The notes under the pieces were generated by a model. It did no database searches. It had not been told where the DNA came from and saw nothing but the letters and a program-made list of their open reading frames with translations. A stretch of DNA of 64,000 nucleotides, from positions 24,578 through 88,577 of the forward strand of contig CAJUGJ010000013.1 of assembly GCA_910586015.1 (NCBI GenBank), in the 5' to 3' direction. The position numbers were made by a program, and so were the translations under genes. Below, in pieces: positions 1 to 64,000 of this stretch (within the stretch, counting starts at the first letter, position 1; each line of letters begins with the position of its first letter). The stretch is from an uncultured Lachnospiraceae bacterium. GTDB taxonomy: Bacteria; Bacillota; Clostridia; Lachnospirales; Lachnospiraceae.

Positions 1-114
1 GGAATTGTATTTTTTCATGAAACCATTACAATTAAAAAATTAATAGGAACACTATTTGTTATAACAGGAATTATTATTTATGCAAAAGCAGATGGGAAGG
101 AAGAAAATGGATAG
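1..114 (+). CDS. C-terminal fragment of a small EamA/SMR-like membrane transporter (gene starts upstream of the window)
   Basis: Frame 1 is open from nt 1 (GIVFFHETITIKKLIGTLFVITGIIIYAK...) to TAG at 112-114. The hydrophobic C-terminal helix is typical of EamA/SMR half-transporters. Confidence 0.5.
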   Translation, partial: GIVFFHETITIKKLIGTLFVITGIIIYAKADGKEENG

Positions 115-454
115 TAAGGTTATTTTATATTCTTGTATATTATTAATTGGAGTTTTTATTAGTGCAATTTCACAAGTAATATTAAAAAAAGCAGCACAAA
201 AACAGTATTCATCAAAACTAAAAGAATATTTAAATCCTACAGTAATATTTGCGTATACTATATTTGTAGGAACTACTATTTTATCAGTGATTGCCTATAA
301 AAAGATTCCTCTATCTATGGGAGCGATACTGGAAACTACCAGCTATATTTATGTTACTGTTTTTGGTATAACAATATTTCATGAAAAACTTAATAAAAAG
401 AAGATATTTGCACTTATCTTGATTATAACAGGAATCCTTATTTCTATTATATAA
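107..454 (+). CDS. Small 4-TM EamA/SMR-like membrane protein, second member of a paired half-transporter (candidate lipid-linked sugar flippase subunit)
   Basis: ORF 80..454. The internal ATG at 107 overlaps the upstream stop (ATGGATAG), suggesting translational coupling. About four hydrophobic helices. Sits in a polysaccharide-gene context. Confidence 0.55.
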   Translation: MDSKVILYSCILLIGVFISAISQVILKKAAQKQYSSKLKEYLNPTVIFAYTIFVGTTILSVIAYKKIPLSMGAILETTSYIYVTVFGITIFHEKLNKKKIFALILIITGILISII

Positions 455-480
455 CTTTTTAGAAAGGATTTATTATAAAT

Positions 481-1488
481 ATGAAGATAGAAAAAGAAAG
501 AATAGACTGGTTAGATAGTTTGAGAGGGTTAGCAGCTTTTTTAGTGGTAGTAGGACACGTGGCAATTTTATTTAAAATATATTGGATAGAATCTATCATA
601 TATTTTTTTCATATGCCACTTTTTTTTATGATTTCAGGAATTACATATCAACTTTTTATAAAATGTAATACAGTAAATGATCTAAAAAAGCTATTTTGGA
701 ATAAAATTTTGAATTTATGTATACCTGCTTTTATTTTTATTTCTTTTAGTATATTGATATTTAAAGATAAGAAAGATATCTTTTATTATTATAACTGTGC
801 TTGGTTTTTAATCCACTTAGCATTGATTATGACAATAGTGATTATTCTTCATTATTTAAAACTAAAACAAAAAGATATTGATAGATATGTCTTTATAAGT
901 GCGATTTTATTATGGTTTTTTATTGGAGTAATACAGATTATTCTAGTGAAAAAAGAATACATTGTTTACTCCAAATTTGCTTGTGAAATCTCAAAATTTT
1001 TTGGATATTTTATTTGTTTTTATTTAGGAAAGAACATAAGCAGTTTGTTATATAAAAAAGATTGGAAGAAAAAAATAGATATTAAACTTTTAGCAATATC
1101 ATTTCTATTTTTGATATTACTTATTTTATTTACAATAGCAAAAATTAATACAAATGATAGTTTACCTAAAATAATGATTGGTATACCCGTAAGTATTTTA
1201 ATAATTATTTTGTTTTATCGTTATAAAAAGAAATGTAATAAGTTAGAAAGACTATGTTCAAAATTTTCTATGGAAATATATTTGATTCATAATACAATCA
1301 TTCATGGAATGATTCTACTACTGATAGATTTTGAAAAAGCATCTAAAATAAATATAATACTGTTAATTATATTTGATATTTCTATACCCATATTGATTGG
1401 ATTAATGGAAAGAAAAGTTAAGTTATTTAAGATGATTTTTCGACCAACCAATTTTTATATAGATATAAAAAATAAGTCAAGTTTATAA
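481..1488 (+). CDS. Acyltransferase family 3 membrane protein (putative polysaccharide O-acyl/acetyltransferase)
   Basis: N-terminal [20 protein letters not shown] motif and about 10 TM helices. Lies next to the rfb genes. Confidence 0.7.
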
Positions 1489-1499
1489 AGGAGACCAAT

Positions 1500-2387
1500 A
1501 TGAAGGGTATCATTTTAGCTGGTGGTTCTGGTACAAGGCTTTATCCACTTACTATGGTAACATCAAAACAACTATTGCCAGTTTATGACAAACCAATGAT
1601 CTATTATCCATTATCTACACTAATGTTAGCAGGAATCAAAGAGATTTTAATTATTTCAACTCCACATGATTTACCAAATTTTGAAGATCTTTTAGGGGAT
1701 GGAAGTCAATATGGAATATCGTTATCCTATGAAATACAACCAAGTCCAGATGGATTAGCACAGGCATTTTTATTAGGAGAGAACTTTATTGGAGATGAGT
1801 CTTGTGCAATGATATTAGGAGATAATATTTTTTATGGAAATGGTTTTCGCTCTATTTTAAAGAATGCTGTTATGAATTCAGAAAAAGGAACAGCTACGAT
1901 TTTTGGGTATTATGTCAATGATCCAAAACGTTTTGGAATTGTAGAATTTGATACAGAAGGAAGAGTAATTTCTGTAGAAGAAAAACCAGAGAATCCAAAG
2001 TCTAATTATTGTATTACAGGACTTTATTTTTATGATAAAAGGGTAGTAGAGTATGCCAAAAGAGTAAAGCCTTCCAAAAGAGGAGAGTTAGAAATTACAG
2101 ATTTGAATAGAATTTATTTAGAAAATGAAACACTTCAAGTAGAGCTATTAGGACGTGGTTTTGCATGGTTAGATACAGGTACAATGGATAGTTTAGTAGA
2201 GGCATCAGATTTTGTTCAGACAATACAAAAACGTCAGGGAATTGAGATTTCTGCACCAGAAGAGATCGCATATATTAACCACTGGATTACAAAGGAAACC
2301 CTTTTAAAATCGGCTGTACGCTATGGGAAATCACCATATGGAGAACATTTAAAAAGAGTTGCAGAAGGAAAAATTAATTATTTTTAA
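1500..2387 (+). CDS. rfbA: Glucose-1-phosphate thymidylyltransferase
   Basis: [18 protein letters not shown]...[17 protein letters not shown] signature with full-length RmlA-like sequence. SD AAGGAG upstream. Confidence 0.95.
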
Positions 2388-2408
2388 AGATAGAAAAGGA
2401 GAAACTCA

Positions 2409-3440
2409 ATGAAAATTTTAGTGACAGGCGGTGCAGGATTTATTGGAGGAAATTTTCTTCATTATATGGTTCAAAACTATCCACAAGATCAAATGGTAAA
2501 CTTAGATCTTCTTACTTATGCAGGTAATTTAGAAACGGTGAAATCATTGGAAGATAAACCAAATTACCGTTTTGTACATGGCGATATTGCAGATAGAGAT
2601 TTTATTATGAAGCTGTTTGAAAAAGAAAAATTTGATATTGTTGTGAATTTTGCTGCCGAATCGCATGTAGATCGTTCTGTAATCAATCCAGAAATTTTTA
2701 TTCAGACAAATGTACTTGGAACACAGGTATTATTGGATGCTTCAAAAACGTATGGTATAAAGCGATATCATCAAGTTTCTACTGATGAAGTATATGGGGA
2801 TTTGCCATTAAACCGAACAGATTTATTTTTTACAGAGGAAACACCAATTCATACCTCTAGTCCATATTCCGCAAGCAAAGCAGGAGCGGATCTTTTGGTA
2901 TTGGCTTATTATAGAACCTTTAAACTTCCAGTGACGATTTCACGCTGTTCAAATAACTATGGACCATATCAATTTCCAGAAAAATTAATTCCCCTAATTA
3001 TAATTCGAGCACTTGAAAATCAACGGCTCCCTATATATGGAAAAGGGGAGAATGTAAGAGATTGGCTTTATGTTACAGATCACTGTAGGGCAATCGATTT
3101 AATTATAAGAAAAGGAAAAGAAGGAGAAGTTTATAATATTGGTGGGCATAATGAAAAGACAAATCTCGAGGTAGTAAAGATGGTTCTTAAAATACTTGAA
3201 AAACCAGAAAGTTTGATTCGTTATGTCACAGATCGTCCCGGACATGATCTCCGTTATGCGATTGATCCAACTAAAATGGAAAGAGAATTGGGATGGAAAC
3301 CAGAGTATACTTTTGATACAGGTATGGATAAGACAATTAAATGGTATTTAAGTAATAAAGAATGGTGGCAGAGAGTTATGAATGGAGAATATCGTAATTA
3401 TATTAAAAATATGTATGATAAAAGATTAATAGAAAGGTAA
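2409..3440 (+). CDS. rfbB: dTDP-glucose 4,6-dehydratase
   Basis: GGAGFIGGNF Rossmann motif and YSASKAGADLL catalytic YxxxK. RmlB-like throughout. Confidence 0.95.
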   Translation: MKILVTGGAGFIGGNFLHYMVQNYPQDQMVNLDLLTYAGNLETVKSLEDKPNYRFVHGDIADRDFIMKLFEKEKFDIVVNFAAESHVDRSVINPEIFIQTNVLGTQVLLDASKTYGIKRYHQVSTDEVYGDLPLNRTDLFFTEETPIHTSSPYSASKAGADLLVLAYYRTFKLPVTISRCSNNYGPYQFPEKLIPLIIIRALENQRLPIYGKGENVRDWLYVTDHCRAIDLIIRKGKEGEVYNIGGHNEKTNLEVVKMVLKILEKPESLIRYVTDRPGHDLRYAIDPTKMERELGWKPEYTFDTGMDKTIKWYLSNKEWWQRVMNGEYRNYIKNMYDKRLIER

Positions 3441-3443
3441 TCT

Positions 3444-4025
3444 ATGGGAAAAATTAAAGTAACACAAGATTGTAATGGAATTCGAGGTTTAAAAATAATA
3501 GAACCAGAAATATTTTTTGATGAACGGGGTTATTTTATGGAAACTTATCAGGCAGAAGAATTTAAAAAGGTAGGAATTTCTGATACTTTTGTCCAAGATA
3601 ATCAGTCGGCTTCAAAAAGGGGAGTATTGAGAGGACTTCATTTTCAGATTCGATATCCTCAGGATAAATTAGTAAGAGTAATTCGGGGAGAAGTTTTGGA
3701 TGTTGCAGTTGATTTAAGAGAGGATTCCGAAACATTTGGTTCGTGGTTTGGTGTAGTATTATCTGAAGAGAATAGAAAACAATTCTTTATTCCAAAAGGA
3801 TTTGCCCATGGATTTTTAGTTCTTTCAGAACAGGCAGAATTTTGTTATAAAGTGACTGATTTTTATCATCCAAATGATGAAGGCGGAATTTTATGGAATG
3901 ACAGAGAACTTGGAATTGATTGGTTTGGAACAAAAAAGATAAGCGAAAAAGATATTATTCTTTCGGAAAAAGATAAAAGATGGGAAAGCTTTCAGCTATA
4001 TAAAGAACAAAGAAAAAGGAGCTAG
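3444..4025 (+). CDS. rfbC: dTDP-4-dehydrorhamnose 3,5-epimerase
   Basis: RmlC cupin motifs (FxDxRGxF, VLRGLHFQ, GFAHGF). Confidence 0.9.
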   Translation: MGKIKVTQDCNGIRGLKIIEPEIFFDERGYFMETYQAEEFKKVGISDTFVQDNQSASKRGVLRGLHFQIRYPQDKLVRVIRGEVLDVAVDLREDSETFGSWFGVVLSEENRKQFFIPKGFAHGFLVLSEQAEFCYKVTDFYHPNDEGGILWNDRELGIDWFGTKKISEKDIILSEKDKRWESFQLYKEQRKRS

Positions 4026-4029
4026 ATCT

Positions 4030-4884
4030 ATGAAGGTACTTGTTACAGGAGCAAAAGGACAATTAGGTTCGGATTTGCTGCTTTGTCTACAAGAAAGAAA
4101 GATTCCATGTCTTGGTGTAGATAGGGATGAATTTGATATTACAGATACAAAGGCAACTAAACGTTTTCTGACAGAGTATCACCCAGATGCAGTCATTCAC
4201 TGTGCTGCTTATACAAAAGTCGATCAGGCAGAGCAAGAGGCAGAACTTTGTTATAAAATTAATGTAGAGGGAACAAAAAATATTGTACAGGTATGTAAAA
4301 TATTAGGTTCAAAAATGCTATATCTTAGTACAGATTATGTTTTTTCTGGAACAGGAGAAAATTTTTATAGACCATTGGATACACCTTCTCCGCTTAATGT
4401 TTATGGAAAAACAAAATATGAGGGAGAACGTCACATTCTTGCTGAGTTAGAACAGTATTTTATTGTACGGGTTTCTTGGATTTTTGGAAAAAATGGAAGT
4501 AATTTTGTAAAGACAATGTTGCGTCTTGGTAAAGAACATAAAGAAATAAATGTAGTACAAGATCAAATCGGTTCTCCGACATATACAAAAGATTTAGTAT
4601 CTCTTCTTTGTGATATGATTATGACACAAAAATATGGGATTTATCATGCAACAAATGAAGGAATATGTAGTTGGGCAGAATTTGCGAAAGAAATTTTTAA
4701 ACAAGCAGGGCTTTCTGTCACAGTAAATCCAATTCTAACCTCCCAATATCCAACAAAAGCAGTCAGACCTATGAATTCTCGTTTATCAAAAGAATGTCTT
4801 ACGAAAGAAGGATTTGAAAGATTGCCAGCATGGGAAAATGCGTTAAAGAGATATTTGGAAGAAGATGTTATAAAAAAGAATTAA
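4030..4884 (+). CDS. rfbD: dTDP-4-dehydrorhamnose reductase
   Basis: RmlD-like (MKVLVTGAKGQLG, YGKTKYEGE). Last gene of the rfbABCD order. Confidence 0.9.
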   Translation: MKVLVTGAKGQLGSDLLLCLQERKIPCLGVDRDEFDITDTKATKRFLTEYHPDAVIHCAAYTKVDQAEQEAELCYKINVEGTKNIVQVCKILGSKMLYLSTDYVFSGTGENFYRPLDTPSPLNVYGKTKYEGERHILAELEQYFIVRVSWIFGKNGSNFVKTMLRLGKEHKEINVVQDQIGSPTYTKDLVSLLCDMIMTQKYGIYHATNEGICSWAEFAKEIFKQAGLSVTVNPILTSQYPTKAVRPMNSRLSKECLTKEGFERLPAWENALKRYLEEDVIKKN

Positions 4885-4899
4885 TATAAAATAAAAAGT

Positions 4900-4933
4900 A
4901 AGTCAGAAATTCAATGTTTCTGACTTATTTTTT
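4900..4933 (+). terminator. Rho-independent terminator after rfbD
   Basis: Hairpin GTCAGAAA/TTTCTGAC (4902-4909 / 4917-4924) followed by TTATTTTTT. Confidence 0.7.
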
Positions 4934-5021
4934 ATCTATTTAAAAATAAGTCTTTGAAAATATTGATTTTTTTTGTACATCTATGCTATGATAAAGAAAT
5001 AAGAATAGAAATAGTCGTAAC

Positions 5022-5543
5022 ATGGAGGATGGAATGGGAGAGGAAAAACCAAAAGTTGTAGATATATTGGATATCAGATATTATTTGGAACATCAGTTAA
5101 TGCCTAAATGGTTTTTGAAGGATACAGAAGTTTTTTTAGCAGCACTGTTAAAACCAAATACAAATTTTCTTTATACAACTATGCAAAAAATTTGTGAAAA
5201 AGAGGAAGTAGAACTACCTTATCAGAAAGAACAATATCAATTAGAAATATTTTCTATTTCGGAAGAAATAGAGGCGATTTGTATTATACTCCCAGAACCA
5301 GAAAAATCTACTCTATGTAAACGTATTTATTTATTATTCGCTCATAAACAAAATAAGTGTAAATTTTTTACAATAGAAAAAGGAGAGATATTTGAGTCCC
5401 GATGTACACTTAATTATATAGAAATGAATTTTTTGGGTGGGTGGGATTTAGAAGAAGAACATTTGGTACATTTAAATTATGGTGTTTGTTTAAATGGACA
5501 AGAGGAAGAAGTAAATAAAATAAAAGAATTATTTTCAACATAA
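5022..5543 (+). CDS. Hypothetical cytoplasmic protein (no recognisable domain)
   Basis: 173-aa ORF following the terminator and a promoter-like region. Start uncertain (ATG 5022 or 5034). Confidence 0.4.
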   Translation: MEDGMGEEKPKVVDILDIRYYLEHQLMPKWFLKDTEVFLAALLKPNTNFLYTTMQKICEKEEVELPYQKEQYQLEIFSISEEIEAICIILPEPEKSTLCKRIYLLFAHKQNKCKFFTIEKGEIFESRCTLNYIEMNFLGGWDLEEEHLVHLNYGVCLNGQEEEVNKIKELFST

Positions 5544-5578
5544 ATTATGAAAAACAAAAGAAAGGATAATACAAAAAT

Positions 5579-6217
5579 ATGAGCCAACAAGTAATAAAAG
5601 TAACCGGAACAGGAAAGATGTCAGTAGCACCAGATCAAATCTGCTTGACTTTTAGTTTGGAAGATACAGTGGGCAGCTATGAAAAAGCAGTCAAAATGTC
5701 AGTAAAGAAGACACAAGAGTTGAAAAACTGTTTAGTTTCTCTAAATTTTAAAGAAAGTGATTTAAAAACGCTCTCTTTTTATGTGAATACCAATTTTGAT
5801 CAGGAAGATAGAAAAAAGATTGTAAGTTATAGTTTTGTACATCGTATGAAGTTAGTTTTTGACAGAGATGAAGAACAGTTGAGCAAGATATTAGAAGCTG
5901 TGTCAAATAGTGAAACAAAGGCAACTTTTCAAATAGAATACCTCTTAAAAGATCCAGAAAAGATAAAAAGTAAACTTATGGAACAAGCTGTAAAAGATTC
6001 TAAAAGAAAAGCAGAAGTGTTAGCATTAGCAGCGGAAGTTAAATTGGGAAATATTGTAGAAATAAATTATTCTTGGGATCAAATAGAATTATATTCCAGA
6101 CCTATGAGTCACAGTTTAGCAGTGCCTGCTTTTCTTAGTAAGAAAAGTTTTAATATAGAACCAGAAGAAATTTCTATTAGCGATACCGTAACCGTAGTAT
6201 GGGAGATAGAAAGATAA
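5579..6217 (+). CDS. SIMPL/DUF541 domain protein
   Basis: The N-terminal 'IKVTGTGKMSVAPDQ' block and overall length are typical of the SIMPL (26-kDa periplasmic immunogenic protein-like) family. Confidence 0.65.
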   Translation: MSQQVIKVTGTGKMSVAPDQICLTFSLEDTVGSYEKAVKMSVKKTQELKNCLVSLNFKESDLKTLSFYVNTNFDQEDRKKIVSYSFVHRMKLVFDRDEEQLSKILEAVSNSETKATFQIEYLLKDPEKIKSKLMEQAVKDSKRKAEVLALAAEVKLGNIVEINYSWDQIELYSRPMSHSLAVPAFLSKKSFNIEPEEISISDTVTVVWEIER

Positions 6218-6288
6218 TTTTTATTATTCATAATTTTCATAAGATTGCACAGACTGTTAGAAAATAAAAAAAGGAGCGGTCTATTCTT

Positions 6289-7773
6289 ATGAAATCTATT
6301 TGGAGTGAAACAATACAGATGCCTAAATATCCTTCTCTTTCTGGAAACTGTTTTACAAAAACAGCTATCATTGGAGGAGGAATAACAGGAATCTTAATTT
6401 CCTACTTTTTAAATGAGGCAGGAGAGGAAAATGTTATCTTAGAGGCAAATGAAATTGCAGGCGGACAGACAAAAAATACAACAGCAAAAGTAACTTCTCA
6501 ACATGGTCTGATTTATTCAAAGCTATTAACTCAAATTGGAAAAGAAAAAACAAGTCAATATGCAAAAGCCAATCAAAATGCAGTTTTAGAATATGAAAAA
6601 TTAATTCGGACAAAAGGAATTTCCTGCGATTGGGAGAGGATTCCTTCTTATTTATATTCATGCAGAGATGTTGTATTGTTAAAGAAAGAAGAACAGGCAG
6701 CAAAAGAAGCAGGCTTAAACGTATCTTTTACAACAAATACAAAGCTGCCCTTTCCTGTTCGTTCTGCTTTAAAACAGGAAAATCAGGCACAGTTTCACCC
6801 CTTAAAATTTCTTATAGGTCTTTTAAACGAAATGACTATCTATGAACATACAAAAGTGGAAAAGATTGAAAATGCAAAAAATGGACTTTATTTACTTTAT
6901 ACTTCAAAAGGAATGGTTACTGCAAAAAGAGTTATTTTTGCCTCACATTATCCATTTATTAATGTACCGGGATATTATTTTTTAAGGATGCACCAAGAAC
7001 GAAGTTATTGTATGGCATTTCGTAATGCACAAATGTTAGATGGAATGTATTATGGAATTGATCCAGATGGATTGTCGTTTCGAAATACAGAAGAATATTT
7101 GATTTTAGGAGGAAGCGGTCATAGAACTGGTGAAAATAGAAAGGGTAAAAATTATGAAAGGCTTAAAAAAGCGGTAGCAGAATTTTATCCTAAAGCAAAA
7201 GAACAAACAGCTTGGTCAGCACAAGATTGTATGCCTTTAGATAATATTCCTTATATTGGAAGGTTTTCCAAAGCAAAGACAAACTGGTATGTAGCTACAG
7301 GATTTCAAAAGTGGGGAATGACCAGTTCAATGGTAGCAGCACAATTAATCTGTGATTTAATTATAGGAAAAAAGAATGAGTATGAAACTCTTTTTTCTCC
7401 ACAGAGAGTTCCAACTCTTTTTTCTATTCCGCAGATTTTAGACGAGGGAAAACATACGTTTAAAGGACTTGGAAGGCGTTTATTTCTATTTCCAAGACAA
7501 CAGGCAGAACAAATTCCTGTAGGACAGGGAAAAGTAATAGAGTATCGAGGAGAAAAGTTAGGAGTGTATAAAGAAAAAAATGGGACAATCCATGCAGTTT
7601 CTGTGAAATGTCCACATTTGGGATGTGAACTTAACTGGAATCCAGAGGAACTTAGTTGGGATTGTCCTTGTCATGGTTCGAGATTTACATTTGATGGACA
7701 TTTAATGGATGAACCTGCACAAAGCAATTTAAAGAGAAAAAAATCTTTTAAAAATAGTTTTCTTTCAGAATAG
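6289..7773 (+). CDS. FAD-dependent oxidoreductase with C-terminal Rieske [2Fe-2S] domain (YhfW-like)
   Basis: N-terminal IIGGGITG dinucleotide fold. C-terminal CPHLGC...CPCHGS Rieske motif. Confidence 0.8.
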   Translation: MKSIWSETIQMPKYPSLSGNCFTKTAIIGGGITGILISYFLNEAGEENVILEANEIAGGQTKNTTAKVTSQHGLIYSKLLTQIGKEKTSQYAKANQNAVLEYEKLIRTKGISCDWERIPSYLYSCRDVVLLKKEEQAAKEAGLNVSFTTNTKLPFPVRSALKQENQAQFHPLKFLIGLLNEMTIYEHTKVEKIENAKNGLYLLYTSKGMVTAKRVIFASHYPFINVPGYYFLRMHQERSYCMAFRNAQMLDGMYYGIDPDGLSFRNTEEYLILGGSGHRTGENRKGKNYERLKKAVAEFYPKAKEQTAWSAQDCMPLDNIPYIGRFSKAKTNWYVATGFQKWGMTSSMVAAQLICDLIIGKKNEYETLFSPQRVPTLFSIPQILDEGKHTFKGLGRRLFLFPRQQAEQIPVGQGKVIEYRGEKLGVYKEKNGTIHAVSVKCPHLGCELNWNPEELSWDCPCHGSRFTFDGHLMDEPAQSNLKRKKSFKNSFLSE

Positions 7774-7829
7774 ATTGGTCTATAATAACAATATAGTAAT
7801 TTAAATAAATGTAAAAAGGGGACACATTT

Positions 7830-9335
7830 ATGATAGGAGAAAGTATTCAAAAATTGATTGGTTATGGGTTGGAGCATAAATTATTGGAAAAGGAAGATGT
7901 GATTTATTGTACCAATCAGATATTAGAGGCATTACAAAGAGTAAGTTTGGAAGAAAAATTGTTAGCATCTAAAACACAAGGTAAAGATTTAGAAGAAATT
8001 TTAAAACCACTTGTAGAAGATGCTATAGCTCGTAATGTAATTGAAGATACACAGACAGAGAGAGATTTATTTGATACAAAGTTAATGGGTTTACTTACAC
8101 CAAGACCTTCTAGCGTAATTCGTACTTTTTGGGAAAAATATAATTTATCTCCAAAGGAAGCAACGGATTTCTTTTATACATTTAGTCAAGATTCTGACTA
8201 TATTCGGAGATATCGAATTTTAAAAGATATGAAATGGAAGACAAAAACTTCCTTTGGAGAATTAGATATTACAATTAATCTTTCTAAACCAGAAAAAGAC
8301 CCAAAAGCTATTGCAGCAGCAAAAAATCAAAAACAGTCTGGATATCCTAAATGTTTACTCTGTGCTGAAAATGAAGGATATGCAGGACATTTAAGTCATC
8401 CAGCAAGACAAAATCATAGAGTTATTCCAGTTAAAATAGATGGTGGATCATGGGGATTTCAATATTCTCCTTATGTTTATTATAATGAACATTGCATTGT
8501 ATTTAATCAAGAGCATATTCCGATGAAGATTGATAAAAGTGTATTCCGGAAATTGTTTTCTTTTGTAGAACAGTTTCCACATTATTTTATTGGTTCAAAT
8601 GCAGATCTTCCGATAGTGGGTGGTTCTATTTTAACTCATGAACATTTTCAGGGAGGAAATTATGAATTTGCAATGGCAAAAGCTCCAATCGAACAAGAAG
8701 TTACGTTTCGTGGATTTGAAGAGATAAAGGCGGGAATAGTAAAGTGGCCAATGTCTGTGATTCGACTTTCAGGGAAAGAGCCAGAACGTTTAACCGATTT
8801 AGCAGATCATATTTTAACATGTTGGAGAGGTTATACAGATGAAGAGGCATTTATTTTTGCACAAACGAATGGAGAACTACATAATACAATTACACCGATT
8901 GCAAGATGCAGGGGAGAAAAGTTTGAATTGGATTTGGTGCTTCGCAATAATATTACAACAAAAGAACATCCATTAGGTGTCTATCATCCTCATGCAAATT
9001 TACATCACATAAAAAAAGAAAATATTGGTCTGATTGAAGTAATGGGACTTGCTGTGCTTCCTTCAAGACTAAAACAGGAATTGGCTCTTTTAGGAGAAGC
9101 GATGTTAGAGGGAAGAGATCTTAAAAAGGAAGAAGCTCTTGTAAAACATAAAGATTGGGCAGAAGAAATTTTAAAGAAACATCCCGAATTTTCAAAGGAA
9201 ACAATGAATTCGATCTTAAAAGAAGAAACAGGACAAGTCTTTTTACAGGTTTTAAAAGATGCAGGAGTATATTCTAATACAGAAGAAGGAAGAAAACAGT
9301 TTTGTAAGTTTTTACATACTGTTGGAATGAGATAA
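7830..9335 (+). CDS. galT: Galactose-1-phosphate uridylyltransferase, type 2
   Basis: About 500 aa with GYPKCLLCAENEGY and HEHFQGG motifs characteristic of family-2 GalT. Confidence 0.9.
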   Translation: MIGESIQKLIGYGLEHKLLEKEDVIYCTNQILEALQRVSLEEKLLASKTQGKDLEEILKPLVEDAIARNVIEDTQTERDLFDTKLMGLLTPRPSSVIRTFWEKYNLSPKEATDFFYTFSQDSDYIRRYRILKDMKWKTKTSFGELDITINLSKPEKDPKAIAAAKNQKQSGYPKCLLCAENEGYAGHLSHPARQNHRVIPVKIDGGSWGFQYSPYVYYNEHCIVFNQEHIPMKIDKSVFRKLFSFVEQFPHYFIGSNADLPIVGGSILTHEHFQGGNYEFAMAKAPIEQEVTFRGFEEIKAGIVKWPMSVIRLSGKEPERLTDLADHILTCWRGYTDEEAFIFAQTNGELHNTITPIARCRGEKFELDLVLRNNITTKEHPLGVYHPHANLHHIKKENIGLIEVMGLAVLPSRLKQELALLGEAMLEGRDLKKEEALVKHKDWAEEILKKHPEFSKETMNSILKEETGQVFLQVLKDAGVYSNTEEGRKQFCKFLHTVGMR

Positions 9336-9352
9336 TAATAGGGAGTGATGAT

Positions 9353-11719
9353 ATGGGGATTTTACAAAAGTTCCGAAAATCGATGGGGGCAATTTCGAAA
9401 GATACACAAACAAAGTTAGAACAGCAATGTGAACAACTCAGAGAACAATTAACACCAATTTTTAACGAATTGGAAGAAATTGATTTGACAGGAAAAGAAT
9501 ATCATCAATTGGAGGAAGCAGTACAAAAGAAGGAAAGTTGGGAAGAAATTTTAGAATCTGTCAAGACGATGGAACGAAGAGTTTATAAAACATTTAATTA
9601 TACAGCATTAAAGAAGGAAAGAGAAGAGTTAGAAAGAGTATGTAAACAGTTAGAAGAGCTCTTTAGAGATAATAATCAAAAATATTCCAGACGTCAGGCA
9701 ATGGCTTATTCTGTTAAGCTACTACCTGTGGAGGGACATCGTTTAGATTTTGAACAACTTTGTGTGATTGTAAATCCAGCAAAAAATCATCTACTTGTTG
9801 GAGGAGCTGGAACAGGCAAAACTTCTATCATTATCGGATTAGTAAAATACCTGATACATTTTCAGAACTATAGTCCAAAGGAAATTTTACTGCTTTCTTA
9901 TACAAAAGATTATGTAAAAGAGATGCAAAGAAGAATTTTAAAAGAATGTAAAGCAATTCCAAGAATAGAAACTTTTCAAAAATTAGGATTAGAAGTTATT
10001 GCGGAGGTTGAGGGAAAAAAGCCAAATAGTTCTATAAAAGGACTATTAGAGGAAGTTGTTCGAGAAACATTCCAACAGGTACTACAAAAAGAGTGGTATC
10101 AGAGAATACTTTTATTTTATCAACTTTATGCAAAAATTCCTACCAAAAGTTGGACACAACTTGGAAAGGAAGAGGAGATACAACAAAATTCTTTTACGAC
10201 ATTTTTAGGCGAATCTGTACAGAATCATGCACAAGTTCTGATTGCTAATTTTTTATTTCAATTTGGAGTTACTTATCAATATAGAGAATCATATCAAACG
10301 AATATAAATTTTAAAAGAGTAGGAGAATATTGTCCAGACTTTTATCTTCCAGAATATGGAATTTATATAGAATATTTTGAGTTAAACCACAATAAGAAGA
10401 GTTCAGAAGAGATAAAATGGAAACAAAAACTTCATAAACGTTATAAAACAATATTAATAGAGTCATATGGATTTGAGTTGGAAGAGGGAATATTACTTAG
10501 ACAGTTAAAGAAACGGTTGAAAAAACAAGGAGTTATTTTAAAGGAAAACGAAGAGCTTTGGAAAATACCTTTTGATTTGACAGAACAAATTTCTTTAGAA
10601 AGATTTTTTGTTACGATTATAGAACAGATGGAAAGTTGTCGTTATACACTTTATGAGGCAAGACAGCAAAATAAGCAACGACCTTTAAGAGAACAGGTAG
10701 CAAATGCGTTTATTTTAAAGTTAGTTGAACCACTATATGAAGCATATCACGAGGAATTACGAAAAAGAAACGAAATAGATCTTCATGAAGTACTTTGGAA
10801 AGCAACAGACTATCTTAAAAATAAAAAATATTATCATAATTATCAAATTGTGATAGTAGACGAGTATCAAGATATTTCGAATTCTAGGTTTGAACTTTTA
10901 AAGGCATTGCGTTTTCAAAAAGAGTTTCACCTATTTTGTATAGGAGATGATTGGCAGAGTATTTATCGTTTTTCTGGTAGTGAAATGAATCATATTTTAA
11001 ATTTCGAAAAAGATTGGGGTATTAGTGAGATTGACTATTTAAAAACAAGCTATCGACTTTCACCAAATGCAGTTAAGTTAAGTAGTCAATTTATTTTAAA
11101 AAATCAGAATCAAAAAGAAAAGGAATTATATTCAGGACTTTACCAACAAGAGGCAGCAGTAGAACGTATTTGTGCAGAAAATCAACAGAAATCCATGCAA
11201 AAAATTCCAAGTAGACTTTTAAAACTTTCCGAAAATAGCACAATATTTTTACTTGGTCGTTATATTACAGATCGAGATTATTTGTTCCAAATTCCAGATT
11301 TTGAATGTTGTTATAATAATGTCACAGGAAGATTAGAGGTTATATATAAAAAACGTCCAGATCTTCAAATTACATTTTTAACAATTCATGAGGCAAGAGG
11401 GCTTGAAGCAGATTATGTATTTGTATTAAATAATCTAAAAATAGGAACAGGATTTCCAGTAATACAACAAAATCCTTCTATTTTAAATCTTTTTGGAAGT
11501 GGAGAAGACTTTCCTGACGCAGAAGAACGAAGGCTATTTTATGTAGCGATAACTCGTGCTGTCTATCAGACCTTTTTTGTATTGGAAAAGGAAAATGAAA
11601 GCGAGTTTATTCAAGAACTTTCAAAGATTAGGGAGGGATATAATTATACAACAAAGTTAAAGAGTAAAGGGGAAGAAAAAATTTATGCAGCAGGTAATAC
11701 TTGGAAAAACGGGAATTAG
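9353..11719 (+). CDS. UvrD/Rep-family SF1 helicase, helicase IV/HelD-like, with N-terminal coiled-coil and internal PD-(D/E)xK/Vsr-like module
   Basis: Walker A GGAGTGKTS (aa 149-157). Other helicase motifs: VDEYQDIS, GDDWQSIYRFSG, TIHEARGLEADYVFV. Insert at aa ~285-372: VLIANFLFQFGVTYQY...YCPDFYLPEYGIYIEYFE. Confidence 0.8.
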   Translation: MGILQKFRKSMGAISKDTQTKLEQQCEQLREQLTPIFNELEEIDLTGKEYHQLEEAVQKKESWEEILESVKTMERRVYKTFNYTALKKEREELERVCKQLEELFRDNNQKYSRRQAMAYSVKLLPVEGHRLDFEQLCVIVNPAKNHLLVGGAGTGKTSIIIGLVKYLIHFQNYSPKEILLLSYTKDYVKEMQRRILKECKAIPRIETFQKLGLEVIAEVEGKKPNSSIKGLLEEVVRETFQQVLQKEWYQRILLFYQLYAKIPTKSWTQLGKEEEIQQNSFTTFLGESVQNHAQVLIANFLFQFGVTYQYRESYQTNINFKRVGEYCPDFYLPEYGIYIEYFELNHNKKSSEEIKWKQKLHKRYKTILIESYGFELEEGILLRQLKKRLKKQGVILKENEELWKIPFDLTEQISLERFFVTIIEQMESCRYTLYEARQQNKQRPLREQVANAFILKLVEPLYEAYHEELRKRNEIDLHEVLWKATDYLKNKKYYHNYQIVIVDEYQDISNSRFELLKALRFQKEFHLFCIGDDWQSIYRFSGSEMNHILNFEKDWGISEIDYLKTSYRLSPNAVKLSSQFILKNQNQKEKELYSGLYQQEAAVERICAENQQKSMQKIPSRLLKLSENSTIFLLGRYITDRDYLFQIPDFECCYNNVTGRLEVIYKKRPDLQITFLTIHEARGLEADYVFVLNNLKIGTGFPVIQQNPSILNLFGSGEDFPDAEERRLFYVAITRAVYQTFFVLEKENESEFIQELSKIREGYNYTTKLKSKGEEKIYAAGNTWKNGN

Positions 11720-12713
11720 AGTGAATAAAAATGGATTTGGTGCATTACCAATCCAAAGAATTTCAAAAAAAGACGCATCAACACTACTTTTAAAAGCATA
11801 TGATAATGGAATTACATTTTTTGATACAGCAAGATTTTATACAGACAGTGAAGAAAAATTAGGAGAAGCGCTTTCTTTTGCTCGCTCTCATATCATAATT
11901 GCAACAAAAACAGGAGCAGTAACTGCAGAAGGCTTTCAAAAGGATTTGGAGACATCGCTTCGTCTTTTAAAGACAGATTATATCGATTTATATCAGTTTC
12001 ATAATCCAGCATTTTGTCCAAAACCAGAAGATGGAAGTGGACTATATGAAGCAATGTGTGAGGCAAAAAAACAGGGAAAGATTCGGCATATTGGTATTAC
12101 GAATCATAGATTAAAAGTAGCATGGGAAGCGATAGATTCTGGTTTATATGAAACACTTCAATTTCCTTTTAGCTATCTTGCAGCACAGTCTGAATTGGAA
12201 TTGGTAGAAGCATGTAAAAGGACAGATATGGGTTTTATTGCGATGAAGGCACTTTCTGGTGGACTGATAACAAACTCAAAAGCAGCATATGCTTATCTTA
12301 GTCAGTTTGAACATGTTTTGCCGATCTGGGGAATTCAAAGGGAGAACGAATTAGAAGAATTCCTTTCCTATCAGCAAAATCCGCCCAAAATGAATGAAGA
12401 GATTTTGGCATTTATTCAAAAGGAGAAAGAAGAGCTTTCAGGAGAATTTTGCAGAGGATGTGGGTATTGTATGCCCTGTCCAGCAGGAATTGAAATTAAT
12501 AATTGTGCAAGAATGTCTTTATTATTACGACGTTCCCCTTCACAATTACAACTTACATCTGAAGTTCAGGAAAAAATGAAAAAAATAGAAAATTGCTTAC
12601 ATTGTGGACAATGTAAGAGCCGTTGTCCTTATGGATTAGATACACCAAAACTACTTGAGAAAAATTATCGAGATTACCAAGAAGTTTTAGCTGGAAAGAC
12701 AAGTGTTTGTTAA
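11685..12713 (+). CDS. Aldo/keto reductase fused to a C-terminal 4Fe-4S ferredoxin-type domain
   Basis: AKR N-terminus (LGKTGIRVNKNGFGALPIQR, DTARFY). Two Cys clusters: CRGCGYCMPCP and CLHCGQCKSRCP. Overlaps the helicase gene by 35 nt. Confidence 0.8.
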   Translation: MQQVILGKTGIRVNKNGFGALPIQRISKKDASTLLLKAYDNGITFFDTARFYTDSEEKLGEALSFARSHIIIATKTGAVTAEGFQKDLETSLRLLKTDYIDLYQFHNPAFCPKPEDGSGLYEAMCEAKKQGKIRHIGITNHRLKVAWEAIDSGLYETLQFPFSYLAAQSELELVEACKRTDMGFIAMKALSGGLITNSKAAYAYLSQFEHVLPIWGIQRENELEEFLSYQQNPPKMNEEILAFIQKEKEELSGEFCRGCGYCMPCPAGIEINNCARMSLLLRRSPSQLQLTSEVQEKMKKIENCLHCGQCKSRCPYGLDTPKLLEKNYRDYQEVLAGKTSVC

Positions 12714-12787
12714 AGTATAATATATTATCTGTGACTTATTTTTATTATACTCAAATAATTGGATAAAATATTGAAAAGAAAAGAGTT

Positions 12788-12832
12788 TCTGAAACGTAAA
12801 TAGAAATTTTATGTTTCAGATCTTTTCTTTTT
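12788..12832 (+). terminator. Probable rho-independent terminator after the AKR gene
   Basis: TCTGAAAC/GTTTCAGA stem (12788-12795 / 12813-12820) with a 17-nt loop, followed by TCTTTTCTTTTT. Confidence 0.5.
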
Positions 12833-12879
12833 ATACGATCTATGTTTAAATAAGAGTAGAAAAAAAGGAGTGTGAATAT

Positions 12880-14736
12880 ATGCAGGAAGTGAAATCACCA
12901 AAAAAACCGATACTATATTATTACTTAATTGCATTTTTAGTTTTAATGATTTTAAATGCAGTGCTGTTTCCAAAATTGATGACAAAACGAGTAACAGAGG
13001 TAGATTATGGAACTTTTCTTTCTATGCTCGATTCAAATGAAATTGCACAAGTACAGATTGAAGAAAATCAGATTATTTTTTCAGATCGTCAAACGCCTAC
13101 AAATTATTATAAGACAGGCATCTTAAATGATCCAGCATTAGTAGATCGGCTGTATAAAGCAGGAGTTACTTCGTTTGGAACTCCAATTGTAGAAGAGATG
13201 TCACCATTACTGAGTTTTATTTTAACTTGGATTTTGCCAATCGTTATTATGGTAGTTGTTGGACAGCTTTTAATGCGAAGTATGACAAAAAGAATGGGCG
13301 GCATGGGAAATGCAATGTCGTTTGGAAAAAGTAATGCTAAAGTTTATGTGCAATCTACGAGTGGTATTAAGTTTGCAGATGTTGCCGGTGAAGATGAAGC
13401 AAAGGAAGTATTACAAGAAATTGTAGATTTCCTACACAATCCCCAAAAATATTCTGAAATTGGAGCAAAAATGCCAAAAGGTGCACTTTTAGTTGGTCCA
13501 CCCGGAACTGGAAAAACACTGCTTGCTAAAGCGGTTGCAGGGGAATCCAATGTTCCTTTCTTTTCAATTTCTGGTTCTGAATTTGTAGAGATGTTTGTTG
13601 GTATGGGTGCAGCGAAAGTTAGAGATCTGTTTCAGCAGGCGAATGAAAAAGCACCTTGTATTGTTTTTATTGATGAGATCGATACTATTGGAAAAAAGCG
13701 TGATGGCAGTGGAATGGCAGGAAATGATGAAAGAGAACAAACATTAAATCAACTTTTAACTGAGATGGACGGCTTTGATGGGACAAAAGGAGTTATTATT
13801 TTAGCTGCCTCGAATCGACCAGAATCATTAGATCCCGCACTGCTTCGTCCGGGAAGATTTGATCGTAGAGTTCCCGTAGAACTTCCAGATTTAATGGGAA
13901 GAGAAGCAATTTTAAAGGTACATGCAAAAGAAATTAAAATTAGTGATGGAGTAGATTTTTCTGTAATAGCCAGAGCAGCAGCAGGGGCGTCAGGAGCAGA
14001 ACTTGCCAATATGATCAATGAGGCGGCATTACGTGCTGTAAGAGACGGAAGAAAATTTGTGACACAGGCAGATTTAGAAGAGAGTGTGGAAGTAGTTATT
14101 GCAGGTTATCAAAAAAAGAATAAAGTGCTTTCGGATAAGGAAAAGCTAATTGTGGCATATCATGAAGTGGGACACGCTTTAGTTGCAGCATTACAGACTC
14201 ATTCTGCACCAGTGACAAAGATTACAATTATTCCAAGAACATCAGGAGCGTTAGGATATACCATGCAAGTAGAAGAAGGAGAACATAACCTGATGACAAA
14301 GGAAGAGATTGAAAATAAGATTGCCACACTGACAGGAGGAAGAGTAGCAGAAGAACTGATTTTTAATTCTATTACAACTGGAGCATCCAATGATATTGAA
14401 CAGGCAACTCGTCTTGCACGTTCTATGGTTACTAGATTTGGTATGAGTGAAGATTTTGGAATGGTAGCACTAGAAACAATAACAAATCAATATCTTGGAG
14501 GAGATACTTCCCTAGCCTGTTCAAATGAAACGGCTTCTTTGATCGATCAAAAAGTGGTTTCGTTAGTAAAGAAACAGTATGAAAAAGCAAAAGATCTGCT
14601 TGTAGAAAATAAAGCGAAATTACATGAACTTGCAAAACATTTATATGATCAGGAAACAATTACAGGTGAAGAATTTATGGAAATTCTTCAAAGAAAGCCT
14701 ATACCAGAAGCAATAGAGGAAAAGACAGAAGATTGA
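12880..14736 (+). CDS. ftsH: ATP-dependent zinc metalloprotease FtsH
   Basis: Two N-terminal TMs, AAA Walker [12 protein letters not shown], and HEVGHA zinc motif. Confidence 0.95.
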
Positions 14737-14827
14737 AATTTTTAGTCTACAAGTTTGTGTCTGTGCGACATTCACAAACTTGTTATATACAATATAAATA
14801 TAAAAGTCGCACAGAGATGAGGAAAAA
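14730..14827 (+). promoter_or_regulatory. Conserved intergenic element, copy A (interleaved inverted repeats ending at the mnmA SD)
   Basis: Arms A 14750-14759 / A' 14773-14782 and B 14760-14769 / B' 14806-14815. A near-identical copy lies at 61861-61953. Confidence 0.5.
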
Positions 14828-15913
14828 ATGGAAAGAGTAGTTGTAGGAATGTCTGGTGGCGTGGATTCTTCAGTGGCAGCATATTTATTAAAAGAAGCTG
14901 GATATGAGGTAATTGGAGTGACAATGCAGATTTGGCAGCAGGAAGATATGTTTTCCAAAGAAGAAAACGGAGGGTGTTGTGGATTAAGTGCAGTAGAGGA
15001 TGCGAGAAGGGTAGCAGAAAAATTAGAGATTCCTCATTATGTGATGAATTTTCGTACAGAGTTTCAAAGTAAAGTCATAGATTATTTTGCAACAGAATAC
15101 TACGCAGGCAGAACTCCCAATCCATGTATTGCCTGCAACCGCTTTGTAAAATGGGAGTCTTTACTTGAGCGATCACTTTCGATTGGAGCAGATTTTATTG
15201 CAACTGGTCACTATGCAAGGATTCAAAAACTTCCCAATCAAAGATATACACTACAAACTTCCATAACTGCAAAGAAAGATCAGACATATGCCCTTTATAA
15301 TCTGACACAAGAACAATTAAAACGAACAAAAATGCCAGTAGGAGATTATACAAAAGAAGAAATTCGTGAGATTGCTAAAAAATTAGAACTACCAGTGGCA
15401 AAAAAGCCAGACAGTCAAGAGATCTGTTTTGTTCCCGATCATGATTATGCTTTCTTTTTAGAAAGTTATACTAAAAAGAAAGCAGAACCAGGAAATTTTG
15501 TAGATCAAAATAATAAAGTTTTAGGAAAACATAAAGGAGTAATCCATTATACGGTTGGACAGAGGAAGGGACTGGGACTTGCTCTTGGTTATCCAACTTT
15601 TGTTGTAGAACTTCGACCAGATACAAAAGAAGTGGTTTTGGGAACAAATGAGGAACTTTTTGAAAGACATTTGATTTGTAATAATCTCAATCATATGGCA
15701 GTAGAAACGTTTCTTCCAGGACAAGAGTTTTTGGCAAAAATACGTTATAATCACGGTGGAGCACCATGTAAAATTTTAGAGGTTGGAAATGACTGGCTTC
15801 GATTAGAATTTTTAGAGCCACAAAGAGCAATTACTCCAGGTCAAGCAGTTGTCTTTTATGAAGGCGACTATGTGGCAGGAGGCGGAACAATTTTATCTCC
15901 TAAAAAGGGATAA
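14828..15913 (+). CDS. mnmA: tRNA 2-thiouridine(34) synthase MnmA
   Basis: VVGMSGGVDSSVAAYLL PP-loop and full-length MnmA similarity. Confidence 0.95.
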   Translation: MERVVVGMSGGVDSSVAAYLLKEAGYEVIGVTMQIWQQEDMFSKEENGGCCGLSAVEDARRVAEKLEIPHYVMNFRTEFQSKVIDYFATEYYAGRTPNPCIACNRFVKWESLLERSLSIGADFIATGHYARIQKLPNQRYTLQTSITAKKDQTYALYNLTQEQLKRTKMPVGDYTKEEIREIAKKLELPVAKKPDSQEICFVPDHDYAFFLESYTKKKAEPGNFVDQNNKVLGKHKGVIHYTVGQRKGLGLALGYPTFVVELRPDTKEVVLGTNEELFERHLICNNLNHMAVETFLPGQEFLAKIRYNHGGAPCKILEVGNDWLRLEFLEPQRAITPGQAVVFYEGDYVAGGGTILSPKKG

Positions 15914-16739
15914 ATTTGGATTCTTTTTCATGAAAAAGAGTGTAATACCGAAAACCTGCTTCTTTTAATAGTTCTTCTGCCTGTTTAAAGTTTCTGGCTA
16001 CTTGTTTTGGAGAGTGGGCATCTGAACCAATCGTTATAATTTCTCCTCCTAATTTACGATAACGTTTGAGAAGTTCTAATTTTGGATGGGGATTAGAAAG
16101 CCCATGAGCATATCCAGAGGTGTTACACTCAATTCCAATCCCCTTTTCAATTCCCTTCTTTAACCCAAGATCTATAATATCCAAATAGTCCTCTAATAGA
16201 TAGTTTCGTATTCCACTTGGAAAATAACGTACAATATAGTCAAAGTGACCATAGACTTGAAAGTCATTATAAAAATTTATGTTTTCAAAATTCGAAAGAA
16301 AATAATCATTTAAAGCTTCTTGTTCTGGTTTGTCTCTCCAATACTCTGACTCATAAGGGTCAATATAGTTTAATACATGAGTAGAACCAATACAAAAGTC
16401 AAATGGATATAAGGAAAGTAATTTTTGATAATAGGATTTTGTTTTTTCTTTTTGTTGTGGTTCATTGCGAAGTCCAAGCTCTATTCCGATTCCAATATCA
16501 ATTTGTTTTTTATAAATTTCTTTATAATGAGTAAGGGCAGTAAAATATGCCTCTGGATTTAATTCAAATTCCTTTTTACCAGAAGGAAGTGTTTGATGAG
16601 AGGGATAATCATAGTCCATATGATCAGTAATACAGCAGTATTTTAGTCCATTCGAAATGGCTGCTTCAATCATAGACTCAACACTAGCAAGAGAATCCGT
16701 AGAAAATGAAGTGTGCATATGATAATCTGCTTGTATCAT
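15900..16739 (-). CDS. Histidinol-phosphatase-family PHP domain protein (HisJ-like)
   Basis: N-terminal DYHMHTSFSTDS PHP motif and about 280 aa. Convergent 14-nt overlap with mnmA. Confidence 0.75.
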   Translation of the reverse strand: MIQADYHMHTSFSTDSLASVESMIEAAISNGLKYCCITDHMDYDYPSHQTLPSGKKEFELNPEAYFTALTHYKEIYKKQIDIGIGIELGLRNEPQQKEKTKSYYQKLLSLYPFDFCIGSTHVLNYIDPYESEYWRDKPEQEALNDYFLSNFENINFYNDFQVYGHFDYIVRYFPSGIRNYLLEDYLDIIDLGLKKGIEKGIGIECNTSGYAHGLSNPHPKLELLKRYRKLGGEIITIGSDAHSPKQVARNFKQAEELLKEAGFRYYTLFHEKESKFIPF

Positions 16740-16761
16740 CAGTAAAATCTCCTTTTAAATT

Positions 16762-18537
16762 TTAGTCGCTAATCAAAGTTAAAGCCGAAATATCTGGTTT
16801 AACAACAAGGGAATAATTTGTATAGTAGACAACAAAACCAGGTTTTGACCCATTTGGCTTTTTCACATTTTTTCGTTCTAAATAGTCGATTTCTACTTTA
16901 TCACTGGTTCTGTTTTTGGAATAATATGCTGCCAATGCGCCTGCTTCTTCAAAAACTCGATCAGGAAGAGATTCACCTTCAAATTTAACCACAACATGAG
17001 AACCCGGAATTCCTTTAGCATGAAACCACCAGTCTGTACCATTAGCAAAATGAAAAGTAAGTTCATCATTTTGGAAATTATTTTTTCCTACATACATATG
17101 ATATCCGTCAGAGGAGAGATAATGAAGAGGACGACTTGTGACTTTTACCTTTTTTTCTTTCTTTTTCCCTGAACGGAGAGAAGCATTTTTTTCATGGCGT
17201 TTCATATAGCCATATTCAATTAATTCTTCTTTTATCTGTGTGAGATCTTCTTCCTTTTGTGCAATCTCTAAAGCTGTTCGAATAGAGTCTAAATGTTCTA
17301 ATTCAGATTTTGTTTCTACGATTAAAGAGGATAGGGCTTCATAGGTTCGCTTTAATTTACTGTATTTTTCAAAATATTTTTTGGCATTTTCCATCGGTGT
17401 AAGAGTTGGATCGAGTGGAATAGTAATATCTGTTCCATCATAGTAATTGACAGTTTTTAATTCTTTTTCGCCTAGTGTAATCTGATATCCATAAGTCGTT
17501 AAGAGTTCTCCATAAATTCTATATTTTTCCCGCTTTTTTGTATCTTTTAATTGCTTTAATTGCAGATCATATTTTTTTGAATCTCGTTCAATAACATTAG
17601 ATACTACTCTTCTAAGATCGGCAGATTTTTGACGGATACGGGTAATTTTATCTTTGACAGCATAAAATTGTTCTAATAATTCACTGATAGAAGAAAAGGA
17701 TACAATCGTTAAATTAGGATCTTCCTGATAGCAGGTTAGAGAAATACAGGAAAATTCTAATGGTTCTTTATCACGGTAAATAATATTAGGAGTAAATTGT
17801 TGATTATTAATTGGTTCCATAAAACGGGTTAAACAACCATATAGATGTTGTTTTGCAGACTCGTTTAAAGCACTGACAGATTCTTGAGCATCCATACCTG
17901 CACGATAACAAAGTTCATTAGCAATAAGTGGACTAACACCTGTAAGAGAAGAATAGAGTGCTTTTTCTAAAGAAAATGGATTTTTTTGTATACCAAGACA
18001 AAAATCTTCATAGCTGACACAAAGAGGATTTTTCTTTTCTTCTGCTTTTGGAATAAACCATGTACGACCAGGTAGTACTTCTCTGACAGAACTGACAAAA
18101 CCAGAGATATGCTTAATGCTATCAATAATAGTAAAGCTACTATCACAAAAAATAATATTACTGTGTTTTCCCATAATTTCTACTATAAGATATTTTTTAC
18201 ATAGATCACCCAATTCATCGAGATGTTCAATTTCAAATTGAATCACTCGTTCCAGTCCCGGCTGTATAATCTGAAGAATTCTTGCACTATTCAAATATTT
18301 CCTTAAAAGCATACAGAAATTAGGAGCTGTCATAGGATTAGAGCGATTTTGTTCTGTTAAATAGATCAAAGGTAGGGCAGCTCCAGCAGAAATAAATAAT
18401 TTATAGGAATCATAATTTTTTATAGTCAGAACTAATTCATCTTTTTCTGGTTGACTGATTTTTAAGATTCGTCCTCCGATTAACTTTTGCCGTAGTTCAG
18501 ACACGATATTTGCAATTACAATACCATCGAACGCCAT
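16762..18537 (-). CDS. rqcH: NFACT-family ribosome quality control protein RqcH (fibronectin-binding protein A-like)
   Basis: MAFDGIVI... N-terminus, coiled-coil middle, and C-terminal NFACT-R/DUF814 (GIPGSHVVV). Confidence 0.85.
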   Translation of the reverse strand: MAFDGIVIANIVSELRQKLIGGRILKISQPEKDELVLTIKNYDSYKLFISAGAALPLIYLTEQNRSNPMTAPNFCMLLRKYLNSARILQIIQPGLERVIQFEIEHLDELGDLCKKYLIVEIMGKHSNIIFCDSSFTIIDSIKHISGFVSSVREVLPGRTWFIPKAEEKKNPLCVSYEDFCLGIQKNPFSLEKALYSSLTGVSPLIANELCYRAGMDAQESVSALNESAKQHLYGCLTRFMEPINNQQFTPNIIYRDKEPLEFSCISLTCYQEDPNLTIVSFSSISELLEQFYAVKDKITRIRQKSADLRRVVSNVIERDSKKYDLQLKQLKDTKKREKYRIYGELLTTYGYQITLGEKELKTVNYYDGTDITIPLDPTLTPMENAKKYFEKYSKLKRTYEALSSLIVETKSELEHLDSIRTALEIAQKEEDLTQIKEELIEYGYMKRHEKNASLRSGKKKEKKVKVTSRPLHYLSSDGYHMYVGKNNFQNDELTFHFANGTDWWFHAKGIPGSHVVVKFEGESLPDRVFEEAGALAAYYSKNRTSDKVEIDYLERKNVKKPNGSKPGFVVYYTNYSLVVKPDISALTLISD

Positions 18538-18709
18538 AAGTTAGACTTCCTTTCCAATTAAATTTTTATTGATGGTCTTTAGTATAACAGGAAATAAAAA
18601 GAATAACAATCTTTTTTAAATTTATTGTTTGCTATAACAGAAAAGTTGATTTATAATAAAGAAAAAAGATGAAAACAAACAAATTTAATAATTTTTAATG
18701 ATGTATTAT

Positions 18710-18738
18710 TTGACAAGCCTGTGGGGAAAACATATAAT
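18710..18738 (+). promoter_or_regulatory. Perfect sigma-A consensus promoter (TTGACA-17-TATAAT)
   Basis: TTGACA at 18710-18715, a 17-nt spacer, and TATAAT at 18733-18738. Confidence 0.6.
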
Positions 18739-18829
18739 AGAATTTGAAAAAATGGCTACTACAATCCTATTATGATAGAAACAGAACTAATGGTGTCTGT
18801 TAGTAAAATCGTAAATTGGATGAAAAGCT

Positions 18830-19184
18830 ACACGACATATTCTGTATAAAATTTCTCATGAGATTATTAGCGAAAACCAAGTGATAGTTTCGGAAAATTT
18901 GCAGATAAAGAATATGGTAAAACCATCCTTTAGTAAAATCAATATCAGATGTGTCGTGGTATGAGCTGGCAAAGCAGTTAGAATATAAGGCAATGGAAGA
19001 CAGTATATCAAAATAGATACGTTTTATGCCAGCAGCCAGTATTCTATGTGCGGTTATCAGAATGTAGCCACATAACAGAAATATCGATAGGGCAGGGACT
19101 GCCCGAATTTATGCCTGTGGAGTTAGTAGATTACGAGGATGTTGAAGCAGGAAGCCTATTGGTTTTAGACAATGGGTAGTCCAC
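18830..19184 (+). pseudogene. tnpB: Decayed C-terminal remnant of an IS200/IS605-family tnpB (RuvC/zinc-finger region) including the putative right-end hairpin
   Basis: Three frames together read HDILYKISHEIISENQVIVSENLQIKNMVK / NHPLVKSISDVSWYELAKQLEYKA / DTFYASSQYSMCGYQN / NIDRAGTARIYACG, broken by stops, frameshifts and a deletion. A terminal hairpin lies at 19155-19176. Confidence 0.7.
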
Positions 19185-19231
19185 TTTTTCTCCTGTAGAA
19201 GAGAAAAATAGAAATGGAGGTGAAAAGATCA

Positions 19232-20146
19232 ATGAATAAATTTCTGCATAAGATGGAGAGAAAATTTGGACGATATGCTATTCAAAATCTTTCTTTAGCA
19301 CTGATTTTGTGTTATGGGGCAGGATATCTTATCAAAATTTTAAATCCAGCTTTTTTAAATTATCTTACCCTAAATCCCTATCAGATTCTACATGGACAGA
19401 TCTGGAGACTTGTCACATGGATTATGATTCCTCCTTCGGAATTGAATCTGTTCACATTATTTATGTTGTATTTTTATTATTCCATTGGAACAAATTTAGA
19501 AAGAACATGGGGAGCCTTTCGTTATAATGTATATTTGTTTTCAGGAATGATATTTACAGTTTTGGGAAGTTTTATATTGTATGCTATTTTAAATGTTCAG
19601 GATGCACAAATTATTCAACAGATGGGAGCAGAAGGCTATTTTGGAACATTAGGAAGAATTTATTTTGCACAGTTTAGTACGTATTATGTCAATATGTCAA
19701 TCTTTTTGGCGTTTGCTGCTACATTTCCAAATGTTCAGGTTTTATTAATGTTTATTATTCCAATTAAAATTAAGGTTTTAGGTATTATTTATGCTGTTAT
19801 GTTAATCTATGAATTGGTTATTTCGAATCTTCCAATTCGAGTAATTATTTTGGCATCTCTGTTTAATTTTATTGTATTCTTTTTTACAACAAGAAATTAT
19901 AAGCAGATTTCACCGAAAGAAATACACCGAAAGAGAGCATTTAAACAGGCTGTTCGTCATAGTGGAATGGAGAATGTAACTCAAGTAGGAGGTAAAAGTG
20001 TAGTAACAAGACATAAATGTGCAATCTGCGGCAGGACAGAGTTAGATGACGATACATTAGAATTTCGGTTTTGTTCTAAATGTGAAGGAAATTATGAATA
20101 TTGTATGGATCATCTGTATACCCATGAACATGTACACAAAAGGTAA
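19232..20146 (+). CDS. Polytopic membrane protein, rhomboid-like fold without evident catalytic Ser/His, with C-terminal Cys/His zinc-ribbon-like tail
   Basis: GQIWRLVTW...IGTNLERTWG resembles the rhomboid L1/TM2 motif. The C-terminus reads CAICG...CSKCEG...C..H..HEH. Start chosen at ATG 19232 (SD GGAGGTG); the ORF opens at 19214. Confidence 0.5.
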   Translation: MNKFLHKMERKFGRYAIQNLSLALILCYGAGYLIKILNPAFLNYLTLNPYQILHGQIWRLVTWIMIPPSELNLFTLFMLYFYYSIGTNLERTWGAFRYNVYLFSGMIFTVLGSFILYAILNVQDAQIIQQMGAEGYFGTLGRIYFAQFSTYYVNMSIFLAFAATFPNVQVLLMFIIPIKIKVLGIIYAVMLIYELVISNLPIRVIILASLFNFIVFFFTTRNYKQISPKEIHRKRAFKQAVRHSGMENVTQVGGKSVVTRHKCAICGRTELDDDTLEFRFCSKCEGNYEYCMDHLYTHEHVHKR

Positions 20147-20169
20147 CAGAGATCGGATTAGGAGAAAAA

Positions 20170-21609
20170 ATGGAGTCAATGAAAAAGAAAACAAAGATTG
20201 TCTGTACACTTGGTCCTTCTACAGCTTCTGAAGAAGTTTTAAGAAAACTGATTGAGAATGGGATGGATGTTGCCAGAATGAATTTTTCACATGGAGATCA
20301 TGAAAGCCATGGAGAAGAAATTCGAAAGATTAAAAAATTAAGACAAGAGATGAATGTTCCAGTTGCAATCCTTTTAGATACAAAAGGACCAGAAATACGA
20401 ACTGGAGTTGCAAAAGATGAAAAATCATATACATTAGTAAAGGGCAATCAAGTTACAATCACAACAAGAGATGTTGTCTGTGATAGCAAAACAATTAGTG
20501 TTACGTATGAAGACCTACCAAAAGATGTAAGTGTAGGAGGAACGATTTTAATTTCGGATGGATTGATTGAATTAAAGATTCTCTCCATTGAGGGAACAGA
20601 AATTTTATGTGAAGTATTAAATGGAGGAGAATTAAGTAGCCGAAAAGGAGTGAATGTCCCAAATGTAAAACTAAATCTTCCTGCAATTACAAATCAGGAC
20701 AGAGAGGACATTATCTTTGGAATTAATGAAGGAGTAGATTTTATTGCAGCTTCCTTTATTCGTAATGCAGAAGCAATTCGAGAGATCCGTAAAATTTTAA
20801 AAGAAAGCAATTCCGATATTGCAATCATTGCCAAGATTGAAAATATGGAAGGTGTAGAGAATTTAGATGAAATTATTGCTGAGTCGGATGGAATTATGGT
20901 GGCAAGAGGAGATCTAGGTGTAGAAGTAGAGACACAACGACTTCCATTTTTACAAAAGACTATGATTGAAAAATGTAATGCAGCATTTAAGTTAGTCATT
21001 ACAGCAACACAAATGTTAGATTCTATGATTCGCAATCCAAGACCAACTAGAGCAGAAGTATCCGATGTTGCAAATGCGATTTATGATGGAACAGATGCAA
21101 TTATGTTATCAGGAGAAACTGCTGCGGGAAAATATCCAATTGAAGCAGTAAAGATGATGGCAGAGATCGCAATAGAAACAGAACAGCATTTAGAATATAC
21201 GTCATTAAGTAAAGCAAGAATGATAAGTACCATTAAACAAAAAGAGGCAGTATCTTCTGCAATTAGTTACTCCGCAGTTGCTACAGCACAGCGACTTGGT
21301 GCGAAATTAATTATTGCTTCTAGTTTTTCTGGATATACGACAAGAGTAGTTTCTAAATTTAAACCAGCTGCAAATATTATTGGATTATCTCCTCTTGATC
21401 GCACTCTTTATAAAATGCAGCTTTATTGGGGAGTAAAACCTGTTAAGGTACAAGAAGTTAATTCCACCGATCAACTTTTAGAGGAAGCAGTAAAAACAGT
21501 AAAAGATCATGAACTTGCAAAAGAAGGAGATATTTTAATTTTAACTGCAGGAGTTCCAGCTGGAAAAACAGGTGTTACGAATATGATTAAGGCGGTTACT
21601 GTAGAATAA
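20170..21609 (+). CDS. pyk: Pyruvate kinase
   Basis: KTKIVCTLGPS, MNFSHG and MVARGDLGVE motifs, about 480 aa. Confidence 0.95.
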   Translation: MESMKKKTKIVCTLGPSTASEEVLRKLIENGMDVARMNFSHGDHESHGEEIRKIKKLRQEMNVPVAILLDTKGPEIRTGVAKDEKSYTLVKGNQVTITTRDVVCDSKTISVTYEDLPKDVSVGGTILISDGLIELKILSIEGTEILCEVLNGGELSSRKGVNVPNVKLNLPAITNQDREDIIFGINEGVDFIAASFIRNAEAIREIRKILKESNSDIAIIAKIENMEGVENLDEIIAESDGIMVARGDLGVEVETQRLPFLQKTMIEKCNAAFKLVITATQMLDSMIRNPRPTRAEVSDVANAIYDGTDAIMLSGETAAGKYPIEAVKMMAEIAIETEQHLEYTSLSKARMISTIKQKEAVSSAISYSAVATAQRLGAKLIIASSFSGYTTRVVSKFKPAANIIGLSPLDRTLYKMQLYWGVKPVKVQEVNSTDQLLEEAVKTVKDHELAKEGDILILTAGVPAGKTGVTNMIKAVTVE

Positions 21610-21621
21610 GAGGATGAGGAC

Positions 21622-22839
21622 ATGAGTTGGCTATTACTAGCAGACGGAAAGGAGTTTATAAGGGGGAAGTGGAAAATGGGATGTCTGTTTTTGCTGCTTT
21701 TTGCAGTATTTACAGGCATTTCATTATATGTGTTTACCTCATCAGACAAGAAAAATCAAAAATTAGAGAGAATTCAAATTGGAATTGTTAATTATGATAC
21801 TTCTGAATATTCAAAATTGCTTTTAAGCTTTTTTGACGGGAATGAGGCAGTTCAAAATTATGTAGAAATTCAACATGGAACAAAGGAAGAATTAGAAACA
21901 CTTCTTTTACAAAATAAATTGCAAGTATTGTTAATTGTACCAGAAAATTTTGTACAAGATATGATAAAGATTGAAAATACTCCTCTACAGATTTTATTAA
22001 ATATTGAAGATAAGACAAAGGCTCTTTTAATGAAAAATCTACTAGAAGGATATGAAAAGTTTGTTTCTGCTGTAGAAATTAATTGCGTTACACTATATGA
22101 GGTTATGGAACAAGACGGTTTGCAAAGAGATCTGATTGATAGGAAAAATGTCGAAATTTCGTTAGCATTAATTACTACTATAGTAAATAAAAATGATCTG
22201 TTTGCTCACTTAGAAATAAATAATTTAAAACGAGTTCCATTAGTTATATTTTACCTTCATGTAATTTTTTTGTTACTTACCATGTATTTGGCAGCAGGGT
22301 GCGGAGAAAAAATTTTACAAGAACAAAGAACAGGACTTTTTGCTAGACTTTTGAGCACAGGTATAGTGCCTTCTCTTTTTTATTTAGAAAAAAGTCTACT
22401 ATTTATGATTATTTCTTTTGTTCCAGGATTTTTTTGTTATTTTACGCAATTTATATTATCGAAAGGAACTCTTCCAATAGAAGGATTTTTACTTTGGATT
22501 GTAGCAGCACTTTTTTTTAGTGTATTTAGTTTTTTTTTAAGTGGGTTTTTTAAAAGTGAACAACAATATATAACAGCATTTTATCTTATTATTTTCTTTT
22601 TGACTGTTTTAGGTGGTGGAATTATTCCATTTTTATATCTGCCAGAGTCAATGACAAAAATTGCAGAAAAGACACCATTATATTGGATTGTAAAACAGAT
22701 GAATTCCTTGATATTAGGAGAAGTGCCGATTGAATTTTGGAACATAGTCAAAGTTTTATTGGCAGGTATTATACTGTTTTGGTTTGCTGGAATAGCACTA
22801 CAAAAAGGAAAGGGGAGAAAAAGTTATGAAGAACTCTAA
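21622..22839 (+). CDS. ABC-2-type transporter permease-like membrane protein
   Basis: N-terminal TM, large extracytoplasmic loop, and a C-terminal 5-TM bundle typical of ABC-2 permeases. Confidence 0.6.
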   Translation: MSWLLLADGKEFIRGKWKMGCLFLLLFAVFTGISLYVFTSSDKKNQKLERIQIGIVNYDTSEYSKLLLSFFDGNEAVQNYVEIQHGTKEELETLLLQNKLQVLLIVPENFVQDMIKIENTPLQILLNIEDKTKALLMKNLLEGYEKFVSAVEINCVTLYEVMEQDGLQRDLIDRKNVEISLALITTIVNKNDLFAHLEINNLKRVPLVIFYLHVIFLLLTMYLAAGCGEKILQEQRTGLFARLLSTGIVPSLFYLEKSLLFMIISFVPGFFCYFTQFILSKGTLPIEGFLLWIVAALFFSVFSFFLSGFFKSEQQYITAFYLIIFFLTVLGGGIIPFLYLPESMTKIAEKTPLYWIVKQMNSLILGEVPIEFWNIVKVLLAGIILFWFAGIALQKGKGRKSYEEL

Positions 22840-23968
22840 ACTTTTTTGGTTTTTTTATGATTTTTTCCTTCAAATGCAGTTACGACTGCGACTTTTTGTA
22901 AGAAATCGAATGATATGTGCAGTGATTTTTCTAGCGGCAATCAGTTTTTTTCTTTTGATTCGTGATTTTAACCTACAGGCACAAAATAGAGCCGCCATTC
23001 CCATTGGAGTGGTAAATGAGGATCAAATAGATCATACCCCAACAACAGCTTCTACACAATTACTTCATGGACTATCAGAAAGTTCTTCTCTTTTAGTCTA
23101 TGAAGGAACACAAAATGAGTTAGAGGAATTATTGTATGATGGATATATCAACTGTATCTTTGTAATAAAACAAGGATATGAAAAGCGACTATTAGCAGGA
23201 GAAACAAAAGAACTGATTACTGTTTATGAGGGACAAGATGACTCACTAGCAATGATTATTTCAGATATAGTAGCAGGTGAGATGATGTATCAGATCTGTC
23301 TTGCAAGAGGAATTCAGATCTATCAAAATATTCCACCCGGAGAAAATGGAAAGCATAGTTATAAAGAGTATCAACAATATGCCAAACAACTATTAGAGTC
23401 TGAAAAATTTGACTATTCCTTTTCTATTATATATGTAGATACTGGACAAATAGTTCAGGAAAAAAAGGAATTGAATAATAGTTTGTTATATCGACAAATC
23501 CTTGCAGGAATTGCAGCAATGTTTTATTCTTTCGTAATTTTATCTATATTTTATCAGATAGTAAAAGAAAAGGAGCAAGGATTATGGATCCGCAGAAAGT
23601 TAACAAAAATGCAGGAGATAGCACAAAATTTAGGAGATCTTTGTTCAGCAGAGATATTATTATCAGGACTAAGTGTTATTTTTTCTTTTTGTATTGCTTT
23701 TTATTTAGATAAAATGTCTATTTTTTTCAGTCTATGGTTAAGTTCCATGTTTTATAATTTAGTCATTGGAATTCTTTTTTTATTGCTTGCAAGAAAGATT
23801 CATCAAGCATCTTTATATCAGCTTATAGGAATAAGTTTTGTTGCAGTCTTTGGAGTTGCAGGTTTTTGTACTATGATAGAGGGAATTTTAATTCCAAAAA
23901 TAAATTTGCTTCATCTAATTCCAAATACATGGTTAATTAAAAGGATAGGAGAACAGCTTTTATCATAA
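22826..23968 (+). CDS. ABC-2-type transporter permease-like membrane protein (paralogous architecture)
   Basis: Same topology as the preceding ORF. 14-nt overlap with it. Confidence 0.55.
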   Translation: MKNSKLFWFFYDFFLQMQLRLRLFVRNRMICAVIFLAAISFFLLIRDFNLQAQNRAAIPIGVVNEDQIDHTPTTASTQLLHGLSESSSLLVYEGTQNELEELLYDGYINCIFVIKQGYEKRLLAGETKELITVYEGQDDSLAMIISDIVAGEMMYQICLARGIQIYQNIPPGENGKHSYKEYQQYAKQLLESEKFDYSFSIIYVDTGQIVQEKKELNNSLLYRQILAGIAAMFYSFVILSIFYQIVKEKEQGLWIRRKLTKMQEIAQNLGDLCSAEILLSGLSVIFSFCIAFYLDKMSIFFSLWLSSMFYNLVIGILFLLLARKIHQASLYQLIGISFVAVFGVAGFCTMIEGILIPKINLLHLIPNTWLIKRIGEQLLS

Positions 23969-23986
23969 TTGTCTAGGGAGGATATT

Positions 23987-25405
23987 ATGGAATCTGAACG
24001 AAAGTTAAAGAGGGCATTAAAGAGTGGAAAAGATTTAGAACAGTATCTGCCAGCTTTTTTACAAGAATGTGCATCGACAAATCAGATGTATGCAGGAATG
24101 AGCTTTATTATACATTATTATAATCTCTATGAAGCGATTTTGGATAAAGAATGGACTTTAGAAAAAGAAAAAAAAGAATATGTCAAAAAGCTAAATGATT
24201 TGATTTCGGAAAATTTATTGGAAACTTTTGATGGAAACAAAAGAGAGAGTGCAATAAAAACAATTCATCAAATACGAATAGAGATTACAAAGAAAATGCA
24301 GATCTTAACAACTTATACAGATCGTTTTTTACTCTATGAGTATGTTTTAAATCGGTTAGAACTAAGATTTGAAGATCATTTAGAAGAAGTGAATGACGAA
24401 GCTTTTTCACAGGAGTTATTGACATATATTTTTGATACAAAAGATAATGTAGTGATTAACAGAAAGATTCAAGAGATGCTTTCCCAGCTTCCAGTACGTA
24501 TGACAAAGGGAAGATTTTTTGATTTATTAAGAGGAAGTCTTTCAATCTATTTAGAAATGGACGTAGATGCGGTAGAAGATTACATTTATATGCTTCGGTG
24601 TGCAGCAGGCATTTATTATGTAAAAGAGGAAAAAGAGTATTATCCAACATTAAGCAAAACACTTACCCTGTTTAAAATGGAAGATTATAGGGAATTATCT
24701 AAAGAGAATTATGAACTACTTTCACAAGAACTAAAAACAGCAGTAGAACAGGTTACAAAAGAAACAGACTTTTATTATAATTTACAGGAATTATGTAATG
24801 TATTTTATGCTCTTTTATTAAATTATCCATATGCTTCTACAAAAGCTTCACAGATGTTACAAGAACTTCTTCCTGTAATAAAAGAAATTATAACGGAATT
24901 TGAACAGGAAACTTTCAAAAGAATAGAAGAAAGGACAGTAAGATTATTTGAAAAAACAGAAGGAAAGTTAGAGGAATTGGCTCAGTCAGTATTAAAACAG
25001 CAAGGAATTTTAAATGAAATCAAAGAAAGCCATATCTCAAAAGTTAATTCTATGATGTTAGGACAATTATTGGAATGTCTTTTACTTTCTGAGAAGTTAT
25101 TATCCAATAGTCTTTTTGTTGAATTAGATACAAAAGAAAATGTTCAACCAAAAAAGGCAGATAGAGAGTATTTAGAACAACGGATAAAAGAAATTTCGGA
25201 AGAGTTTGCAGAGAAATTAAAAGAACAGCCACAAATTTTAAATCGTGCAATGATGGCGAGAGTTTTAAAGGAAATGCCAGTATTTTTTCAAGATCAAAAA
25301 GAGGTATTAGATTATATTAAAACATCTCTTTCTAGTTGTCGGGATCGAGAGGAAAAGATAGCTAGTATTCGACTGATGAAAGAATTGATGAAAGAGGGAG
25401 TTTAA
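23987..25405 (+). CDS. Hypothetical all-alpha/coiled-coil cytoplasmic protein
   Basis: The ORF opens at 23969, but SD AGGGAGGA precedes ATG 23987. No recognisable domain. Confidence 0.5.
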   Translation: MESERKLKRALKSGKDLEQYLPAFLQECASTNQMYAGMSFIIHYYNLYEAILDKEWTLEKEKKEYVKKLNDLISENLLETFDGNKRESAIKTIHQIRIEITKKMQILTTYTDRFLLYEYVLNRLELRFEDHLEEVNDEAFSQELLTYIFDTKDNVVINRKIQEMLSQLPVRMTKGRFFDLLRGSLSIYLEMDVDAVEDYIYMLRCAAGIYYVKEEKEYYPTLSKTLTLFKMEDYRELSKENYELLSQELKTAVEQVTKETDFYYNLQELCNVFYALLLNYPYASTKASQMLQELLPVIKEIITEFEQETFKRIEERTVRLFEKTEGKLEELAQSVLKQQGILNEIKESHISKVNSMMLGQLLECLLLSEKLLSNSLFVELDTKENVQPKKADREYLEQRIKEISEEFAEKLKEQPQILNRAMMARVLKEMPVFFQDQKEVLDYIKTSLSSCRDREEKIASIRLMKELMKEGV

Positions 25406-25422
25406 AAATCAGAATTTTTATG

Positions 25423-25464
25423 GTATAATGTTGAAACAAAGAAAGAAACAATGTTTCAACTTCT
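25423..25464 (+). repeat. Direct repeat unit 1: TATAAT box + GTTGAAAC/GTTTCAAC hairpin
   Basis: GTATAATGTTGAAACAAAGAAAGAAACAATGTTTCAACTTCT, nested in outer stem AAATCAGAA/TTCTGATTT (25406-25414 / 25461-25469). Confidence 0.8.
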
Positions 25465-25497
25465 GATTTTATGTGCACCAATGTGCACAAAGTTATA

Positions 25498-25535
25498 GTA
25501 TAATGTTGAAACAAAGAAAGAATGTTTCAACTTCT
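25498..25535 (+). repeat. Direct repeat unit 2: TATAAT box + GTTGAAAC/GTTTCAAC hairpin
   Basis: GTATAATGTTGAAACAAAGAAAGAATGTTTCAACTTCT. Identical to unit 1 except for a 4-nt deletion in the loop. Confidence 0.8.
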
Positions 25536-25627
25536 ACCTAGCTTTTAACAAGAAAAATACAAAGATAAAAAAGTATATGATAAAAAAGTAGAAAGGAGAG
25601 GCAAAATATTCAAAAATAAAGATAAGA

Positions 25628-25936
25628 ATGATTATTTGGAGTGAAAATTTAATTTTAGGAGAAACAATAAAAAAGAAACATCGAAAAGTGATCCATGCGA
25701 TCAAGAAAGGACGCTGGATTTCTGGAGTCTATCTGATTGCATATCCGTCTAATCCAGCGAATTTATTGGATCTAATTCCAGCAAAGGAACTTTTATTTCC
25801 GATTTATAAACGCAGTGAGATACATATCCTTGGACTAGCGAACGGAAAAAAGGAGGCGGAGCGGGTAGCAGCCGAAATGATTAAAGAGGTTTATCAAAAG
25901 ACGGGCGGATTTCGGATAAGGGACTATTTTGGCTAG
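25628..25936 (+). CDS. Hypothetical 102-aa protein
   Basis: ORF only. Weak ribosome-binding context and no recognisable domain. Confidence 0.35.
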   Translation: MIIWSENLILGETIKKKHRKVIHAIKKGRWISGVYLIAYPSNPANLLDLIPAKELLFPIYKRSEIHILGLANGKKEAERVAAEMIKEVYQKTGGFRIRDYFG

Positions 25937-25966
25937 AGACCGCAGAAAGGTTATGGAAAGGCGGAA

Positions 25967-27007
25967 ATGCTTACTATCATCGGACAAATATTACGAATTA
26001 TAGGCATAGGATTGGCAGGTTTAGCAGGTATTCTGCTGTTATTTGTGCTGCTCGTACTCTTTGTTCCTTTACGTTACCGTGGCACACTGTCAAAAAAAAC
26101 AGAGGGACAACAGGTAGATATTCGTATAGGATGGCTATTTCGGCTATTGTCTGCAAGAGTTTATTGGACAGGAGAAAAGCCTAAAATTACATTGCGGATT
26201 GCTGGAATTACCCTTTTCGACAGTACAAAGCCAAAAAAACAAAAAAAATTAAAAGATACAAAAGAACTTTATATAGAAAAAAAAGAAGACATACAACAAA
26301 TACAACCAGAAATCACTGAAATGAATACAGAAAAACAAGAACCAGAGAAACAAGATCCGATTTCTGAGTCTATGTCTTTAGAAGAAAATAACATAAAAGA
26401 AGATAACATAGAAGAAGATAACGTAGAAGAGCTAGAAATATCAGAAATGAAATCACAAGGATGGAAAGTTTGGAATCTTCTAAAACGGTTGAAAGACTGG
26501 ATCTGTTCTAAGGTGATATGGATAAAAAATCAAATTCGGTTTATCCTATCTTTGATATGGTCAGGAATAGATTTTTTAATGAATCTAAAAAAACGCCTGA
26601 AAGAGTCTATAGGAAAAGTAGGTAAACTTAGAACAAAAGCAGGATTAATACAAACATTTTTTAGAGAGAGTAATAACCGAACTGGAATTAAGGCGGTTTT
26701 GGGAATACTAAAAATGGTAGGGAAACATGTTTTACCTACTAAACTTTCAGGAAGCGTTGTATTTGGAACAGGGGATGCCTATTCGACAGCACAAATATTG
26801 GTTTATACAGCAATGTTTTATGGACTTTATGCAAGTAATTTTGACCTTCAGGCAGATTTTGAACAAAAGCGTCTGGAAGTTGAGATAAAATTAAAGGGAA
26901 GAATAAGACCTTTTAAGCTTTTACTTTATCTCTTCAAGTTATGGAGAACAGCAGAGTTTAAACAATTATTACGAAATATAAAGAAGTTAAAGGAGGAACT
27001 GTTATAA
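25967..27007 (+). CDS. DUF2953-like membrane-anchored protein (YtfI-like, sporulation-associated)
   Basis: N-terminal TM, charged E/K-rich linker, and a position immediately upstream of (overlapping) a ytfJ/gerW homolog, as in the Bacillus ytfIJ operon. Confidence 0.55.
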   Translation: MLTIIGQILRIIGIGLAGLAGILLLFVLLVLFVPLRYRGTLSKKTEGQQVDIRIGWLFRLLSARVYWTGEKPKITLRIAGITLFDSTKPKKQKKLKDTKELYIEKKEDIQQIQPEITEMNTEKQEPEKQDPISESMSLEENNIKEDNIEEDNVEELEISEMKSQGWKVWNLLKRLKDWICSKVIWIKNQIRFILSLIWSGIDFLMNLKKRLKESIGKVGKLRTKAGLIQTFFRESNNRTGIKAVLGILKMVGKHVLPTKLSGSVVFGTGDAYSTAQILVYTAMFYGLYASNFDLQADFEQKRLEVEIKLKGRIRPFKLLLYLFKLWRTAEFKQLLRNIKKLKEELL

Positions 27008-27432
27008 TGGCAGATCAAAATTTCAGTGCAACAGCGGAAGCGTTATTTAAAGGAATGGATGCCTTTTTAACTACAAAAACAGTTGTTGGAGAAGCAGTAA
27101 AATTTGAAGATGGAACAATAATCCTTCCTTTTGTAGATGTTAGTTTTGCAGTAGGAGCAGGAGCATTTGTTAAATCTGACAAAAATAATTCCGGTGGGGC
27201 AATGACTGGAAAAATGTCACCGAGCTCTGTTCTTGTTATTCAAAACGGACATACAAGATTAGTAAACGTAAAGAATCAAGATACTATTACAAAGTTGTTG
27301 GATATGGTTCCAGATGTGATTGATAAGTTTACTCAAGCACCAGAGGAAAAACAACAAAATGCAGATATGGACGCAAAGGCAGCAGAGGTATTTGAACAAA
27401 AAGAATCTACAAAAGAGGAAGAAAATCAATAG
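27007..27432 (+). CDS. ytfJ: GerW/YtfJ-family sporulation protein
   Basis: LTTKTVVGEAV...DGTIILPFVDVSFAVGAGA...GGAMTGKMSP pattern typical of YtfJ/GerW. SD AAGGAGG upstream. Confidence 0.8.
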   Translation: MADQNFSATAEALFKGMDAFLTTKTVVGEAVKFEDGTIILPFVDVSFAVGAGAFVKSDKNNSGGAMTGKMSPSSVLVIQNGHTRLVNVKNQDTITKLLDMVPDVIDKFTQAPEEKQQNADMDAKAAEVFEQKESTKEEENQ

Positions 27433-27465
27433 AAAAGGGATTTTGAGAAAATTATAAATTTCTTC

Positions 27466-27494
27466 TTGCATTTTGTTTCTGCTTCTGATAGAAT
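27466..27494 (+). promoter_or_regulatory. Candidate sigma-A promoter for rpmB
   Basis: TTGCAT (27466-27471), a 17-nt spacer, and TAGAAT (27489-27494). Confidence 0.5.
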
Positions 27495-27552
27495 GAATGT
27501 GTTTGTGGACTATATTGTCCTAGAGTGTAATGGATGTAAGGAGGTGCTTTCG

Positions 27553-27750
27553 TTGGCAAGATGTGCAATTTGTGATAAAGGAGCTCATTTTGGAAGATCA
27601 GTTAGCCATACCAGAAGTAATGTTTCTGGAAGATCAAACAAAATGTGGAAATCCAATGTAAAATCAGTTCGTGTTAAAGTAAATGGAGCAACAAAGAAAA
27701 TGTATGTTTGTACTTCCTGTTTAAGAGCCGGTAAAGTAGAACGTGCTTAG
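27553..27750 (+). CDS. rpmB: 50S ribosomal protein L28
   Basis: (M)ARCAICDKGAHFGRSVSHTRSNVSGRSNKMWKSNVKSVRV... TTG start at 27553 after SD AAGGAGGTG. The listed ORF 27466.. is an upstream extension. Confidence 0.9.
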   Translation: MARCAICDKGAHFGRSVSHTRSNVSGRSNKMWKSNVKSVRVKVNGATKKMYVCTSCLRAGKVERA

Positions 27751-27766
27751 AGAAAAAGAATGTACT

Positions 27767-27792
27767 GGGTGTCAAGTGTTGACACCCTTTTC
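27767..27792 (+). terminator. Rho-independent terminator after rpmB
   Basis: GGGTGTCAA-GTG-TTGACACCC followed by TTTTC. Confidence 0.75.
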
Positions 27793-27831
27793 TTATGGAA
27801 TAAAATATTTATATAAAGAGGAACTTTTTTG

Positions 27832-27969
27832 TCAGCAACAAAACAGATGATAACCAAGAAATAGGCAGATTAAGATAAGACATACAGCAAGGATACCATT
27901 AGTAAGAAAAAACATGATGATCATGCCTACAGCAATCCAAAATAAAATAAAACCTAACATTCGTTTCAT
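27832..27969 (-). CDS. Unlisted 45-aa hydrophobic small protein (two predicted TM helices, C-terminal CC)
   Basis: Minus-strand ATG at 27969 preceded by SD GGGAGGGAC. Translation: MKRMLGFILFWIAVGMIIMFFLTNGILAVCLILICLFLGYHLFCC*. Below the ORF-track size cutoff. Confidence 0.45.
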   Translation of the reverse strand: MKRMLGFILFWIAVGMIIMFFLTNGILAVCLILICLFLGYHLFCC

Positions 27970-28130
27970 AAAAAAGTCCCTCCCAATCCACTTATTCTTA
28001 TTATATTCACTTTTTAAATGCTTGGTGCATGATTAATTTTTTAAATATGAGAAAAAGTATTTCTTTTTTCTATAAAACAGGTTATAATATAATTATGGTA
28101 GAAGTAAGAAAATAGATTGGAGGGCATACA

Positions 28131-28487
28131 ATGAATGGAACAATGTTTACCCATTTGGGTGAAATAGAAGTAGATAGTGCAGTACTAAAAAAGTATGCAG
28201 GTTCTTCGGCTGTGGAATGTTTCGGTGTTGTCGGAATGGCTTCTGTCAGTGTAAAAGATGGACTTGCCAAACTTCTACGCAGAGAAAGTTTAAGTCATGG
28301 AGTCAATGTGATAATAAGGGATAATAAGCTTACTATAGATCTTCATATTATTGTTTCTTACGGTGTCAGCATTTCTGCGGTTGCCCAAAACCTTATAGAG
28401 AATGTAAAATACAAAATAGAAGAATTTGCTGGCATGGAAGTCGAGAAAATAAATATTTTTGTTGAAGGCGTAAGAGTCATCGACTAA
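28131..28487 (+). CDS. Asp23/Gls24-family envelope stress protein (YloU-like)
   Basis: Asp23 family pattern (GVVGMAS..., KINIFVEGV) and conserved position upstream of yloV-recG. Confidence 0.85.
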   Translation: MNGTMFTHLGEIEVDSAVLKKYAGSSAVECFGVVGMASVSVKDGLAKLLRRESLSHGVNVIIRDNKLTIDLHIIVSYGVSISAVAQNLIENVKYKIEEFAGMEVEKINIFVEGVRVID

Positions 28488-28507
28488 GGTGTAAGGAGGA
28501 ACGATCA

Positions 28508-30199
28508 GTGGCTTTGAAACAAATAGATGCAAAGCTTTTTCAAAAAATGTTTCTTGGTGGAGCGTTAAGCATCGAGGCAAGGAAAGAAGAGATCAATGAA
28601 CTGAATGTATTTCCAGTACCAGATGGGGATACTGGAACAAATATGACGCTGACAATTATGGCAGCAGCAAAAGAAGTTAGTCAGTTAGAAGAACCAACGA
28701 TGGAAACTTTAGCAAAGGCAATTTCCAGTGGTTCACTACGTGGTGCAAGAGGAAATTCAGGGGTTATTTTATCTCAATTATTCCGTGGATTTACGAAAGA
28801 AGTTAAAAATTGTACTGTAATTGATGTTACTGTTATGGCAACAGCTTTAGGTAAGGCAGTAGAAACAGCATATAAAGCAGTTATGAAACCAAAGGAGGGT
28901 ACAATTTTAACAGTAGCAAGAGGAGGTGCAGAAAAAGCCGCTGAACTTGCAATGGAAACAGACGATCTGGAATATTTTTGTGCTGAGATCTTAAAGCATA
29001 TGGAAGCAGTCTTAGAAAAAACGCCAGATCTTTTGCCAGTATTAAAAGAAGCAGGAGTAGTAGATTCGGGTGGACAAGGACTTTTAGTAGTATTACAAGG
29101 TGCTTATGATGTTATGCTTGGCAAACAAGTACAGTTTGAAGAAGGAATTAGTCCAATAAAAAAGAAAGCTTCTACTACAGTTTCTACAGAACAAATTGAA
29201 ACTTCAGAAATTAAATTTGGTTATTGTACAGAATTTATCATTATGTTAGAAAAACAGTATGATGCTGAAACAGAAAGAGAATTTAAGTCCTATTTAGAGT
29301 CACTGGGAGATTCTATTGTTGTAGTTTCAGATGAAGATATCGTCAAGGTTCACGTACATACCAATGATCCTGGACTGGCTATTCAGAGAGCATTGACGTA
29401 TGGTTCGTTGACCAAGATGAAGATCGACAATATGAGAGAAGAACATCATGAAAAAGTAATCAAAGAGGCAGAACGACAGGCAGCAAGAAAAAAGGAAGAT
29501 GTACCACAAAGAAAAGAAGAAAAGATTGAAGTACCAAGAAAACCAGTAGGATTTGTAGCAGTTTCTATTGGAGAGGGCATGAATGAGATTTTTAAAGGAC
29601 TGGGCGTAGATTATTTAATTGAAGGCGGTCAGACTATGAATCCAAGTACAGAAGATATGCTCACAGCAATCGAACAGGTCAATGCGGATACCATTTTTAT
29701 TTTCCCTAACAATAGTAATATAATTTTGGCAGCAGAACAGGCAAAGAAGCTGACAAAAGATAAACAGATTATAGTTATTCCATCTAGGACTGTACCACAG
29801 GGAATTACAGCATTAATTAATTATGTATTTGATAAGCCAGCACAAGAAAATGAAAAACATATGACAGAAGAGATGAAGCATGTCAAAACTGGACAAGTAA
29901 CGTATGCCGTACGTGATACTAACATCGACGGAAAAGAAATTAAGCAAGGGGATATCATGGGGCTAAATGATAAGACAATTCTTGTAGTTGGAGAAAAGCC
30001 TAAAGATACAGCATATGATTTGCTCTGTCAGATGATAGAACAGGAAGATGAGTTAGTTAGTATTTATTATGGAAAAGAAACAGAAGAAGAGGAAGCTTCA
30101 CAACTGGCAGATAAAATTTCCAAAGAGTATCCTCATGTGGATGTTGAAATCCATATGGGTGGACAGCCGATTTATTACTATATTATATCTGTAGAATAG
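28508..30199 (+). CDS. yloV: DAK2 domain-containing protein YloV
   Basis: NVFPVPDGDTGTNM and GARGNSGVILSQ motifs. GTG start after SD AAGGAGG. Confidence 0.9.
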   Translation: MALKQIDAKLFQKMFLGGALSIEARKEEINELNVFPVPDGDTGTNMTLTIMAAAKEVSQLEEPTMETLAKAISSGSLRGARGNSGVILSQLFRGFTKEVKNCTVIDVTVMATALGKAVETAYKAVMKPKEGTILTVARGGAEKAAELAMETDDLEYFCAEILKHMEAVLEKTPDLLPVLKEAGVVDSGGQGLLVVLQGAYDVMLGKQVQFEEGISPIKKKASTTVSTEQIETSEIKFGYCTEFIIMLEKQYDAETEREFKSYLESLGDSIVVVSDEDIVKVHVHTNDPGLAIQRALTYGSLTKMKIDNMREEHHEKVIKEAERQAARKKEDVPQRKEEKIEVPRKPVGFVAVSIGEGMNEIFKGLGVDYLIEGGQTMNPSTEDMLTAIEQVNADTIFIFPNNSNIILAAEQAKKLTKDKQIIVIPSRTVPQGITALINYVFDKPAQENEKHMTEEMKHVKTGQVTYAVRDTNIDGKEIKQGDIMGLNDKTILVVGEKPKDTAYDLLCQMIEQEDELVSIYYGKETEEEEASQLADKISKEYPHVDVEIHMGGQPIYYYIISVE

Positions 30200-30281
30200 A
30201 AGAAATAAGGGAAAATATGCTTTGGTTTCCATTATATATGGAGATCAGAGCGTATTTTTTTATGTTGGAAAGGAGGATTTT

Positions 30282-32315
30282 ATGGAACTTTCAGATCCTA
30301 TAACTCGGATTAAAGGAATTGGAGAAAAGAAGGCAAAAGATTTTGAAAAAATTGAAATTTATACGATTTTAGAATTATTAGAACATTATCCAGAACGCTA
30401 TGAAAATTATGAAGAAGCTAAGTCAATTTCTGATTTGACAGAGGGAGAATTGGTTGCTATTCATGGATGGATTGTGAGTGTAACAGAAGTAAAAAAGGTA
30501 AAAAATCTCCAGATAATTTCCTGCAAAGTACAAGATTCTTCAGGCTCTATTTGGCTGTCATGGTTTAATCAGCCCTATTTAAAAAATATACTTCGCAAAG
30601 GATATCGTTTTATTTTTCGTGGAAAAGTGGTTAATAAAAATACATCTCTTATTATGCAGCAACCAAAAATTTATAAAGAGGAAGAGTATGAAGCACTACT
30701 GTATATTTTACAACCAATCTATACATTAACAGATGGACTGACAAATCATGCGATCTCAAAGGCAGTAAAACAAGTATTAGATGTAGTAGATCTCTTTGAT
30801 TTCTTACCAAAACGAGTTCAAACGGAATATTCTTTAATTGCAAGAAAAGATGCAGTATCCGAAATTCATTTCCCAAAAAGTTTAAAAACAGCACTAGAGG
30901 CAAGAAGACGTCTTGTATTCGATGAATTTTTTCTATTTAGTTTAGCATTACGACAATTAAAAGAAACGAAATTAGTTCAAAAAAATAATTTTGTGATGCA
31001 GCGACAACCCGATATTGATCGATTGATAGAATCACTACCATATGAATTGACGAATGCACAAAAAAAGGTATGGGAAGAAATTTATTCAGATATGACCAAA
31101 GAGGGTATGATGAATCGTTTAGTTCAGGGGGATGTAGGTTCTGGAAAGACTATTTTAGCAATTTTAGCTCTTTTTTTAACTGCTCTAAATGGATGTCAGG
31201 GATGTCTTATGGTGCCTACAGAAGTTTTGGCAAAGCAACATTATGAAGAAATTTATAGGTTATTATCTTCCTATGGAATTGAATGTTGTCTTTTAACTGG
31301 TTCAACAACAGCAGCAGTAAAACGCAGATTATATCAGCAAATAGAAGACCATGAGGTGGATATTATTATTGGAACACATGCTTTAATTCAAGAAAAAGCA
31401 ATTTATGATAGACTTGCTTTAGTTATAACAGACGAACAGCATCGATTCGGAGTAAGACAAAGAGAACGATTAGAGAGAAAAGGAAATCATCCTCATGTAT
31501 TAGTTATGAGTGCAACTCCAATTCCACGTACCCTTGCGATTATTTTATATGGAGATTTGGATATCTCTATATTAAATGAATTACCAGCAAATCGACTTCC
31601 AATTAAAAATTGTGTCGTGGATACCAAATATCGTCAAACAGCATATCAGTTTATAGAACAACAAGTAAAACAAGGACATCAAGCATATGTAATCTGCCCC
31701 ATGGTAGAAGAAAGTGAAATTATGGAAGCAGAAAATGTAATTGCATATACACAACAATTAAAGGAAATATTAAGCGAACAGATCCGAGTAGAATATTTAC
31801 ACGGAAAAATGAAAGCCAGAGAAAAAGAATCTATTATGGAACGCTTTGCAGGTGGATTGATTCAAGTCTTAGTTTCTACAACAGTAGTAGAAGTTGGAAT
31901 TAATGTGCCAAATGCTACCGTGATGATGATAGAAAACGCAGAACGATTTGGACTTGCACAGTTACATCAGCTTCGAGGTCGTGTTGGAAGAGGAAAATAT
32001 CAGTCATATTGTATTTTAGTAAGCAGTTCTACAAAGGAAGAGACGTTAGAACGCCTTGAAATTTTAAATAAATCCAATGACGGTTTTTATATTGCAGAAG
32101 AAGATTTAAAATTGCGTGGACCAGGAGATGTATTCGGAATTCGCCAAAGCGGAGAAATAGTATTTAAATTAGGAGATATTTATCAAGATGCAAAAACATT
32201 AAAAGAGGCAAATCAAGCAGCAGATACTCTAACAGACGAAGAATATCAATCCGTATTAGAAAATTATCCAGCATTACAGGATCGAATGATACAGTTAGGA
32301 TCGGGAAAACTTTAA
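30282..32315 (+). CDS. recG: ATP-dependent DNA helicase RecG
   Basis: Wedge domain plus the GDVGSGKT, DEQHRFG and QLHQLRGRVGRG motifs. ATG 30282 follows SD AAGGAGG (the ORF opens at 30222). Confidence 0.95.
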   Translation: MELSDPITRIKGIGEKKAKDFEKIEIYTILELLEHYPERYENYEEAKSISDLTEGELVAIHGWIVSVTEVKKVKNLQIISCKVQDSSGSIWLSWFNQPYLKNILRKGYRFIFRGKVVNKNTSLIMQQPKIYKEEEYEALLYILQPIYTLTDGLTNHAISKAVKQVLDVVDLFDFLPKRVQTEYSLIARKDAVSEIHFPKSLKTALEARRRLVFDEFFLFSLALRQLKETKLVQKNNFVMQRQPDIDRLIESLPYELTNAQKKVWEEIYSDMTKEGMMNRLVQGDVGSGKTILAILALFLTALNGCQGCLMVPTEVLAKQHYEEIYRLLSSYGIECCLLTGSTTAAVKRRLYQQIEDHEVDIIIGTHALIQEKAIYDRLALVITDEQHRFGVRQRERLERKGNHPHVLVMSATPIPRTLAIILYGDLDISILNELPANRLPIKNCVVDTKYRQTAYQFIEQQVKQGHQAYVICPMVEESEIMEAENVIAYTQQLKEILSEQIRVEYLHGKMKAREKESIMERFAGGLIQVLVSTTVVEVGINVPNATVMMIENAERFGLAQLHQLRGRVGRGKYQSYCILVSSSTKEETLERLEILNKSNDGFYIAEEDLKLRGPGDVFGIRQSGEIVFKLGDIYQDAKTLKEANQAADTLTDEEYQSVLENYPALQDRMIQLGSGKL

Positions 32316-32459
32316 TATTTGGATTGAAACAACAATTTTACTTTCCTTTTTCAAAAAAGTGTAGTATAATCTATTACCATAAAGTTTACATCCAAAAATT
32401 GTTCCCGTGGATTAAGTGAAAGATTTTTTGTTTGATTTCAAATAATGGGGGAAGAAGTA

Positions 32460-34535
32460 ATGCAGACTGATACAAATCATACCTTGTATTTGGTTGCGAA
32501 TGAAAATTATCGTATGCTCACATGGTATTGCGAACTATTAGAAAAGGAAAATTATTGGGAACAGCCGCAAAAAATATTGGGCTATTCTATTTATGAATTT
32601 TTGGAGCTATATACTAATGCACTACTTATCAGGTTAGCAGATACTTTAGAAAAGACAGATCAAGAGCATAGAAAATTTATTCTCACAATTATGAAACAAA
32701 ATCTGCTAAATCTATCAGCAAAAGAAGAAATTTCTCACAAGACAAAAGAAGAGGCAGAACGAATTTTGAAGGCACCTCCTATTTTATTGCAGTTATGCGG
32801 GCTTAGAGATTTTGAAAAAGCAACGGGAATTACAGGGCTCTTTTTTGATGCGTTATTAAATTTGATGCTGACATTTGGAAATTTAAATGGAGAAAAAAAT
32901 GCAGGAGTATCTGCATTTTTAAAAGAGTTTTATGAAAAGATAAAAGTTTTTTTGTATTATGGAAGTAAGGGAGAGAATCTTTTAGATGAAACCTATCTGT
33001 TTTACAAATTATGTAGTGGAGATTTCATAAAACATACACAAGGGCTTTCTCTAGCAGGAGAAAGTTTTGATATATATTTAGAAGAAACACTACAATTTAA
33101 ATGCCGAAAAAATTTAGAACCCGATCATAATACTGATCTAAATGAACAAAATTTAGAAGAAGAAATAGAATTAGAACAGCCACAACAGCAGATTTTGCAA
33201 GAAGTAGACATACAAGTAGAGCAGATAGAAGAACAAATTTTACAGGAATCAGAAGTAGAACCAATAGAACAAAAAGACGTAGAAGAAATAATAGAGCCAC
33301 AACAAAAAGAACAAATACAACAGATCTTACAAGAAACAGAATCAGAACAGCCACAACAAATTTTACAACAAGAAATTTTGGAAGAACAGAATTTATTCAC
33401 AGAACAAGAAGAATTTGTTTTAGATTCGGAAATAGATTCTTCTTGTTCTATGCCAAAATCATGGGCAGATCTAAGAACATGGGCGGATGAAAAAGCGGAT
33501 ATCATAGAACAAGAACCAGTTTACGAACAAGAGGAAACACATATTGTAGTTCGTTCTCCAAAAAAAGAGGAAGAACAGGCAACGTTAGAACAACTTTTAG
33601 AGAAATTAAATCATTTAGTTGGTTTAAAAGAGGTAAAGAAAGAGATTCGCTCATTAGTTAATTTAATTCAAATTCGTAAGCTTCGTAAGCAATATAATCT
33701 TCCAGAAATGGAGATGTCCTATCATATGGTATTTACAGGAAATCCGGGAACTGGAAAGACAACAGTAGCACGTTTAGTTGCAGAGATCTATAAAGAACTT
33801 GGATTACTCAGTAAAGGAACATTAGTAGAAACAGATCGTTCTGGTTTAGTTGCAGGTTATATCGGTCAAACTGCTTTAAAAGTCAAAGAAGTGATAGAAA
33901 GTGCAATGGGAGGTGTCTTATTTATTGATGAAGCCTATTCTCTTTCAAGTAATTTAGGAGTAAATGATTTTGGTGGAGAAGCAATAGATACATTAGTAAA
34001 GTTGATGGAAGATAAAAGAGATGATCTTGTTGTTATTGCCGCAGGATATACAGAAGAGATGAAGGGATTTTTAAAAGCGAATACAGGACTTGTTTCAAGA
34101 TTTAATAAATTTATTGAGTTTCAAGATTATACAAATCAAGAATTAATTGAAATTTTAAATGCTATGGCAGAAGAAGCAGGATTTCATTTAGAAGAAGAAA
34201 CAGTAGCTATTATTCAAAATTATTTAGAAACAAGAAGTTTAGAAGAGGTTGTAAGTTTTGGAAATGCCCGTGGAATCCGAAATATATTTGAAAAACTCGT
34301 GGTCAATCAAGCAAATCGAATTGTTGAATATGAAAAATTGACTTTAGATCAGCTTTCATCTATTACAGCAGAGGATGCTGCCTCTTGGAAAAGAGAAAGT
34401 AAAAAGCCTAGAAAAAAAACATCAACAAAGCCAAAAGTAGAGCGATCAAGAACATCTACAAAGGAAAAGGTAGTAGAAAAACCTAACAAGTGTCTGAAAA
34501 AACGGGCAGAAATTCATAAATTACAGGATGCTTAA
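32460..34535 (+). CDS. AAA+ ATPase of the SpoVK/CbbX/EccA-like clade with unknown N-terminal domain and a Q/E-rich repetitive linker
   Basis: C-terminal half contains FTGNPGTGKTTVAR, LFIDEAYSL and VIAAGY. The linker at nt ~33140-33415 encodes repeated (Q)QILQE motifs. Confidence 0.8.
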   Translation: MQTDTNHTLYLVANENYRMLTWYCELLEKENYWEQPQKILGYSIYEFLELYTNALLIRLADTLEKTDQEHRKFILTIMKQNLLNLSAKEEISHKTKEEAERILKAPPILLQLCGLRDFEKATGITGLFFDALLNLMLTFGNLNGEKNAGVSAFLKEFYEKIKVFLYYGSKGENLLDETYLFYKLCSGDFIKHTQGLSLAGESFDIYLEETLQFKCRKNLEPDHNTDLNEQNLEEEIELEQPQQQILQEVDIQVEQIEEQILQESEVEPIEQKDVEEIIEPQQKEQIQQILQETESEQPQQILQQEILEEQNLFTEQEEFVLDSEIDSSCSMPKSWADLRTWADEKADIIEQEPVYEQEETHIVVRSPKKEEEQATLEQLLEKLNHLVGLKEVKKEIRSLVNLIQIRKLRKQYNLPEMEMSYHMVFTGNPGTGKTTVARLVAEIYKELGLLSKGTLVETDRSGLVAGYIGQTALKVKEVIESAMGGVLFIDEAYSLSSNLGVNDFGGEAIDTLVKLMEDKRDDLVVIAAGYTEEMKGFLKANTGLVSRFNKFIEFQDYTNQELIEILNAMAEEAGFHLEEETVAIIQNYLETRSLEEVVSFGNARGIRNIFEKLVVNQANRIVEYEKLTLDQLSSITAEDAASWKRESKKPRKKTSTKPKVERSRTSTKEKVVEKPNKCLKKRAEIHKLQDA

Positions 34536-34551
34536 ATTACAGGAGAATTTT

Positions 34552-36630
34552 ATGTTTGGAGTTGTTTTTCTTTTACTTTGTTTTATAACAGGATATTTTA
34601 TTTGTAAAATTGTATTTCCAAGTTTGAATGAAGTTACAAAAAAGACGTTTCGTGGAGAAACAATTTTACTTCCAAAATGGTTTATTCAAGTTCCTGCTTG
34701 GTTTTTAACAGGAACTCTTATTATGACTTGGCTTACATATCTTGTAGGGTATTGTTTCAAAAGTCAAAGAGAGCCTCTTTTTTTTGCAAATTGGATTGTT
34801 ATGCCAACAATTCTTTTATTTTGTGTAATCAATATAATAATAGACTGGAAAAAAGGGCAAAAACCAAAAAAATTTTCTTGGAAAGAAAATTTCCCTCAAA
34901 CATTTGGAGAATGGATATTTGTTTTTTTAATTGTTTTACTTATTACTCAATTAATATTTTGGACATTTTATATCAAAGAGGAAAAGTTAGGAGTAGGACT
35001 TTCCGTATTCAGTGATTTTTCTCCACACTTAGGAATGATTCGATCTTTTTCTTATGGAAATAATTTTCCAACACAATATGCACATTTTGCAGGAGAAGAT
35101 ATTCGTTATCATTTTATGTTCCAATTTTTGGTTGGAAATCTGGAATATTTGGGATTACGACTAGATTTTGCTTTTAATTTACCCAGCATTTTTAGTCTAA
35201 TAGGAACATTTTTGCTTCTCTATGTTTTAGCAGTAAAGCTTACTGGGACAAGAATGGTAGGATATTTAACTGCTCTCTTTTTTGCTTTCCGCAGCTCGCC
35301 TACTTTCTTTGTCTTTTTAATAAATCAGATTCGAGAAAAGGGAAGTCTGTTTGAAGCAGTTGCAACACTTAAAAATAATATAGAATTTATTGGTATTACT
35401 CCTTATGAATCATGGGGACTTTGGAATCTAAATGTTTATTGTAATCAAAGACATTTAGCATTTAGTTTAATGGCATTACTTTTAGCTCTTTTACTGTTCT
35501 TACCTCTTTTATATGAGCAGACAAAACGATTAAAAACCATAATATCGTCCAATAAAAATCAAGCATCTTCATGGAAAATAAAATTAAAATTTTGGTTTCA
35601 AACTTCTTTTTTAACAACACAAAGTTGGAAAATAAAAGATTTTAAATTAGCTATAGGTGCTGGAATATTGCTTGGGTCAATAGCATTTTTCAATGGGGCA
35701 GTATTAATTGCGACACTTTCCATTTTATTTGTGATTGCAGCATTTTCTGATCGAAGATTAGAGTTTCTTTGTATGGCAGTGATTGCGACAGGATTTTCTT
35801 TTTTACAGTCTGCTTTTTTTGTCGATGGAAATATAATTTCTCCTTCTTTTTATTTTGGTTTTTTAGCAGAAAAAAAGACAATAGAGGGAGTACTTTCTTA
35901 CATTTTCCGTCTAACAGGTATTTTACCATTTGTATTATTGATTAGTTTTTTTATTTTTTGTAAGGGAACAGAACGAGTAATCTTTGTTGCTTTTACAGCT
36001 CCATTTATCATGTCATTTACACTGTCACTTACTATAGATGTTATGGTAAATCATAAAAGTATCATGCTTTCTTTAATGCTTGTTCAAATTTTTGCTGCAG
36101 GACAAATTGCAACTTATTTGAAGAAAAAATTAGTGATTTTTAGGATAATAGCTGTAGTTTTTATCTTTTGTATGACAGCAACAGGTCTTTATGACTATCA
36201 TACTATACTTGTAAGAAATTCTCCAAAAAATAATTTGGAGTATGATTTAAACGATGAGCTATTATGTTGGATTCATGAGAATACTACTTCTAAGGATGTC
36301 TTTTTGACAGCAAATTATTACTTAAATAATATGCTACTTGGAGGAGCAATGCTCTATAACGGATGGCCATATTATGCTTGGTCTGCGGGATATGATACAA
36401 ACTATCGAAGTATGATGGTCCAAAAAATGTATAGTGCTTCTTCAAAGCAGGAACTATACCAATGGGTAGAACAAGAAAATATCCGTTATATTGTTGTAGA
36501 TTATGCCAATCGAACCTCTGAAGATTATGATTTAAGAGAAGATGTGATTGATATGGCATTTGAAAAAGTATATCAATCAGGAAGTGATGAATGGATGGTT
36601 TCGATCTATGATACAAAAAAAAGAAAATAA
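34552..36630 (+). CDS. Large polytopic membrane protein (~692 aa, >=12 TM) with C-terminal soluble domain; GT-C-like glycosyltransferase candidate
   Basis: Hydrophobicity pattern and placement directly upstream of glf/GT2. ATG 34552 follows CAGGAG. No family was recognised with certainty. Confidence 0.5.
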   Translation: MFGVVFLLLCFITGYFICKIVFPSLNEVTKKTFRGETILLPKWFIQVPAWFLTGTLIMTWLTYLVGYCFKSQREPLFFANWIVMPTILLFCVINIIIDWKKGQKPKKFSWKENFPQTFGEWIFVFLIVLLITQLIFWTFYIKEEKLGVGLSVFSDFSPHLGMIRSFSYGNNFPTQYAHFAGEDIRYHFMFQFLVGNLEYLGLRLDFAFNLPSIFSLIGTFLLLYVLAVKLTGTRMVGYLTALFFAFRSSPTFFVFLINQIREKGSLFEAVATLKNNIEFIGITPYESWGLWNLNVYCNQRHLAFSLMALLLALLLFLPLLYEQTKRLKTIISSNKNQASSWKIKLKFWFQTSFLTTQSWKIKDFKLAIGAGILLGSIAFFNGAVLIATLSILFVIAAFSDRRLEFLCMAVIATGFSFLQSAFFVDGNIISPSFYFGFLAEKKTIEGVLSYIFRLTGILPFVLLISFFIFCKGTERVIFVAFTAPFIMSFTLSLTIDVMVNHKSIMLSLMLVQIFAAGQIATYLKKKLVIFRIIAVVFIFCMTATGLYDYHTILVRNSPKNNLEYDLNDELLCWIHENTTSKDVFLTANYYLNNMLLGGAMLYNGWPYYAWSAGYDTNYRSMMVQKMYSASSKQELYQWVEQENIRYIVVDYANRTSEDYDLREDVIDMAFEKVYQSGSDEWMVSIYDTKKRK

Positions 36631-36684
36631 AAAAATAACTATGCACAAACTATACAGCACAAAAGTGCAGAAATGAGGTTAAAA

Positions 36685-37791
36685 ATGTATTATAAATATG
36701 TAATTGTTGGAGCAGGTCTTGCAGGTCTTACAATAGCAGAACGTATCGCAAATCTTTTAAATGAACAAGTTTTGTTAATTGAAAAAAGGGGACATATTGG
36801 CGGAAATATTTATGATTTTTATAATGAAGATGGAATTTTAATTCATAAATATGGACCACATATTTTTCATACCAATGATCAAGAGGTATATGAATATCTA
36901 AGTACTTTTACAAAGTGGAATGATTTTTGGCATCGGGTGTTGAGTTATGTAGATGGAAATTTGATACCAATGCCAATTACAGTAGAAACGATCAATAAAC
37001 TTTATCATTTGAATTTATCCTGTGAACAAGTGAAAGACTTTTTAGAATCAAAGGCAGTTTCGATACCAGAAATTCAAACAAGTAAGGATGTGGCATTAAG
37101 CAAGGTTGGAGAAGAAATCTATCAAAAGTTTTTTGAAAACTATACAAAAAAGCAATGGGGAATCGATCCAGCCAATATAGATACTTCTGTTATTTCTAGA
37201 ATCCCTGTTAGGTACAATCGAGATACTAGATATTTTGCAGATAAATATCAGGGAATGCCAAAGTATGGCTATACTAAAATGTGTGAAGCAATGGCATCTC
37301 ATCCAAATATTCGAATTTTATTACAGACAAATTATAAAGAGATACTTTCTGATATTTCTTATGATACTTTGATTTTTACTGGACCAGCAGACGAATTTTA
37401 TCAGTATAAGTTTGGACATTTGGCATACCGCAGTCTTAGGTTGGAGTTTGAAACATTTGATAAAGAAAGTTATCAACCAGCTCCAGTTGTGAACTATCCA
37501 AATGACTATGATTTTACAAGAATTACAGAGTATAAAAAGTTGACTGGACAAGAACATAAAAAAACAACGATAGGAAAAGAATTTCCTTGTGCAGAGGGAG
37601 AACCATATTATCCATTTCCTACTAAAGAGTGTAGACAACAATTTGCTCTTTATCAAAAGGAAATGGAAAAAGAAACAAATGTATTTTTCCTTGGAAGGCT
37701 TGCAGAATATCGGTATTATAATATGGATGCAGTAGTACGCAGTGCATTAGATCTATTTGAAACGAAAATAAAGAAAGGAACAAACAGATAA
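36685..37791 (+). CDS. glf: UDP-galactopyranose mutase
   Basis: YVIVGAGLAGL FAD fold, HKYGPHIFHT and RLAEYRYYNMD motifs typical of Glf. Confidence 0.9.
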   Translation: MYYKYVIVGAGLAGLTIAERIANLLNEQVLLIEKRGHIGGNIYDFYNEDGILIHKYGPHIFHTNDQEVYEYLSTFTKWNDFWHRVLSYVDGNLIPMPITVETINKLYHLNLSCEQVKDFLESKAVSIPEIQTSKDVALSKVGEEIYQKFFENYTKKQWGIDPANIDTSVISRIPVRYNRDTRYFADKYQGMPKYGYTKMCEAMASHPNIRILLQTNYKEILSDISYDTLIFTGPADEFYQYKFGHLAYRSLRLEFETFDKESYQPAPVVNYPNDYDFTRITEYKKLTGQEHKKTTIGKEFPCAEGEPYYPFPTKECRQQFALYQKEMEKETNVFFLGRLAEYRYYNMDAVVRSALDLFETKIKKGTNR

Positions 37792-37793
37792 AA

Positions 37794-38504
37794 ATGGAAA
37801 AGTTATATATAGTTATACCAGCATACAATGAGGAGGAAACAATACAACAAGTAATCAAAGAGTGGTATCCTATTGTAGAAAAAGTAGGAGGGGAAAGCAG
37901 ATTAGTAATTATTGACGATGGTAGTAAAGATAGAACTTATCAGATTATAAAAAAGGCAGCAGAACAGTATCCACAGTTAATTCCTTTAACAAAACCAAAT
38001 AAAGGACATGGTGCAACGGTTCTCTATGGATATCAATACGCATTAAAAGAAGGAGCAGATTATATTTTTCAAACCGATTCAGATGGACAAACTTTGCCAA
38101 AAGAGTTTGGAGCATTTTGGAAACGAAGAAAAAAATATGCAATGGTTATTGGACATAGAAAAAATCGTCAAGATGGATTTTCAAGAATAGTTGTAACAAA
38201 GACATTAAAGTTAGTATTGTGGCTGTGTTTTCATGTTACTGTGACAGATGCCAATACTCCGTTTCGTCTTATGAAAGCAGATATTTTACGAGAGAATATT
38301 AAATTTGTACCAAAAGATTTCAATTTATCCAATGTAGTAATTTCGGTAATTTATGCAAAGAAAAAACTTCCCGTTAAATATTTGCCAATTACATTCCGTC
38401 CAAGACAAGGAGGCGTTAATTCAATTAATATGAAAAAAATTATAGGAATTGGAAAACAGGCAGTAAAGGATTTTAAACAATTAAATAAATGCCTGAAGTT
38501 TTAG
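37794..38504 (+). CDS. Family 2 glycosyltransferase (short, soluble, DPM1/GtrB-like catalytic domain)
   Basis: IVIPAYNEEETI, IIDDGSKDRT and QTDSDGQ (DxD-like) motifs. No TM segments. Confidence 0.85.
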   Translation: MEKLYIVIPAYNEEETIQQVIKEWYPIVEKVGGESRLVIIDDGSKDRTYQIIKKAAEQYPQLIPLTKPNKGHGATVLYGYQYALKEGADYIFQTDSDGQTLPKEFGAFWKRRKKYAMVIGHRKNRQDGFSRIVVTKTLKLVLWLCFHVTVTDANTPFRLMKADILRENIKFVPKDFNLSNVVISVIYAKKKLPVKYLPITFRPRQGGVNSINMKKIIGIGKQAVKDFKQLNKCLKF

Positions 38505-38514
38505 GGGGATATAA

Positions 38515-40866
38515 ATGAGGCAAAAGAAATTAAAGTTATTACCATGGATAATTTTAACTACAGGGTTTTTGTCAGTCTTTTTATTTGCTAAATGGCTATT
38601 AAAAGATGACTTTATGGTTTTTTTACAATGGAATGTTGCACTTATACTTTTAGGAGTTATATTCTATCCAATAACAGGGTTGATTTTTCATAAATTTTAT
38701 GACGGTGGATGGTTATTTTCTAAAACAATAGGGGTTGCTTGTGGTGGATGGCTCGTTTGGTATCTATCTTCTACCTTATTTTCTTTTTCAAGAGTTACCT
38801 GTATAGTATGTATACTTATATGGCTTATTATTAATATCTTTTTGTTTTGGACTTTAACTCACTTTTCAAAGAAAAAAAGCCAAAAAGTTCCTTCCTTATT
38901 TTCAAAAGAAAAAGTATTTCATATGCTTTGTTCTGAATTTATTTTTTTAACAGCATTTGTACTTTGGACATATTTAAGGGGATTTAAACCAGAAGCTTAT
39001 GGAACAGAAAAGTTTATGGATTATGGTTTTATGACTGCAATGTTACGTTCGAAACATATGCCACCACAAGATCTTTGGTTTGCAGGAGAAACGATCAACT
39101 ATTATTATGTAGGACAATTCTTAGCCTCTTATTTAACGAAACTTTGTGGAACTACTGCAAATTATGGATATAATCTCATGTTGACTATGTTAGCTGCGTT
39201 TGGATTTTCTTTGCCTTATTCTATTGCCTCTAATGTAGCAAAAGTTTGGATAGAAGATAACCAAAAAAATAAAGAAACACATTTTCATATAAAAGAGAAT
39301 ATTTTAACAGTAATTTGTGGTTTAGTAGCTGGAATTGGAGTTTCTCTTGCAGGAAATGGTCATTATCCAATCTATGCAAAGATTAAGCCATGGATTCAAA
39401 AACTAAAAGGAGAAGTTATAGATTCGTATTGGTTTCCAAATGCAACTAGATATATTGGATATAATCCAGAAACAGACGATAAAACGATTCATGAATTTCC
39501 ATCCTATTCTTTTGTACTTGGAGATTTACATGCCCATGTTATTAATATTATGTTTATTTTAACAGTACTTGCATTACTATTTGCATGGCTGTTATATCGA
39601 AAAGAAACAATGGATAAAGTAAGAAATCAGATGGCGACAGAAACAAAGAGTCTACTTACAGAGGCATTTCATCCAGCAATTATTTTTATTGGATTTTTTA
39701 TTGGATTATTTCAGACAACAAATTTTTGGGATTTTCCAATCTATTTTGTTGTTTCAGGAGCAATTATTTTATTTTCCAATGCAATCATTTATCAATTTTC
39801 AAAAAAGACCATCCTTTTAACAGCAATTCATGCGGCAGTAATTCTTGGAATTAGTACGATTGTATGTCTTCCATTTACACTTACATTTCACAATATTTCT
39901 GCTGGAATTGCTCTGACTGTAACAAGAACACCAATTTATCAATTAGCTGTCCTTTGGGGACTTCCAATTACTTGTGTTATTGTCTATTTGGTTTTTATTA
40001 TTTTGACACAGAAAAAGGAAGGAATATACCAAAAAGAAAGCAAGCAAAAGAAAAATCGGCTTTTTTGTCTGATTGGAAATCTTTCTACACCAGATCTATT
40101 TATTTTAACAATTAGCTGTTGTGCGATTGGACTTGTTATTATGCCAGAAATTATTTATGTGATTGATATTTATTCTGGTTCTTATAAACGTGCCAATACA
40201 ATGTTTAAATTGACATATCAAGCTTTTATTATGTTTGGTATCAGTATGAGTTTTATCTTTTTAAAATTAATCTGTTTTTCTAAAGAAAAGAAAAGAGTAA
40301 TTTTAGGAGTAATTGGTTTTTTAGTTTGGCTTACAACAGTTCCTTATATTTATACTTCCTGTAAAAGTTGGTTTGGAAATATAAAAGATACAAGTGGGTA
40401 TAAAGGAATCGACGCAGCAGCTTTTGTAAAAAATGAATCCGAAGATGATGCCAAAGCAGTGGATTGGCTCAATAAAAATATTAAAGGAAGTCCTGTTTTA
40501 CTAGAAGCTCCGGGTGATAGTTATACGTATTACGAGAGAATTTCTGTTTTAACTGGATTACCTACTATATTAGGATGGAAAACGCATGAGTGGTTATGGC
40601 GAAGTGATGAAACAGGAGACTTTCCAATCTCTGTTTCAGAACGTCAAGTTGATGTCGAAACGATTTATACATCCAGAGAAAAACAAGAAGTACAGAAGCT
40701 TTTAGAAAAGTATCAAGTAGAATATATCTATATTGGCGGCTGTGAACGTGAAAAATATGGAGTAGACTTGAATGAACTATTGTTAAGAAGTCTGGGAACA
40801 GTTGTTTTTCCAGAAGGGGATGAAAGTTACTTTGCAGGAACTTATATTATACAAGTAAATCGATAG
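38515..40866 (+). CDS. DUF2298 ('YYY' membrane protein) family polytopic membrane protein
   Basis: FMDYGFMTAMLRS..MPPQDLWFAGETINYYYVGQ block plus a C-terminal soluble domain, about 783 aa. Confidence 0.7.
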   Translation: MRQKKLKLLPWIILTTGFLSVFLFAKWLLKDDFMVFLQWNVALILLGVIFYPITGLIFHKFYDGGWLFSKTIGVACGGWLVWYLSSTLFSFSRVTCIVCILIWLIINIFLFWTLTHFSKKKSQKVPSLFSKEKVFHMLCSEFIFLTAFVLWTYLRGFKPEAYGTEKFMDYGFMTAMLRSKHMPPQDLWFAGETINYYYVGQFLASYLTKLCGTTANYGYNLMLTMLAAFGFSLPYSIASNVAKVWIEDNQKNKETHFHIKENILTVICGLVAGIGVSLAGNGHYPIYAKIKPWIQKLKGEVIDSYWFPNATRYIGYNPETDDKTIHEFPSYSFVLGDLHAHVINIMFILTVLALLFAWLLYRKETMDKVRNQMATETKSLLTEAFHPAIIFIGFFIGLFQTTNFWDFPIYFVVSGAIILFSNAIIYQFSKKTILLTAIHAAVILGISTIVCLPFTLTFHNISAGIALTVTRTPIYQLAVLWGLPITCVIVYLVFIILTQKKEGIYQKESKQKKNRLFCLIGNLSTPDLFILTISCCAIGLVIMPEIIYVIDIYSGSYKRANTMFKLTYQAFIMFGISMSFIFLKLICFSKEKKRVILGVIGFLVWLTTVPYIYTSCKSWFGNIKDTSGYKGIDAAAFVKNESEDDAKAVDWLNKNIKGSPVLLEAPGDSYTYYERISVLTGLPTILGWKTHEWLWRSDETGDFPISVSERQVDVETIYTSREKQEVQKLLEKYQVEYIYIGGCEREKYGVDLNELLLRSLGTVVFPEGDESYFAGTYIIQVNR

Positions 40867-40987
40867 AAACAAATAAAACAAACGTATGAAGAGATTTTTC
40901 CTTTATAAAATTTCGATTCATACGTTTGTTGAAAAGCATTACAATATAGAAAAAAATACATATAAATTTAAGGGGATAGTTTTTATT

Positions 40988-41404
40988 ATGAAAAAGAAAG
41001 CGATAGTTATGTGGATAATTTTTGTGGTATGCGTGATCAGTACAATAGCACTACGATATTTTTCAGACAGACAACAGATACAATATGAAACGGTTTCGGC
41101 AAAGGTCATAAGTGCAGAGAAAAAGACATTAAAGAATCGTTCAAACGGCAATACATATACTTCCTATCATGTTACTGTAGAATATGAAGGAAAGGAGTAT
41201 GAACTTAAAAATGCACATAGTACATATGAATATCCTAAAGGAAAAGAGATTACAGCATATCTGTCCCGTGGCAATTTATATGCAGATGTAGCAGGAGTAA
41301 AGTCTTCAACGCCTCTTTTCTATGCTTATTTCGGTTTTTTGGTTGGAAGTATAGTAATGCTTTGTGTAGCAATAAATTCTTCAGTAAAAGCAAAACGCAA
41401 ATAA
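40988..41404 (+). CDS. DUF3592-like small membrane protein (TM - beta-rich domain - TM)
   Basis: ATG 40988 follows SD AAGGGGA (the ORF opens at 40886, inside a hairpin). Topology is typical of DUF3592. Confidence 0.45.
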   Translation: MKKKAIVMWIIFVVCVISTIALRYFSDRQQIQYETVSAKVISAEKKTLKNRSNGNTYTSYHVTVEYEGKEYELKNAHSTYEYPKGKEITAYLSRGNLYADVAGVKSSTPLFYAYFGFLVGSIVMLCVAINSSVKAKRK

Positions 41405-41422
41405 TATATCTCAATAATTTTT

Positions 41423-41458
41423 GTGATGGTTTAGATTTTTCAAAACCATCACTTTTTT
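41423..41458. terminator. Bidirectional rho-independent terminator between convergent genes
   Basis: GTGATGGTTT/AAACCATCAC stem followed by TTTTTT. A-rich on the 5' side for the opposite strand. Confidence 0.7.
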
Positions 41459-41812
41459 CTAAATTTCTTTAGATTGGATATCTAAAAGTTTATGGATGGC
41501 TGGGCGCATTTCAGGATGTTTACGATATTGAGTAACAAGACATTCTTCTTCTAAGGTTAAGTTAAGATCCGTTTTGGTGCTTTTTTCATCTTTATAGCCG
41601 AAAACTTGTAATATATCCTCAATTCCATAAAGTTCACAAAGTAACATAAGAGTATCGGCAGAAGGTTGAGTTGTACCATGTTCCCAAGCATAGATTGTTT
41701 TAGGAGCTGCAACAATATTATAATCCTTTAATAAACTTGAAACTTGTTTTACAGATAGATAATTTAATTTTCTATAATAGCGTAACATTGTAGGTATTCT
41801 TTCGTTTCTCAT
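41459..41812 (-). CDS. XRE-family helix-turn-helix transcriptional regulator
   Basis: LRYYRKLNYLSVKQVSSLL...TIYAWEHGTTQPSADTLMLLCELYG is an HTH_3-like pattern. SD AAGGAGAG upstream. Confidence 0.8.
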   Translation of the reverse strand: MRNERIPTMLRYYRKLNYLSVKQVSSLLKDYNIVAAPKTIYAWEHGTTQPSADTLMLLCELYGIEDILQVFGYKDEKSTKTDLNLTLEEECLVTQYRKHPEMRPAIHKLLDIQSKEI

Positions 41813-42024
41813 TTAATATCTCTCCTTTATGTGATTTGTATTATGACTTCTTCTACTTCCAAAATATTCTTCTTTTGTGTCATAAACATATTTTATCATG
41901 TTTAACCATTTCTGGCTATATTTTTAATTACTTAACATCGCTCCTTCGTAAATTTTTTCTTCTCTATTATAGTATATCGAGAATTTTATAGTGTCAAGAA
42001 AACTCTTAAGAAAAGAAAAAAGCT

Positions 42025-42053
42025 GTTGAAATTCTTTATAAAAGAGAATATAA
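42025..42053 (+). promoter_or_regulatory. Candidate sigma-A promoter for the 42121 HTH gene
   Basis: TTGAAA (42025-42030), a 17-nt spacer, and TATAAT (42048-42053). Confidence 0.55.
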
Positions 42054-42120
42054 TGGTAATAAATAGAATAATTTCTTGATTAAAAAGAATATATAAATCA
42101 AATTACAAAGGAGAAAGAGG

Positions 42121-42324
42121 ATGGGAATAACAGAACGTCTAATTGAGTATATGGGAAATAACAACATTTCTTTAGAAAAGATTTCACAACAGACAAAGAT
42201 TCCAATAACAAAACTAAAACGGGGAGGAAAACGATCACTTACTGCGGAAGAACTTTGTATATTATGTACTATTTTACATATCCGCCCAGAAGATTTTTAT
42301 GAAAAACAGATAAAACAAAATTAA
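42121..42324 (+). CDS. Small (67 aa) XRE/Cro-like HTH protein
   Basis: NNISLEKISQQTKIPITKLKR...LTAEELCILCTILHIRPEDFY. Divergent from the XRE gene. Confidence 0.6.
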   Translation: MGITERLIEYMGNNNISLEKISQQTKIPITKLKRGGKRSLTAEELCILCTILHIRPEDFYEKQIKQN

Positions 42325-42409
42325 AAAGAAAAATAAAAATTTAAGTAAACATTTTAATATTTTTGCATACGCTGATAGTAAAAGTGACAAAAAGGAAACA
42401 GGAGATCCT

Positions 42410-43516
42410 ATGAATCATTTTTCGAGCTATGAGGATATGAAACGACAATTATTTTATTCAAAGCAAGAAGAAGGAACAGGAGATAGAGATACTGGATGTT
42501 ATGTTGGAGGTAAAGAAAGTGGAGTTATGACACCACAAAATGGGGTATCTCCAAGATCGGGTGGAGTACCAGTGACACCAATTGCACCAGAAGGATCGAT
42601 GCCAGTAGCACCTAGACCAGATGAAGATATGAGTCATATACCAACGACACCAATTGCGCCAGAAGGGTCAATGCCAGTAGCACCTGAACCAGATGAAGAT
42701 ATGAATCATATACCAGTGACACCAATTGCACCAGAAGGATCGATGCCAGTAGCACCTGGACCAGATGAAGATATGAGTCATATACCAACGACGCCAATTG
42801 CGCCAGAAGGGTCGATGCCAGTAGCACCTGGACCGGGAGTTACAATTTTACCACCAATTGTAATTAACTATGCAACTGTAAGAGTTTTTCATGCAGCATC
42901 TAATTTTGTTCCACTTCGTGTTACAATAGGAAATCGAACACTGACAAATGATCTAGCATTTGGAAAAGTTTCTGGCTATAGTAGAATTACAGATGGTTTT
43001 CGAATTGTAACTGTATATAGTACAGTATCCAATGAAGTATTACTTAGAGCAACACTTCCATTTACATCAGGGCAAAAGATAACACTTGCAATCATCAATA
43101 CTGCAAATGGACTAGAGATCGTAACAGTTTCAGATACTGCCTGCCGCAATATTATGAATAACAGAGGATGTCTTCGTGCAGCAAATCTGACATTTGACGA
43201 TGGACCATTTGATATTATTTTAAGTGATGGACGTATGGTCTTTTCGGATGTCCGTCAAAAAGAAGTAACCTCTTGGAAACAGGCAGTTCCAGGAGATTAT
43301 GAATTTTACATTATGGAAACGCCATATGGAGTAATGCCGATTGATACTATGGGACGGTTAGAAGAGATGCCATATATTACTCAGGGTAGATATGTAGATG
43401 CTTCGTATTTGTTGAATTTCTATGTTAGAGTCAATGCTAAAAATATGTATACTGCATATATTATCGGCGGATATTACTCTGTAATGCCGCTTCAGGTGGT
43501 TGTAATCGAAGATTAA
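42410..43516 (+). CDS. DUF4397 domain protein with N-terminal proline-rich tandem repeats
   Basis: The C-terminal half (ATVRVFHAASNFVPLRVTIGNRTL...GKVSGYSRITDGF) matches the DUF4397 pattern. The N-terminus carries 3.6 copies of a 24-aa repeat. Confidence 0.65.
   Translation: MNHFSSYEDMKRQLFYSKQEEGTGDRDTGCYVGGKESGVMTPQNGVSPRSGGVPVTPIAPEGSMPVAPRPDEDMSHIPTTPIAPEGSMPVAPEPDEDMNHIPVTPIAPEGSMPVAPGPDEDMSHIPTTPIAPEGSMPVAPGPGVTILPPIVINYATVRVFHAASNFVPLRVTIGNRTLTNDLAFGKVSGYSRITDGFRIVTVYSTVSNEVLLRATLPFTSGQKITLAIINTANGLEIVTVSDTACRNIMNNRGCLRAANLTFDDGPFDIILSDGRMVFSDVRQKEVTSWKQAVPGDYEFYIMETPYGVMPIDTMGRLEEMPYITQGRYVDASYLLNFYVRVNAKNMYTAYIIGGYYSVMPLQVVVIED
42575..42832 (+). repeat. In-frame 72-bp tandem repeat, ~3.6 copies (TPIAPEGSMPVAPxPDEDM[SN]HIP[TV])
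   Basis: Units at 42575-42646, 42647-42718 and 42719-42790, plus a partial unit at 42791-42832. Odd and even units share alternating synonymous variants. Confidence 0.9.
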
Positions 43517-43627
43517 ATAATAGAAGCTGTTGTAAAATAAGATTTAACTGTCATAAGATAGTATAAAATTTTATTTTGCAACAGCTTTTAATAAATAATA
43601 TCAAAAAAAATAAAAATATAAAATTTA

Positions 43628-43656
43628 TTGACAAATTTTATTAGATAATTTACAAT
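43628..43656 (+). promoter_or_regulatory. Near-consensus sigma-A promoter upstream of the frameshifted small membrane protein gene
   Basis: TTGACA (43628-43633), a 17-nt spacer, and TACAAT (43651-43656). Confidence 0.55.
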
Positions 43657-43671
43657 AGAAAAAAGTATGTA

Positions 43672-43952
43672 ATGATTGGAATTAAACCAATGTTAAAATC
43701 AGAATCAATCATAATTCCTTCAACAATTATATTTACTATTATAATAAAAGAAACATTTGAGTACATAAAAAAATATAATGATTACAAAAGAAAAAAAAAA
43801 TTAGAAATACAATATTTTTAGCTATATATTATATCATATTTTTAATTGGAATAGTATATCAATTAACAAGGATAAAGAATCCATTCTATTATATATTGTT
43901 ATTTATTATCTTTCTTTGTGATGTAATTATATTTCTTGTATTAAAAAAATAG
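43672..43952 (+). pseudogene. Small 3-TM membrane protein gene interrupted by a frameshift at an A10 tract (paralog of 44067..44336)
   Basis: Frame 0 reads MIGIKPMLKSESIIIPSTIIFTIIIKETFEYIKKYNDYKRKKK and stops at 43819. The -1 frame continues IRNTIFLAIYYIIFLIGIVYQLTRIKNPFYYILLFIIFLCDVIIFLVLKK*. The A10 tract is at 43791-43800. Confidence 0.6.
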
Positions 43953-44066
43953 TAATATAATAATTAGGATAGTTTAGAAGAAATACGGTAATTATTTTGT
44001 GATCGGGAACCAAGAAAGCTTTAATTAATGAGTGGCAAGAAGCCTGTGCGGAAATGTGGGAAAAAT

Positions 44067-44336
44067 ATGATAGAATTAAGCAGAGTAAACATGGTTTCAA
44101 CGGTAATTTTCGTTGTTGTAATACGGCAGACCTTTGACTACATAAAAGGATTTCAGGATTATGAAAAAAAGCAAAAGATCCGGAATGGATTATTTTTAGC
44201 TAGTTTTTATATAACGCTTTTCATTGAGATGCTCTATCGAATGAAAAAGATAAATGATCCTTTCTATTATATATCTTTAGGTATTGTTTTTCTCTATGAT
44301 CTAACTGTTTTTATTATATTTGAAAAGATAAAATAA
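44067..44336 (+). CDS. Small (89 aa) 3-TM membrane protein, intact paralog
   Basis: MIELSRVNMVSTVIFVVVIRQTFDYIKGFQDYEKKQKIRNGLFLASFY...INDPFYYISLGIVFLYD aligns along its whole length with the frameshifted upstream copy. Confidence 0.5.
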   Translation: MIELSRVNMVSTVIFVVVIRQTFDYIKGFQDYEKKQKIRNGLFLASFYITLFIEMLYRMKKINDPFYYISLGIVFLYDLTVFIIFEKIK

Positions 44337-44413
44337 TTTATAGAAATTTATGAAAACTTAAAGCAGATATCTAAAAAAAGAAGATTTTTGGACATCTGTT
44401 TTTTAATAACCTT

Positions 44414-44556
44414 TTATATATAAGTATCAGAAACAAACTGCAGTTCTGCCATAATTCCATAATGATCACTGGTACACATATTACTATTTGGAAATATCTC
44501 TGTACCAAAAATGATAAAGTTATTCATTCCAAATGTTATAGGAGGTAACTTTTAAA
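44414..44556 (-). pseudogene. Remnant of an endonuclease/exonuclease/phosphatase (EEP) family gene with a large internal deletion
   Basis: One minus-strand frame reads LKVTSYNIWNE* (EEP N-terminal signature). Another reads ...FGTEIFPNSNMCTSDHYGIMAELQFVSDTYI* (EEP C-terminal SDH motif). Confidence 0.45.
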
Positions 44557-44587
44557 GTACATTTATTTTTCTGAATAATATTTATCC

Positions 44588-45121
44588 TTAAATCCCAATT
44601 TTAATAATATTTATAATTTTTTCAGTAATAGATTCCATACTTTCTGTACCATCTATTACATAATCAGAAGAAGGCAATATATCCTTCTGCATTTGTACAA
44701 ATGCTACCCTCGCATATTCTAAATATCTTCTTAAATCGCTTCTTATCTCTTCACCAGAAACATCACACATATCCCTTAAAATTCTTCTTGCTAGTGCAAT
44801 ATCCAAAGGTGTATCTATAAAAACAGCCACATCTATATACTTTCTGATTTGCTCATTACAATAGGCAAATGGATAATCAAGAATTAAATAATCACAGTTT
44901 CCAGCATTTTTTATTTTTAAAATATCTTTCTCTAGTGGTTTCAGATTCCATATATTGTAATCAGCACCATCAAGTACCCATTGATAAAAATCATCAACTG
45001 CTCCTTCAAATTCATAATCATCAAAGTACAATGTCTGTACATTTGGTAACTTTTTTTTAACTCTTTTTACTGTTGTTGTTTTGCCACCAGCTGTTACAGC
45101 TGCTATTGCAATTACTTTCAT
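44588..45121 (-). CDS. P-loop nucleoside/nucleotide kinase-like protein (uridine kinase-like fold)
   Basis: MKVIAIAAVTAGGKTT P-loop at the N-terminus, 177 aa, and a DTPLDIALARR motif. Confidence 0.6.
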   Translation of the reverse strand: MKVIAIAAVTAGGKTTTVKRVKKKLPNVQTLYFDDYEFEGAVDDFYQWVLDGADYNIWNLKPLEKDILKIKNAGNCDYLILDYPFAYCNEQIRKYIDVAVFIDTPLDIALARRILRDMCDVSGEEIRSDLRRYLEYARVAFVQMQKDILPSSDYVIDGTESMESITEKIINIIKIGI

Positions 45122-45366
45122 AAAATAATCCCCTCGTCTAAATATAAAACATTTGTCCTAGTATAGCATGTAATCTGCTTTTTTTAATACAGTTTTATAA
45201 GTTATTCTACTATAAATATATATATAATTCCATTAAATTTTACTTAAATTTGCTTTATCACTCTGTTTAAAGTTATTTATCTGCCTGTTCTAAAGGTGTT
45301 TTACGTCACTCTTGACTTTCTATAAAAAATATGGGTATACTAAGATAAGGTATTTAGGAGGAAAAA

Positions 45367-47235
45367 GTGAGAACGATTATTGATACAGCAAAACGATTAT
45401 TATTTAAAAATATAGCGTGTCTGCTGCTGTTAGAATTACTTTATAAAGCAGGATTTTTTATGATTATGATTCCTGTATGCAGGATAGCATTTCGAGTTTC
45501 ATTAAAACTTTCAGGCTTTAGCTATTTAACTTTAGAAAATATAGCAGCATTTTTAAGAAATCCTGTGACAGTAATTTCCCTGATTGTGATTTTGGCATTA
45601 TCAGGATTTTTTTTATTGTTAGAATTTATCACTTTAACAATTTACTATGACTTTTGTGAAAAAGAAAAAAAACTCTCTCTTGAGCAGATTTTATTTCCAA
45701 GTATTAGACGAATGATACAGTTATTAAAACAAAAAAGAAACATAGTGCTATTAGTAACAGCATTAGTATCTAGTATGTTTATACTCTTTCCACTTTTAGC
45801 AGCATTATTAACTCAAATGAAAATACCAAACTATATTTTTGTATCTGCTCTGAACAACCGCACATTTAAAGCATTTATATTAACGTTTCTAATATTAGCG
45901 AGTCTGATTTCTTATCATCAGTTATTTTTAATTCCTCTTATGGTATTAGAGAATAATTCTTTTAGAAACGCTTGGAAAAAAAGTGGTTATTTAAAAAAGG
46001 GAAAACATAAGCAAATAATTTTGATTTTAATTGTATGGAATCTAATTTTAATATTACTTTATCTCATTTTATATTATACTATATTATTTTTGGCAGCCGT
46101 CATCACGTATAATGTTACTAAAAGGGAAATAGTCTATATAGCCTTTATTAAAGTTTATGAACAGATAAGTTTTTGGGTGAGTATATTTGTTGCAATGATA
46201 GCAATAGAAGGGAATATCTGTATCATAACAAGTCTTTACAATAAATATAGAGATAGAACTATTTCAAATGATTGTGTAATGAAAATATTACAACAGATGG
46301 AACAAATTCGACAAAAAGAACAAGAATATTACGAAAAAAGGAGAATTCCTTTTAGAAATCGGTACAGAAAAATTTTGGCGATATCAGGAATTATTATGAT
46401 TGGAGTTAATTTTGGATATATTTATGATTCTGTTCGAAATGGCTCTAATCTAAAAAAGGAATCTCTTTTAGGAATTGCAGTAACAGCTCACAGAGGAGCT
46501 TCCGCTGATGCTCCAGAAAATACCATTCCCGCCTTGGAAAAGGCAATAGAGAGAATGGCAGATTATGCAGAAATTGATGTACAGGAAACAAAAGATGGAG
46601 TAGTAGTTTTACTCCATGATTCCAGTTTAGAAAGGACAACGAATGTATCAAAAAAGGTATGGGATGTTACCTATTTAGAATTGTTAGAGTATGATGCTGG
46701 TTCTTGGTTTTCAAAAGAATATGAGAAAACAAAAATTCCAACTCTTTCACAGGCTTTAGAATTATGTAAGGGAAAGATCAATCTAAATATTGAAATAAAA
46801 GCAAGAAATAAAGATCAAAGTCTAGTAGAAAAAGTAGTTCGTTTAATAGAACAATATGATTTTGAACAGCAATGTGTCATTACTTCCACAAGTTATAGTG
46901 TTCTTACAAGAGTAAAAGAGTTAAATCCCAAAATTAAAACAGGTTATATTTTAGCTATAGCATATGGAAATTTTTATAATAGTGAATATGCAGATTTTTT
47001 TAGTGTAAAATCCAGTTTTATCAATGAAAATATGGTACGTCTGTCACATCATCTTGGAAAAGAAGTTCATGCTTGGACAGTAAATACAAAAACAGAGTTA
47101 GAGAGAATGAAACAACTAGGAGTAAATAATATTATTACAGATAAACCACTATTAGCAAAAGAGATTTTATATAAGGAAACAAAAGTTACTTTTCTAGGAC
47201 TATTTAAACAATTACTAGAAATGACAGAACCATAG
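45367..47235 (+). CDS. Membrane-anchored glycerophosphodiester phosphodiesterase (N-terminal multi-TM domain + GDPD domain)
   Basis: AHRGASADAPENT and EIDVQETKDGVVVLLHD GDPD motifs. GTG start after SD AGGAGG. Confidence 0.85.
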   Translation: MRTIIDTAKRLLFKNIACLLLLELLYKAGFFMIMIPVCRIAFRVSLKLSGFSYLTLENIAAFLRNPVTVISLIVILALSGFFLLLEFITLTIYYDFCEKEKKLSLEQILFPSIRRMIQLLKQKRNIVLLVTALVSSMFILFPLLAALLTQMKIPNYIFVSALNNRTFKAFILTFLILASLISYHQLFLIPLMVLENNSFRNAWKKSGYLKKGKHKQIILILIVWNLILILLYLILYYTILFLAAVITYNVTKREIVYIAFIKVYEQISFWVSIFVAMIAIEGNICIITSLYNKYRDRTISNDCVMKILQQMEQIRQKEQEYYEKRRIPFRNRYRKILAISGIIMIGVNFGYIYDSVRNGSNLKKESLLGIAVTAHRGASADAPENTIPALEKAIERMADYAEIDVQETKDGVVVLLHDSSLERTTNVSKKVWDVTYLELLEYDAGSWFSKEYEKTKIPTLSQALELCKGKINLNIEIKARNKDQSLVEKVVRLIEQYDFEQQCVITSTSYSVLTRVKELNPKIKTGYILAIAYGNFYNSEYADFFSVKSSFINENMVRLSHHLGKEVHAWTVNTKTELERMKQLGVNNIITDKPLLAKEILYKETKVTFLGLFKQLLEMTEP

Positions 47236-47271
47236 TAAAAAGGACGGATTATTTTAATCCGTCCAATATAT

Positions 47272-48093
47272 CTAACGAAGCACCAGTAAAGTATCATAAC
47301 CTTGACGACTGAGTGCATCTGCATAACTTTGCCCTTCGGCACGAGTCTTAAATGGACCCACAAATACACCATAATAGCCATCAGTCATAGAGATTGCAGG
47401 ACTGTAGCCAGATTCCTGAAGTCGTATTGTTAAGTTAGCAGCATTATTATAATTACGGAATAAGCCAGTTTGTACATAGTATAGTTTATTTTCCGAAGAT
47501 GGAGGAGGTGTAGGTGTGATAGGAGGGGTAAGAACACCATCCATTCCACTATTTGGTAAGTTCGTTCCATAAAGTGTTTTATAAATTCCATTTGCGATTG
47601 CATAAACGATTTCGTCAAAATTTCGATCAAAAGTCGCATTATCAGCATCTGTATTGATAAAACCTGCTTCTACCAAAAGAGCAGGCATTTGAGTTCTTCG
47701 AAGAACAGCAAGATCTTTTCGGACAGAAGTTCCAAGGTTATTAAAGCCTGCTGCCGCCAATTCACGATTAATTTCTTGTGCCATTTTTAATTTTGTTCCA
47801 CTTTCATCAAATAAAAGTGTCTGTACGCCAGAATAGGTATTAGGGATTTGGCTAGAATTACGATGAAGGGAAACAAAAAAATCTGCTCCAGCTTCATTTG
47901 CAATCTGTGCTTTACGAACTGGAGAATCGTAGGTATCGGAAACACGTGTATAACCAATATCTACTCCATTTTGGGCTAAAAGTTCTCCAATCGCAAGTGT
48001 TAGATTTAAATTATCATCTTTTTCTCTGCGTCCTTGATAGGTTGCCCCACTATCATAACCGCCATGACCGGCATCGAGATAAACAAGTGCCAT
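47272..48093 (-). CDS. N-acetylmuramoyl-L-alanine amidase (Amidase_3) with C-terminal SPOR domain
   Basis: YLDAGHGGYDSGA, FVSLHRNS and LVEAGFI motifs. C-terminal YYVQTGLF...GYYGVFVGPF is a SPOR-like repeat. Confidence 0.85.
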   Translation of the reverse strand: MALVYLDAGHGGYDSGATYQGRREKDDNLNLTLAIGELLAQNGVDIGYTRVSDTYDSPVRKAQIANEAGADFFVSLHRNSSQIPNTYSGVQTLLFDESGTKLKMAQEINRELAAAGFNNLGTSVRKDLAVLRRTQMPALLVEAGFINTDADNATFDRNFDEIVYAIANGIYKTLYGTNLPNSGMDGVLTPPITPTPPPSSENKLYYVQTGLFRNYNNAANLTIRLQESGYSPAISMTDGYYGVFVGPFKTRAEGQSYADALSRQGYDTLLVLR

Positions 48094-48252
48094 AAAAACC
48101 TCCTAATGACTGTATGTTTATTTCATTTTATGTATAAAAAAAGAAATGTTTCCGCAAAGTATTTAGAAATGAAAAGAAAACAAAGCATTTGACGTTTCGA
48201 CTGCTTTTGTGATAGGATGATATCGTTGTATTAAATAGTATGGAGGCCGATT

Positions 48253-49755
48253 ATGAAAATAGGATTTGACTCAGTAAAATATATTAATGAACAATCTAAA
48301 TATATTTTAGAGCGGGTAAAAAGTTATGATAAACTTTATCTTGAATTTGGAGGGAAGTTAATCGGAGATAAACATGCCAAGAGGGTACTTCCGGGATTTG
48401 ATGAAGATGCGAAGATCAAACTTTTAGAAAAGCTAAAAGAACAGGCAGAAATGATCATATGTGTCTATGCAGGAGATATTGAACGAAATAAAATCAGAGG
48501 AGATTTTGGAATTACTTATGATATGGAAGTATTTCGGTTAATTGATGATCTAAGAAGCTACGGATTATTATTAAATAGTGTAGTAATAACACGCTATAGT
48601 GGTCAACCTGCGACTAAGGTATTTATGAATAAATTAGAGCGTCGGGGGATTAAAGTCTATACACATGAGGCGATTGCTGGATATCCAGCAGATGTAGATA
48701 CGATTGTAAGTGAACAAGGCTATGGAAAAAATTCTTATATTATAACAAAAAGACCAATTGTCGTTGTTACAGCACCGGGACCGGGAAGCGGAAAACTTGC
48801 TACTTGTTTAAGTCAACTTTATCATGAACAAAAACGTGGACATTCCGCAGGATATTCTAAATTTGAAACTTTTCCAGTGTGGAATGTCGCATTAAAGCAT
48901 CCTCTAAATATTGCCTATGAAGCTGCAACAGTAGATTTAAAAGATGTTAATATGATGGATTATTTTCATTTTGAAACATACCAGAAGGCAGCAGTAAACT
49001 ATAACAGAGATTTAGAGATGTTTCCAGTAGTAAAACGTATTATTGAAAAAATTACAGGAAAAACATCTTTATATCAATCTCCAACTGATATGGGAGTCAA
49101 TCGGGTTGGATTTGGAATTATAGATGATGAAGTAGTAAAAGAGGCATCCAGACAAGAAATTATTCGAAGATATTTTTCAACGACCTGTGATTTTAAAAAA
49201 GGGTTAGTAGATGAAGATACACTTTATAGAATGAAACTTTTATTAGAAGAGGTAAATTTAAAAGAAGAAGATCGAACTTGTGTAGAACCAGCACGTTCTT
49301 ATGCTAAAAAGCTCCATGAAACATTAAACACAGACGAGCAACCCGCAGTTTTGGCGTTAGAACTTCCTGATAAAAGAATTATTACAGGAAGAGGAAGTTC
49401 TTTAATGGAGTGTTGTGCCGCCGCTTTATTAAATGCGACTAAGGTACTAGCAGAAATTGAAGATCCTGTTCTTTTGCTTTCTCCTGAGGTAATTAAAAGA
49501 ATTCAGGATTTAAAAGAAAATAATCTCTATGCAAAAAAAGTTACACTTTCTGCAAACGAAGTATTAATTGCATTAAGTATTTGTGCTGTCAATGATACAC
49601 AAGCATCAAAGGCATATCAAAAACTTCCTGCTCTTTTTGGAAGTCAGGCTCATTGTACAGTAATGTTGACCAAAGATAACGAACAAATCTTAAAAAAGTT
49701 AGGAATTGACGTTACATGTGATCCTGTATATCCATCTGAAAATTTATATTATTAG
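48253..49755 (+). CDS. UPF0371/DUF1846 family protein
   Basis: [23 protein letters not shown]-terminus and about 500 aa, typical of UPF0371. Confidence 0.75.
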
Positions 49756-49800
49756 AAGTTAGATACATATTTTAAGCTCTATTTATTTCCAGCCGTGCCC

Positions 49801-49829
49801 TTGCCAAAAATAAGCGAACGTTGTATAAT
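49801..49829 (+). promoter_or_regulatory. Candidate sigma-A promoter for the CobW-type GTPase operon
   Basis: TTGCCA (49801-49806), a 17-nt spacer, and TATAAT (49824-49829). Confidence 0.55.
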
Positions 49830-49882
49830 GTACACCATCAAAATGATCTAATAAAAGATTAGGAAGAAAGAAGGATCGTAAT

Positions 49883-50980
49883 ATGACAAAAATTGATATT
49901 ATTTCTGGATTCTTAGGAGCAGGAAAAACAACATTAATTAGAAAACTATTACAGGAAGCATTTCAAGGTGAAAAACTGGTCTTAATTGAAAATGAATTTG
50001 GAGAAATAGGAATTGATGGAGGATTTTTAAAAGACGCAGGTGTAGAAATCAGAGAAATGAATTCTGGATGTATTTGTTGTTCTCTAGTGGGGGATTTTGG
50101 TACAGCATTACAGGAAGTATTAGAGAAATTTCAGCCAGATCGTGTTATTATTGAACCATCTGGAGTTGGAAAATTGTCCGATGTTATAAAAGCTGTGGAA
50201 GATGTGGCAACAAAAGTTTCTGTAACATTAAATTCATATACTGCGGTTGTAGATGTTAAAAAGTGCAAAATGTACATGAAGAATTTTGGAGAATTCTTTA
50301 ATAATCAGATTGAGAGTGCACAGACAATCATATTAAGTAGAACGCAAGATGCTAAGGAAGATAAACTAGAACAGTGTGTAAAAGAACTAAAGGAACATAA
50401 TAATCATGCAACAATTATTACAACTGCATGGTCAGAAATAAATGGTAGTCAGATTCTTTCCGCTATGGAAAAACAGGTTTCTTTGGAAAAAGATCTTATG
50501 GAAGAAGTTTGCCATAATCATGACCACGATCACGAAGAACATCATCACGACCATCACCATGAAGAAGACCATTGTGAATGTGGTGAGCATCATCACGATC
50601 ACGAAGGACATCACCACAACCATCATCATGAAGAAGATCATTGTGAATGTGGTGAACATCATCACGATCACGAAGGGCATCACCACCATCATCACCATGC
50701 CGATGAAGTTTTTACTAGTTGGGGCATAGAAACACCTCATAAGTATAATAAACAGGAATTAACAGATATTTTACAGACACTTTCAGAAACCGATCGATAT
50801 GGTATGATTTTACGTGCAAAAGGAATGGTTGCCTGTATAGATGGAACATGGTTATATTTTGATTTTGTTCCAGAAGAGTATGAAATTCGTGAAGGAGCGG
50901 CTGATGTTACAGGAAGACTTTGTGTAATTGGAAGCAAATTAAATGAGAGTGAAATTGCAAAATTGTTTCATGCAGTATAA
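49883..50980 (+). CDS. G3E-family (CobW/COG0523) metallochaperone GTPase with His/Cys-rich insert
   Basis: GFLGAGKTT P-loop and the GCICCS (CxCC) motif. A His-rich stretch of about 60 aa precedes the CobW_C domain. Confidence 0.85.
   Translation: MTKIDIISGFLGAGKTTLIRKLLQEAFQGEKLVLIENEFGEIGIDGGFLKDAGVEIREMNSGCICCSLVGDFGTALQEVLEKFQPDRVIIEPSGVGKLSDVIKAVEDVATKVSVTLNSYTAVVDVKKCKMYMKNFGEFFNNQIESAQTIILSRTQDAKEDKLEQCVKELKEHNNHATIITTAWSEINGSQILSAMEKQVSLEKDLMEEVCHNHDHDHEEHHHDHHHEEDHCECGEHHHDHEGHHHNHHHEEDHCECGEHHHDHEGHHHHHHHADEVFTSWGIETPHKYNKQELTDILQTLSETDRYGMILRAKGMVACIDGTWLYFDFVPEEYEIREGAADVTGRLCVIGSKLNESEIAKLFHAV
50558..50695 (+). repeat. In-frame 69-bp tandem duplication encoding HEEDHCECGEHHHDHEGHHH[NH]HH
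   Basis: Units 50558-50626 and 50627-50695 differ at only a few positions. Confidence 0.85.
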
Positions 50981-51024
50981 TTTTAACAGAGCTTTTTGTA
51001 AACAAAGGGAAAGAGGAAAAAAAT

Positions 51025-51987
51025 ATGGAAGTACCTGTTTATATTGTCAATGGATTTTTGGAAAGTGGAAAGACAAGTTTTATTCAGGAAACGATGACGG
51101 ATCCCGACTTTTCCGATGGAACAGAAACCTTATTGATTGTCTGTGAAGAGGGAGAAGTAGAATACGACGAACAAGTATTAAAAAAATGTCATACAAAGTT
51201 AGTAGTATTAGAAGAGGAAGAAGAACTAAATCAAGCCTTTTTAAAACAATGTCAGAGTACGTATAGACCAGAAAGGGTAATGATAGAATTAAATGGGATG
51301 TGGAATTTAGAAAACTTTTTAGAAGAAGAACTTCCAAAATCGTGGGTATTAGTGCAGATTATTACAATAATTGATACCTCTACATTCTCTAACTATTGGA
51401 ATAATATGAAGGCTTTGATGGTTGCTCAGTTTAAATATTCAGATACTATTATTTTTAACCGTTGTGATGAAAGTACAGACAAATTATTTTTGCGCCGATG
51501 TGTAAAACCAGTAAACCGAAAAGGACAGATTATTTATGAATCGGCAGAAGGGGTTACAGATGATGCCGGAGAAGAGGCTTTGCCTTTTGATTTAGAAGCC
51601 TCTGTTATTGAAATTCAAGAAGAAGATTATGGACTTTGGTATATGGATGCGATGGATCAGCCAAAGAAATATGATGGAAAGACAGTACGGTTTTTAGGAA
51701 TGGTATATAAATCAGAAAAACTTCCAAAGAATAGCTTTGTTCCCGGAAGATTTGCAATGACTTGCTGTGCAGATGATATTGCTTTTATGGGAATGATTTG
51801 TAAAGTTGGAAAGGATAATAAAGGACCACTTACATTTGAAGATCTAAAGAACCGTCAGTTTGTTACTGTGACAGCCAAAATACGATGTGAGTTTTATAAA
51901 GAGTATAGAGGAAAAGGTCCTGTTCTCTATGCTACTTCAATCGAACAGGCAAATGAACCAGAGGATAAAGTGGTTTATTTTACTTAA
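51025..51987 (+). CDS. G3E-like P-loop domain lacking the CxCC motif, fused to a DUF1980/TIGR03943-like C-terminal domain (CCADD motif)
   Basis: NGFLESGKTSF P-loop. The C-terminus FAMTCCADDIAFMG is typical of DUF1980. Confidence 0.6.
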   Translation: MEVPVYIVNGFLESGKTSFIQETMTDPDFSDGTETLLIVCEEGEVEYDEQVLKKCHTKLVVLEEEEELNQAFLKQCQSTYRPERVMIELNGMWNLENFLEEELPKSWVLVQIITIIDTSTFSNYWNNMKALMVAQFKYSDTIIFNRCDESTDKLFLRRCVKPVNRKGQIIYESAEGVTDDAGEEALPFDLEASVIEIQEEDYGLWYMDAMDQPKKYDGKTVRFLGMVYKSEKLPKNSFVPGRFAMTCCADDIAFMGMICKVGKDNKGPLTFEDLKNRQFVTVTAKIRCEFYKEYRGKGPVLYATSIEQANEPEDKVVYFT

Positions 51988-52002
51988 AAATATAACAGAT
52001 AT

Positions 52003-52056
52003 AAGGAGTGCCACTTGTACTGAAAAATCAATCAGTTTGTGACACTCCTTTCTTTC
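52003..52056 (+). terminator. Probable terminator after the CobW-type pair
   Basis: AAGGAGTGCCAC / GTGACACTCCTT stem (one mismatch) with a 24-nt loop, followed by TCTTTC. Confidence 0.4.
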
Positions 52057-52110
52057 AAAAACTTTTTTATGAGAACATTGTTTAAGTTAAAAAATGAAAA
52101 GGAAAAATAG

Positions 52111-54246
52111 ATGAAATCACTAATTTTAGCAGAAAAACCTTCTGTGGGAAGGGATATTGCCAGAGTGCTTCACATAGATAAAAAGGGAAATGGATATTTT
52201 GAGGGCAAAGATGCCATTGTAACTTGGGGGTTAGGACATTTAGTAACATTAGCTGAACCAGAACAATATGATAAAGGATATCAACAATGGAAACTAGATG
52301 ATCTTCCAATGTTACCAGAACCAATGAAGTTAGAAGTAATTCGTCAGACTGGAAAACAATTTCATACTGTAAAAGAACTTCTTTTTCGAAATGATCTAAA
52401 AGAAGTTGTAATTGCAACAGATGCAGGAAGAGAAGGGGAATTAGTAGCCCGTTGGATTTTAGAAAAAGCAGGTTGTAAAAAGCCAATAAAGCGACTTTGG
52501 ATTTCTTCTGTCACAGATAAAGCAATCAGAGAAGGCTTTGCAAATTTAAAAGACGGACATACTTATGATATGCTCTATCATGCAGCACTTTCTAGAGCAG
52601 AGGCAGATTGGTTGGTAGGAATGAATACAACAAGAGCATTGACCTGCCGCTATAATGCGTCACTATCTTGTGGGCGGGTACAGACACCAACATTGACTTT
52701 AATTGCAGAACGACAAAATGAAATAAAAAATTTTTCACCAGTATCTTATTATGGATTAAGTGCCAAATGCAGTCAGCCTCAGATTTCATTTATTTGGAAA
52801 GACCAAAAAGAAAAAAGTAGTCAATGTTTTAATAAAGAGAAAGTAATAGCATTAAAAGAGAATCTTTCTGGAAAAAATGCAGAAGTAGCAGAGATTCAAA
52901 AATGTCCTAAAAAGACATATTCTCCACTGTTGTATGATCTAAATGAACTACAAAGAGATGCAAACAGACGATTTGGTTTTTCTGCAAAGCAAACATTAGA
53001 TATTATGCAGAAACTCTATGAAACACATAAAATTTTAACATATCCACGAACGGATTCTAGATATCTTCCTTCTGATGTTGTAGATACGTTAAAAGAACGA
53101 CTAGAAGCCTGTGCAGTTGGACCATATAAAGTTCTTGTCATGCCACTTAGGACAATGAAATTTTCAAAAAAGGCTTTTTATATTGAAGATTCAAAAGTAA
53201 CTGATCACCATGCTATTATTCCAACAGAACAGACTGTTATTTTGACAGAACTATCAAATGACGAACGAAAGATCTATGATCTGGTAGTACGTAGATTTTT
53301 AGCGGTTTTTTATCCTCCTTATGAATATGAACATACATCCATTAGACTAAAGGTTGGCAATGAGGACTTTTTTGCAAAGGGAAATGTAGTAAAACAGCTT
53401 GGATGGAAGAGTATTTATGAAAATAAAGGACAGGGTTTAGAAGAAGAGGAAGAAACAGGAGAGCTTCCAGAGTTATTTTGTGGACAAAAACTGAATATTA
53501 AAATAGAAATGACAGAGGGAAAGACAAAACCGCCTGCTCTTTATAATGAAGCTAGTTTACTTACCATAATGGAACAAAAAGGGTTGGGGACAGTAGCGAC
53601 TAGAGCAGATATTATTGAGAAATTGTTCCGTAGCTTTTTCATAGAAAAGCAAGGTAAGGATCTGATTGTTACATCAAAGGGAAAACAATTATTATCCCTA
53701 GTACCAATCGATTTAAAAAAGCCAGAATTGACAGCACAGTGGGAAAAAAAGTTGGTTCAAATTTCACAGGGAAATATAAAAAGAAATGAATTTATGAAAG
53801 AAATTCGAAGTTATACAATAGATTTAGTGACACAGATTAAAACAGGACAAGGAACATTCAAACATGATAATCTCACAAATCATAAATGTCCTAACTGTGG
53901 TAAACCGATGCTTTTAGTAAAGGGAAAAAATTCAGAACTGTTAGTATGTCAAGATAGAGAATGTGGCTATAGACAGACAATAGCAAGAACAAGTAATGCC
54001 AGATGCCCAGTCTGTCATAAAAAAATGGTTTTACGGGGAGAAAAAGACAAACAAATCTTTACCTGTAGCTGTGGATATAAAGAAAAGCTTACTGCATTTG
54101 AAGAGAGAAGAAAAAAAGAAGGAGTAAAAGTTTCTAAAAAGGAAGTAGAATCCTATTTAAAAAAGCAAAAACAAACGGAAAAAGAATCGATCAATAACAC
54201 ATTGGCACAGGCACTTGCTAAACTGTCACTTGAGAAGAAAGAATAA
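52111..54246 (+). CDS. topB: DNA topoisomerase III
   Basis: TOPRIM MKSLILAEKPS, active-site TYPRTDSRYL, and C-terminal CxxC zinc ribbons. Confidence 0.9.
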   Translation: MKSLILAEKPSVGRDIARVLHIDKKGNGYFEGKDAIVTWGLGHLVTLAEPEQYDKGYQQWKLDDLPMLPEPMKLEVIRQTGKQFHTVKELLFRNDLKEVVIATDAGREGELVARWILEKAGCKKPIKRLWISSVTDKAIREGFANLKDGHTYDMLYHAALSRAEADWLVGMNTTRALTCRYNASLSCGRVQTPTLTLIAERQNEIKNFSPVSYYGLSAKCSQPQISFIWKDQKEKSSQCFNKEKVIALKENLSGKNAEVAEIQKCPKKTYSPLLYDLNELQRDANRRFGFSAKQTLDIMQKLYETHKILTYPRTDSRYLPSDVVDTLKERLEACAVGPYKVLVMPLRTMKFSKKAFYIEDSKVTDHHAIIPTEQTVILTELSNDERKIYDLVVRRFLAVFYPPYEYEHTSIRLKVGNEDFFAKGNVVKQLGWKSIYENKGQGLEEEEETGELPELFCGQKLNIKIEMTEGKTKPPALYNEASLLTIMEQKGLGTVATRADIIEKLFRSFFIEKQGKDLIVTSKGKQLLSLVPIDLKKPELTAQWEKKLVQISQGNIKRNEFMKEIRSYTIDLVTQIKTGQGTFKHDNLTNHKCPNCGKPMLLVKGKNSELLVCQDRECGYRQTIARTSNARCPVCHKKMVLRGEKDKQIFTCSCGYKEKLTAFEERRKKEGVKVSKKEVESYLKKQKQTEKESINNTLAQALAKLSLEKKE

Positions 54247-54256
54247 GATTCTATTC

Positions 54257-54285
54257 TTGACGCAAGAGTGTATTTTGATTATAAT
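54257..54285 (+). promoter_or_regulatory. Candidate sigma-A promoter for yicC-remA-rpoZ
   Basis: TTGACG (54257-54262), a 17-nt spacer, and TATAAT (54280-54285). Confidence 0.6.
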
Positions 54286-54354
54286 ATATTGGATATGTTG
54301 GACGAAAAATTAAAAAATTCCATCGATCAATTTTAGAAGAAAGAGTGAGTAAAA

Positions 54355-55233
54355 ATGGTAAGAAGCATGACAGGCTTCGGCCGATTTGAAACAGATACAA
54401 AAGAAAGAAAGATTACAGTAGAGATGAAAGGAGTGAATCATCGATATTTAGAACTTTCTATAAAACTGCCGAAAAAGCTCAGTTTTTTTGAGGTTAGAAT
54501 ACGAACTTTATTAAAACAGTACATCAGTCGTGGAAAAGTGGATGTTTTTATTACTTATGAGGATGTGAGTGAAGGCAGATCATCAGTGCATTATAACGAA
54601 GATTTGGCAGCAGAATATTTTATGGCATTAACAAAGATGAGCGAACGTTTTGGCATTGAAAATGACGTAAAAACTTCTTTATTAGCACAATTACCAGAAG
54701 TATTTACTTTACAAGAACAAACTCAAGATGAAGAAGAATTATTTGAATTTGTAGAACAAGTAATAGAAAAAGCCGCAGGGCAGTTTGTGGAGATGAGAGA
54801 AAAGGAAGGAACTCACTTAAAAAAGGATATCCTTTTTAAATTGGATGGAATGATAAAGTGTGTTGAGCAAATTGAAGAACGCTCTCCAAAGATTTTAGAA
54901 GAATACAAAAAAAAGCTTTCTGATAAAATAACAGAATTATTAGGAGATGTTTCAATAGACGAAACAAGAATTACAACAGAGGTTACAATTTTTGCAGATA
55001 AAATTTGTGTAGATGAAGAGACCGTTCGTTTAAAGGCACATATTAAAAGTATGAAAGATACTTTAGAAGATGGACTTAATATTGGAAGAAAATTAGATTT
55101 TATTGCACAGGAAATGAATCGGGAAGCGAATACAATTCTTTCGAAAGCCAATGATTTAACGATTACAGAACTAGCAATTCAATTAAAGACAGAAATAGAA
55201 AAGATCAGAGAACAGATTCAAAATATTGAATAG
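54355..55233 (+). CDS. yicC: YicC-family stress-induced protein
   Basis: MVRSMTGFGR N-terminus and C-terminal DUF1732 (QEMNREANTI). Confidence 0.85.
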   Translation: MVRSMTGFGRFETDTKERKITVEMKGVNHRYLELSIKLPKKLSFFEVRIRTLLKQYISRGKVDVFITYEDVSEGRSSVHYNEDLAAEYFMALTKMSERFGIENDVKTSLLAQLPEVFTLQEQTQDEEELFEFVEQVIEKAAGQFVEMREKEGTHLKKDILFKLDGMIKCVEQIEERSPKILEEYKKKLSDKITELLGDVSIDETRITTEVTIFADKICVDEETVRLKAHIKSMKDTLEDGLNIGRKLDFIAQEMNREANTILSKANDLTITELAIQLKTEIEKIREQIQNIE

Positions 55234-55243
55234 TGAGGAAAGA

Positions 55244-55486
55244 GTGAATAGACTTATTAATATAGGATTTGGGAATGTAGTAAATGTCGATAAAGTAGTA
55301 GCAGTAATTCGACCAGAAGCAGCACCAGTCAAACGAATGGTTCAAAGTGCAAAGGATATGGGAAGTTGTGTAGATGCAACGTGCGGAAGAAAATGCAAGG
55401 CAGTAATTGTAACACAAACTGGACAGATTATTTTATCAGCACTACTTCCAGATACCATTGCAGGACGTGTCAATCAAATAGAGTAA
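55244..55486 (+). CDS. remA: RemA/DUF370 family regulator
   Basis: LINIGFGNVVN...PVKRMVQSAKD...DATCGRK..AVIV matches RemA. GTG 55244 after SD GAGGAAAG is preferred over ORF start 55226. Confidence 0.8.
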   Translation: MNRLINIGFGNVVNVDKVVAVIRPEAAPVKRMVQSAKDMGSCVDATCGRKCKAVIVTQTGQIILSALLPDTIAGRVNQIE

Positions 55487-55502
55487 AGGAAGGGATAATA
55501 GT

Positions 55503-55748
55503 ATGTTACATCCATCATATACAGATTTAATGAATGAGGTAAATAAAGGAGTAGAACAGGGAGAACATCCTGTAGTAAACAGTCGGTATTCTATCGTATT
55601 GGCAGCAGCAAAGAGAGCAAGACAACTGATTGATGGCTCAAGACCTTCTGTAAATTGTGTTTGTAATAAACCACTATCGATTGCTGTTGAAGAGCTTTAT
55701 GAAGGAAAAGTAAAAATTATGTGTGAAGATGAGGAAGGTGTCGATTAA
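55503..55748 (+). CDS. rpoZ: DNA-directed RNA polymerase subunit omega
   Basis: MLHPSYTDLM...NSRYSIVLAAAKRARQL is a typical clostridial RpoZ. Confidence 0.9.
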   Translation: MLHPSYTDLMNEVNKGVEQGEHPVVNSRYSIVLAAAKRARQLIDGSRPSVNCVCNKPLSIAVEELYEGKVKIMCEDEEGVD

Positions 55749-55840
55749 AACAAAAAAACTTTTTGTTTGATGAATAATTTCTTTTCTCCTAGAAGATACT
55801 ATGGTTGTTCAATCAATCAGAAATAGAATGGAGGGAAATT

Positions 55841-56026
55841 ATGACAGACATTACAGAAATGGAACTTCAGAATCTAAGACATTTAATTCAGTTTAGTGAA
55901 ACGGACATGGAAAAATACAATTCATATGCACAGGCTGCAACTGATCCAACCATTAAACAATTTTTTCAAAAATCAGCACAGTCCGCAGACCAAAACAGAC
56001 AGACGTTTCTTCAGTTTTTAAAGTAG
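55841..56026 (+). CDS. Small (61 aa) helical protein paired with a CotF-like gene
   Basis: ATG 55841 follows SD TGGAGGGA (the ORF opens at TTG 55805). The ELQNLRHLI motif often accompanies coat-F-type proteins. Confidence 0.45.
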   Translation: MTDITEMELQNLRHLIQFSETDMEKYNSYAQAATDPTIKQFFQKSAQSADQNRQTFLQFLK

Positions 56027-56038
56027 GAGGAGTTCAAA

Positions 56039-56299
56039 ATGCAGGAAAAAGCGATGGTATCCGATGCGTTAAATTGTATTAATTCAGGATTAAAAGCATA
56101 TGGTGAAATGATTACTCAGACAGAGCATCAGCAATTAAGACAGACACTCCAGAAAATGAGAAATGAAGCGGAAACTTGTCAGTATGAACTCTTTACAATC
56201 GCAAAGAGCAAAAATTATTATGAGCCTGCTCAGATGGCAAAAAATGAAGAAATAAATCAGGTAAAGGATTGTATATGCGGATGTCATTCTGCAAAATAG
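56039..56299 (+). CDS. Spore coat protein F (CotF)-like protein
   Basis: SDALN....GLKAYGEMITQTEHQQLRQTLQKM...YELF pattern of the Coat_F family. Confidence 0.6.
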   Translation: MQEKAMVSDALNCINSGLKAYGEMITQTEHQQLRQTLQKMRNEAETCQYELFTIAKSKNYYEPAQMAKNEEINQVKDCICGCHSAK

Positions 56300-56474
56300 A
56301 TTTTCTTTCTCATAAAGCAGAGTATTAAATGAAAAAAACGTAGGGTTCTGCTCGAATATAACAGTTTTAGACTGTGTTTTTCGTACAGATCTCTACGTTT
56401 TCTTTGCTTTCAATTTTTATCAGTTATATTTCATAAAAAAAACAATGAATATTTCGTTAAATTTTAATTTATAC

Positions 56475-56503
56475 TTGAAATTTGAGAAGAAATTGGTTAA
56501 AAT
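56475..56503 (+). promoter_or_regulatory. Candidate sigma-A promoter for the gap operon
   Basis: TTGAAA (56475-56480), a 17-nt spacer, and TAAAAT (56498-56503). Confidence 0.5.
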
Positions 56504-56545
56504 GGAAAAGGACAAAGTTATAAAATTGATTAGGAGGAATAAATC

Positions 56546-57559
56546 ATGGCAGTAAAAGTAGCAATCAATGGTTTTGGACGGATCGGACGTCTTGCATTCA
56601 GACAGATGTTCGGAGCAGAAGGATATGAAATTGTCGCAATTAATGACTTAACCAGTCCTAAGATGTTGGCACATTTGTTAAAGTATGATACTGCTCAGGG
56701 CAGATATGAAGGACATACGGTAGAAGCAGGAGAAGATTCTATCACAGTAGACGGTACAAAGATCACAATTTACGCAATTAAGGATGCAAAAGATCTTCCT
56801 TGGGGCGAACTTGGAGTAGATGTTGTATTAGAGTGTACTGGATTTTATACCAGCAAAGAAAAATCTCAGGCTCATATTGATGCAGGTGCAAAGAAAGTTG
56901 TTATTTCCGCTCCAGCAGGCAATGATTTAAAGACTGTTGTTTTCAGCGTTAATGAAAATACTTTAACAAAAGAAGATCAGATTATCTCTGCTGCTTCCTG
57001 TACAACAAACTGTCTTGCTCCTATGGCAAAGGCACTCAATGACTATACTCCAATTCAGAGTGGTATTATGAGCACAATTCATGCTTACACCGGAGATCAG
57101 ATGATCTTAGACGGACCTCACAGAAAAGGTGATTTAAGAAGAGCACGTGCAGGTGCTGCTAACATTGTTCCAAACTCTACTGGTGCAGCAAAGGCAATTG
57201 GTCTTGTAATTCCAGAATTAAACGGCAAGTTAATCGGTTCTGCACAAAGAGTTCCAGTTCCAACAGGTTCTACTACTATCTTAGTAGCAGTTGTTAAAGG
57301 CAAGGATATCACAAAAGAAGGCATCAACGCTGCAATGAAAGCTGCTTCTTCCGAATCTTTTGGATATAACGAAGATGAGATCGTTTCTTCTGACGTGATT
57401 GGTATTCGCTATGGTTCTTTATTCGACGCTACTCAGACTATGGTAAGCAAACTCGATGAAGACACCTATCAGGTACAGGTAGTTTCTTGGTATGACAACG
57501 AAAATTCCTATACCAGCCAGATGGTAAGAACCATTAAGTATTTTGCTGAATTAGCATAA
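56546..57559 (+). CDS. gap: Glyceraldehyde-3-phosphate dehydrogenase
   Basis: INGFGRIGR and SCTTNCLAP active-site motifs. Confidence 0.95.
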
Positions 57560-57582
57560 GAGTAGTTCAGACTCAATTTTAA

Positions 57583-57617
57583 GGGTCCGGTCTAATATGG
57601 ACCGGGCCTTTTTGTTT
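57583..57617 (+). terminator. Rho-independent terminator/attenuator after gap
   Basis: GGTCCGGT...ACCGGGCC stem followed by TTTTTGTTTT. Confidence 0.7.
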
Positions 57618-57659
57618 TGAAAAAGTTTAATAGAGTATAAAAACATAAAGGAGGCTCAT

Positions 57660-58856
57660 ATGTTATTAAATAAAAAGACAGTAGATGATATTAATGTCAA
57701 TGGAAAAAGAGTATTAGTACGCTGTGATTTTAATGTACCACTTCAGGAAGGAAAAATTACAGATGATACTCGTTTGGTAGCAGCAGTGCCAACAATTAAA
57801 AAATTAATTCAAGATGGTGGTAAAGTAATTTTATGTTCCCATTTAGGAAAGCCAAAGGGAGAACCAAAGCCAGAGCTATCCTTAGCTCCAGTAGCAGAAG
57901 CTTTAACAAAGTTATTGGGTCAACCAGTAAAATTTGCAGCAGATGCAAACGTTGTAGGTGAAAATGCAAAAGCAGCTGTAGAACAGATGAAAGATGGCGA
58001 AGTGGTATTATTAGAAAATACTCGTTATCGTGCAGAAGAGACAAAAAATGGCGAAGCTTTTTCTAAAGAATTGGCTTCTTTATGTGATGTTTTTGTAAAT
58101 GACGCATTTGGAACAGCACATCGTGCACATTGTTCAAATGTAGGTGTAACACAATATGTAGATACCGCGGTTGTAGGTTATTTAATGGAGAAGGAAATCA
58201 ACTTCCTTGGAAATGCTGTCAATAACCCAGCACGTCCATTTGTAGCTATCTTAGGAGGCTCAAAAGTTTCTTCCAAGATTTCTGTAATTAACAATCTGTT
58301 GGAAAAGGTAGACACTTTAATTATTGGTGGCGGAATGGCATATACTTTTATGAAAGCATTAGGAGAAGAAGTTGGAAATTCTCTTTTAGAAGAAGATTAT
58401 ATCGAATATGCAAAAGAAATGCTTGAAAAAGCAAAGAGTAAAAATGTCAATCTGTTAATTCCAGTAGATACTGTAGTAGCTAAGGAATTTTCTAATGATG
58501 CAGCTTATCATACTGTTGAACGTGGACAGATCGGAGCAGACGAACAGGGCTTAGATATTGGAGAAAAGACCTGCAAGCTCTATACAGAGGCAATCAAAAG
58601 TGCAAAAACAGTTGTTTGGAATGGACCAATGGGTGTATTTGAGATGCCAAACTTTGCAAAGGGAACAATTGCAGTAGCACAGGCATTAGCAGATATTGAT
58701 GCAACTACTATTATCGGTGGTGGAGATTCTGCTGCAGCTGTCAACCAACTTGGATTTGGTGATAAGATGACTCATATTTCTACAGGAGGCGGTGCATCCT
58801 TAGAATTCTTAGAAGGAAAAGAACTGCCAGGCGTTGCAGCAGCAAACGATAAATAG
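57660..58856 (+). CDS. pgk: Phosphoglycerate kinase
   Basis: [15 protein letters not shown] and GGGDS motifs. Confidence 0.95.
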
Positions 58857-58879
58857 AATTTTATAAGGAGAAAAACATC

Positions 58880-59632
58880 ATGGCAAGAAGAAAGATCATT
58901 GCAGGAAACTGGAAGATGAATAAGACTCCAAGTGAGGCGATCAAGTTAATTGAAGAACTCAAGCCTCTCGTAAATAATGAGGAAGTTGACGTTGTTTTCT
59001 GTGTTCCAGCAGTTTCTTTAACAAAAGCAGTAGAAGCAGTAGAAGGTAGTAATATTGCAATTGGTGCAGAAAATATGTTCTATGAGGAAAGTGGTGCATA
59101 TACTGGTGAAATTGCTCCGAATATGTTGACAGATATCGGAGTAAAATATGTTATTATTGGACATTCTGAACGCAGAGAATATTTTGCTGAAACCGATGAA
59201 ACCGTAAATAAAAAGGTACACAAGGCATTTGAACATGGAATTACTCCAATTATCTGCTGTGGAGAGTCTTTAAAACAGAGAGAACAGGGAATTACAATTG
59301 ATTGGATTCGCCAACAGATTAAAATTGCTTTTCTTAATATTAATTCGGATCAGGCAAAAAAGGCTGTTATTGCGTATGAACCAATCTGGGCAATTGGTAC
59401 AGGAAAAGTAGCGACAACAGAACAAGCACAAGAAGTTTGTGCAGCGATTCGCGCCTGCATCGCAGAACTTTATGATACTAAGACAGCACAAGAAATTCGA
59501 ATTCAATACGGCGGAAGTGTTTCTGCATCTAGTGCACCAGATTTATTTGCACAACCAGATATTGATGGTGGTTTAGTAGGTGGTGCAAGTTTAAAGCCAG
59601 ATTTTGGAAAGATTGTAAACTATAATAAATAA
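58880..59632 (+). CDS. tpiA: Triose-phosphate isomerase
   Basis: AGNWKMN, IGHSERR and [10 protein letters not shown] motifs. Confidence 0.95.
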
Positions 59633-59634
59633 GT

Positions 59635-59690
59635 GAAAGAAGGCTGTATCAATATGCAGTATGTATGTTGATACAGCTTCTTTCATTTAA
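59635..59690 (+). terminator. Strong rho-independent terminator after tpiA
   Basis: 17-bp stem GAAAGAAGGCTGTATCAA / TTGATACAGCTTCTTTC (59635-59652 / 59668-59684) followed by ATTTAAT. Confidence 0.7.
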
Positions 59691-59721
59691 TATTGTAAGA
59701 AAATGGAGAACTTATAGAAAA

Positions 59722-60216
59722 ATGAAATTTACTTTTTGTCCTGACTGTGGAGAAAGATTAATCAAAAAAGAAATTGGCGATGAAGGGCTTATGAATTATT
59801 GTAAGAACTGTCAAAAACCAATATTTGATCTATTTAGTACCTGTATTATCACCCTTATATTAAATGAGGAAGGACAAGTAGCATTACTTCGGCAAAATTA
59901 TATATCAAAAGAGTTTTATTGTCTTGTAGCAGGATATATTAAATCAGGAGAAACAGCAGAAGAAACTACTTTTAGGGAAACAGAAGAGGAATTAGGAATA
60001 AAGCTACTTCATACCAAATTTTTAAAAAGTTATTATTATCAAAAAAAAGATATGTTGATGTTAGCATTTATTTCAAAAGCAGCTTCAAATGAGTTTCGTC
60101 TTTCTAAAGAAGTAGATGCCGCAGAATGGATTCCTATTTTACAAGCAAAAAAGTTATTGAGAGAAGGTAGCATTGCAAAGCAAGTTGTACTTGATTATTT
60201 AGCAAATTTGTGTTAA
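59722..60216 (+). CDS. NUDIX hydrolase with N-terminal zinc ribbon (NudC-like architecture)
   Basis: CPDCGERL...CKNC zinc ribbon and Nudix box GYIKSGETAEETTFRETEEELGI. Start ATG 59722 lies downstream of the terminator (the ORF opens at 59665). Confidence 0.75.
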   Translation: MKFTFCPDCGERLIKKEIGDEGLMNYCKNCQKPIFDLFSTCIITLILNEEGQVALLRQNYISKEFYCLVAGYIKSGETAEETTFRETEEELGIKLLHTKFLKSYYYQKKDMLMLAFISKAASNEFRLSKEVDAAEWIPILQAKKLLREGSIAKQVVLDYLANLC

Positions 60217-60248
60217 AAATGAAATGAAAGAAAGGATAGGAGGCAGAT

Positions 60249-61796
60249 ATGAGTAAAAGACCAACAGTTTTGATGATTTTAGATGGATATGGATTAAATG
60301 AAAAGACGGAAGGAAACGCAGTAGCATTAGCAAAAACTCCGATGATGGATAAATTAAAACGAGAATATCCTTATGTTCAGGGAAATGCTTCTGGTCTTTT
60401 TGTTGGACTACCAGATGGACAAATGGGAAATTCTGAGGTTGGACATTTGAATATGGGTGCAGGAAGAATTGTCTATCAAGAACTAACAAGAATTACAAAG
60501 TCTATTCAAGATGGAGATTTCTTTGAAAATGAAGAGCTGTTAGCAGCAGTTTCTAATTGTAAAGAACATCAATCTTCTCTTCATTTATTTGGATTGCTTT
60601 CGGATGGTGGAGTACACAGTCATATAGAACATTTAATAGCACTGTTAGAACTGGCAAAACGCAATGGATTGGAAAAAGTATATTTTCATGCCTTTTTAGA
60701 TGGAAGAGATACTGCTCCAACTTCTGGACTTGGTTTTTTAGAAACTGTTTCTGAAAAAATGAGTTCTCTTGGCGTGGGAAAGATTGCTACAGTAAGTGGG
60801 CGTTACTATGCAATGGATCGGGACAACCGTTGGGATCGTGTACAAAAGGCATATGCAGCGTTGGTATATGGAGAAGGTATTCCGGCAGATTCTGCATTAG
60901 AAGCAGTAGAAGCGTCTTATGCAAAAGATGTTACAGATGAATTTGTTGTTCCAACAGTAGTGTTGGAAAATGGTGTTCCAGTTGCTACAATTAAAGATAA
61001 TGATTCTGTTATTTTCTTTAATTTCCGCCCAGATCGTGCTAGAGAAATTACAAGGGCATTTTGTATGGATGATTTTAACTCATTTGAACGAAGAGGCGGC
61101 AGAGTTAAGACAACGTATGTTTGCTTTACGGATTATGATCCACAGATTCCAAATAAAAAAGTAGCATTTCATAAAGTTTCGATTACAAATACATTGGGAG
61201 AATATTTAGCTGCAAATGGAAAAACACAGGTTAGAATTGCAGAAACAGAAAAATATGCACATGTTACATTCTTTTTTAATGGTGGAGTAGAGGCACCAAA
61301 TCCCGGTGAAGACCGAGTTCTTGTTCCTTCTCCAAAGGTTGCAACTTATGATCTACAGCCAGAAATGAGTGCATATCAGGTAAAAGATAAGTTAGTGGAA
61401 GCAATTTGTGGCGGAAAGTATGATGTAGTTATTATTAACTTTGCAAATCCAGATATGGTAGGTCATACCGGAGTTTTAGAAGCAGCAATTAAAGCTATAG
61501 AAGCAGTGGACGAATGTGTTGGAAAAGTTTATGAGGCTTTGCTTTCTGTTGATGGACAGATGTTTATTTGTGCCGATCATGGCAATGCAGAACAGTTAAT
61601 TGACTATCAAAATAGAGAGCCATTTACTGCACATACTACAAATCCAGTACCGTTTATTCTTGTAAATTATGATACAGAATATACATTACGAGATGGAGGA
61701 TGTTTAGCAGATATTGCACCTACAATGTTAGAAATGATGGGAATGGAACAGCCAAAAGAAATGACTGGAAAGAGCCTTCTAATCAAGAAGAATTGA
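60249..61796 (+). CDS. gpmI: 2,3-bisphosphoglycerate-independent phosphoglycerate mutase
   Basis: MILDGYG, MGNSEVGHLN and ADHGNAE motifs, 515 aa. Confidence 0.95.
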   Translation: MSKRPTVLMILDGYGLNEKTEGNAVALAKTPMMDKLKREYPYVQGNASGLFVGLPDGQMGNSEVGHLNMGAGRIVYQELTRITKSIQDGDFFENEELLAAVSNCKEHQSSLHLFGLLSDGGVHSHIEHLIALLELAKRNGLEKVYFHAFLDGRDTAPTSGLGFLETVSEKMSSLGVGKIATVSGRYYAMDRDNRWDRVQKAYAALVYGEGIPADSALEAVEASYAKDVTDEFVVPTVVLENGVPVATIKDNDSVIFFNFRPDRAREITRAFCMDDFNSFERRGGRVKTTYVCFTDYDPQIPNKKVAFHKVSITNTLGEYLAANGKTQVRIAETEKYAHVTFFFNGGVEAPNPGEDRVLVPSPKVATYDLQPEMSAYQVKDKLVEAICGGKYDVVIINFANPDMVGHTGVLEAAIKAIEAVDECVGKVYEALLSVDGQMFICADHGNAEQLIDYQNREPFTAHTTNPVPFILVNYDTEYTLRDGGCLADIAPTMLEMMGMEQPKEMTGKSLLIKKN

Positions 61797-61860
61797 GATT
61801 TTACTTGAAAAGTGATGTAGTTTATGGTAAAATATCGAAAGCGTTGTTTTAGAAGGTATA

Positions 61861-61953
61861 AGATTGAAAATTAAAGTTTTTAATCTGCGAGTTTGTGTCT
61901 GTGCGACATCCACAAACTTGTTATAGATAAGTCGCACAGAAATGAGGAAAGAA
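61861..61953 (+). promoter_or_regulatory. Conserved intergenic element, copy B (interleaved inverted repeats ending at the secG SD)
   Basis: Arms A 61888-61897 / A' 61911-61920 and B 61898-61907 / B' 61931-61940. Near-identical to 14730-14827. Confidence 0.5.
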
Positions 61954-62193
61954 ATGGCAGCATTACGAGTGATTATAACAATACTGTATGTTCTTATCTG
62001 TGTAGCATTAGTAGTTGTAGTATTGATGCAGGAAGGAAACTCAGAAGGGTTATCTGGAGCAATCAATGGAGTTGCAGATACTTATTGGGGCAAGAATAAA
62101 GGACGTTCTATGGAAGGAACTTTAATGAAGGCAACCAAAATATTAGCAGCTTTATTTATTGTATTTTCAGTGGTTTTAAATTTAGGCTGGTAA
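61954..62193 (+). CDS. secG: Preprotein translocase subunit SecG
   Basis: MAALRVIITILYVLICVALVVVVLMQEGNSEGLSGA... is a typical SecG. ATG 61954 follows GAGGAAAG (an in-frame ATG at 61942 lies inside the SD). Confidence 0.85.
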   Translation: MAALRVIITILYVLICVALVVVVLMQEGNSEGLSGAINGVADTYWGKNKGRSMEGTLMKATKILAALFIVFSVVLNLGW

Positions 62194-62227
62194 CTGGTTA
62201 AAAGAAAAACAGAGTTAATTTTCAGAT

Positions 62228-62315
62228 AGAGGCTGTAACAGAGTAGAACAAAAGCAGGAAAGAAAAAAGATAAATTTCGAACTGACTTTTTATACTCTTA
62301 ACAGCTTCTTTTTTA
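62228..62315 (+). terminator. Possible long-loop terminator after secG
   Basis: AGAGGCTGTAACAGAGTA (62228-62245) pairs imperfectly with TACTCTTAACAGCTTCT (62293-62309), followed by TTTTTT. Confidence 0.3.
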
Positions 62316-62342
62316 TTGTTTAATATATCATGGAGGACTTTT

Positions 62343-64000
62343 ATGGAGCAGGAAGAATTAAAAAATAAAAAACAAATGTTGTTAGCATTTATGAAAGAAA
62401 ATACGTATCGACCGATGAAATTAAAAGAATTAGCAGGTTTTTTTCAGATTTCAAAACAGAATCGGGAAGAATTAAAACAAGTGATAAATTGTCTATTAGC
62501 AGAAGGAATGATTGCAGTGGATGAAAAAGGAAGATATCGAATAGAGGGATCTGAGAAAAAGAAAGGAACTTTTTGTGGTACTAGCCGTGGATTTGGATTT
62601 GTTTCCATAGAGGGAATGGAAGAAGATATCTTTATTCCAGAAAGTGAAACAAATGGAGCACTAGACGGAGATATTGTACAAGTACTTTTATTAGAAGAGA
62701 GTACAGGACCTAGAAAAGAAGGAAAAGTTTTAGCAGTTTTAGAGAGAACTTGTAATGAGGTAGTTGGAACATTTGAGGCAAGAAAAAACTTTGGATTTGT
62801 AATTCCAGATAATTTAAAATTTGGGCGAGATATTTATATTGCAAAAGAGCATATATCGGGTGCAGTAGACGGTAGTAAGGTTGTTGTGAAATTAACAGAT
62901 TATGGAGATTCTTCAAGGAATCCAGAAGGATATATAACCGAGATTTTAGGGCATATCAATGATCCAAAAAGTGATGTTTTATCAATTATAAAAGCTTCAG
63001 GAATTCCAACTGAGTTTCCAGAGGAAATAGAAAAAATACTTCGTTTTGTTCCTTTAGAAGTTTCACAAAAAGAATGGGAAAACCGTTTGGATCTAAGAGA
63101 TCTACTTACAGTAACGATTGATGGAGAAGATGCAAAGGATTTAGATGATGCAATAACTTTAACAAAGGAAAATGGAATTTATCATCTGGGTGTGCATATT
63201 GCAGATGTCACTCATTATGTCAAAGAAAATTCTCCTCTCGATGAAGAGGCAAAAAAGAGAGGAACAAGTGTTTATCTGATTGATCGGGTTATTCCTATGT
63301 TACCACATCAACTTTCAAATGGAATTTGTTCTTTAAATGAAGGTTGTGACAGATTGGCATTAAGTTGTTTGATGGAAATTGACGAAAAGGGGACAGTATT
63401 AGGACATCAGATTGCAGAAACAGTAATTCGTGTAAATCGCAGAATGACTTATACCAGTGTTAAAAAGATTTTAGAAGATAAAGATCCAAAAGAATGTAAA
63501 AAGTATAAAGAGTTTGTTTCTACTTTTGAATGTATGGAAGAGCTTGCAGACTGTCTAAGACAAAAAAGAAGAAAAAGAGGTTCGATTGACTTTGATTTTC
63601 CAGAAAGTAAATTAAAATTGGATTCTAATGGGAAACCAATAGAGATTGAACCATACGAAAGAAATAAAGCAACAAAAATTATTGAAGACTTTATGCTAAT
63701 TACCAATGAAACAATAGCAGAAGATTTTTACTGGCAGGAACTTCCGTTTGTCTACCGCAGTCATGAACAGCCAGATTTAGAAAAAATTCAAAAACTTTCT
63801 GTTTTGATTAACAATTTTGGATATCATATCCACACTGGAGGAGAAGAGATGCACCCAAAAGAACTTCAAAAACTTTTGGCAAAGATAGAGGACTCTCCAG
63901 AAGAAGCCTTAATTAGTCGTCTTACACTACGTTCTATGAAACAGGCAAGATATACAACCGATTGTGTAGGACATTTTGGATTGGCAGCAAGATATTATTG
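62343..64000 (+). CDS. rnr: Ribonuclease R (N-terminal ~552 aa; continues past the window end)
   Basis: Not in the ORF track because no stop falls in the window. ATG 62343 follows SD TGGAGGA. Translation shows an HTH/cold-shock N-terminus and the RNB motifs TIDGEDAKDLDDAITL and VIPMLPHQLSNGICSLNEG. Conserved secG-rnr order. Confidence 0.9.
   Translation, partial: MEQEELKNKKQMLLAFMKENTYRPMKLKELAGFFQISKQNREELKQVINCLLAEGMIAVDEKGRYRIEGSEKKKGTFCGTSRGFGFVSIEGMEEDIFIPESETNGALDGDIVQVLLLEESTGPRKEGKVLAVLERTCNEVVGTFEARKNFGFVIPDNLKFGRDIYIAKEHISGAVDGSKVVVKLTDYGDSSRNPEGYITEILGHINDPKSDVLSIIKASGIPTEFPEEIEKILRFVPLEVSQKEWENRLDLRDLLTVTIDGEDAKDLDDAITLTKENGIYHLGVHIADVTHYVKENSPLDEEAKKRGTSVYLIDRVIPMLPHQLSNGICSLNEGCDRLALSCLMEIDEKGTVLGHQIAETVIRVNRRMTYTSVKKILEDKDPKECKKYKEFVSTFECMEELADCLRQKRRKRGSIDFDFPESKLKLDSNGKPIEIEPYERNKATKIIEDFMLITNETIAEDFYWQELPFVYRSHEQPDLEKIQKLSVLINNFGYHIHTGGEEMHPKELQKLLAKIEDSPEEALISRLTLRSMKQARYTTDCVGHFGLAARYY

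Follow-up and report, generated by a model that had tools for sequence, protein, structure and literature searches.

Judged by their published description, the closest known counterparts of the element reported here appear to be the REP2 repeats (CREN) of Neisseria and the IR-A and IR-B repeats of Borrelia plasmids, which are dispersed intergenic sequences of about 100–150 bp without terminal inverted repeats (Delihas 2011, PMC3184786). Like our dispersed intergenic element they contain two internal inverted repeats, predicted to form RNA stem–loops, and no terminal ones, carry a ribosome binding site (RBS) beside the start codon and lie directly upstream of co-oriented open reading frames (PMC3184786). 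REP2/CREN has been proposed to be a regulatory module that spread. However, REP2 is described with a promoter and an ATG, and the genes behind it are co-regulated on contact with the host cell (PMC3184786), whereas our element has no conserved promoter, its copy at secG relies on the promoter of the host gene, and its downstream genes are unrelated. Interleaved, mutually exclusive repeats in place of consecutive ones, filled and empty alleles among strains, duplication of the host Shine–Dalgarno sequence (SD) and 5′-truncated copies are absent from the REP2 description (PMC3184786). REP2 also belongs to a different phylum, so that sequence homology is not to be expected; the likeness is drawn from the description.

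Classical MITEs (Correia/NEMIS, ERIC, RUP, BOX) share with the element a size below 200 bp, the lack of coding capacity, multiple copies, co-transcription with neighbouring genes, stable RNA stem–loops, target duplications and filled and empty sites which imply recent mobility (Delihas 2008, PMC2229807). The element differs from them in lacking both terminal inverted repeats and a TA target, in its single orientation at start codons, and in a duplication that includes the SD and appears to vary in length. Yersinia YPAL/RU-2 is similar in its internal inverted repeats, its empty and filled sites and its target duplications of variable size (3–26 bp); like the family 2 variant described below it is not AT-rich (PMC2229807). 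[quoted passage not shown] Finally, REP/BIME with RAYT and the IS200/IS605-derived elements resemble the element in their hairpins, their strand specificity and the lack of terminal inverted repeats. REPs, however, measure only 20–40 nt, occur in either orientation and mostly occupy 3′ ends or intergenic space.

We analyzed a stretch of 64 kb from an uncultured Lachnospiraceae bacterium, here called the window. A first-pass annotation had described two pairs of interleaved complementary boxes between ftsH and mnmA (copy A). Its box coordinates and sequences proved correct throughout, and the proximal stem AGATT (14730-14734)/AGTCT (14744-14748) with the ftsH stop inside is present; the folding program lengthens this stem to eight pairs (14730-14737 with 14741-14748). 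Copy A is composed as follows.

14716..14729, plus strand: purine-rich left flank inside the 3′ end of ftsH with the SD-like GAGGAAAAGACAGA (read from the sequence)
14730..14748, plus strand: hairpin H1 of the predicted fold (5′ arm 14730-14737, 3′ arm 14741-14748)
14750..14782, plus strand: helix A (14750-14759 with 14773-14782), box B and AUU in the loop
14750-14759, plus strand: box A, CAAGTTTGTG
14760-14769, plus strand: box B, TCTGTGCGAC
14773-14782, plus strand: box A′, CACAAACTTG
14783..14805, plus strand: AT-rich linker of 23 nt, variable among copies
14806-14815, plus strand: box B′, GTCGCACAGA, perfect complement of B with compensatory changes among variants
14816..14827, plus strand: 3′ tail GATGAGGAAAAA with the working SD GAGGA at 14819-14823 (read from the sequence)

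The mnmA ATG follows at 14828, and the ftsH open reading frame ends at 14736, its TGA (14734-14736) lying within the proximal stem. The stretch GAGGAAAA of the left flank appears once more in this copy's right tail. The flank is probably the target, that is the side of the insertion with the old SD. A second copy upstream of secG (copy B) had also been reported, and we find it at 61860-61953 with the same order of boxes.

61805..61833, plus strand: promoter-like site of the host secG gene, TTGAAA-17-TAAAAT with upstream TG, kept in relatives
61851..61856, plus strand: decayed original secG SD, AGAAGG (AGGAGG in relatives)
61860..61886, plus strand: start of copy B with AAGATTG (61860-61866) and hairpin H1 (61861-61871 with 61876-61886)
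61888..61920, plus strand: helix A (61888-61897 with 61911-61920, one G.U), box B (61898-61907) in the loop
61931..61953, plus strand: box B′ (61931-61940), then tail AATGAGGAAAGAA with the SD GAGG at 61944-61947

Compared with copy A, copy B has one A-to-G change, by which stem A gains a G-U in place of an A-U pair, and one change in the loop; its A′–B′ linker is 13 nt shorter (10 versus 23 nt), as first noted. The duplication is not due to chance since blastn aligns both copies with E = 8e-14 over a 49-nt core and with 7e-5 over a 22-nt 3′ block. Box B occurs four times exactly where 1.0 occurrence is expected even when up to one mismatch is allowed, and the folding z-scores of the two copies on the sense strand are −3.3 and −3.0. 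Neither blastn nor nhmmer detected a further copy in the 64-kb window, and nhmmer detected none in the 9.5 kb beyond its left end. In the species of the window two copies are known in about 75 kb. Their invariance among 20 metagenome contigs gives no direct indication of present mobility in this species.

Upstream of mnmA the element is absent in relatives with 83% and 74% MnmA identity, and in relatives a CmpB-like gene separates ftsH from mnmA. The FtsH of one relative, L135, ends with ...ACAGAA TAA versus ...ACAGAA GATTGA in the window. From this alignment the ftsH stop TGA appears to be contributed by the element. The element proper begins with GATTG at 14731, a boundary set by the filled and empty sites of Gallintestinimicrobium propionicum. 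L135 also has a short truncated remnant of a copy at its ftsH–cmpB junction, which was found by motif search. The insertion of copy A may have been accompanied by the loss of the CmpB-like gene, with the stop of ftsH now being supplied by the element.

At the second site the true start of secG is ATG 61954, which gives a protein of 79 aa, the length shared by almost all of the close homologues. We rejected a start at the in-frame ATG 61942, which lies inside the element, since the homologue lengths fit 61954; the SecG annotation is four residues too long because its ATG was taken from inside the element. The promoter at 61805..61833 is conserved in relatives and therefore located outside the element, which places copy B within the 5′ UTR of secG. 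Three relative lineages (SecG 82–87% identical) lack the element at secG. In the two closest of them (85–87%) the same promoter is followed by AAAGCGGCrTTTTAGGAGGTGTAnnnATGGCAGC, that is AGGAGG, 7 nt and ATG, and in the window the order is promoter, TTTTAGAAGGTATAAG, about 90 nt, ATGGCAGC. By this comparison copy B is an insertion of about 90 nt which separates the decayed SD from the secG ATG.

The family extends beyond the window. BLAST of copy B returned distant matches to faecal scaffolds named ‘UNVERIFIED Bacteriophage sp.’, which encode proteins identical to those of G. propionicum, an organism that is an abundant human gut commensal. Related copies with about 75% identity are present at about 20 further loci of G. 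propionicum (family 2), and variants occur in two other Lachnospiraceae. With nhmmer we obtained 66 matches in 735 kb of partly redundant sequence, comprising 16 distinct full-length loci plus truncated copies. A scan of a genome collection for TCTGTGCGAC-N(10-40)-GTCGCACAGA gave 46 stretches, 45 of which were unrelated high-GC palindromes; the remaining one (L029) is the secG orthologue locus in a Lachnospiraceae MAG. Three scans of viral contigs gave 0, 1 and 2 true matches, and four matches of the second scan were set aside as a single unrelated phage sequence. A metagenome scan for TCTGTGCGACATYCACAAAC gave two chance matches only, both inside coding sequence, BLAST against plasmids gave no match, and nhmmer detected no copies in the roughly 100 kb examined of the closest relatives, the L135 remnant having come from the motif search. 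Word searches of the literature retrieved no SD-targeting repeat described for Firmicutes or Lachnospiraceae.

All copies of the family have the orientation of the downstream long open reading frame and are located directly 5′ of its ATG, the 3′ end of the element lying 0–10 nt before the ATG in every copy. The genes downstream (about 24 loci) are functionally unrelated and code for Fur, a P-type ATPase, DnaB, thioredoxin, EcfA, NaPRTase, MarR, an ACT protein and others. Partial copies are truncated at the 5′ side only, and the truncation points are not random but recur at helix boundaries. In almost every family member an SD-like run immediately precedes the element. The tail form AATGAG(A/C)GGAAAA is conserved and linked to core variants; for example, the GAGCGG tail variant travels with the core variant A68 in five loci. 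Since tail variants are inherited with core variants, the tail is part of the element. The ends GATTGAAAAAT... and ...GCGCAGAAA(TGAGAGGAAAA) are not complementary, and the terminal inverted repeats of classical MITEs are missing; alternative end forms are GATTGAAAAAT or CGAGATTTGTG at the 5′ side and GCGCAGAAATGAG at the 3′ side. The first-pass annotation had raised the prospect of a high-copy MITE-like repeat scattered in both orientations. The repeat is indeed multi-copy, but it is strictly co-oriented and abuts gene starts.

Four sites of G. propionicum (ACT, Fur, ATPase, methyltransferase) carry the element in only part of the strains. At the ACT site the empty allele reads CTGTGAGAGGAGAAAAGCATG and the filled allele CTGTG[AGAGGAGAAA]GATTG...GCGCGGAAA[AGAGGAGAAA]AGCATG. 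A target of about 10 nt which contains the SD is duplicated at two of the four sites (ACT and Fur); the other two (ATPase and methyltransferase) have the consensus tail on the right, and there the A-run alone is ambiguous. Across copies the left flank resembles the right tail of its own copy more than in shuffled pairings (permutation p = 0.006). Judged by these alleles the element has apparently been mobile recently in G. propionicum, although the empty alleles could in principle have arisen by deletion across the direct repeats on either side. We discarded conservative site-specific recombination at an SD-like core because both ACT junctions carry the host-specific GAGGAGAAA. An origin of the downstream SD purely by target-site duplication was discarded as a general rule on account of the tail variants inherited with core variants.

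The element is thus a small mobile repeat in the broad sense, being multi-copy, non-coding and variably present among strains. We consider it very probable that both segments of the window belong to a small (about 60–105 nt), non-coding, non-autonomous dispersed repeat of several gut Lachnospiraceae which is mobile and inserts into the RBS. Its anatomy consists of an optional AU-rich H1, helix A with box B in the loop, a variable linker, and B′ with the tail. The element integrates in one orientation into the purine-rich RBS region, 0–5 nt before the start codon. This strands the original SD at the 5′ side of the element, and a working SD is located beside the ATG at the 3′ side, so that the gene remains translatable. 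This working SD is either the SD-like tail of the element (AAATGAGAGGAAAA) or a duplicated host SD which merged in register with the tail. The restriction to start codons could partly result from selection after insertion and not from targeting alone.

The arms of the boxes had been proposed for covariation analysis, and both helices turn out to be kept across three diverged variants, B/B′ with compensatory changes. Helix A is kept in all variants with 95% of cells paired, one A/A′ position being A-U, G.U or G-C. The B helix is about 98% paired with three covarying pairs; position 5 of B/B′ is U-A, C-G or U.G, and position 9 is A-U, G-C or C-G. A third variant (L132) has a perfect B/B′, TCTGCGCGGC/GCCGCGCAGA. 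Within family 2, the two helices contain 21 wobble states and one compensated state versus seven mismatches. A C-to-T bias of the sense strand might account for part of the surplus of G.U-compatible substitutions, as the control at unpaired positions is based on small numbers. Both helices are maintained by selection on the sense strand. Boxes A and B are spaced by 0 nt in the window and in family 3 and overlap by 2 nt in family 2, stem 2 having 9–10 bp. Of the two readings offered for the interleaved order, mutually exclusive helices and an H-type pseudoknot, the former is thus retained and the latter dropped, as loop 1 would have to span stem 2 and by geometry both stems should not be able to form fully together.

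These helices leave room for a regulatory RNA, and a regulatory role of the element is possible. A leader specific to mnmA and secG does not agree with our data: the orthologous upstream regions of the nearest relatives lack it, the element is an insertion, some 20 unrelated genes of another genus carry it, and strains differ in its presence. In a broader version A/A′ and B/B′ would alternate as a 5′ UTR switch which, upon a signal, adjusts the translation or the stability of the downstream gene's mRNA, the spread being secondary. Like a riboswitch, the element has two alternative, covarying helices upstream of an SD, with covariation and G.U-tolerant changes on the sense strand only, and by its position each copy is co-transcribed with the gene start. 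Moreover, the B helix continues by weak pairs into AAUGAG adjoining the SD, and in L029 a U-to-C change converts one of these G.U pairs to G-C. However, unlike riboswitches the element has no conserved gene association, is not conserved at orthologous loci, and does not clearly gate the SD. The downstream genes share no function, and filled and empty alleles of one gene coexist among strains. The core of the SD is mostly unpaired in either state (predicted P mostly 0.8–0.99 for family 2, but about 0.6 for the window type). The GC-rich linker of family 2 forms an extra hairpin C, and the predicted dominant fold is B/B′ in the window type versus A plus C in family 2; as the favoured fold varies by variant, the ground state is not one conserved RNA conformation. 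The linker varies as well, and no conserved unpaired core resembling a ligand pocket is evident. Rfam covariance models yielded nothing relevant at gathering or permissive thresholds (best overlapping match 21 bits versus a threshold of 48.7 bits, on the opposite strand). We therefore regard a switch as the primary nature of the element as unlikely, but a serious alternative.

Returning to the mobile repeat, we suggest how it might spread. The helices would work on the single-stranded sense strand, either in the mRNA or in a mobilisation intermediate; in the mRNA the predicted fold would leave the new SD largely unpaired. Perhaps the 3′ tail, which is SD-like and A-rich, pairs with the complementary strand of the target and primes copying, in a manner akin to target-primed reverse transcription or template switching, but our confidence in this step is low. 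Such priming by the tail would explain the in-register junctions, the variable duplications, the absence of terminal inverted repeats and the truncations at the 5′ side only. In mechanism the analogy is to eukaryotic SINEs, which are likewise small, structured and non-autonomous with an A-rich 3′ tail resembling the target, lack terminal inverted repeats, make target duplications of varying length and are truncated only at the 5′ end; deletion of target sequence is possible at copy A. Unlike with SINEs, no reverse transcriptase is linked to the element and the truncation points coincide with helix boundaries. We know of no SINE-like element from bacteria. That the family is retroposon-like or otherwise primed by annealing, with the RBS as programmed target and the A/B helices as recognition structure of the mobilising enzyme, is a doubtful proposal which we put forward with reserve.

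About equally improbable, if not slightly more so, is movement as single-stranded DNA by an IS200/IS605-type HUH (Y1) transposase, as with REP/REPIN or PATE elements; the hairpins would be recognition sites of the enzyme, and the apparent target duplication would come from a right end that mimics its preferred target. The lack of terminal inverted repeats, the hairpins near both ends, the strict strand specificity and the G.T-tolerant stems on one strand would suit such an enzyme, as would the left flank, which always ends in an A-run as the element itself does, and a TnpB-like gene (Cas12f1-like_TNB) in some G. propionicum loci. But the left and right hairpins are dissimilar and no TnpA is located beside any copy. 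In the contigs and loci covered, no transposase, HUH nuclease, recombinase or reverse transcriptase could be tied to the element. To our knowledge, transposition of the IS200/IS605 family generates no duplications. The right-hand SD at ACT and Fur carries host-specific bases, so that host sequence was truly duplicated there, in disagreement with duplication-free insertion 3′ of a fixed target of 4–5 nt.

A one-off local gene conversion or 5′ UTR duplication without any mobile family would fit the presence of two co-oriented copies, separated by 47 kb, within about 75 kb of genome and the lack of polymorphism within the species, but is very improbable given the same architecture at about 20 loci of another genus and in two further lineages, the presence and absence among strains and the target duplication. 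The least credible reading, also raised in the first pass, is an operator or promoter cassette with B and B′ as half-sites of a dimeric regulator around an extended −10 box: despite the perfect 10-nt inverted repeats, the TGTTATATA between B and B′ in the window copies and a perfect TTGACA within A′ of family 2, the box lies in the non-conserved linker and is missing in families 2 and 3, where the linker is unrelated GC-rich sequence, the variants have no conserved −35/−10 at fixed spacing, the consensus scan gave no consistent promoter or terminator sites (one weak 9-of-12 match in copy A, GCGACA-17-TACAAT, and none in copy B), B and B′ are separated by 36, 23 and about 40 nt in different copies, with no helical phasing, and the substitutions keep G.U and not A.C on one strand, to which a duplex-DNA site would be blind.

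Mobile elements usually avoid or destroy translation-initiation regions. The precise landing between SD and start codon in one orientation, which leaves the gene a working SD, is a new targeting habit for a bacterial repeat. The junctions are unusual among bacterial repeats and bear on the question, posed in the literature for Neisseria REP2, how RBS-carrying repeats proliferate. Since the same gene occurs with and without a structured leader of about 100 nt across strains, an effect on expression is directly testable. In practical terms, comparative motif screens could mistake the element for a riboswitch. Members of the ACT-protein cluster with 110–128 aa, compared with the true 90 aa, are possibly N-terminally extended calls. 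We also noted a 9-codon open reading frame on the minus strand and a mini-ORF, AUU-GAA-AAA-UAA, after the old SD.

The two-copy observation is real and non-random. Two segments of about 95 nt, copy A before mnmA and copy B before secG, carry the same complements in the interleaved order A-B-A'-B', which can form helix A (A/A') and helix B (B/B'), 3' to a proximal hairpin H1. On re-reading the sequence, the boxes of copy A are as the first-pass annotation had described them, and the second copy which it reported before secG is present with matching boxes.

Features of the two loci (window positions)
14730-14748, hairpin H1 of copy A, holding the ftsH stop codon
14736, end of the ftsH open reading frame
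14750-14759, copy A box A, CAAGTTTGTG
14760-14769, copy A box B, TCTGTGCGAC
14773-14782, copy A box A'
14806-14815, copy A box B'
14828, start of mnmA
61805-61833, secG promoter, kept in the window
61860-61953, copy B, directly 5' of secG

Copy B differs from copy A by one A-to-G change giving a G.U pair in helix A, by one loop change and by an A'-B' linker 13 nt shorter. The copies match with E = 8e-14 and 7e-5 (blastn), which detected no further copies within the 64-kb window. Box B has four exact occurrences in the window (about one expected), and the fold z-scores of the two copies on the sense strand are -3.3 and -3.0. Both copies are invariant across 20 conspecific contigs of the host, an uncultured, metagenome-only Lachnospiraceae of low GC (33%). 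A nine-codon minus-strand reading frame in both copies (14784-14760, MSHRHKLVD-stop; 61922-61898, MSHRHKLAD-stop) is probably fortuitous because it lacks a Shine-Dalgarno (SD) sequence.

A distant BLAST search of a phage collection with copy B gave matches in nine faecal scaffolds named 'UNVERIFIED Bacteriophage sp.', and a second search with one scaffold copy as query returned 18 scaffolds (GenBank MT836138-MT839492; L079-L087, L093-L101). As scaffold proteins, including housekeeping ones, are identical to those of Gallintestinimicrobium propionicum, a human-gut Lachnospiraceae of about 50% GC, these scaffolds are bacterial chromosome fragments and not phage. The 66 matches, in 735 kb of partly redundant sequence, represent 16 distinct full-length loci and truncated ones (family 2, consensus AAGATTGAAAAATAAAATTTTTCAATCGCGAGATTTGTGTCTGCGCGCACTTGACACAAACTCGGCATGCGCAAAAAGCGTGCGCAGAAATGAGAGGAAAAnATG). 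Every copy is co-oriented with a long open reading frame and ends 0-10 nt 5' of its ATG; partial copies all retain the 3' end. The genes that follow these copies have no function in common: Fur, P-type ATPase, M42 peptidase, RlmI-like methyltransferase, ACT protein, CobW, DnaB, ABC binding protein, thioredoxin, EcfA, NaPRTase, MarR, prepilin peptidase and others. Another P-type ATPase gene is preceded by a third variant (L132, GC 43%, IMG/VR). A plasmid search found nothing.

At four G. propionicum protein loci both filled and empty alleles exist among strains.

Filled and empty sites in G. propionicum (slash, junction)
ACT, empty: CTGTGAGAGGAGAAAAGCATG
ACT, filled: CTGTG[AGAGGAGAAA]GATTG...GCGCGGAAA[AGAGGAGAAA]AGCATG
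Fur, empty: ...CACAGGGGGAGAAAAATGG
Fur, filled, left: ...CATAGGGAAAGAA/GATTG
Fur, filled, right: CAGAAAT/GGGAGAAAAATGG
ATPase, empty: GGAGTGGAGAAAAAATG
ATPase, filled, left: GGAGTGGAGATAA/GATTG
ATPase, filled, right: consensus tail GAGCGGAAAAA, then ATG
Methyltransferase, empty: CGAAATGAGGAATAAAAATATG
Methyltransferase, filled, left: CAAAATGAAGAATAAA/GATTG
Methyltransferase, filled, right: CAGAAATGAGAGGAAAATATG

The left junction of all four sites consists of the host SD, an A-run and GATTG, and on the right the SD-like tail of the element is merged in register with host SD and A-run. At the ACT site 10 nt including the host SD are duplicated; at the Fur site strain L120 has an H1-less variant at the same position. 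The SD-like tail belongs to the element, and its GAGCGG variant is linked to the core variant A68 in five loci. Left flank and right tail are more alike within each copy than in shuffled pairings (p = 0.006), disabling G-to-A changes are frequent in the old SDs left 5' of the element, and terminal inverted repeats are absent from the element. The element is a multi-copy, strain-polymorphic, non-coding sequence which lies in one orientation in the SD-ATG gap and leaves a working SD. We infer that purine-rich SD regions are targeted, and that the pattern is not just selection after insertion. A 48-nt indel (GGTT...GTGGTT) also lies 5' of fur (L113, L118, L119 and L120, about 3900-3990, compared with L112 and others); it occurs in strains whose site is empty or holds the H1-less copy, and not in those with the full-length element.

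Upstream of secG the element is absent in three lineages of relatives. The gpmI-secG spacer of the two closest (SecG 85-87% identical) has the same promoter as the window, CTTGAAw-17-TAAAAT, and then AAAGCGGCrTTTTAGGAGGTGTAnnnATGGCAGC. In the window the promoter is followed by TTTTAGAAGGTATAAG, about 90 nt and ATGGCAGC. Copy B is thus an insertion between the old SD and the ATG. The old SD has decayed from AGGAGG to AGAAGG, and a new one stands at the 3' end of copy B. The true secG start is 61954, giving 79 aa as in almost all closest homologues, and the element includes the in-frame ATG at 61942. Gene callers begin SecG there (83 aa; region 61942-61956), thus the element causes a start-codon mis-annotation. 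Members of the G. propionicum ACT-protein cluster are 110-128 aa against a true 90 aa and are possibly N-terminally extended calls. Nearby, a NUDIX hydrolase gene (59665-60216) lies between tpiA and gpmI, an interval which is only non-coding spacer in relatives L069-L072 and L076.

At mnmA, a CmpB-like gene (PF06541) separates ftsH from mnmA in relatives whose MnmA is 83% and 74% identical, and these lack the element 5' of mnmA; tblastn found no such gene in the window (regions compared: window 14737-14827, L057 5487-6447, L135 1918-3001). The 74% relative, L135, has a 5'-truncated copy, GGCGCAAAAAGCAGCGCAGAAATGGGG, immediately before the cmpB ATG. Its ftsH ends ...ACAGAA TAA, that of the window ...ACAGAA GATTGA. 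The ftsH stop codon is therefore now provided by the element, and the window lineage has lost the CmpB-like gene. This loss may be linked to the insertion of copy A, and could have come about through recombination between two copies of the element or through a deletion accompanying insertion. Two of three frames meet a stop codon at the 5' end of the element, and one of these stops terminates FtsH.

In alignment A2 (25 sequences) pairing reaches 92% in H1, which has one compensatory change from A-U to C-G, 95% in helix A and about 98% over the nine conserved pairs of B/B'. Position 5 of B/B' is U-A, U.G or C-G, position 8 G-C or G.U and position 9 A-U or C-G; L132 has a perfect 10-bp B/B' with G-C at position 9. 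Position 2 of helix A is A-U, G.U or G-C across variants. Compensatory changes are seen in B/B' and H1. Helices A and B of family 2 together show 21 wobble and one compensated states against seven mismatches (unique states, 12 wobble against two A.C), a bias which, with small numbers, is not seen at unpaired positions. This bias points to constraint on a single-stranded form of the sense strand, RNA or single-stranded DNA, and it is presumably in mRNA or in a single-stranded intermediate that the helices matter. Box B lies within the loop of helix A. In the window and L132 it adjoins box A, and in family 2 the two overlap by 2 nt, so on geometric grounds the full helices should exclude each other. 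The interleaved structure read earlier was partly right: the two helices are alternatives, both maintained. Family 2 has an additional weak hairpin C competing for B', and the predicted ground state is H1 with B/B' in the window type but H1 with A and C in family 2. In predicted folds the SD is mostly unpaired, with P about 0.6 for the window type and, in most cases, 0.8-0.99 for family 2. A possible mini-ORF of three codons with the rare start AUU lies inside H1 just 3' of the old SD (ATT GAA AAA TAA in family 2, e.g. L081 124-140; ATT GAA AAT TAA in copy B, 61863-61874).

A regulatory switch is possible as an added role, but it is not supported as the reason for the presence of the element at mnmA and secG. 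The functional reading of the first-pass annotation, a gene-specific leader, was largely wrong, as the element is inserted, dispersed before unrelated genes and strain-polymorphic; its remark that this is no named riboswitch or leader agrees with the lack of an Rfam match. The MITE-like repeat that it named as a refutation fits the multiple copies, but the element is always co-oriented and adjoins gene starts, and lacking terminal inverted repeats it is not a classical MITE (compare PMC2229807). REP/RAYT or IS200/IS605 behaviour does not fit because host sequence is duplicated. The suggested promoter/operator cassette is rejected, no promoter being conserved in the element.

The nearest described kind are the Neisseria REP2/CREN repeats and Borrelia IR-A/IR-B, which lie directly 5' of genes, lack terminal inverted repeats and have two internal inverted repeats and a ribosome-binding site adjoining the start codon; how they spread is not known (PMC3184786). 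In contrast to these, our element lacks a conserved promoter and has interleaved repeats, and its insertion and target duplication are directly evidenced. Word searches of the literature did not find the family described, although such absence is not proof. No enzyme was found linked to the element. Speculatively, copying could be primed by its tail annealing to the target, in the manner of template switching or of target-primed reverse transcription; such priming would account for in-register junctions, variable duplications, missing terminal repeats and 5' truncations. The proposed targeting of the SD-ATG gap is an unusual and testable habit.

A different, classical MITE-like element is inserted between the genes for ABC-3 permease and DUF6110 in L112 and L116 (about 7195-7360), two strains of G. 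propionicum; it measures 161 bp, has the terminal inverted repeats ACAGTTCAC...GTGAACTGT and is missing from eight other strains. Two copies of the element studied here, in L087 (about 2800) and L097 (about 4410), have a related GAACAGTTAC motif just 5' of them. Finally, high-GC repeat families unrelated to the element have the same 10-nt termini, TCTGTGCGAC...GTCGCACAGA (L013, L019, L020, L026, L028, L055; L036, L040, L049, L051). The Arthrobacter and Pseudarthrobacter versions are 58-nt near-perfect palindromes, and that of Mycobacterium sp. OTB74 consists of palindromes of about 40 nt flanked by GCCCGCC/GGCGGGC.

Follow-up and report, generated by a model that had tools for sequence, protein, structure and literature searches.

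The stretch analysed here, called the window throughout, comprises 64,000 nucleotides of DNA from an uncultured Lachnospiraceae bacterium, and it carries two strong copies of a structured repeat, one before secG (copy B, the subject of this report) and one before mnmA (copy A). The window proteins FtsH, MnmA, GpmI, SecG and RNase R were all confirmed by Pfam. Copy B and its surroundings consist of the following features, all on the + strand:

61805-61833, +, promoter-like site of the sigma-70 type for secG (TTGAAA-17-TGgTAAAAT, 10/12 matches plus the TG of an extended -10)
61851-61856, +, relic of the native secG Shine-Dalgarno sequence (AGAAGG in the window, AGGAGG in relatives), cut off from the ATG by the insertion
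61860-61953, +, copy B as a whole, about 90 nt inserted after the native spacer and before the secG ATG (covariance model score 64.9 bits, E=2.7e-12)
61861-61886, +, predicted hairpin P0 of copy B, AU-rich, 11 bp (61861-61871/61876-61886) with the loop UAAA
61888-61897, +, A, the 5' strand of helix A:A', CGAGTTTGTG
61898-61907, +, B, the 5' strand of helix B:B', TCTGTGCGAC, within the loop of A:A'
61911-61920, +, A', the 3' strand of helix A:A', CACAAACTTG
61921-61930, +, AU-rich linker, 10 nt in copy B vs 23 nt in copy A
61931-61940, +, B', the 3' strand of helix B:B', GTCGCACAGA
61944-61951, +, Shine-Dalgarno sequence of the element, GAGGAAAG, ending 2 nt short of the secG ATG (61954)
61954-62193, +, secG coding sequence served by copy B (Pfam PF03840, E=1.5e-22)

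Direct reading of the sequence gave the same stem coordinates and the same architecture as the preliminary description of this locus, with a proximal stem of AGATT (61861-61865) and AATCT (61882-61886). The P0 hairpin has a dG of -8.1 kcal/mol and encloses a TTG at 61864-61866, while helix A:A' is made of 10 bp including one G-U and helix B:B' of 10 perfect pairs. The left edge of copy B is ambiguous by approximately 3-6 nt, because AAG is common to the flank and the element. At the other end, the Shine-Dalgarno sequence GAGGAAAG is mostly single-stranded by prediction, with a mean unpaired probability of 0.58 for 61941-61953.

The strong promoter-like site at 61805-61833, which the preliminary description does not mention, lies between gpmI and copy B and is kept in relatives without the element; in one of these (L050) the alignment gives the equivalent secG promoter as TTGAAT-17-TGGTAAAAT. 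Since this conserved promoter sits between gpmI and copy B, the copy is most simply regarded as a part of the secG 5' UTR. Terminator-like sites were detected neither in the gpmI-secG nor in the ftsH-mnmA spacer, in agreement with the earlier description, which had proposed an intercistronic module for processing or translation control on polycistronic RNA. Since the gene uses a Shine-Dalgarno sequence that comes from the element, a role in translation initiation is reasonable, but the processing part of that proposal is weak for copy B, given the promoter between gpmI and the element. The P0 hairpin was also considered as a terminator and rejected, because it has no U-tract.

Two further observations concern this spacer. 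Just 8 nt separate the gpmI stop codon from the -35 box of the secG promoter in the window (61797-61804), with no terminator there, while the relative L050 carries a terminator-like hairpin, GGCGTGTCTGTTTTAAAGACACGTTGTTTTT, after gpmI (L050:2295-2365). An in-frame ATG at 61942-61944, 12 nt upstream of the secG start and within the element tail AAATGAGG, is chosen by some gene callers and gives a product of 83 residues (P0001); it is unlikely to be the real secG start because it reads ACG in the metagenome-assembled genome (MAG) L016.

The second copy that had been described, before mnmA, does exist, and a third locus in the window shows a weaker resemblance:

14729-14827, +, copy A as a whole, before the mnmA ATG at 14828 (covariance model score 59.7 bits)
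14730-14748 (P0), 14750-59 (A), 14760-69 (B), 14773-82 (A'), 14806-15 (B') and 14819-22 (Shine-Dalgarno sequence GAGG), +, parts of copy A
44040-44069 (or 44027-44069), +, candidate 3' remnant of a third copy, gccTGTGCGGAAATGTGGGAAAAATATG (covariance model score 21.4 bits, E=0.023; weak evidence)

The ftsH stop codon (TGA, 14734-36) falls within the 5' arm of P0 in copy A. Copies A and B are set apart by an indel of 7 nt around the P0 loop, another of 13 nt in the linker, and a small number of substitutions. As had been pointed out, both substitutions that fall in stems are G-U-compatible, and the distance from B' to the ATG is conserved (13 nt before secG vs 12 nt before mnmA). On the + strand the folding energy is -25.8 kcal/mol for copy B (z=-2.9) and -24.3 kcal/mol for copy A (z=-3.3); the best promoter-like match of copy A reaches 9/12. 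A core of 33 nt occurs twice in the window against an expectation of 0, and interleaved pairs of 10-bp stems are found at these two loci alone. However, such pairs also appeared in 5/60 locally shuffled windows, so one instance of interleaved stems is only mildly unusual, and the main weight of evidence is in the homologous copies elsewhere. The third locus, gccTGTGCGGAAATGTGGGAAAAATATG, resembles a tail of B', Shine-Dalgarno sequence and ATG of the type described below for Gallintestinimicrobium propionicum and contig L095, and leads straight into a small membrane-protein ORF with its ATG at 44067; from this likeness it may be a truncated third copy. That ORF belongs to a pair of paralogous small membrane-protein genes (43672-43948 and 44067-44336; repeat D2, 71% identical), the first of which is truncated or frameshifted by appearance.

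The secG upstream region is identical in 10 same-species contigs, and copy A is likewise identical in 10 same-species contigs. Among the secG loci compared, copy B is limited to the window species and to one close MAG of an uncultured Lachnospiraceae bacterium (L016), whose orthologous copy differs at 3 positions, including an A at position 2 of strand A. Comparison of orthologous upstream regions spoke against wider conservation in place, as the nearest relatives are without the element at both secG and mnmA. The nearest SecG relatives (87, 85 and 82% identity) keep the gene order tpi-gpmI-secG-rnr and lack the element; in L050, L053 and L054 the site reads AGGAGGTGT..ATG, and the alignment opens a clean gap of 90 nt opposite copy B. 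After the Shine-Dalgarno sequence, the SecG relatives read AGGAGGTGTAAGG/ATG (the slash marks a junction), while the window reads AGAAGGTATAAG/ATTGAAAA...GAAAGAA/ATG, with the upstream Shine-Dalgarno sequence decayed. As judged from this alignment, copy B is a clean lineage-specific insertion of 90 nt.

At mnmA, the element is absent upstream of the gene in MnmA relatives at 73-83% identity, and the nearest of them carry ftsH, a CmpB-like gene and mnmA in this order. The CmpB-like gene (PF06541, about 308-320 residues) is seen between ftsH and mnmA in the relatives L056 (1541-2500), L068 and L069; the window lineage has lost it, and copy A occupies the entire ftsH-mnmA spacer (14737-14827) and overlaps the ftsH stop.

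The wider family was found by a sensitive blastn search of copy B against a phage collection, which returned nine records from human faeces labelled "UNVERIFIED Bacteriophage sp."; a search with the consensus then located 21 places in 18 GenBank records, with identities of 91-98% among themselves and of 75-87% to the window copy. At least 19 of the related copies lie in Gallintestinimicrobium propionicum DNA: of eight downstream proteins, seven match Gallintestinimicrobium proteins (mostly those of G. propionicum) exactly, among them DnaB, thioredoxin, PncB, an M42 peptidase, an RlmI-like methyltransferase and an ABC-transporter binding protein. The concern that the two window copies might be the only instances anywhere is thus removed by many further ones. 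Full copies are without exception sense-oriented and abut the ATG of a real ORF, a different gene each time (dnaB, trx, pncB, ecfA and others); full copies start with AAGATTGAAAAAT and finish with ...CAGAAATGAG(N)GGAAAA(N), followed by ATG, and the length of the element ranges from 94 to 105 nt. Copies that do not adjoin an ATG may exist beyond those found. The IMG/VR contig L095 holds a third variant, in which P0 is absent and B:B' is perfect but different in sequence; P0 is absent from L087 as well. A conserved gene-specific cis-regulator of secG and mnmA was considered and rejected, as the element is absent in relatives and its related copies precede unrelated genes.

Scans with exact patterns added little. 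The B..B' pattern gave 37 hits in genome contigs, which is about the chance level and includes L016 as the sole real one; the B-loop-A' pattern gave 2 chance hits, both within coding sequences, in metagenome contigs; and the scans of viral contigs returned L095 and L096, the rest being chance hits. The element was not found in the plasmid collection. Against Rfam 15, riboswitches and small ribozymes included, neither the window nor nine G. propionicum loci gave a match at the gathering threshold, and the best sub-threshold E-values (0.23-0.43) were to unrelated families. In the literature, no Lachnospiraceae repeat of this type was found described.

The ends of the element were compared in several ways. 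Terminal inverted repeats were not seen, the similarity of one end to the reverse complement of the other being that of shuffled controls. A target-site duplication was rejected: the right ends of L081b, L077 and L089 resemble their own left flanks, but overall there is no excess (similarity of flank and right end 6.78 within a locus vs 6.42 across loci), and none is present at the empty and filled sites. No promoter or terminator was found within the G. propionicum copy, where a TTGACA considered as a promoter was rejected because it has no -10 partner. Among unique left flanks, a Shine-Dalgarno-like 4-mer stands 4-18 nt before the element's TTG in 13/19 copies, against a background of 13% (P=4e-8), and is taken as what is left of the native Shine-Dalgarno sequence.

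A second pair of empty and filled sites is found at dnaB. Between rplI and dnaB, the sites of L104 and L106 (DnaB 92% and 89% identical) are empty and read TAAAGGATACGAAAAG/ATG (L104) and ...GGAAACGGAAG/ATG, while those of G. propionicum (L073) and of a 95% relative (L101) are filled; in L101 the relic Shine-Dalgarno sequence is deleted. Two independent loci, secG and dnaB, therefore place the insertion directly 5' of the ATG. The two empty sites at dnaB are AAG/ATG and the nearest secG empty site (L050) is AGG/ATG, to be compared with AAG/ATTG at the left junction of the element, and this likeness of the junctions suggests a target preference or microhomology. The orthologous dnaB copies in L073 and L101 are identical at 101/102 positions, but this is not proof of selection, because the adjoining 3' end of rplI is equally conserved (98% identical).

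The fold was examined with a covariance model built on P0 and A:A', to which 23 copies from three lineages were aligned. In this alignment 92.5% of cells are paired vs 26-56% in controls with slid partners, and 0/500 shuffles reach the observed values; helix B:B', which was left out of the alignment fitting, is paired in 90% of cells and has 3 pairs altered on both sides. Pair types were counted from an anchor-based table, independent of the alignment, plus a direct reading of L095. Helix A:A' has 208 Watson-Crick, 9 G-U and 2 A-C pairs. For B:B' the raw totals over ten positions are 174 Watson-Crick, 30 G-U, 17 A-C and 9 other pairs, and our tally of positions 1-9, with two mis-extracted rows removed, is about 30 G-U vs about 1 A-C. 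The positions that vary between lineages are as follows:

B:B' position 5: U-A in the window, C-G or U-G in G. propionicum, C-G in L095
B:B' position 8: G-C in the window, G-U in G. propionicum, G-C in L095
B:B' position 9: A-U in the window, C-G in G. propionicum, G-C in L095
A:A' position 2: G-C in most G. propionicum copies
A:A' position 2: G-U in copy B and in the G. propionicum dnaB and ACT copies
A:A' position 2: A-U in copy A, L016 and L095

Since G-U pairs far outnumber A-C pairs, the fold is placed on the sense strand. The preliminary description had argued for pairing of RNA on the + strand from two differences only; the covariation in 23 copies and three lineages now backs it, and the further copies keep the G-U-compatible pattern. 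It must be noted that most of the covariation reflects three lineages and a handful of events, because the G. propionicum copies are 91-98% identical. RNAalifold predicted P0 and B:B' independently, and P0 has one clear compensatory variant, GCUUG paired with CAAGC, found in the ecfA copy of G. propionicum. The linker gives way in G. propionicum and L095 to a small 3' hairpin, CAUGCGC-AAAAA-GCGUG, which has one compensatory pair and overlaps B'; the G. propionicum copies also carry a bulged A.

Strands A and B are contiguous, with zero nucleotides between them, and therefore the full 10+10 bp cannot form together. Two readings fit the models, a pseudoknot in which B:B' would be reduced to about 7-8 bp, or a two-state switch, and they are indistinguishable here. 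When A:A' or B:B' is enforced, the computed energies are 1.4-4.2 kcal/mol apart in all lineages, and the predicted unpaired probability of the element's Shine-Dalgarno sequence is 0.58-0.89.

Our main reading, to which we give a probability of roughly 0.55, is that copy B is a member of a dispersed, sense-oriented repeat family in gut Lachnospiraceae, each member being a portable translation-initiation leader. The alignments of empty and filled sites show the element occupying the slot between the native Shine-Dalgarno sequence with its spacer and the ATG, its own 3' Shine-Dalgarno sequence standing at normal spacing from the adjoining ATG, and the native one stranded upstream, where it has decayed or been lost by deletion. 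The covariation likewise shows, at the level of sequence, that pairing in P0, A:A' and B:B' has been preserved on the sense strand, through changes that are compensatory or G-U-compatible. What the fold does is our inference. The transcript would fold into P0 and either an H-type pseudoknot (the loop of A:A' with B') or two near-isoenergetic alternative hairpins; this compact fold would leave the element's Shine-Dalgarno sequence single-stranded and so insulate the new ribosome-binding site. P0 would bury the TTG that now stands at the old start-codon position, by which the old ribosome-binding site would be silenced, and essential genes such as secG and dnaB would thus still be translated, from the ribosome-binding site of the element. 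The blocks UUUGUGUCUG, CACAAACU and CAGAAAUGAG, invariant across lineages, could be recognised by a shared trans-acting factor or by a propagation machinery. Spread may be site-specific or driven by microhomology.

To hypothesize further, the family could represent small mobile elements of a class not described before, with translation start sites as their target. Such an element would land in front of housekeeping genes, in sense and exactly between Shine-Dalgarno sequence and ATG, and put its own ribosome-binding site in place of the native one; its fold, a pseudoknot in the RNA (or a fold of the sense strand), would be required for its propagation or for a post-transcriptional control shared by dozens of genes in gut Lachnospiraceae. 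We regard this extended reading as possible, although the odds are clearly against it.

Two alternatives to the portable leader survive about equally well, and we consider each of them unlikely. The first is that the element moves as DNA, with the hairpins serving transposition (as in a non-autonomous derivative of IS200/IS605 or of REP/RAYT) and the RNA fold being incidental. The 91-98% similarity of copies within a genome, the precise insertion without target duplication, the conserved AAG motif at the left junction and the breaking of assemblies at the repeat would all suit such an element, and the strand asymmetry could equally mean single-stranded DNA of the top strand. However, the hairpins of the two ends are unrelated in sequence and terminal inverted repeats are lacking, and such an element would not explain why each of the 22 copies has the sense orientation and touches an ATG; to our knowledge, a single-strand transposon has no means of recognising sense orientation or an ATG. 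Covariation that tolerates G-T, together with a Shine-Dalgarno sequence at fixed spacing, fits a transcript better. A MITE was rejected as well, for having neither terminal inverted repeats nor a target-site duplication.

The second is a regulon tag, in which a trans-acting protein or small RNA would bind the invariant loops and co-regulate the tagged genes, as proposed for the Neisseria REP2/CREN repeats. That precedent (PMC3184786) and the blocks kept across three lineages beyond the needs of pairing are consistent with it. Against it, the tagged genes (secG, mnmA, dnaB, trx, pncB, ecfA, M42 peptidase) have no common theme, the tagged loci differ between species, and no candidate factor is known.

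Less probable again is a leader-peptide attenuator of the erm type, where the relic Shine-Dalgarno sequence would drive an ORF from the TTG, and the position of the ribosome would pick A:A' or B:B' and so set downstream initiation. It would draw on the Shine-Dalgarno-like flanks at a suitable distance from the TTG, on the two mutually exclusive helices of nearly equal energy, on the TTG ORF of copy B and L016 (20 residues, with a stop in the linker before B'), and on the pairing of UUUGU with AUGAG beside the Shine-Dalgarno sequence in the B:B' state. This idea fails because the ORF is not conserved: its frame and length vary (closed ORFs of 8 to 85 codons), three copies lack a stop over the 300 nt read, and the TTG itself is missing from six, some of them partial or degenerate copies. 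Moreover, L101 has lost the relic Shine-Dalgarno sequence and the window has a weakened one, the TTG is sequestered by P0, and the Shine-Dalgarno sequence downstream is for the most part free in either state (unpaired probability 0.58-0.89) instead of sequestered.

Hardly credible at all is a private segmental duplication, in which the ftsH-mnmA spacer was copied once before secG with no wider family or function: the window does hold only two strong copies, the exact-pattern scans of genome and metagenome collections gave just the orthologous copy in L016 and relatives are without the element at both loci, but at least 19 G. propionicum copies and L095 share the architecture, each before a different gene, an independent empty and filled pair exists at dnaB, compensatory changes distinguish the lineages, and contamination from the window species does not account for the other copies, since flanking genes and GC content differ in the G. 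propionicum and L095 sequences.

The closest known kind of repeat is that of Neisseria REP2/CREN, which carries a ribosome-binding site; the likeness is one of kind and not of a homology family. REP2/CREN and a similar IR on Borrelia plasmids are dispersed repeats of about 100-150 bp without terminal inverted repeats (Delihas 2011, PMC3184786). They have internal inverted repeats predicted to fold in RNA, bring a ribosome-binding site, are placed just before ORFs and contribute the 5' UTR, and their route of proliferation is unknown; REP2 also carries a promoter and has two separate stem-loops (PMC3184786). The Lachnospiraceae repeat is likewise multi-copy and dispersed (94-105 nt) and free of terminal inverted repeats, it has internal inverted repeats (P0, A:A' and B:B') that covary on the sense strand, and each of its copies has GAG(N)GGAAA.. 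at the end, with the ATG of a real ORF coming next. Unlike REP2, the G. propionicum copy has no promoter and copy B lies downstream of a host promoter, the helices are interleaved (pseudoknot or switch) and covary, and comparison of empty with filled sites locates the insertion between native Shine-Dalgarno sequence and ATG. The host phylum is also different, and sequence homology is not expected.

Other systems share single traits with the family. The MIRU of mycobacteria are short, operon-oriented intercistronic repeats that touch the upstream stop and downstream start codons; they are defined by small ORFs for translation coupling and often form tandem arrays. Copy A is alike in containing the ftsH stop and abutting the mnmA ATG, whereas the internal ORF of the Lachnospiraceae repeat is not conserved, its copies are single and many stand in 5' UTRs. 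BOX of Streptococcus pneumoniae and the enterobacterial ERIC are modular, transcribed and structured intergenic repeats with no known transposase, found in both orientations, not tied to start codons and not supplying the Shine-Dalgarno sequence of a gene. The Lachnospiraceae repeat is modular too (P0 is missing in L095 and L087), but it is sense-only, flush with the start codon and does supply the Shine-Dalgarno sequence. The pseudoknotted operators of E. coli rpsO and phage T4 gene 32 lie 5' of the Shine-Dalgarno sequence, are single-copy and gene-specific and are bound by the gene's own product. They are similar in that a hairpin loop pairs with a downstream segment just upstream of the ribosome-binding site, while the Lachnospiraceae repeat is multi-copy before unrelated genes and has no known ligand.

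Very few bacteria (Neisseria with REP2, Borrelia with IR) are known to have repeats that are fused to start codons and carry a ribosome-binding site, and how these repeats originate and spread is an open question, which the Lachnospiraceae family makes testable. This family is abundant in a common human gut genus, and it gives clean empty and filled sites at essential genes together with covariation that points to a functional fold of the sense strand. It also indicates that the translation-initiation regions of core genes (secG, dnaB) can be swapped wholesale for a leader borne by a repeat.

There are practical consequences as well. The element breaks metagenome assemblies: contigs L102 (1-41) and L103 (1-41) begin within it, and scaffolds L045 and L047 have runs of N upstream of secG, that of L047 being inside the element. 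Breaks at or near the element are as expected of a repeat, which seems to break short-read assemblies, and this may be the reason why the mnmA copy is unseen in the L016 genome. The GenBank records MT836138-MT839492 (loci L071-L090), from Mexican human faecal samples, are wrongly labelled "UNVERIFIED: Bacteriophage sp."; they are fragments of Gallintestinimicrobium chromosomal DNA, bacterial and not phage, because they encode exact Gallintestinimicrobium housekeeping proteins.

Elsewhere in the window, repeats of another sort lie within coding sequences. Three tandem repeats with a 72-nt period (42567-42834, 89-97% identical) are found in the ORF at 42410-43516 and encode the recurring motif PIAPEGSMPVAP.PDEDM.HIP, and three tandem 69-nt repeats (50519-50725) in the ORF at 49883-50980 encode a histidine-rich stretch, HDHDHEEHHHDHHHEEDH....
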